Origin: Clostridia bacterium
GTDB lineage: Bacteria; Bacillota; Clostridia; Christensenellales; Aristaeellaceae
Length of the DNA stretch: 15,239 bases
Direction: 5' to 3'
Assembly: GCA_030526225.1 (NCBI GenBank)
Contig: JAUNDF010000033.1
Span: forward strand, 6,901 to 22,139
The number at the start of each line of letters is the position of its first letter. Position 1 is the first letter of the stretch. The notes under the pieces were generated by a model. The model saw only the letters and a program-made list of their open reading frames with translations. It was not told the origin of the DNA and did no database searches. This document shows, one piece after another, positions 1 through 15,239 of this stretch. The translations under genes were made by a program, and so were the position numbers.

Positions 1-2
1 CC

Positions 3-206
3 CCTGAAGAAACCGCAACCCCTGAAGAAACCACTGCACCCGATGACACTGCCGCACCGGAAGCACCCGCTGCTGTGGTGCTGACCGATGAAGCCACCGG
101 CGTGTCGGTTTCCATCGAAGCAGAGCAGCTGGCAGAAGGCATTGTGCCTGTCCTGTCTGTTGAAGTGGCTGATGTGGAAATTGGGGGGGGCGGAAACCGA
201 ACGTGA
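3..206 (+). CDS. Giant cell-surface adhesin, upstream segment (5'-truncated by window edge; frame +3), terminated prematurely after a G8 tract
   Basis: Frame +3 is open from the window edge: PEETATPEETTAPDDTAAPEAPAAVVLTDEATGVSVSIEAEQLAEGIVPVLSVEVADVEIGGGGNRT*. The VLTDEATG...EGIVPVL motif is the same module start that recurs in frame +1 at 436, 799 and 1198. The frame reaches TGA at 204-206 only because of the 8-G run at 183-190. Confidence 0.7.
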   Translation, partial: PEETATPEETTAPDDTAAPEAPAAVVLTDEATGVSVSIEAEQLAEGIVPVLSVEVADVEIGGGGNRT

Positions 207-1587
207 CAGCCTGACCGGTCTGTCCTATGCAATCTCCCTGAAGGATGAAACCTCCGGTGAACCTGTTGCGGCAGAGGTGACCCTCTCTGTGCCTGTGGGG
301 GATAATCAGCTGCTGCTGGATGAAGAACTGCATGTGGTGGAATTGCCTGCTGCCATCATGCTGCCTGTAACCATTTATATCGTAGATTCTGATAAAACGG
401 CTGATGATGCCGAAGACGAAATCGCCCTGCTTGAAATGACCGACGAGGCCACCGGCCTGACGGCTGCCATCTCTGCCGATGCTCTGGCGGAGGGCATGGT
501 GCCTGTGCTGATGGTGGAGCAGACCGAAATCTACGAAGAGGAGCTGCCCGAGCTTGCAGACCTCTTTGATGGTGCACCTGTCAAGGCTTATGCTTTGGTG
601 GTGACCCTGATGGACGAAGTGACCGGCGAAACCATTGAGACCACGGCGAAGCTGTCACTGCCTGTTGAAGCCGGCACCCATCTGTATTATGCAAGCCTTG
701 CCACGGTGGAGGAGCAGCCCTTTATGGCTACCCTGCCCGTAACGCTGATTGTCGCGGCTGCCGAAGAGGAAGCTGCTGAGGAAGCACAGCCCATCGTATT
801 GACCGATGAAGCCACCGGCTTGACCGTTACCCTTGATGCCGCTGAAGTCGGCGAGGGCATTGTGCCTGTGCTGGCTGTGGAAGACCCCGCCGCTTATGAA
901 GCAAACGAAGAAGCTGATGCTGATACAACGGAAGAGGAAGAAGCACCCGAACAGCAGGTGTCCGGCAGCCTGTCCGGCGAAGCTGTAACGGCTTATTTCG
1001 TGCGCGTGTATGATGAAGCCACCGGCGAAAACCTGACTGTCAATGCGCTGGCAGAAATGCCTGTGGCGGATGATGCTGTGCTGTCCCTGGAGGATGGCAC
1101 GGTGATTACGGAGCAGCCCTTCGCCATCGTTTTGCCCGGCATGCTTTCCATCACCGCCAAGGTGGAGAATGCACAGCCCCAGCCCGCAACCTATGAGCTG
1201 ACCGATGAAGCCACCGGCGTGGTGGTTCGCTTTACGGCGGATGCACTGCCGGAAGGCATTCTGCCCGAGAATGTGGCCGTTACGGCGCAGCAGGTGGAGC
1301 TGGATGAGGACACCATTGCCGCCCTGACCGAGGCCGGCCGCACCATTTCCTATTATGTGGCCTATGATATTACCCTGCTGGACACCGCCACCGGCATGGC
1401 CTTTGAGCCTGTGGCACCCATCAGCGTGACCATGCCTGCCCAGCCGGAGAGCGAGGAGAACCCCCTGACCCTGGCCCATATCGATGACAACAAGACCATC
1501 GAGCAGCTGGATGCCTTTGACGTGGAAGATGGTCAGGTATCCTTCCAGGCGGAATCCTTCTCCGTGTATGTGCTGGCCGAGCAGGGC
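75..1587 (+). repeat. Four divergent tandem protein modules of about 120-135 aa (starts at about 75, 421, 793, 1192) in the adhesin N-terminal region
   Basis: The DNA word (c/t)tgaccgatgaagccaccggc recurs at 81-101, 799-819 and 1198-1218, with a variant accgacgaggccaccggc at 439-456. Each module has the form xLTDEATGxxVxxxAxxLxEG(I/M)(V/L)P + acidic linker + xxAYxxxVxLxDExTGExxxxxAxLxxPV. An 18-nt imperfect tandem (cccctgaagaaacc...) at 1-36 encodes PEETAT/PEETTA. Confidence 0.85.
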
Positions 1588-3936
1588 GAGACTCCGCTGA
1601 GCTATGAGTACAGTGTCCAATGGAGCAACGGCATCAGCGCCAGCGTGGTGGATTACAGCTACCGCGAAGAGAACGGCCGCCAGGTGCTGCATTTCCATCC
1701 GGCAACGAATGGCCCCAAGACTGCCACCCTTAACTTTCAGGTGACGGTGCACGGCTCCGACAACCTTTTTCTGGAGGTTGGCGCGGTGAAGGTGCGCGTG
1801 CCCAAAAACATCTTTACCGACCGGTACGGTACCACCAATGTGCTGGCGGATAATACCGCAAAGCCCGGATATGCTCCCTTTACAAGTTGGCAGCCTTCTC
1901 TTACATGGCAGCTGGTGGAGGCTCCCCAAGTCAGCAGTATTTGCGACTTTAACTATACGGAGGACCCCGCTGACCCCGACTACTACATTGTGACCAATTA
2001 CAAACGCCTGCCTGCCGGTGACAACCTGTTCTCGGTGGATATCGGCTACCGCTTTACCCCTACCCGCATTCAGGGCGGCTATGTGGTATCCGGTACCTAT
2101 GGCACAGCAGATGCCGTGTACGATACGGACAGTCACTTTGTCAAGGAAGTCCCCATCACCCTGACCATCGACAACAGTCAGGTGGATAATACAACGCCTG
2201 TTGTGACAGATACCATCTACAACAAGGTGGAGGTGCATACCCGCTCTGTCACCGCGGAAAGCAATCGCCAGCCCACCAAGTACACGGCCATGGCCGGCAA
2301 CGACCAGAACGGCGGCGTGTACATGGCATGGCAGTCCTCCTGGGGCAGCAAACCTGCCGATGCAGATGACTACTTCTATGTTATCTGGCAGGCAGATTTA
2401 AACCGCTACCATTACATGAGCCAGCCCTATGATATTCAGCTGGGCATGAAGGAAGGCACGCTGGCTGTTACTCCCTACAAGGAGTTTGTCAGCAAGCAGT
2501 ACCGCAATCCCCTGCAGAATGATGCCGGCAATGATATCACCTACAATGCCGAGCTGATTGGCGTAACCTATTACGGAAACGGCACCATAAAGAAAAATGA
2601 CGAAACCGGCGAGTTTGAAATGTACTATGGTCCCGGTTTTTCGGAAGGAGCTACCAGCACTGGCTTAAAAACGAAGGGCTATCAGGGAATTGCTTCCGGC
2701 GATTACCTGAGCCGCTTGTGCAAATTTGCCGCCATTGATGATCAGGATCAGGAGCATCCCGTCTATGAATACAGACGGCAATATACCAACAGTGTTAACT
2801 ACGGCGCTCAAAATTATTTGAGTTACGGCTTTTTGGTGCGCTATCCCAGAACCATGCTGGATGATGTTGACAGAATCTGGGGGACAGATGTGCTGTTGGG
2901 TGACGGCATTAAGCTGAAGCCCCCGGTGCTGACCTGGGAGGAAACCCCTCGTGACGGCGGCGCAAGCCGGAACGGCGAGTTTACCGGCAGCAGCCCAGTA
3001 ACCATTCGCCGGATTGCGAACGGCGGTGCTCCCGGCTTCAGCAAATTTATGTCCGAGAACGTTGCAAATGCTGATAACGGACCTACCAAGGGCGGTCAGG
3101 AAGCGCTGCTGAGAGGACTCACGGTTCACAGAGGCATGTATTACAATGTTGCCTCAAAGCCGCGCATCATGCCCAACTGGAATGCCGAAACACAGGAATA
3201 TTTCTTTGACAGCCCGTGGCGCACCATCATTACGGATGATGTGTCCCAAATGTATCTGCACTCCCGGCTGAAGGGCAGTACCATCAGCAATGCAAGGGCT
3301 GATTATGACAAGACATATGGCGGAAAAATCGCGCCTCCTGAGCAGCTGCAGGAGGGAGATGTTTATTTCTATAAAGTGGTCTTTTCCGGAAGCATTGCTG
3401 AATATGATGCCAGCTTTGCCGGGGGAGACTGGTCAATGGCTGCTGTTGCATCCACTGATTACGCAAAGTTGGCCAAGTATCCCTATGAAATATGGATTCG
3501 CTACGAGGGAACAAGCGAATTTGTGCATTATCAGGATTTGTGGCTTCGTGCAGGGAACAATTGCGGTACAATGGATGTCAAAACGCCTGACGGTACCATT
3601 GTGCAAAAGAACGTATTGCTTTCTGCCGGAACTACACTGCCTGACAAGGTATGCGGTGTAAAGGTGATTCACGACAGCGAATTCCTGAAGAGCACATATT
3701 CCTTCTTGTTTTATGCCCGTCTGCGAGGCACTGAACATGTCAGACAGCGTGTATTGCTGGATAAGGTGAACAGCCAGAATCCTGACATGGATACCTTTGA
3801 CGGAACCTACTGGACAGACTTCGGCAAATATGAAATAACACAGGCAGGCGCCGCACCCTATTACAATTATGAGTATGACAGCCTGGTTACCGGTGTTGCG
3901 GCACGTACCCGCCGATACGACCCCTTGGATGTGTAG
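88..3936 (+). CDS. Giant cell-surface adhesin, middle segment. Real frame +1 coding starts at about 190 after the G8 tract. Contains acidic-linker repeat modules, then a large unique beta-rich region
   Basis: 3.8-kb open frame. Track residues 1-34 (MKPPACRF...KLGG) are just the out-of-frame reading of the frame +3 module. From about 190 the protein (AETERDSLTGLSYAISLKDETSGEPV...) matches the second half of the repeated module. The modules have LTDEATG starts, E/D/A/P-rich linkers and a terminal ...FQAESFSVYVLA motif, typical of Firmicute surface proteins. No start codon, RBS or signal peptide is needed or visible. Ends at TAG 3934-3936. Confidence 0.85.
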   Translation: MKPPACRFPSKQSSWQKALCLSCLLKWLMWKLGGAETERDSLTGLSYAISLKDETSGEPVAAEVTLSVPVGDNQLLLDEELHVVELPAAIMLPVTIYIVDSDKTADDAEDEIALLEMTDEATGLTAAISADALAEGMVPVLMVEQTEIYEEELPELADLFDGAPVKAYALVVTLMDEVTGETIETTAKLSLPVEAGTHLYYASLATVEEQPFMATLPVTLIVAAAEEEAAEEAQPIVLTDEATGLTVTLDAAEVGEGIVPVLAVEDPAAYEANEEADADTTEEEEAPEQQVSGSLSGEAVTAYFVRVYDEATGENLTVNALAEMPVADDAVLSLEDGTVITEQPFAIVLPGMLSITAKVENAQPQPATYELTDEATGVVVRFTADALPEGILPENVAVTAQQVELDEDTIAALTEAGRTISYYVAYDITLLDTATGMAFEPVAPISVTMPAQPESEENPLTLAHIDDNKTIEQLDAFDVEDGQVSFQAESFSVYVLAEQGETPLSYEYSVQWSNGISASVVDYSYREENGRQVLHFHPATNGPKTATLNFQVTVHGSDNLFLEVGAVKVRVPKNIFTDRYGTTNVLADNTAKPGYAPFTSWQPSLTWQLVEAPQVSSICDFNYTEDPADPDYYIVTNYKRLPAGDNLFSVDIGYRFTPTRIQGGYVVSGTYGTADAVYDTDSHFVKEVPITLTIDNSQVDNTTPVVTDTIYNKVEVHTRSVTAESNRQPTKYTAMAGNDQNGGVYMAWQSSWGSKPADADDYFYVIWQADLNRYHYMSQPYDIQLGMKEGTLAVTPYKEFVSKQYRNPLQNDAGNDITYNAELIGVTYYGNGTIKKNDETGEFEMYYGPGFSEGATSTGLKTKGYQGIASGDYLSRLCKFAAIDDQDQEHPVYEYRRQYTNSVNYGAQNYLSYGFLVRYPRTMLDDVDRIWGTDVLLGDGIKLKPPVLTWEETPRDGGASRNGEFTGSSPVTIRRIANGGAPGFSKFMSENVANADNGPTKGGQEALLRGLTVHRGMYYNVASKPRIMPNWNAETQEYFFDSPWRTIITDDVSQMYLHSRLKGSTISNARADYDKTYGGKIAPPEQLQEGDVYFYKVVFSGSIAEYDASFAGGDWSMAAVASTDYAKLAKYPYEIWIRYEGTSEFVHYQDLWLRAGNNCGTMDVKTPDGTIVQKNVLLSAGTTLPDKVCGVKVIHDSEFLKSTYSFLFYARLRGTEHVRQRVLLDKVNSQNPDMDTFDGTYWTDFGKYEITQAGAAPYYNYEYDSLVTGVAARTRRYDPLDV
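183..190 (+). repeat. Homopolymeric G8 tract at the frame +3 to frame +1 junction of the adhesin gene
   Basis: Sequence is att GGGGGGGG cgg. The upstream module is in frame +3 and the downstream continuation is in frame +1. Seven or ten Gs would give one continuous frame. Confidence 0.95.
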
Positions 3937-3966
3937 ACAAGTATTACCAAGACTGTCACCGGTTCA

Positions 3967-6900
3967 GTGGTTGATAACCCGGCAACCGGCATACAGTCGC
4001 AAAATGTAAAATTCTATATCCAGCAGCGTGGCAATACCAGTGTAGCAGATGAAATCATGGACCCGGTTGTGCTGAAGGACGGCATCTTCTACGATTTGTT
4101 GCCCGGCGGCACTGAAGTCGATCCATCTACAGTGCGCGTGATTAACGGCAGTTCCTCAGCCAATGCACTTCCTTCCTCTGCGTACAGCGTATCCTTTGAT
4201 TATGACTGGCAGGCCACCGGCCAAACCATGATGATGGTTGAATTCCATCAGCCGGAGGAAAAACGCGCATGGTCTGCGGTGCGGGAAAATGCTATTCAGA
4301 CTATTCAGGTCACCTACACAATGACCAACAGCTACGATAACATCCGTGACCGCGGCATCAACGTGGTCAATACTGTTGGTTATCTGAACCTGAACGAACA
4401 AAGCATGGTAAATGCCGCTGCCGCATACAAGCTGAACAAAATTACCTTCCGGGATGCTTACCAAAGCCTGTATGATGCTCACCCCAATGATATGCTCTTC
4501 ACGCAGTGTTCCTTCAACTTTAAGCCCGTGGGCGTAAAGCAGACCGGCTACAGCAAGATGGTCAAGTCGGATACGGTTAATGTGTACAGCAGCAAGAGCC
4601 GTGCACTGCCCGGTGACAGCTACCGCTATTGGATTGGCTACACCACCGCCGGCAATACCACCGCCGACCGGATTGTCATCTACGATGAGCTGGAAACCTA
4701 TGTGAACACAGAAAACGGCACCCAAAGCGAATGGCAGGGCGTGCTGACCGGCGTGGATATCGGCGCTATCAAGGGCAAGGTCAGCTACTATGACGAGAGC
4801 GACCCCAATGCCGTGCCCGCTTATCTGGCACCGGTGGTGTATTATTCCACCCAGACCAACCCGGTGCGGAATGTGGATGACAGCTCTGTGTGGACCAGCG
4901 TGCGCCCGGCAAACCTTGCTTCTGTCAAGGCCATTGCCATTGACTGCCGCTACAACAGCGATGGCAGCGAATTCCGCCTTGGCCCCAGCAACACCGGCGA
5001 TGCCTACAACAAGCTGAACATTTACGTTACCATGAAGGCACCCACAGACAGCAATTTGTTCAACAAAACCACCATGAACGAGTCTGTGGTAACCGCCCGC
5101 ACCTACACCGGGTATGTACCCACGGCGGCAGCCGGCACGGAGACACTGTCTGCCCATTGCCAGCTGACACTGGTGGAGCCTGCGCTTTTCCTGCACAAGT
5201 GGCAAGGGAATGCCACATTGCCCACAAATGACCAGCCCAATGCTGACAACAGCGCACCTTGGCGCCAACAGATTTACAACCGCAGCGGCCTTTGGTATCG
5301 CATTCTGATTGCCAACACCGATGCCGAGCTGGAGTATAAACGCGTGGTGCTGGAGGATGATATCCCTGCCGGCATGAGCGTGAACCTGAGTGCCTCCAAG
5401 CAGTACATTTATACGCTGAAGGACCCCAATGTCAGCTACGATACGGGTACCAACCGCACCTACATTGTCAATGGTACTTTCTTGAGTACTGCCAACAGCT
5501 ACCTGGATGCGGAAGTAACGAAAAACGCAGACGGTACACAGCATGTGCGGGTGACCATCAACAAGATGAAGCCCGGTGTGTACTACGATATTCGCCTCAG
5601 CTGCAGCACCGCTTTCTCCTTTACCGACATGACCTATACAAACACGGCAAAGGTGACCTCCGTCAACGGCACTGCGGTAAACAAGGAATCCAATACCGTG
5701 GTCATGGATGGTGCTGTGCGCTATCAGGTGAACTACAACTATATCACCAAGGATGCAGCAAACAAGACCATTGAATACCCGCCGAATGGTCTGTATACCC
5801 CCAAGCCTGCCGCATCTGCCACCACACTGGCCTATGACGATGCCTACACCCTGGCCGATGTCAGCGCTACGGCAGATTACAAGGTCATCAACAAAGTCAA
5901 AACGCCCGGCACATGGCGTTTCCTTGGCTGGTACCGCTCAACTGCTGAAGCACAGGAGGCTTATGCCGCCGGTGCACCCACGACCAAGGCCATCAGCATG
6001 AACAAGGTGGCTGATTTCTTCGACCTGTCTGCTTGTGTTTCCGGTGATTACTATTTCGCCAATACAGGTAATGGAGCGACCAACTTTGCACAGGCCGTCA
6101 ACAACATTGCCGCCATTCAGGATACAGATGCCGGCAAGGTGAAGCTGTACCAGTGGAATGGGGGGGTGGTGACCACCAGTACCACGCTGCCCACACCCTG
6201 GACCTACTACATGCTGCCCGTGTATGGCTGCTACATTTTCGAGCCCACGGTGTACAGCATCAGCTATGTGGTAAACCCGGACAGCACCTGGGGCATTCCC
6301 GCAGGCTCTCCTGCCGTGGTTGATGCCCATACCAACCTTGCCTACCTGAGCAATACCACCCTGAAGGATGCCCTGTCGACCACCGTCACCTACGCCACCT
6401 CTGCCGCCACCGGCACGGATCAGGTGCCCGGCGTGTGGACCTTCACCGGCTGGCAGGATGAAAGCGGCAAGGCTGTGACCGAGGTCAACGGCATCAATCG
6501 CGACTGGACTGTATCCGGTCAGTGGACCTTTACACCCATCACCTACACCCTTGATTATTCCGTCAAGGCTGACCCTGTATGGGGCAAGCCTGCCGCAGAC
6601 AGAACCAAGGCAACCCCCGCACAGGTCACCGGCATCAACTGGGATGGCACAGTCACCCTTGCCGCAGGCCTGACCACCACGGACGGCAATGCGCGCCGCA
6701 GTGATGGTGAAAACGTCCCCGGCGTATGGTCCTTTGTGGGCTGGTCTGCGGATGAAGCCGCACTGGCCGCCGGCACAACCATCACCGCCAGCGAACACAT
6801 CAAGGAAAACCGCACCGTGTACGGCAAGTGGGTCTTTACGCCCACCACCTACAATGTGCATTATCAGGTTGCAGGGGACAGCACCTGGGGCATCCCCGAA

Positions 6901-9648
6901 GGCAATCCTGCTGCCTTTGATGATGCAAGCAATCCCTATGACTGGAAGGCCCGCGTAACCCTTGCCCAAAAGCAGACCACCGCATGGACCACAGTTAGCG
7001 GCGCGGCTGATGCCAAGCCCGGCACATGGGCCTTCTCCGGCTGGTATACCGATGCGGCCTACACCTACAATGCCGCAGATTTCAACATCACCGCAGACAA
7101 AACGCTGTATGGCTACTGGACCTTTACCGGTGATACCTATACGCTGGACTATGCTGTAAAGCCTGATGCTGTCTGGGGCAAGCCCCTTGAAAGCAAGACC
7201 ACGGCAACCCCTGCCAAGGTAACCGATATCGCATGGGACGGCTCTGTAACATTGGCTGCGGGGCTTAAGACCACCAGCGTCACTTCCGTCCGCAGTGACG
7301 GCGAGACAGTCCCCGGCGTATGGTCCTTTGTGGGCTGGGCCGCGGATGAAGCTGCCCTTACCGCCGGCACAACCATTACCGCCAGCGAACACATCAAGGA
7401 AAACCGTACGGTTTACGGTCAGTGGAAGTTCACACCGACCACCTATAACGTAAGCTATCAGGTGGAGGGTGATGCGCTGTACGGCATCCCCGAAGGCAAT
7501 CCCGCTTCCTTTGATGATACCAACAACCCCTACGACTGGAAGGATACCGTAACCGTCGCGCCTCTGCAGACCACTGCATGGACAACCTCCGACGGCACGG
7601 ATGCCGGCATGCCCGGCACCTGGTCCTTCAGCACTGCCTGGACCACAACGGATGCCTCTGTTTCCGGCGGCAGGTTCAGCATCACCAGGGACACTGTCCT
7701 GAAGGGTGCATGGCGCTTTAAGCCGACCCTGGGCAGCGTTAAGATGGATATGGGCGTTGTGGGTGTAACGGCAGACAAGAATCTGGAGTTCACCTACACC
7801 ATCACCCTGACCAGCCCCGTGGCAGGCACCAACCAAACCGGTACGCTGACCCTGCCCGGCAAGAGCGCTGTACCCATGACCTTTGTCCCCAATGGCAAGG
7901 GCGGCAGCGAGGCTGTGGCAACAGTTACCCTGAAGGGCGGCAATACCAAGCCCGCCGTGCTGGATGGCATTCCCGTGGGCACCTTCTGGAAGGCTGAATT
8001 CGTGCCGGATGAAAAGACGGGTCTGTATACCATCACCGGCACCGACAACCTGACCGGTACCATTCTGGCCGGTGAGGAAGCAAAGCTGATTCACTACGAG
8101 CACAGCATTGCCGCGCTGGATATGACCATGAATGTCTACGGCAACCTCTGCAGCGACAAGCATGAATTCACCTATACCATCACCCTGAAGGATGCAAACG
8201 GCAGCCCCGTTTCCGGCAGCTATCCGCTCAAGACCGGCAGCAAGTATCTGCCCGGCACCAGTGCGGCCGACAATCGCCTGACCTTCAAGGATGGCACGGC
8301 AACCGTGGTACTGCGCGACAGCCACAAGGAGCTGGATACGAATGATTACAAGATCATCGTGGATGGCCTGCCTGTGGGCGCAAGCTACACCACCGAATGC
8401 ATCGCCCTCGGTGCGGAAGGCTACTCCACCGCACTGACCTGCGGCAATACGCTCACGCCTGCCGCTGTGGAGCACATTGTGTACAAGCACGCACGCAGAG
8501 GCGGCGATCTGGACATCACCCTGAAGCTGAAGGGCAATGCCATTGAAAAGGACCGTGTCTTCACCTATACCGTAACCCTGAAGGAATCCGACGGCACCCT
8601 GATGAAGAACACGGCGGTGAAGGTGGTTCTGCCCGGCAGCAAAACGGAGACCGAACTGACCACCAACAACAACGGTGAGCTGGTCGTCAGCCTGATGGAC
8701 GGCCAGACGATGACGGTGAAGTATCTGCCTGCAGGTGCTGTGTTCAGCGCAGTCATTACGCAGGACAACAGCAGCCTCGGCTACGCTGTGGAAGCTGCCA
8801 AGCTGAACAACGCCGCGTATGCCGGCACCATCACCGGAACCATTGTGGAGCAGGGCATCCAGCACCTGGTCTATGTCCATCAGCGCAGCAACGGCTATCT
8901 GACCGTTGGCAAAACGGTAGAGTTTGCCGGAAGCAATACTGTACCGGGCCGCACCTTCACCCTGACCATTACACTGAAGGACAAGGACGGCAACAACGTG
9001 ACCGATACCTTCAGCGCGGTGTACAAGCGGCCCAAGCTGACAGACAAAACGAAGGATGTGACCTTTGTTGACGGTGTCGCCGCGGTCAACCTGCACCACA
9101 ACGAAACGGTGACCATCAACAATCTGCCTGTTCTTGCCGCCTATGAGGTGAACGAAACCAATCCCGACGGATACACGGTTTCCTGGGAGAACGAGCGCGG
9201 AACCATTCCCGCAGGCAGCGGCGTGACCGTCAAGTGCATCAACAGTGCCCGGCAGACCTACACAGCCTACACGGTGAAGAAGATCTGGAAGGACAACGAT
9301 GACGAGTTTGAGAAGCGCCCCGACAGCGTGACCATTACGGTAAAGGGCAGCGACGGCTATCGTGCAGAGCTGACACTGACCGAGGACAACGGTTGGCAGG
9401 CCGAAACTGAACAGCTGCCCACCCTGGATGATGACGCCAGACAGATTACCTACTCCTTCGCGGAGGAAAAGGTACCTGCCGGCTATCAGGTCAGCCTGAA
9501 GGTGGAAGGCACAACGATTACGGTCACCAACACGCTGCCCGGTGCAGACAAGCCTGTATCTCCCGAATTCGGTGAAATGCAGATTGAAGACAATACCATT
9601 CCTCTGGGTATGGGCATGAACATGAACGAAGGCGACTGCTTCGAGTAA
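3967..9648 (+). CDS. Giant cell-surface adhesin, distal segment (frame is open from 3937). DUF11-like domains, six SHIRT/Listeria-Bacteroides-repeat-like units, four SpaA/pilin-type domains, one Cna-B domain, unusual ...GDCFE C-terminus
   Basis: Same frame (+1) as 88..3936, separated only by TAG 3934-3936. Read through, the junction is ...RRYDPLDV[TAG]TSITKTVTGSVVDNPATG.... No Shine-Dalgarno sequence lies in the 30 nt before GTG 3967, and the N-terminus (MVDNPATGIQSQ) is not a signal peptide although the protein is clearly extracellular. SITKTVTG..(22 aa)..FYIQQRGNTSVADE(15 aa)..DLLPGGTEVDPSTVRV resembles a DUF11 conserved-repeat domain start. KKIWKDNDDEFEKRPDSVTITVKG...NGWQAE...ITYSFAEEKVPAGYQVS...TVTNT is a classic Cna-B signature. 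TAA at 9646-9648. Confidence 0.88.
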   Translation: MVDNPATGIQSQNVKFYIQQRGNTSVADEIMDPVVLKDGIFYDLLPGGTEVDPSTVRVINGSSSANALPSSAYSVSFDYDWQATGQTMMMVEFHQPEEKRAWSAVRENAIQTIQVTYTMTNSYDNIRDRGINVVNTVGYLNLNEQSMVNAAAAYKLNKITFRDAYQSLYDAHPNDMLFTQCSFNFKPVGVKQTGYSKMVKSDTVNVYSSKSRALPGDSYRYWIGYTTAGNTTADRIVIYDELETYVNTENGTQSEWQGVLTGVDIGAIKGKVSYYDESDPNAVPAYLAPVVYYSTQTNPVRNVDDSSVWTSVRPANLASVKAIAIDCRYNSDGSEFRLGPSNTGDAYNKLNIYVTMKAPTDSNLFNKTTMNESVVTARTYTGYVPTAAAGTETLSAHCQLTLVEPALFLHKWQGNATLPTNDQPNADNSAPWRQQIYNRSGLWYRILIANTDAELEYKRVVLEDDIPAGMSVNLSASKQYIYTLKDPNVSYDTGTNRTYIVNGTFLSTANSYLDAEVTKNADGTQHVRVTINKMKPGVYYDIRLSCSTAFSFTDMTYTNTAKVTSVNGTAVNKESNTVVMDGAVRYQVNYNYITKDAANKTIEYPPNGLYTPKPAASATTLAYDDAYTLADVSATADYKVINKVKTPGTWRFLGWYRSTAEAQEAYAAGAPTTKAISMNKVADFFDLSACVSGDYYFANTGNGATNFAQAVNNIAAIQDTDAGKVKLYQWNGGVVTTSTTLPTPWTYYMLPVYGCYIFEPTVYSISYVVNPDSTWGIPAGSPAVVDAHTNLAYLSNTTLKDALSTTVTYATSAATGTDQVPGVWTFTGWQDESGKAVTEVNGINRDWTVSGQWTFTPITYTLDYSVKADPVWGKPAADRTKATPAQVTGINWDGTVTLAAGLTTTDGNARRSDGENVPGVWSFVGWSADEAALAAGTTITASEHIKENRTVYGKWVFTPTTYNVHYQVAGDSTWGIPEGNPAAFDDASNPYDWKARVTLAQKQTTAWTTVSGAADAKPGTWAFSGWYTDAAYTYNAADFNITADKTLYGYWTFTGDTYTLDYAVKPDAVWGKPLESKTTATPAKVTDIAWDGSVTLAAGLKTTSVTSVRSDGETVPGVWSFVGWAADEAALTAGTTITASEHIKENRTVYGQWKFTPTTYNVSYQVEGDALYGIPEGNPASFDDTNNPYDWKDTVTVAPLQTTAWTTSDGTDAGMPGTWSFSTAWTTTDASVSGGRFSITRDTVLKGAWRFKPTLGSVKMDMGVVGVTADKNLEFTYTITLTSPVAGTNQTGTLTLPGKSAVPMTFVPNGKGGSEAVATVTLKGGNTKPAVLDGIPVGTFWKAEFVPDEKTGLYTITGTDNLTGTILAGEEAKLIHYEHSIAALDMTMNVYGNLCSDKHEFTYTITLKDANGSPVSGSYPLKTGSKYLPGTSAADNRLTFKDGTATVVLRDSHKELDTNDYKIIVDGLPVGASYTTECIALGAEGYSTALTCGNTLTPAAVEHIVYKHARRGGDLDITLKLKGNAIEKDRVFTYTVTLKESDGTLMKNTAVKVVLPGSKTETELTTNNNGELVVSLMDGQTMTVKYLPAGAVFSAVITQDNSSLGYAVEAAKLNNAAYAGTITGTIVEQGIQHLVYVHQRSNGYLTVGKTVEFAGSNTVPGRTFTLTITLKDKDGNNVTDTFSAVYKRPKLTDKTKDVTFVDGVAAVNLHHNETVTINNLPVLAAYEVNETNPDGYTVSWENERGTIPAGSGVTVKCINSARQTYTAYTVKKIWKDNDDEFEKRPDSVTITVKGSDGYRAELTLTEDNGWQAETEQLPTLDDDARQITYSFAEEKVPAGYQVSLKVEGTTITVTNTLPGADKPVSPEFGEMQIEDNTIPLGMGMNMNEGDCFE
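5716..7726 (+). repeat. Six tandem beta-repeat units of about 100 aa, SHIRT-like / Listeria-Bacteroides (Flg_new)-like
   Basis: Each unit begins Y(x)(V/L/I)xYxV and contains PG(T/V)W(x)F(x)GW followed by (V/L)YG(x)W(x)F(T)P. Example: YNVHYQVAGD...KPGTWAFSGWYTDAAYTYNAADFNITADKTLYGYWTFTG. The first unit carries a long insertion. Confidence 0.7.
6541..7728 (+). repeat. Direct tandem duplication of a 594-nt (198-codon, two-domain) unit: copy A 6541-7134, copy B 7135-7728
   Basis: There are identical runs at an exact 594-nt offset. gtccccggcgtatggtcctttgtgggctgg occurs at 6715-6744 and 7309-7338. accgccagcgaacacatcaaggaaaaccg occurs at 6784-6812 and 7378-7406. At protein level, YTLDYSVKADPVWGKP... 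matches YTLDYAVKPDAVWGKP.... Confidence 0.9.
7729..9246 (+). repeat. Four tandem SpaA / Cna-B-like (pilin-type, prealbumin-fold) domains of about 126-132 aa
   Basis: The core (E/V/T)FT(Y/L)T(I/V)TLK(D/E)xxG has its Phe codons at 7789, 8167, 8560 and 8956, giving spacings of 378, 393 and 396 nt. Each is followed by a G(L/I)P(V)G..(Y/W), LPAGAVF or NLPVLAAYEV motif, as in Gram-positive pilin and adhesin stalk domains. Confidence 0.65.
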
Positions 9649-9659
9649 GCAGCTGCGGT

Positions 9660-9687
9660 CCGCGCAGGGGGAATGCCCTCTGCGCGG
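9660..9687 (+). terminator. GC-rich hairpin downstream of the adhesin stop (weak intrinsic terminator or attenuator)
   Basis: CCGCGCAGGGGG (9660-9671), loop aatg, CCCTCTGCGCGG (9676-9687) forms a 12-bp stem with one G-T wobble, 12 nt after TAA. The following sequence gctccttgtcc is not a clean U-tract. Confidence 0.4.
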
Positions 9688-9734
9688 GCTCCTTGTCCCG
9701 ATGAAGACGAAATTGCCGAAAGGAAAATGAAGCG

Positions 9735-11681
9735 ATGAAAAAGCGAATCGGCATCCTTCTTGCAGCAATCCTGCTTCTGGGCTGTCTGCCGGCTTTGGCA
9801 TGGCAGGATGTGCATGTTGAAAAAACAGCGGATAAGCCGCAGTCGCATATAACCGTGGGCAGCACAACCCGTGTGAACGGCATGTTTTTTACCAACCAAT
9901 TCGGCAACAATGCCAGCGATATTGATGTGCGGTCCATGCTGCACGGGTATAATCCCGTTGTGTGGGCATCGCAGGTTGAATTCTCTCTGGATCCGCAGGT
10001 TGTCGCCGACATGCACAAGACAATCAGCACGGACGGCAGCATGACCTATACCATCACCCTGCACAAAGACCTGAAGTGGAATGACGGTACGCCCATTCAT
10101 GCAGCTGACTATGTGTTTGCCTATCTGCTGCAGGCTTCTCCTGAATTCGCCGCGATTGGTGCCGATACGGCAGTGTGGCGGCATATCGTCGGCTACGAAG
10201 AATACGCCAACGGCAAGACTGACAATTTGCAGGGCGTGCGCCTGCTGGATGAGGACCGGTACAGCATCACCGTCAAAGCAGAATATGAGCCGTACTTCTA
10301 CGAATTCAGCTATCTGTCGGTCAATCCTTGCCCGATTGCGGTGATTGCCCCCGGATGCACCGTTGTGGACAGAGCAGCAGGTGCCGCCATTGTGGATGCG
10401 GATAACAACACCGCACAGACTGCTTTTACCGCGCAGCTGCTGGAAAGCACGGTGATGGGCGAAGAAGGCTACATGACCCATCCTGAACTGACCTGCGGCC
10501 CGTATTCGCTGGTTGCCTACGATGCGGCTTCCGGTCAGGTGGAATTTGAACGCAATGTGCTGTACAAGGGCAACTACGAGGGCGCAAAGCCTGCAATCGA
10601 TACGGTAACACTGGTGCCCGTGCTGCAGTCTTCCATGATTGATGACCTTCTGAGCGGGAAGGTTGATTTGCTCAACAAGGTTGCTTCCGAAAACACAATC
10701 AAGCAGGCCCGGAAAACGCTGAACAACAACCGGTTCAAGTTCCAAAGCTATGCCCGGCTTGGCTACGGCTTTGTGGCCATTGCCTGTGAGCAGGGCCCTC
10801 AGCAGTTTGAAAAGGTGCGTCAGGCACTGGCTTGCGTGATTGACAGCAAAGCCTTTGTGAAGAACTATCTTGGCGGCAGCGGCTTGACGGTAAAGGGCTA
10901 TTACGGCATCGGACAATGGATGAATCAGGCCGTGAATGGTTCTTACCGCCCTGAAAACATTGATGAAGCACAGCAAAAGCAGTGGGATGCGCTCAGCCTT
11001 GATGTGCTGGATGCATATGACTATGATGCAGAGCGTGCCCTCAATCTGCTGATTGAGGATGGCTGGGTGCTCAACGCTGACGGCGATGCGTTTGACCCCG
11101 CGAAGGATGACATCCGCTATAAGCAGCTGGAGGACGGCAGCCTGATGCCGCTGACCTTCCGCTTTGCTGTCACAAAGGATAATGCCGCCGCTGCGTATAT
11201 CGTTTCCGGTTTACAAAGTGTTTTGCCGGTGCTTGGTGCGCAGCTGGTGGAGACGGAAATTTCATTCACCGACTTGCTGAAGGCGTATTACCGTGAAGGC
11301 GGAAACCGTTCCTACGATCTTGCATTCATGGCAACCAACTTCATCAGCACCTTTGACCCCTACATGCATTTTGCTTCCGAAGCGGATTACGCCGGTGCCA
11401 TGAACACCAGCGGCATTGATGATGCATAGCTGCGGGCGCTGGCCTGGGAACTGCATACCACGGTGCCCGGTGATGAACTGGGCTACATGAAGCGCTGGAT
11501 TGCGTTCCAAAAGCGGTTTAATCAGGTATTGCCGACGATTCCTGTTTATTCCAACATCTATCAGGATATCCACATTGTCGGCTTGAAGAATTACCGCATC
11601 ACGGCCCAAACCAACTGGCCGGCAGCCCTGCTGTATGCAAATGTGGAGCAGTCTGCAAGCCAAACGCCGGCGATGAATTGA
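9735..11681 (+). CDS. ABC transporter substrate-binding lipoprotein, family 5 (peptide/oligopeptide/nickel type), interrupted by one in-frame TAG at 11427-11429
   Basis: AGGA at 9721-9724 lies 10 nt before the ATG. The signal peptide with lipobox is MKKRIGILLAAILLLGC. SBP_bac_5-like motifs are present: TITLHKDLKWNDGTPIHAADYVFAY, GKVDLLNKV, YGFVAIACEQGP and VRQALACVIDSKAF. After the TAG the same frame continues: LRALAWELHTTVPGDELGYMKRWIAFQKRFNQVLPTIPVYSNIYQDIHIVGLKNYRI.... That is the canonical C-terminal helix plus the (L)P(x)IP(L/V)Y strand of this family. The true stop is TGA at 11679-11681. The track splits this gene into 9735..11429 and 11463..11681, which share a frame. Confidence 0.88.
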
Positions 11682-11697
11682 TTGATGGCTTTACAAG

Positions 11698-11740
11698 AAG
11701 GGCCGCCTGCTGCAGCATGAAACTGTAACAAGCGGCCCTT
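11698..11740. terminator. Hairpin between convergent genes (possible bidirectional terminator)
   Basis: AAGGGCCGC (11698-11706) pairs with GCGGCCCTT (11732-11740) in a perfect 9-bp stem, but the loop is long (25 nt). T-containing tails flank it (tcgctt on plus, cttgtaaag on minus). It lies 17 nt after the SBP stop and 8 nt after the remnant stop. Confidence 0.4.
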
Positions 11741-11747
11741 TCGCTTA

Positions 11748-11990
11748 TCAGATATGAGAAGGAAGGATTTGCTTTGGGTATGCCGAACCGTATACAATAA
11801 TTGTATGGGGCCGCAGCACACGAACCATCTAATTGAGTCCGGTTTCAAACCGTTCGCGATCTTCCAACTTACGCGGACTGCCTCCAACCGTTCCAATTGC
11901 AACGACGCTATGAGTTGGAATGCCTACAAAACAATATCGGTAGCTTTCAGATGTTCCCCAACGAACGTTGTTGATGACGGGAATCTTCCG
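11748..11990 (-). pseudogene. 3' remnant of a DUF4417-like gene (no start codon; contains an in-frame TAG at 11829-11831)
   Basis: The minus-strand frame reads RKIPVINNVRWGTSESYRYCFVGIPTHSVVAIGTVGGSPRKLEDRERFETGLN[TAG]MVRVLRPHTIIVYGSAYPKQILPSHI* followed by TGA TAA. The IPVINNVRWGT...CF.GIP..S.VAIGT...GL..M...L.P.TIIVYGS pattern matches my recollection of DUF4417 family C-terminal halves. This is from memory and unverified. The remnant begins immediately after the flavodoxin stop, in the same frame. Confidence 0.4.
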
Positions 11991-12416
11991 TCATTCCGAT
12001 AGTTTCGCGCCCATCTTCCTACATGCAACTACCGCGTCCTCATCCGGCGCTTCGCAGCAGATGACCGGCTCGCAAGCCATGACAGCGCCGTCCGCAATAC
12101 AAGTTTCTTCCCAGTTGCGCATCCATTCGCCATCTCCCCAGCCATACGAGCCAAACAAAGCGATCCGTTTCCCGGACAGTTTTCCTTCACAGGCTTCGAA
12201 CGTGGGCAAGAACTCACTTTCTTCAAGCTGCTCCGAACCCATCGACGGACAACCAAAGGCGATAGCGTCATACGAGTCCATCTTCTCTGCGGCGAACAGA
12301 TCCGCCGTGAACAGCTCTGCTTCTGCACCGCTCTCCTTCACACCCTGCGCAACGGCTGTTGCCATGGCCTCAGTATTTCCTGTTCCGCTCCAATACACGA
12401 TTGCTATCTTCTTCAT
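11991..12416 (-). CDS. Short-chain flavodoxin
   Basis: MKKIAIVYWSGTGNTEAMA contains the FMN phosphate loop (S/T-x-T-G-x-T), and FGSYGWGDGEWM is the second FMN loop. The product is 141 aa. AAGGA lies 9 nt upstream of ATG 12416, which I prefer over the track start at 12434. TGA stop at 11991-11993. Confidence 0.9.
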   Translation of the reverse strand: MKKIAIVYWSGTGNTEAMATAVAQGVKESGAEAELFTADLFAAEKMDSYDAIAFGCPSMGSEQLEESEFLPTFEACEGKLSGKRIALFGSYGWGDGEWMRNWEETCIADGAVMACEPVICCEAPDEDAVVACRKMGAKLSE

Positions 12417-12438
12417 ACAAACACATCCTTTCAATATC

Positions 12439-12990
12439 TCAAACGGTTACAGTAAGCCGTTCGATTGACGTTCCTTTGGAATGACGGGCACAGTACACGC
12501 GTGTGCATTTTTTGTACTTTGCAAAAATCTCTTTCGCGGCGGCTTCATCGCCGTACACCTTCCAACAGCCTACACATTTGCAGCCTTCCGCCCTGTTTTC
12601 AATGAAGCCTTCCACATCTTCAGGCGGATAACCAAGAAACAGACCGATTTCGTGGGGGAAGCCATCACTTTCCCGCAAGCGATTCATCAGATGCATCACG
12701 CATTGATTTACCTTATGGATTGGATACCCTCTCTCCACAAGCAATTTCTTTGCTTTCGCCGATTTCAGATCCCTGCCCAACAGCTCGGGACGAAATACAT
12801 AAATCAATGCGCGATTTTTATCTGTCCTCAGCGGAATGATGCGCAGTCCCTTGGATGACAGACAGTTGTTATAATGGCGTATGCTGTCTGTAAGCTCATC
12901 TGTGCAGCTAAAGGTGCAATTGAAGATATTGCCTGTTTTTAATCCAGCCATCGTCGGTGCGCAGTGGCGGACGACCAGCTCATCTGACAC
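12439..12990 (-). CDS. DUF3793 family protein, co-transcribed with flavodoxin
   Basis: Contains HCAPTMAGLKTGNIF and FPHEIGLFLGYPPEDVEGFI...CKCVGCWKVYGD, which are DUF3793 hallmarks as I recall them. A strong AGGAGG (complement of 12996-13003 region) lies 7 nt before GTG 12990, so the track start at 13035 is probably too far upstream. The TGA stop at 12439-12441 is 22 nt from the flavodoxin ATG. Confidence 0.8.
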   Translation of the reverse strand: MSDELVVRHCAPTMAGLKTGNIFNCTFSCTDELTDSIRHYNNCLSSKGLRIIPLRTDKNRALIYVFRPELLGRDLKSAKAKKLLVERGYPIHKVNQCVMHLMNRLRESDGFPHEIGLFLGYPPEDVEGFIENRAEGCKCVGCWKVYGDEAAAKEIFAKYKKCTRVYCARHSKGTSIERLTVTV

Positions 12991-13031
12991 TTCTTCTCCT
13001 CCTTGTCTTTCATGGGAATTTGCCTCCGTGT

Positions 13032-13079
13032 ACAAAAATTCCTCTCATTCCGTTGGCATTATACTTCGAAATGAGAGGG
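13032..13079 (-). terminator. Intrinsic terminator candidate after the AraC gene. It overlaps a TATAAT box that could serve the DUF3793-flavodoxin operon
   Basis: On the plus strand, CCTCTCATT (13041-13049) pairs with AATGAGAGG (13070-13078) in a perfect 9-bp stem with a 20-nt loop. On the minus-strand RNA the stem is followed by AAUUUUUG (complement of 13032-13040). The loop contains TATAAT on the minus strand (complement of 13058-13063). Confidence 0.45.
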
Positions 13080-13113
13080 TATTCCGCTCTGAACGGACAT
13101 AAAAATGAGCCGA

Positions 13114-13971
13114 TCAGACACGCTTTGGAGGGAGAACGTTTTTTCGATAGTCTCTTGGCGTCATCCCTTTCACGCTGCGAAACGCCGCTGCGAATTTGCT
13201 GCTGTTATCATATCCGTGTTCCAGCGCAATGGCGAGGATCGACTGCTGCGTATGCTCCAGCATGTATGCTGCTGATTCCATTTTTCGGGTCTTCAGATAG
13301 TTTCCCACTGACACGCCATACACCGTGCGGAACGTAGTCTTGATTTGTGTGCCGGAGGCGTGAAAGACTTTTGTCAATTCTGACAGGGTAATCTTATCTC
13401 CAATATGCGCGGCCAGATAATCGGCCACGCCCTTGGCCAGTTCGCTCTGTTGCCGGGTACAGGTATGCACCTGCGCATGATCCGCACCCGGTTCAGCTGC
13501 GCTGAGAAACAGCATCAGTTCCAGAAGCTTTACTTTGCAATAGCCATCACGAATCGAATCCGGAACAGCATACAACTCCGAGAACAAGTGTGCTACCGAT
13601 TCACTTTCCCTGATGATGCAATGCTCCTTTTCTCCCAGCAGATGCTTTCGGATCCGCTCCGGATCTATGTGTACATTCTGAAGACAGCACGAAAAGCAAT
13701 AAACAGCATTCTGAATATCAAATGTAATGACGATTCCATGAAAATGTTGCAACGGGAACGATACCCTGTGCGCCAGCGCACCTTTGCGAACAATCAGCAT
13801 ATCCCCTTGTTCAAGATAGCAAAACTGTCCTGCAATAGCGCCTTCCATGCGTCCTTCTTTGCAGTGAATGATTGCCCACTGATCGTAATTTGCATCGGGC
13901 AAGGGAAGTTCTATGGTGGCTGTGTGCGCGTTTACGTGTGAAAGTATTATTCCTGGAAAGATAGTCTGCAT
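13114..13971 (-). CDS. AraC-family transcriptional regulator (N-terminal cupin-like sensor plus C-terminal double HTH)
   Basis: The C-terminus LSELTKVFHASGTQIKTTFRTVYGVSVGNYLKTRKMESAAYML...ILAIALEHGYDNSSKFAAAFRSVKGMTPRDYRK is a canonical AraC HTH. GGAGG (complement of 13978-13982) lies 6 nt before ATG 13971 (MQTIFPGI...), so the track start at 14058 is probably an over-extension. TGA stop. Confidence 0.85.
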   Translation of the reverse strand: MQTIFPGIILSHVNAHTATIELPLPDANYDQWAIIHCKEGRMEGAIAGQFCYLEQGDMLIVRKGALAHRVSFPLQHFHGIVITFDIQNAVYCFSCCLQNVHIDPERIRKHLLGEKEHCIIRESESVAHLFSELYAVPDSIRDGYCKVKLLELMLFLSAAEPGADHAQVHTCTRQQSELAKGVADYLAAHIGDKITLSELTKVFHASGTQIKTTFRTVYGVSVGNYLKTRKMESAAYMLEHTQQSILAIALEHGYDNSSKFAAAFRSVKGMTPRDYRKNVLPPKRV

Positions 13972-14054
13972 AACGAACCTCCTGTGCAGACCGCAATTCC
14001 TTGGCGTGAACGCCGGAAGAAATGCGGTATCGATGCTGTACTGTTTGCCATCAA

Positions 14055-14129
14055 TCATGGATAAGCCTTATGGTCCTTCTTCATAAAGCGGTCATAAATC
14101 TTTGCAGTTTTATCCCAAAGGTTCTTCAC
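14055..14129 (-). pseudogene. 24-codon ORF resembling the N-terminus of a class I SAM-dependent methyltransferase (remnant or leader peptide)
   Basis: On the minus strand, AGGAG + 9 nt + GTG gives (M)KNLWDKTAKIYDRFMKKDHKAYP*. A WDK.A..YD.FM start is typical of small clostridial methyltransferases, but the ORF stops at TGA after 24 codons and the downstream frames do not continue the fold. Confidence 0.3.
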
Positions 14130-14179
14130 AACTTTCTCACTCCTGTTTTTGGTTAGTTATACATAACTCGTGGCATTTT

Positions 14180-14205
14180 GAAAAGCTGCCTATAGGCAGC
14201 TTTTC
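14180..14205. terminator. Bidirectional rho-independent terminator downstream of the TetR gene
   Basis: Perfect palindrome: GAAAAGCTGCC, loop tata, GGCAGCTTTTC (11-bp stem). The GCUGCC/GGCAGC core is flanked by an A-run and a U-run. It begins 4 nt after the TetR stop (TAA, 14209-14211). Confidence 0.8.
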
Positions 14206-14208
14206 ACT

Positions 14209-14787
14209 TTAATCGAATAATTCTTTGCAAGCACCATGAACCAGCATTTCCAACACCTGCGGATATAGTTCACCAATCTCACTCTGATGGGAAACAGTTA
14301 AAATCAGCCCTCGGACGGTGGCGGCAGCTAATTCCATTCCGCCTTTTGGCACAAGTCCACTTGCCGCCAAAATCTGACGAATGTGAATTTCGTCATTGTG
14401 ATAGTGATCGGCTTTAATATCATCCGGTATCCGCCGGAGCAGATAATCGACATCGTTTTCAATGAAAGTCATGGCTTTGGTGTCGGAAAGGTATTTGCAG
14501 GCAGCAAGAATGATTTTCGTTGCCCGCTCTGTTGGTATGAGTTTTGCATTGTCTTGCAAGGCTTTTTCGGCCACGGAATAAGTTTCCGCATGAATGTTTT
14601 CCAACACGGCAAAGAACAGCAACTCCTTAGATGGGAAGAACTTGTAGAATGAACCCTTCGCAATACCCGCCGCTTCCGTAAGTTGCTCCACCGATGTTTT
14701 CCGCATTCCGATGGTCACGGCACAATGTAACGCTTCCTCTAACAAAATCTTACGAATCACCTCATTTTTCTGCTCTGTAAATGCCAC
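14209..14787 (-). CDS. TetR/AcrR-family transcriptional regulator
   Basis: The N-terminal HTH is TSVEQLTEAAGIAKGSFYKFFPSKELLF. The product is 192 aa and all-helical in character. GTG start at 14787 is preceded by GGAGG (complement of 14795-14799) with a 7-nt spacer. TAA stop. Confidence 0.9.
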   Translation of the reverse strand: MAFTEQKNEVIRKILLEEALHCAVTIGMRKTSVEQLTEAAGIAKGSFYKFFPSKELLFFAVLENIHAETYSVAEKALQDNAKLIPTERATKIILAACKYLSDTKAMTFIENDVDYLLRRIPDDIKADHYHNDEIHIRQILAASGLVPKGGMELAAATVRGLILTVSHQSEIGELYPQVLEMLVHGACKELFD

Positions 14788-14807
14788 AAGGCAACCTCCT
14801 CATCATT

Positions 14808-14836
14808 TTGACCGTTTTGGTTCTTTTGGTCATAAT
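14808..14836 (+). promoter_or_regulatory. Near-consensus sigma-70/SigA-type promoter, plus strand
   Basis: TTGACC (14808-14813), 17 nt spacer, CATAAT (14831-14836). Confidence 0.6.
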
Positions 14837-14863
14837 AATACTTGCTGTATTCGTCTCTGTCAA
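14835..14863 (-). promoter_or_regulatory. Near-consensus promoter for the TetR gene, overlapping the plus-strand -10 box
   Basis: On the minus strand: TTGACA (complement of 14858-14863), 17 nt spacer, TATTAT (complement of 14835-14840). The palindrome AATACttgctGTATT (14837-14851) lies in the spacer and is an operator candidate. Confidence 0.6.
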
Positions 14864-14886
14864 TAGTTTTCAAAGAAACGTTACAA

Positions 14887-14994
14887 ATGCAGATGATGAA
14901 AACATACTTGGCTACCGCTTCCAACGGTTGGCATGCCATTGTGGTGAATGGCCAGGTGGGCTGGGTGTCCGGGAAATACAGTCGCATGATTTGA
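14887..14994 (+). CDS. Small ORF (35 aa) resembling the C-terminal strands of a bacterial SH3 domain. Either a gene remnant or a small protein
   Basis: MQMMKTYLATASNGWHAIVVNGQVGWVSGKYSRMI* matches the SH3b ending NGW.(K/I)...NG.(T)GWVS.KY. There is no good RBS. A terminator follows 7 nt later. The preceding frame-0 stretch encodes a TM-like segment (LLIILTVLVLLVIIILAVFV), so a frameshifted membrane-anchored SH3 protein is an alternative. Confidence 0.3.
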   Translation: MQMMKTYLATASNGWHAIVVNGQVGWVSGKYSRMI

Positions 14995-15001
14995 TTCAAA
15001 A

Positions 15002-15030
15002 ACGGTTGGCTTCGGCTGACCGTCTTTTCT
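15002..15030 (+). terminator. Rho-independent terminator
   Basis: ACGGTTGGC, loop ttcg, GCTGACCGT forms a 9-bp stem with two G-U wobbles and a TTCG tetraloop. It is preceded by caaaaa and followed by cttttct. Confidence 0.65.
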
Positions 15031-15041
15031 CAGCAACAGAA

Positions 15042-15239
15042 ATGTTTTATGCCATCAATAGTGAGCACTACCGTTTCGGCTATATACCTGCCAAGTCGCT
15101 GCCGAAGAAGGCAAATGTGAAGCGCCTTGACTTTGAGCGCACCAACGCCTATGCTTCACAGATGGTTTCGATCACGGATGGCTCGAACTTGCAAGTAATG
15201 GCTGACGATCACCAGTTATCGGTAAGTAATCATACGATT
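15042..15239 (+). CDS. Hypothetical protein, 5' part (runs off the window end)
   Basis: This is the only one of six frames open across 15042-15239: MFYAINSEHYRFGYIPAKSLPKKANVKRLDFERTNAYASQMVSITDGSNLQVMADDHQLSVSNHTI. No clear RBS and no family recognised. Confidence 0.3.
   Translation, partial: MFYAINSEHYRFGYIPAKSLPKKANVKRLDFERTNAYASQMVSITDGSNLQVMADDHQLSVSNHTI

Follow-up and report, generated by a model that had tools for sequence, protein, structure and literature searches.

The window (the whole 15,239-nucleotide stretch of DNA analyzed here) carries a giant adhesin gene and an adjoining gene for an SBP_bac_5 solute-binding lipoprotein (Table 1), in a setting of cellular neighbors (MatE, GH3, APH kinases, flavodoxin, AraC, TetR) and with a G+C content of about 54%; the genome is not AT-rich. 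A megablast comparison against 50,697 phage records returned no match. The adhesin begins at position 6191 of L001, with a Shine-Dalgarno site (AGGGAGG) and a signal peptide (MMAKEKTKRLVALVMATMMLMSSAGIGTLAEE) that was judged by eye from the sequence. Its coding sequence enters the window in frame 3 as PEETATPEE...VVLTDEATGVSVSIEAEQLAEGIVPVLSVEVADVEIGG and moves to frame 1 at a homopolymeric G8 tract, and therefore the ATG at position 88, where the initial annotation placed the start of the first of two large open reading frames (ORF1, 88..3936; ORF2, 3967..9648), is an artifact. The frame 3 portion (PEETATPEE...VVLTDEATGVSVSIEAEQLAEGIVPVLSVEVADVEI) is the N-terminal half of a repeat unit of which ORF1 holds three more copies. 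The head region within the middle segment has no Pfam match and is homologous to the head region of Gram-positive surface proteins of 1,500 to 4,000 amino acids; the stalk matches SHIRT (4.4e-15), DUF7601 (four copies, 6.9e-43), and Cna_B (5.4e-16). With its signal peptide, a large nonrepetitive head homologous to more than 250 proteins, and a stalk of SHIRT, DUF7601, and Cna_B domains, the protein resembles the giant stalk adhesins of Gram-positive bacteria. It differs from them in carrying the G8 frameshift and in its C terminus: homologs end in an LPKTGD-type motif and a membrane span, whereas the window adhesin ends IPLGMGMNMNEGDCFE (terminal residues ...TNTLPGADKPVSPEFGEMQIEDNTIPLGMGMNMNEGDCFE) and has no LPxTG sorting signal, hydrophobic membrane span, or charged basic tail there.

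Table 1. Features of the window and in-frame TAG codons in its relatives
Feature	Coordinates	Strand	Remarks
Adhesin gene, N-terminal segment, frame 3	3..182	+	start ~805 bp left of window
G8 homopolymer, frame 3 to frame 1 (+1)	183..190	+	sequence TTGGGGGGGGCGG
Adhesin gene, middle segment, frame 1	190..3933	+	repeat units, then large head region
In-frame TAG inside adhesin gene	3934..3936	+	presumably translated; homologs carry sense residues opposite
Adhesin gene, C-terminal 1,903 codons, ends TAA	3937..9648	+	rest of head, two SHIRT, four DUF7601, Cna_B
SBP_bac_5 (OppA-like) solute-binding lipoprotein gene, 648 codons	9735..11681	+	ends at TGA 11679-11681
Second in-frame TAG of window, inside SBP gene	11427..11429	+	83 codons follow, then TGA
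Relative L002			2 in-frame TAGs
Relative L007+L008			4 in-frame TAGs
Relative L009			5 in-frame TAGs: SBP 1, nitroreductase 1, YgiQ C terminus 1, FliB-like 2
Relative L010			1 in-frame TAG

The two adhesin ORFs share frame 1 with a single TAG between them, and translation across the junction gives ...ARTRRYDPLDV*TSITKTVTGSVVDNPATG..., as the initial annotation had read it. Its further observations on ORF2 also hold: the 30 nucleotides 5′ of GTG 3967 (ACAAGTATTACCAAGACTGTCACCGGTTCA) contain no purine run resembling a Shine-Dalgarno site, and the ORF2 product has no signal peptide. A scan of positions 3600 to 4300 found no promoter-like or terminator-like site. The frame stays open for the whole C-terminal segment after the TAG, while the two other frames over the same stretch hold 89 and 69 stops. 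An exhaustive search returned 251 homologs of the adhesin, and dozens of them (1,500 to 4,000 amino acids) span the TAG position in one stretch, in keeping with the earlier claim that ORF2 could not plausibly be expressed on its own. In all 28 aligned distant homologs, the TAG column is filled by a sense residue, without a gap (seven Thr, six Ser, four Asn, four Asp, two each of Gly, Tyr, and Arg, one Glu, and one Val), and the close ortholog in L007 continues as ...RLDPLHV-T-TTLEKNP... at this point. In no ortholog does a separate start or a signal peptide appear here. Because these 28 homologs and L007 read through the position, the alignments support the view that ORF1 and ORF2 stem from one ancestral gene and that ORF2 would not stand alone. 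The DUF11-like domain start proposed for the junction was not recovered as such, as Pfam finds no DUF11; a T-x-[IL]-x-K-x-V segment is, however, common to the homologs at this place.

Some searches around the junction were less productive. Word-indexed homolog searches with junction queries retrieved nothing beyond the ORF1 of the source itself and a single fragment, protein-pattern and degenerate-DNA scans of the genome and metagenome contig collections found no second copy of the adhesin locus, and PDB sequence searches with the 450 residues flanking the junction on either side yielded no useful match. Two homologs that seemed to begin shortly after the junction were considered as further split genes and set aside as uninformative, one (P0100) beginning at a scaffold N-gap and the other (P0036) being open to the contig edge. 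P0110, a distant adhesin homolog on L005/L006 that was chosen because of where it starts, is genuinely split by a frameshift, some 110 codons upstream of the junction.

That the interruption is an assembly or sequencing artifact, or that there are two genes with ORF2 reinitiated at GTG 3967 or ATG 4057, is very improbable. The sequence does come from a metagenome-assembled genome (MAG), and its NCBI annotation lists two separate proteins, MDO4484017.1 and MDO4484018.1. Against an artifact, the NCBI MAG contig and the Logan assembly SRR24915835, which are independent of each other, are identical at the TAG and at the G8 tract, and C-to-T damage would also have produced TAA and TGA, neither of which is seen. 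Against two genes stand the missing Shine-Dalgarno site and promoter, the missing signal peptide on ORF2, and the continuity of every homolog.

The initial annotation held that the gene is split only by TAG, which is not the case, as the G8 tract near its 5′ end imposes a +1 frameshift that is a separate interruption from the TAG. Frame 3 stops at TGA 204-206, and a single frame would be regained with G7 or G10; when the repeat unit is rebuilt with G7, it matches the three intact units over its full length at 35 to 40% identity. The tract is G8 in both assemblies, which give one allele for comparison, and RNA folding downstream of it shows no unusual structure (z = +1.28). The sampled allele would be out of frame unless the length of the tract varies or slippage occurs. 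Slipped-strand mispairing at homopolymeric tracts is a known source of phase variation in surface proteins. The adhesin is similar in having its tract near the 5′ end of the coding sequence, where a one-base change in length would switch the frame; it differs in that a single allele is known, and the G8 might just as well be an inactivating mutation that has become fixed.

A second in-frame TAG, overlooked in the initial annotation as were those in the relatives' genes, lies within the SBP_bac_5 gene, which is annotated as a 564-amino-acid protein ending at that codon and missing its last 84 residues. The stretch after this TAG aligns with residues 506 to 559 of the 562 residues of a solved OppA structure (PDB 9p48_A; 28 bits, i-E 6.5e-6) and is 52%, 49%, and 32% identical to the C termini of three orthologs (P0152, P0153, and P0154), all of which run through the position with Gln, Glu, and Ser, respectively, opposite the TAG. 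By these alignments, the TAG is internal to the SBP gene and is not its end.

Relatives from five other SRA runs contribute 12 more in-frame TAGs, in genes of the adhesin, SBP, nitroreductase, YgiQ, and FliB-like families. In L009, the nitroreductase TAG falls inside a PF00881 match and the YgiQ TAG inside a DUF3362 match; the two FliB-like TAGs, of the five in that relative, lie outside any profile match. Internal TAGs with homology on both sides thus occur in several unrelated genes of several related organisms. TAG positions differ between orthologs, conservation persists after each TAG, and none of the relatives' TAG-bearing genes is frameshifted. Over the gene sets counted, together with L008 and the YgiQ fragment, which were read separately, the in-frame stops number 14 TAG, 0 TAA, and 0 TGA. 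Conversely, TAG ends none of 17 genuine genes (10 on the window contig, 5 on L009, 2 on L010), a small sample in which its absence has a probability of about 0.02 if its usual share were 20%, and there are no large out-of-frame overlaps of the kind that reading through a TAG could create. The case for the window organism depends largely on these relatives, which are only about 50% identical to it in adhesin and SBP. L011, a distant SBP relative, has no internal TAG and its genes end in TGA, so it is no marker of the clade boundary.

Under the standard code, the adhesin and SBP genes would both be recent nonsense pseudogenes, the adhesin frameshifted as well. The G8 frameshift is an independent disabling lesion, and a giant adhesin gene is disrupted elsewhere too (L005/L006). 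Moreover, TAG is the commonest single-step nonsense product here (53 to 58%), and the window organism by itself, with 2 internal TAGs in about 7,000 codons and 10 gene ends, is unremarkable in having two TAGs out of two (P ~0.3). A doubly lesioned adhesin pseudogene (frameshift and nonsense mutation) was rejected in view of the TAG-only interruptions in the closest relatives and in the SBP gene. Random nonsense mutation with present codon usage, at an expected TAG share of 0.53 to 0.58, would yield 14 TAGs out of 14 with a probability of only ∼1.5e-4 to 5e-4, and the corresponding absence of TAG from all 17 gene ends is likewise left unaccounted for. Decay would require TAG to have truncated two of the 10 genes on a single contig, and the TAG-only pattern would need an independent origin in four related organisms and five gene families. 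Nor is there further decay in the 1,903 plus 83 downstream codons, against 69 to 89 stops in the alternative frames, or any loss of constraint: identity between adhesin orthologs is 48% downstream of the window TAG (756 positions) and 44% upstream. Two pseudogenes are accordingly an improbable explanation.

It is also highly doubtful that the adhesin TAG alone is a site of programmed read-through or suppression that would set the ratio of a short secreted head to a full-length anchored adhesin. Its place at a module boundary, just before the T-x-[IL]-x-K-x-V segment, would suit such a switch, as would the TAG of the closest relative, L002, which has Ser opposite the window's TAG and its own only four codons away. 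However, the position is not conserved (L007 has Thr, L002 is four codons off, and the others are scattered), which largely refutes such a switch as far as the alignments go; RNA folding 3′ of the adhesin TAG shows nothing unusual (z = -0.92), and internal TAGs in cytoplasmic and housekeeping genes are beyond the reach of an adhesin switch.

We prefer, with a probability of roughly 75%, a genome-wide sense reading of TAG in this Clostridia lineage, with TGA and TAA as the only terminators. We see TAG decoding as lineage-wide rather than as an adhesin lesion because the SBP gene and the relatives' genes also carry internal TAGs, with in-frame examples in the window adhesin and SBP genes and in the relatives' SBP, nitroreductase, and YgiQ (DUF3362) genes, where the TAG is spanned by profile matches. 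Ribosomes would insert an amino acid at TAG, the 3,483-codon adhesin probably runs through its TAG as one gene, and the SBP gene would be translated through its own TAG in the same way. Release factor 1 (RF1) would be lost or weakened.

As for the residue, alignment columns at the TAGs make Gln or Glu the most likely. In L010, the TAG occupies a column where the window and L009 alike keep a Gln (CAG), and CAG is a single transition away from TAG; the L007 TAG is opposite Glu and Glu, and the residues at TAGs beyond those of L010 (Gln/Gln) and the window SBP (Gln/Glu/Ser) are Glu, Thr, Ser, Val, Ala, and Gly. A crude substitution score ranks Glu (8.3), Thr (6.2), and Gln (5.3), without separating Glu, Thr, Gln, and Ser. 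Insertion of Gln or Glu would imply a tRNA with a CUA anticodon; no tRNA genes lie on the window or on L001, L002, L007, L008, or L009.

The same genome-wide decoding with pyrrolysine (Pyl) as the residue, supplied by pylT/pylS/pylBCD in a bacterial counterpart of Genetic Code 34, is unlikely. Known Pyl-using bacteria are mostly Clostridia, and the TAGs fall at variable positions, probably on the protein surface, that might accommodate a bulky residue. Yet neither Lys nor Arg stands opposite any TAG in the close orthologs, one TAG stands where two orthologs keep a Gln (CAG) and several stand in place of Glu, and no pyl gene or methyltransferase is visible in about 30 kb of the clade. The archaeal TAG-to-Pyl code was recognized by the same signature as that described here, but it was "not observed in bacteria," and its origin was tied to methylamine methanogenesis (bioRxiv 10.1101/2024.09.30.615893).

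Among known systems, archaeal Genetic Code 34, a genome-wide TAG-to-pyrrolysine code (Kivenson et al., bioRxiv 10.1101/2024.09.30.615893), is similar in concerning a prokaryotic chromosome in which TAG lies inside a large number of ordinary genes, flanked by homologous sequence before and after it ("Category 1"), and is absent from gene ends, and in a TAG density that varies between related genomes. It differs in its reliance on Pyl machinery and in its archaeal, methylamine-using host, whereas the MAG here carries the annotation Clostridia bacterium and its genes show Shine-Dalgarno sites and signal-peptide features of bacterial type, and in that the residues opposite TAG here favor Gln or Glu over a Lys-like residue. 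The TAG-to-Gln recoding of gut phages, of the Code 15 type (Borges et al., bioRxiv 10.1101/2021.08.26.457843; Peters et al. 2022, PMC9523058), shares the proposed sense reading of TAG (probably as Gln in the phages), a gut-type, Firmicutes-associated setting, and genes that are split by gene callers. Those phages infect standard-code hosts, bring their own suppressor tRNA, and recode mainly late genes; the surroundings here, in contrast, are those of a chromosome (transporters, regulators, nitroreductase, YgiQ, NamZ), and phage genes are absent. The bacterial UGA codes, table 4 (UGA to Trp) and table 25 (UGA to Gly), are likewise lineage-wide reassignments from stop to sense in which the codon is gone from gene ends and loss of the matching release factor is expected, but they involve UGA and RF2 rather than UAG and RF1, and the genome here has about 54% G+C.

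In the literature that we searched, UAG reassignment is found in phages, eukaryotes, and archaea (Pyl, a 2024 preprint), while the known bacterial stop reassignments are all of UGA: all known bacterial code changes reassign that codon (Shulgina & Eddy 2021), and papers from 2026 give bacteria only tables 4, 11, and 25. We think it likely that UAG is reassigned chromosome-wide in these uncultured Clostridia (six SRA samples), either to Gln/Glu, a code otherwise found in gut phages and some eukaryotes, or to Pyl, and that this is the first bacterial case described. If so, it would represent a new bacterial genetic code in a mid-G+C lineage of free-living type, would bear on how codes change through RF1 loss and the origin of suppressor tRNAs, and would mean that TAG-recoded gut phages may have hosts sharing their code. 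It would also mean that annotation with table 11 miscalls these genomes, and because genes would be split or truncated, estimates of completeness, pseudogene counts, and protein databases would be wrong for the clade. The present NCBI record lists the adhesin as two proteins and the SBP without its C-terminal residues.

ORF1 and ORF2, the two adhesin ORFs of the window, had been read in the initial annotation as one gene split only by a TAG. Both indeed lie in frame 1 with one TAG between them (...ARTRRYDPLDV(TAG)TSITKTVTGSVVDNPATG...); as had also been described, the 30 nt preceding the GTG at 3967 contain no Shine-Dalgarno-like run, and ORF2 has no signal peptide despite its stalk domains (SHIRT, four copies of DUF7601, and Cna_B). 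A scan of 3600-4300 found no promoter-like or terminator-like sites, and the RNA fold 3′ of the TAG is no better than that of shuffled sequence (z = -0.92). NCBI annotates the pieces as two proteins of the "Clostridia bacterium" MAG, MDO4484017.1 and MDO4484018.1. A phmmer search run exhaustively over 1.84 billion representatives, with the 450 residues on either side of the TAG as the query, returned 251 matches at E <= 1e-3, among them dozens of proteins of 1,500 to 4,000 aa with one unbroken alignment over the TAG position. These homologues have the architecture typical of Gram-positive surface proteins: a signal peptide, a head, repeats forming a stalk, and in most cases LPxTG. At the TAG column, all 28 aligned homologues are continuous, with a sense residue and no gaps (T7 S6 N4 D4 G2 Y2 R2 E V) and no two-gene arrangement, and the surrounding segment is recognizable (e.g., MTF-D-TILSKTVKGSVQDTPANGIQTRSV in the homologous protein P0011); the one-gene reading is therefore right. 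After the TAG, the ORF2 frame stays open for 1,903 intact codons, and its alternative frames hold 89 and 69 stops.

The TAG is not the only interruption, as had been supposed: a G8 run also breaks the adhesin frame, which enters the window from the left as frame 3 (PEETATPEE...VVLTDEATGVSVSIEAEQLAEGIVPVLSVEVADVEIGG). An independent Logan assembly of the same locus (L001, run SRR24915835) reaches 6,995 bp further left and places the true start ~805 bp upstream of the window, where AGGGAGG precedes an ATG and a signal peptide (MMAKEKTKRLVALVMATMMLMSSAGIGTLAEE) follows. Because the true start lies upstream and the frame changes at G8, ATG 88 is not a start. The frameshift falls inside a repeat unit, since the first unit rebuilt with G7 for G8 aligns over its full length with three intact units further on (35 to 40% identity). 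If the frame were restored and the TAG translated, the adhesin would have 3,483 residues; the sampled allele, even with TAG as sense, changes frame at G8 and soon meets a TGA. Both G8 and TAG are present in the NCBI contig and in L001, which differ at one of 12,595 shared bases, position 2487. The position of this G tract, in the 5′ part of a gene for a surface adhesin, is classic for slipped-strand phase variation, and by this analogy such variation would be the likeliest explanation of G8; a fixed inactivating mutation, or rescue at a low level by slippage, is equally compatible with it. The frameshift is independent of the TAG question.

The downstream neighbor of the adhesin, an SBP_bac_5 (OppA-like) solute-binding gene (SBP), also runs past a TAG, for 83 more codons. 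This extension aligns with residues 506 to 559 of 562 of the solved OppA 9p48_A (28 bits, i-E 6.5e-6) and, with no break at the TAG, with orthologues P0152 (52% identity, Q opposite the TAG), P0153 (49%, E), and P0154 (32%, S). Two unrelated genes of the window therefore contain an internal TAG.

Features of the adhesin and SBP loci and of related contigs (window positions unless a contig is named)
Feature	Position	Internal TAGs	True stop	Remark
Adhesin TAG	3934-3936			Between ORF1 (88..3936) and ORF2 (3967..9648)
Adhesin G8 run	183-190			Frame 3 to frame 1
TGA after G8	204-206
Adhesin G7 run	6160-6166			Second long G run; in frame, stalk region; potential slippage site
Adhesin N-terminal short tandem repeat arrays	1-60; L001 6312-7027			Periods 15, 18, 54 nt
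Adhesin C-terminus	9535-9648		TAA	Ends ...TNTLPGADKPVSPEFGEMQIEDNTIPLGMGMNMNEGDCFE
Antisense ORF	5938-9867 (-)			1,309 aa
Antisense ORF	655-2238 (-)			527 aa
Antisense ORF	4156-5544 (-)			462 aa
SBP	from 9735	1 (11427-11429)	TGA (11679-11681)	Called as 564 aa, ending at the TAG
Gap to convergent flavodoxin gene	11682-11990			~560 bp reduced to ~310 bp by SBP extension
Frameshift in distant adhesin homologue	L005 5200-5300; L006 5695-5795			L005, GCA_020625875.1; L006, SRR10765506
L009 SBP		1	TGA	TAG opposite Ala of window
L009 FliB-like methylase	L009 1539-2348	2	TGA	TAGs outside profile match
L009 nitroreductase		1	TAA	TAG at residue 18, within PF00881 match 8-62
L009 NamZ		0	TAA
L009 YgiQ C-terminus		1	TGA	TAG at residue 152, within DUF3362 match 59-182

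The closest adhesin relatives (~50% identical) are found only on short Logan contigs of other SRA runs. The first in-frame TAG of L002 (SRR23311176) lies four codons from that of the window (...LDALSYSTTL(TAG)KNPYGSLTDDP...), and a second follows 285 codons later. The overlapping contigs L007 and L008 (SRR24145991) carry four in-frame TAGs in 907 codons and, at the window TAG position, an uninterrupted Thr (...RLDPLHVTTTLEKNP...). None of the three contains an in-frame TAA, TGA, or frameshift, and TGA and TAA abound in their other frames. TAG positions differ between orthologues, and conservation carries on past each: between the window and L007/L008, identity is 44% over the 113 positions before the window TAG and 48% over the 756 positions after it. 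The 4.8-kb contig L009 (SRR21150851) becomes coherent once re-called with TAG as sense. Its TAGs in the Cys-rich FliB-like flagellin lysine-N-methylase gene are less securely internal, because the NF038110 match ends at residue 139 and leaves the C-terminal two-thirds uncovered. The SBP of L010 (SRR21150933) has one TAG (...GPQ(TAG)FQKVRQAL...), opposite a Gln that the window and L009 both encode as CAG, and the two gene ends on this contig are TGA and TAA.

The counted genes hold 14 in-frame TAGs (window, 2; L002, 2; L007/L008, 4; L009, 5; L010, 1) and no in-frame TAA or TGA. Given codon usage, random single-step nonsense mutations should yield TAG in 53 to 58% of cases, so that 14 of 14 has P ~1.5e-4 to 5e-4; the window alone (2/2) is insignificant (P ~0.3). 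A deamination-type artifact should have produced TAA and TGA as well. None of 17 genuine gene ends on the 22-kb window contig, L009, and L010 uses TAG (P ~0.02 if the background TAG share is 20%); the window contig ends its genes with six TGA and four TAA.

Most economically, these data are read as a lineage in which UAG is translated and only UGA and UAA act as terminators. For the window's organism we put the probability that TAG is translated at roughly 0.75 to 0.8, given two validated internal TAGs, 1,903 plus 83 intact downstream codons, and the clade pattern. ORF1 and ORF2 would then be a single gene translated through the TAG, and TAG decoding across the whole lineage, an uncultured Clostridia clade, is the better explanation of the adhesin observation, which would be just one visible symptom of it. 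Such decoding would involve a tRNA(CUA) and a lost or altered RF1; the window, L001, L002, L007, L008, and L009 carry no tRNA genes. Residues opposite the TAGs in close orthologues are S/T, T/E, E/G, V, E/E, T, Q/E/S, A, Q/Q, and N opposite a gap (the E/G pair was read by eye, the L002 tail being misaligned in the orthologue alignment), and a crude BLOSUM sum over these columns gives E 8.3, T 6.2, Q 5.3, S 4.3, and K -2.3. Genome-wide TAG-to-Pyl decoding is documented in archaea (bioRxiv 10.1101/2024.09.30.615893), and the signature of this "Code 34" (Category 1 genes, no TAG ends) is the one found here. Pyl is nonetheless an improbable product: no K or R stands opposite a TAG in close orthologues, and one TAG column is a conserved Gln (CAG). 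For these reasons Gln or Glu would be favored over Lys-like Pyl. TAG-to-Gln decoding is documented in gut phages (bioRxiv 10.1101/2021.08.26.457843; PMC9523058); a phage origin was rejected on the chromosomal neighbor genes (MatE, GH3, APH kinases, flavodoxin, DUF3793, AraC, and TetR) and the lack of megablast matches in 50,697 phage records.

The searchable literature, subscription-only journals aside, holds no report of chromosomal UAG reassignment in bacteria. All known bacterial code changes were UGA reassignments in Shulgina & Eddy 2021, a 2026 paper on the UGA-to-Trp change in Actinomycetota discusses stop reassignment in bacteria in terms of UGA only, and the gTranslate preprint limits prokaryotes to tables 4, 11, and 25. 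The archaeal study treats bacterial TAG as otherwise a stop and states that the archaeal code "is not observed in bacteria," and prfA pseudogenes were only scattered in a 2025 survey, which identified no clade without RF1.

Apparent non-coding space 3′ of the SBP gene is inflated by table-11 annotation. Nearly all adhesin homologues end in LPxTG, a membrane span, and a basic tail; the adhesin C-terminus has none of these and no NCBIfam or Pfam match, and may carry a different, uncharacterized anchoring or processing signal. The very long antisense ORFs over the adhesin most likely arise from an antisense frame poor in stops and would be non-coding shadow ORFs. A distant adhesin homologue is split by a frameshift into calls of 1,548 and 1,005 aa, ~110 codons upstream of the window-TAG equivalent; the frameshift is identical in two assemblies, with no long homopolymer there. 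The difference at 2487 is synonymous (TTT/TTC, Phe), which suggests a strain-level polymorphism in the sample. The N-terminal repeat arrays encode Pro/Glu/Thr/Ala-rich linkers (PEETVT, TEAPEE) and are likely variable in length.

Follow-up and report, generated by a model that had tools for sequence, protein, structure and literature searches.

An in-frame amber codon in a family-5 solute-binding-protein gene of an uncultured Clostridia bacterium: a probable nonsense allele in a decaying surface module

A gene for a family-5 solute-binding protein (SBP) is interrupted by an in-frame amber codon, and this codon and the TAG codons in its neighbourhood are probably true amber nonsense alleles, part of the recent decay of a surface module. 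The window, which is the whole stretch of DNA analysed here (15,239 nt), lies within a 22,139-nt contig of an NCBI MAG, given below as 22.2 kb. By the proposed mechanism, one recent mutation would have changed GAG, AAG or CAG to TAG at codon 565 of the SBP gene, where it would be read as a stop. Translation would end at residue 564, giving a product that lacks two helices and a long PTIPVYSN strand; with fold and hinge incomplete, judged by the domain layout of OppA, the truncated SBP would be non-functional. We infer that the TAG terminates translation, that the truncated protein is inactive and that the event is recent. The module, which pairs the SBP with a giant surface protein, would be in the course of being lost from the lineage, because the giant gene carries both a frameshift in a G8 run and an amber codon of its own. 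The features on which the argument draws are the following.

1..9648, + strand: window part of the giant surface-protein gene (whole gene ~3480 codons), with two lesions; ORFs 88-3936 and 3967-9648
183..190, + strand: G8 run that shifts the frame of the giant gene by +1 (G7 would put it right); longest G run in the contig
3934..3936, + strand: second in-frame TAG, which divides the giant gene into two ORFs of one frame
9598..9645, + strand: C-terminal tail of the giant protein, IPLGMGMNMNEGDCFE, conserved in relatives directly 5' of the SBP gene
9735..11426, + strand: family-5 SBP gene, part before the stop, 564 codons (ORF list, translation, PF00496)
11427..11429, + strand: in-frame amber TAG, codon 565 of the SBP gene; same base in Logan contig SRR24915835_2329
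11430..11681, + strand: homologous C-terminal segment of the SBP, 83 in-frame sense codons and TGA (homologue identity, pLDDT, 9p48 alignment)
11697..11741, + strand: terminator-like hairpin, 16 nt 3' of the SBP TGA (fold of 11676-11760)
11751..11990, - strand: C-terminal remnant of a DUF4417 gene, 80 codons, directly after the flavodoxin TGA and in the same frame (PF14386, E 2.8e-17)
11829..11831, - strand: third in-frame TAG of the window, in the DUF4417 remnant; E in three homologues

The SBP frame opens at ATG 9735, meets the TAG at 11427-11429 and is then open again to the TGA at 11679-11681; it is interrupted at codon 565 of 648. The preliminary description had placed the TAG at this position in the sequence gcaTAGctgc, and both the coordinates and the letters (gatgatgcaTAGctgcgggc) were verified. 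Its figure of 84 lost residues is also correct if the TAG position is included, since 83 sense codons follow before the TGA, and the frame does remain open exactly as far as the homologous gene end. Read through, the product would comprise 648 aa. The peptide encoded after the TAG contains ...GYMKRWIAFQKRFNQVLPTIPVYSNIYQDIH..., the conserved C-terminal element that had been announced, although with a spacing of Y-x6-F and not Y-x5-F. At the N-terminus, MKKRIGILLAAILLLGC, a hydrophobic core and an LLGC lipobox-like motif, both read by eye, would provide an export signal or lipoprotein anchor. Against PF00496 (SBP_bac_5) the protein scores 119.2 bits over residues 96-542 (gathering cut-off 32.4; E 2.9e-34). 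The conserved C-terminal element falls outside this model, which ends at about residue 542; the earlier assignment of the TAG to the conserved C-terminal lobe of family-5 proteins stands in that the segment is conserved and, as modelled, structurally integral. Downstream of the TGA, the hairpin at 11697-11741 (region 11676-11760, -28.7 kcal/mol, z -3.1) is the ancestral end of the SBP transcription unit.

Homologues indicate what the TAG has replaced. A database search returned 511 SBP homologues, the best 54% identical and all covering the C-terminus; the TAG column was inspected in 40 aligned homologues and in 79 loci of GTDB species genomes (119 in total). The residue at this column, which the preliminary description had left to such an alignment, is mostly E, K or Q: E 18, Q 10 and K 5 in the 40 aligned homologues, E 30, K 18 and Q 10 in the 79 genomic relatives. 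The codons of the latter are chiefly GAG (21), AAG (14), CAG (9) and GAA (9), never a stop. In 44 of the 79 the codon is GAG, AAG or CAG and differs from TAG by one base, so that a premature stop would be a single mutational step away from the homologue codons, and given this mixture the ancestral base at 11427 need not have been C. Homologues that genuinely end at the TAG had been named as one observation that would speak against an interruption; none of the 119 does, and shorter database entries do not end there either. Among relatives at ~50% identity, which use the standard code and have TAG terminators, both the SBP and the giant ORFs are uninterrupted.

The sequence beyond the TAG has kept the features of the family. 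Identity to homologues is 0.50 after the TAG and 0.51 before it, and the tail has lost none of its nine invariant residues (W588, P600, P603, Y605, Y609, D611, Y620, W628, A631). The post-TAG segment deviates at 1 of 24 strongly conserved columns (homologue median 2), the whole SBP at 7 of 202 (homologue median 13.5). An AF2 model of the read-through protein (pLDDT 90.4, pTM 0.87) places helices at 567-574 and 581-598 and a strand at 601-614, with residues 566-640 at pLDDT 87-97. Its top Foldseek matches are AppA (1xoc, E 6.2e-33, TM 0.86 normalised to the target) and OppA (3drf, E 4e-30); for AppA 1xoc and the OppA structures, E ranges from 1e-33 to 1e-30. By sequence and predicted fold, the SBP is thus assigned to the family-5 (cluster C) binding proteins. 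With AppA (1xoc, B. subtilis), OppA (3drf, L. lactis) and OppA 9p48 it shares PF00496, the fold and a signal peptide, although these solved cluster C proteins (AppA/OppA) are merely 14-20% identical to it. The family profile aligns as far as the C-terminus of the solved OppA 9p48, whose end matches the ...LP.IP.YSN.Y.D... strand of the SBP. As modelled, the read-through protein has the complete two-lobed fold of OppA and AppA, the C-terminal return segment being part of it, and the TAG would remove an integral part of this fold; the lost segment presumably completes the bilobed fold and the hinge, as in the domain layout of OppA.

A functional interruption, in which the 564-aa product is active alone, low-level read-through is programmed or the C-terminal piece is made separately, giving a regulated or split protein, is extremely improbable. 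The intact downstream frame would permit it, as would a GTG at 11463 that opens an in-frame ORF of 72 codons, but no Shine-Dalgarno sequence precedes this GTG, no homologue is split at the SBP TAG or ends there, and the missing part belongs to the core of the modelled fold. RNA structure after either TAG is not significant (z -1.5 to -1.7) and has no Rfam match; a recoding RNA element 3' of the TAGs was rejected on these grounds, the TAGs also having no common motif downstream. Genes on the opposite strand at the SBP TAG were likewise dismissed, the antisense ORFs there having no family match.

The T at 11427 is most likely a genuine base in this uncultured gut-type Clostridia bacterium. The exact 564-aa product is encoded on Logan contig SRR24915835_2329 (19,590 nt, run SRR24915835), whose only difference from the window in 12,595 bases is a SNP at 2487. 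Logan is a k-mer based assembly (k=31) made with software different from that of the NCBI MAG assembly, and long identical contigs obtained at k=31 imply that the reads are accurate. All three TAGs of the window are the same in the NCBI contig and in Logan, and the same holds for a TAG found in a second MAG (see below). An error of sequencing, base calling or assembly, with the real gene intact, is very unlikely. One version of it had been put forward in the preliminary description, namely a methylation-linked C-to-T miscall. A C at 11427 would indeed yield CAGCTG, and it would restore Gln, the residue of 10 of the 79 genomic relatives; a transition beside a palindromic motif is also what the known consensus errors of nanopore assemblies at methylation motifs would look like. 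Frameshifts like the one in the G8 run are miscalled on some platforms, and both assemblies possibly derive from the same reads, which would allow a systematic read error. Against this, CAGCTG is intact at 15 sites in the window and at 23 in the 22.2-kb contig, whereas TAGCTG occurs on the + strand only at the SBP TAG. Of the reverse-complement variants, only CAGCTA at 10307 could be judged, and it codes for a conserved Tyr; the operon genes whose codons were counted (giant gene, SBP) make no use of CTA. The recurrent C-to-T pattern that a methylation effect should leave at such sites was not found, and the contexts of the other in-frame TAGs (GTGTAGACA, AATTAGATG, TTATAGTTT) are unlike a CAGCTG-type motif. 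With the abundance of intact sites, the differing contexts and the agreement of the second assembly, the methylation artefact is rejected. Nor do miscalled homopolymers fit well: the contig has 69 runs of at least 5 bases and a lone frameshift, in the longest G run. Deamination or ancient-DNA damage, or hypermutation, is rejected too, as the 7 conserved-column deviations of the SBP include no C-to-T or G-to-A change and most homologues deviate more than the SBP does. Searches for further samples or strains gave no second cluster at or above 55% identity, no exact-protein contig outside one Logan run and no JGI metagenome match, and no literature on the run or assembly accessions was found.

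The giant gene next to the SBP gene is also damaged. Its beginning, recognised by an RBS and a signal peptide, is located 805 nt 5' of the window, in a frame that differs from its main frame. ORF 3967-9648 has neither RBS nor signal peptide and continues the frame of ORF 88-3936. The protein contains SHIRT, DUF7601 and Cna_B domains. In 10 of the 12 closest loci tabulated, the upstream ORF is single and unbroken and exceeds 3200 codons; around the TAG at 3934 no giant-protein homologue was found at E <= 0.001, so that this column is unreadable. Of 60 related loci, 28 have an upstream gene with a tail of the form ...PLGG.INMNEGDCF[NDE]; among the 17 closest the number is 15. The proteins with this tail lack both a transmembrane segment and an LPXTG motif. 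Genes for an ABC permease or ATPase are absent from the 22.2-kb contig and from the ten downstream genes checked across seven relatives; the SBP lacks the context of an ABC transporter and, apart from the TAG, differs in this from the transporter SBPs of cluster C, with their adjoining permease and ATPase genes. Gene order suggests that the SBP-like protein is an orphan partner of the giant protein and that the two form a two-gene surface module. As their synteny is conserved, the decay or loss of one gene is expected to go together with that of the other. The relatives thus offer an observation in its own right: an orphan protein of the peptide-binding fold is paired with giant NMNEGDCF[NDE] proteins.

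Further lesions lie in the same neighbourhood. The preliminary description had treated the TAG as an isolated event, a view that the other in-frame TAGs and the frameshift in the contig do not sustain. The SBP gene is accompanied by several independent disabling lesions: the G8 frameshift, the second TAG, a deletion at an APH/GT2-GH3 junction and the DUF4417 remnant. The remnant covers positions 102-171 of the 183 of the PF14386 profile, positions 1-101 being absent, and its TAG column holds E in three plasmid homologues. Upstream of the window, a GT2-GH3 gene lacks its first 77 codons and abuts, or is fused to, a 3'-truncated APH gene; the junction is a deletion. The closest relative of this GT2-GH3 gene, at 61% identity, lies in another MAG of the same run (GCA_030526295.1, GC 43%), where it is split by an in-frame TAG, the fourth found; the corresponding residue is Q in 8 of 12 homologues, the one on the present contig included. 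The NCBI assembly and Logan give the same sequence for this split gene. Other genes encode TetR, AraC, flavodoxin and MatE on this contig, and WhiA and HPr on the second.

All four in-frame stops are TAG, none TAA or TGA, with three in the 22.2 kb of this contig and one in 8.5 kb of the second MAG. The 17 true terminators of both contigs are all TAA or TGA. In each of the three TAG columns that can be aligned (SBP, GT2-GH3, DUF4417) the residues are of the E/Q/K type, never Y or W. These observations bring in another explanation, according to which the TAG is decoded or suppressed, whether by an amber suppressor tRNA of the chromosome or of a prophage, by a pyrrolysine system or through a reassignment of UAG that is incipient or complete. 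The SBP, the GT2-GH3 protein of the second MAG and, given a G-run in phase, the giant protein would then be made at full length. We regard this as unlikely. It would account for the exclusive use of TAG across two MAGs of one sample, for its absence among terminators, which are TAG in 11-15% of cases in relatives, for the E, K or Q in the SBP column, Q in GT2-GH3 and E in DUF4417, and for the intact sequence 3' of each TAG, with equal conservation of the SBP on both sides; it also gains from the weakness of the artefact explanations. On the other side, the 30.7 kb of the two contigs, to which the search was confined, contain no tRNA gene. The frameshift, the deletion and the remnant are beyond rescue by any decoding, and one TAG sits in the remnant, which is dead anyway. 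The TAG columns point to no single amino acid, the density is only 3 TAGs per ~7,000 codons, the relatives at ~50% identity keep the standard code, and a trait shared by lineage is doubtful for two MAGs that are 10 GC points apart. No phage hallmark genes occur on the contig, and a literature search found no bacterial chromosomal reassignment of UAG; all known bacterial code changes reassign UGA (PMC8629427).

Two known systems resemble the pattern in part. Phages of the human and animal gut use genetic code 15, in which TAG encodes Gln (bioRxiv 10.1101/2022.01.06.475225; PMC10607447; PMC10879173). Like the window, they have in-frame TAGs in otherwise intact genes at Q-like columns, and TAG is no terminator in them, just as it is absent from the 17 terminators counted here, but the window is chromosomal bacterial DNA without phage structural genes, the DNA examined contains no suppressor tRNA, and the density of TAG is very low. 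A recoded phage or prophage context was rejected, PHROGs matches being restricted to regulator and unknown-function families, with no structural genes, and the DNA pattern being absent from IMG/VR. In Clostridia and archaea that decode UAG as pyrrolysine (Pyl), the codon is occasionally neutral in ordinary genes. The Clostridia among them belong to the same class as the organism of the window, use UAG rarely as a stop and tolerate it in frame, and the SBP column is often K; however, no pyl genes or methylamine methyltransferases were seen in the window DNA, and Pyl users are not known to have three in-frame UAGs in 15 kb. That two co-occurring uncultured Clostridia/Eubacteriales decode UAG as sense in chromosomal genes, through a suppressor tRNA (possibly acquired from TAG-recoded phages), Pyl or incipient reassignment, is unlikely.

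Nonsense decay, the reading preferred here, is favoured by the lesions in the contig that no change of code could rescue (the frameshift, the 77-codon deletion and the DUF4417 remnant). Taken singly, neither the restriction to amber nor the lack of TAG terminators is remarkable under it: TAG has a share of 11-15% among the stops of relatives, for which the chance of 0 in 17 is ~0.1, and a nonsense mutation arising at random in the giant gene or the SBP would be TAG in about 55% of cases. Nonsense would result from about 3% of substitutions there; both proportions are approximate, since the first part of the giant gene entered the codon count twice. Several observations nevertheless weigh against decay: the in-frame stops are exclusively amber, also in a second, unrelated-looking MAG; the terminators (0/17 TAG) and the E/Q/K-type columns point the same way; the SBP otherwise bears no sign of relaxed constraint, with its 7 deviations lying well below the homologue median; and one frameshift alone accompanies the nonsense codons, whereas in decaying genes frameshifts usually outnumber nonsense lesions. 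Under random decay, the joint probability of these coincidences (amber-only stops, terminators, column type and few frameshifts) is ~1e-3 by a rough estimate. Compared with ordinary nonsense pseudogenes, the window has in common an amber codon reached in one step, at a polar column that is not critical, as well as lesions in neighbouring genes and intact relatives; it differs in that all stops are amber, the flanks of the stops show no drift and a second organism of the sample is also amber-interrupted. The kind of interruption is well known; the one unusual aspect is that the in-frame stops of two genomes from one sample are all amber.

If UAG were decoded as sense, this would be the first such case in bacterial chromosomes beyond Pyl enzymes and, if genome-wide, would bring to light UAG decoding in free-living gut-type bacteria, something that would escape current gene callers and code screens. 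If the TAG is a plain nonsense allele, it is a matter of annotation only: the SBP and giant genes should be marked as pseudogenes and the former not annotated as a 564-aa protein. In that case the locus would illustrate how a surface module is discarded. The conserved pairing of the SBP with the giant protein, a separate matter, suggests a partnership that has not been described before.

The giant surface-protein gene and the neighboring family-5 solute-binding protein (SBP) gene were compared with related genomic loci (L002-L078); the features discussed here lie in the window, in the DNA upstream of it (L082) and in a second MAG of run SRR24915835 (L084 and L086).

Interrupted, truncated and paired genes in and around the window
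Window 183-190: 5'-proximal run of eight G (G8) in the giant gene, causing a +1 frameshift
Window 3934-3936: second in-frame TAG, in the giant surface-protein gene
Window 9598-9645 (giant protein tail) and 9735-11681 (SBP): conserved gene pair, from comparison with L002-L078
Window 11751-11990, minus strand: C-terminal DUF4417 gene remnant (profile positions 102-171 of 183)
Window 14887-14994: 35-codon ORF, ending ...NGQVGWVSGKYSRMI
L082, about 845-856: deletion joining a 3'-truncated APH kinase gene to a GT2-GH3 gene
L084 353-355, equal to L086 4114-4116 (GCA_030526295.1, JAUNDA010000084.1): in-frame TAG in a GT2-GH3 gene

ORFs 88-3936 and 3967-9648 form a single giant surface-protein gene, linked across the TAG at 3934-3936; the downstream ORF has neither an RBS nor a signal peptide, and no homologues cover the junction. 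Near the 5' end, the frame is regained if the G8 run is read as G7. Three origins are conceivable for this run, whose length is identical in the NCBI MAG contig and the Logan assembly: phase variation by strand slippage, a lesion that has become fixed, or miscalling of the homopolymer. Over 12.6 kb, the two assemblies differ only at 2487, a third codon position where the window has T and Logan has C, so they are not copies of one another and the population is slightly polymorphic.

The DUF4417 remnant starts directly after the flavodoxin stop codon, in the flavodoxin frame, and has its own TAG at 11829-11831 (minus strand), where the homologue column holds E. The ending of the ORF at 14887-14994 resembles the final strands of a bacterial SH3 domain, with Pfam E values of just 0.06-0.13, and this ORF too is possibly a gene remnant. 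At the L082 deletion, the APH kinase is reduced to 208 aa (rather than about 305-325) and GT2-GH3 lacks its first 77 codons; the second MAG (GC 43%) keeps the intact order APH, GT2-GH3, APH, MatE. Its GT2-GH3 TAG falls in a column occupied by Q in 8 of 12 homologues, and the six other terminators on the contig, which carries WhiA and HPr, are all TAA or TGA.

The giant Cna_B/DUF7601 surface protein ends in ...PLGG.INMNEGDCF[NDE], a tail without a model in NCBIfam or Pfam, and proteins with this ending have neither a TM segment nor LPXTG. An orphan family-5 SBP homologue follows the giant gene by 50-300 nt; the pair occurs in 28 of 60 related genomes, and no genes for an ABC transporter lie close to it, here or among the ten downstream genes checked across seven relatives. 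The SBP, with its peptide-binding fold, may hold or process the tail of the giant protein.
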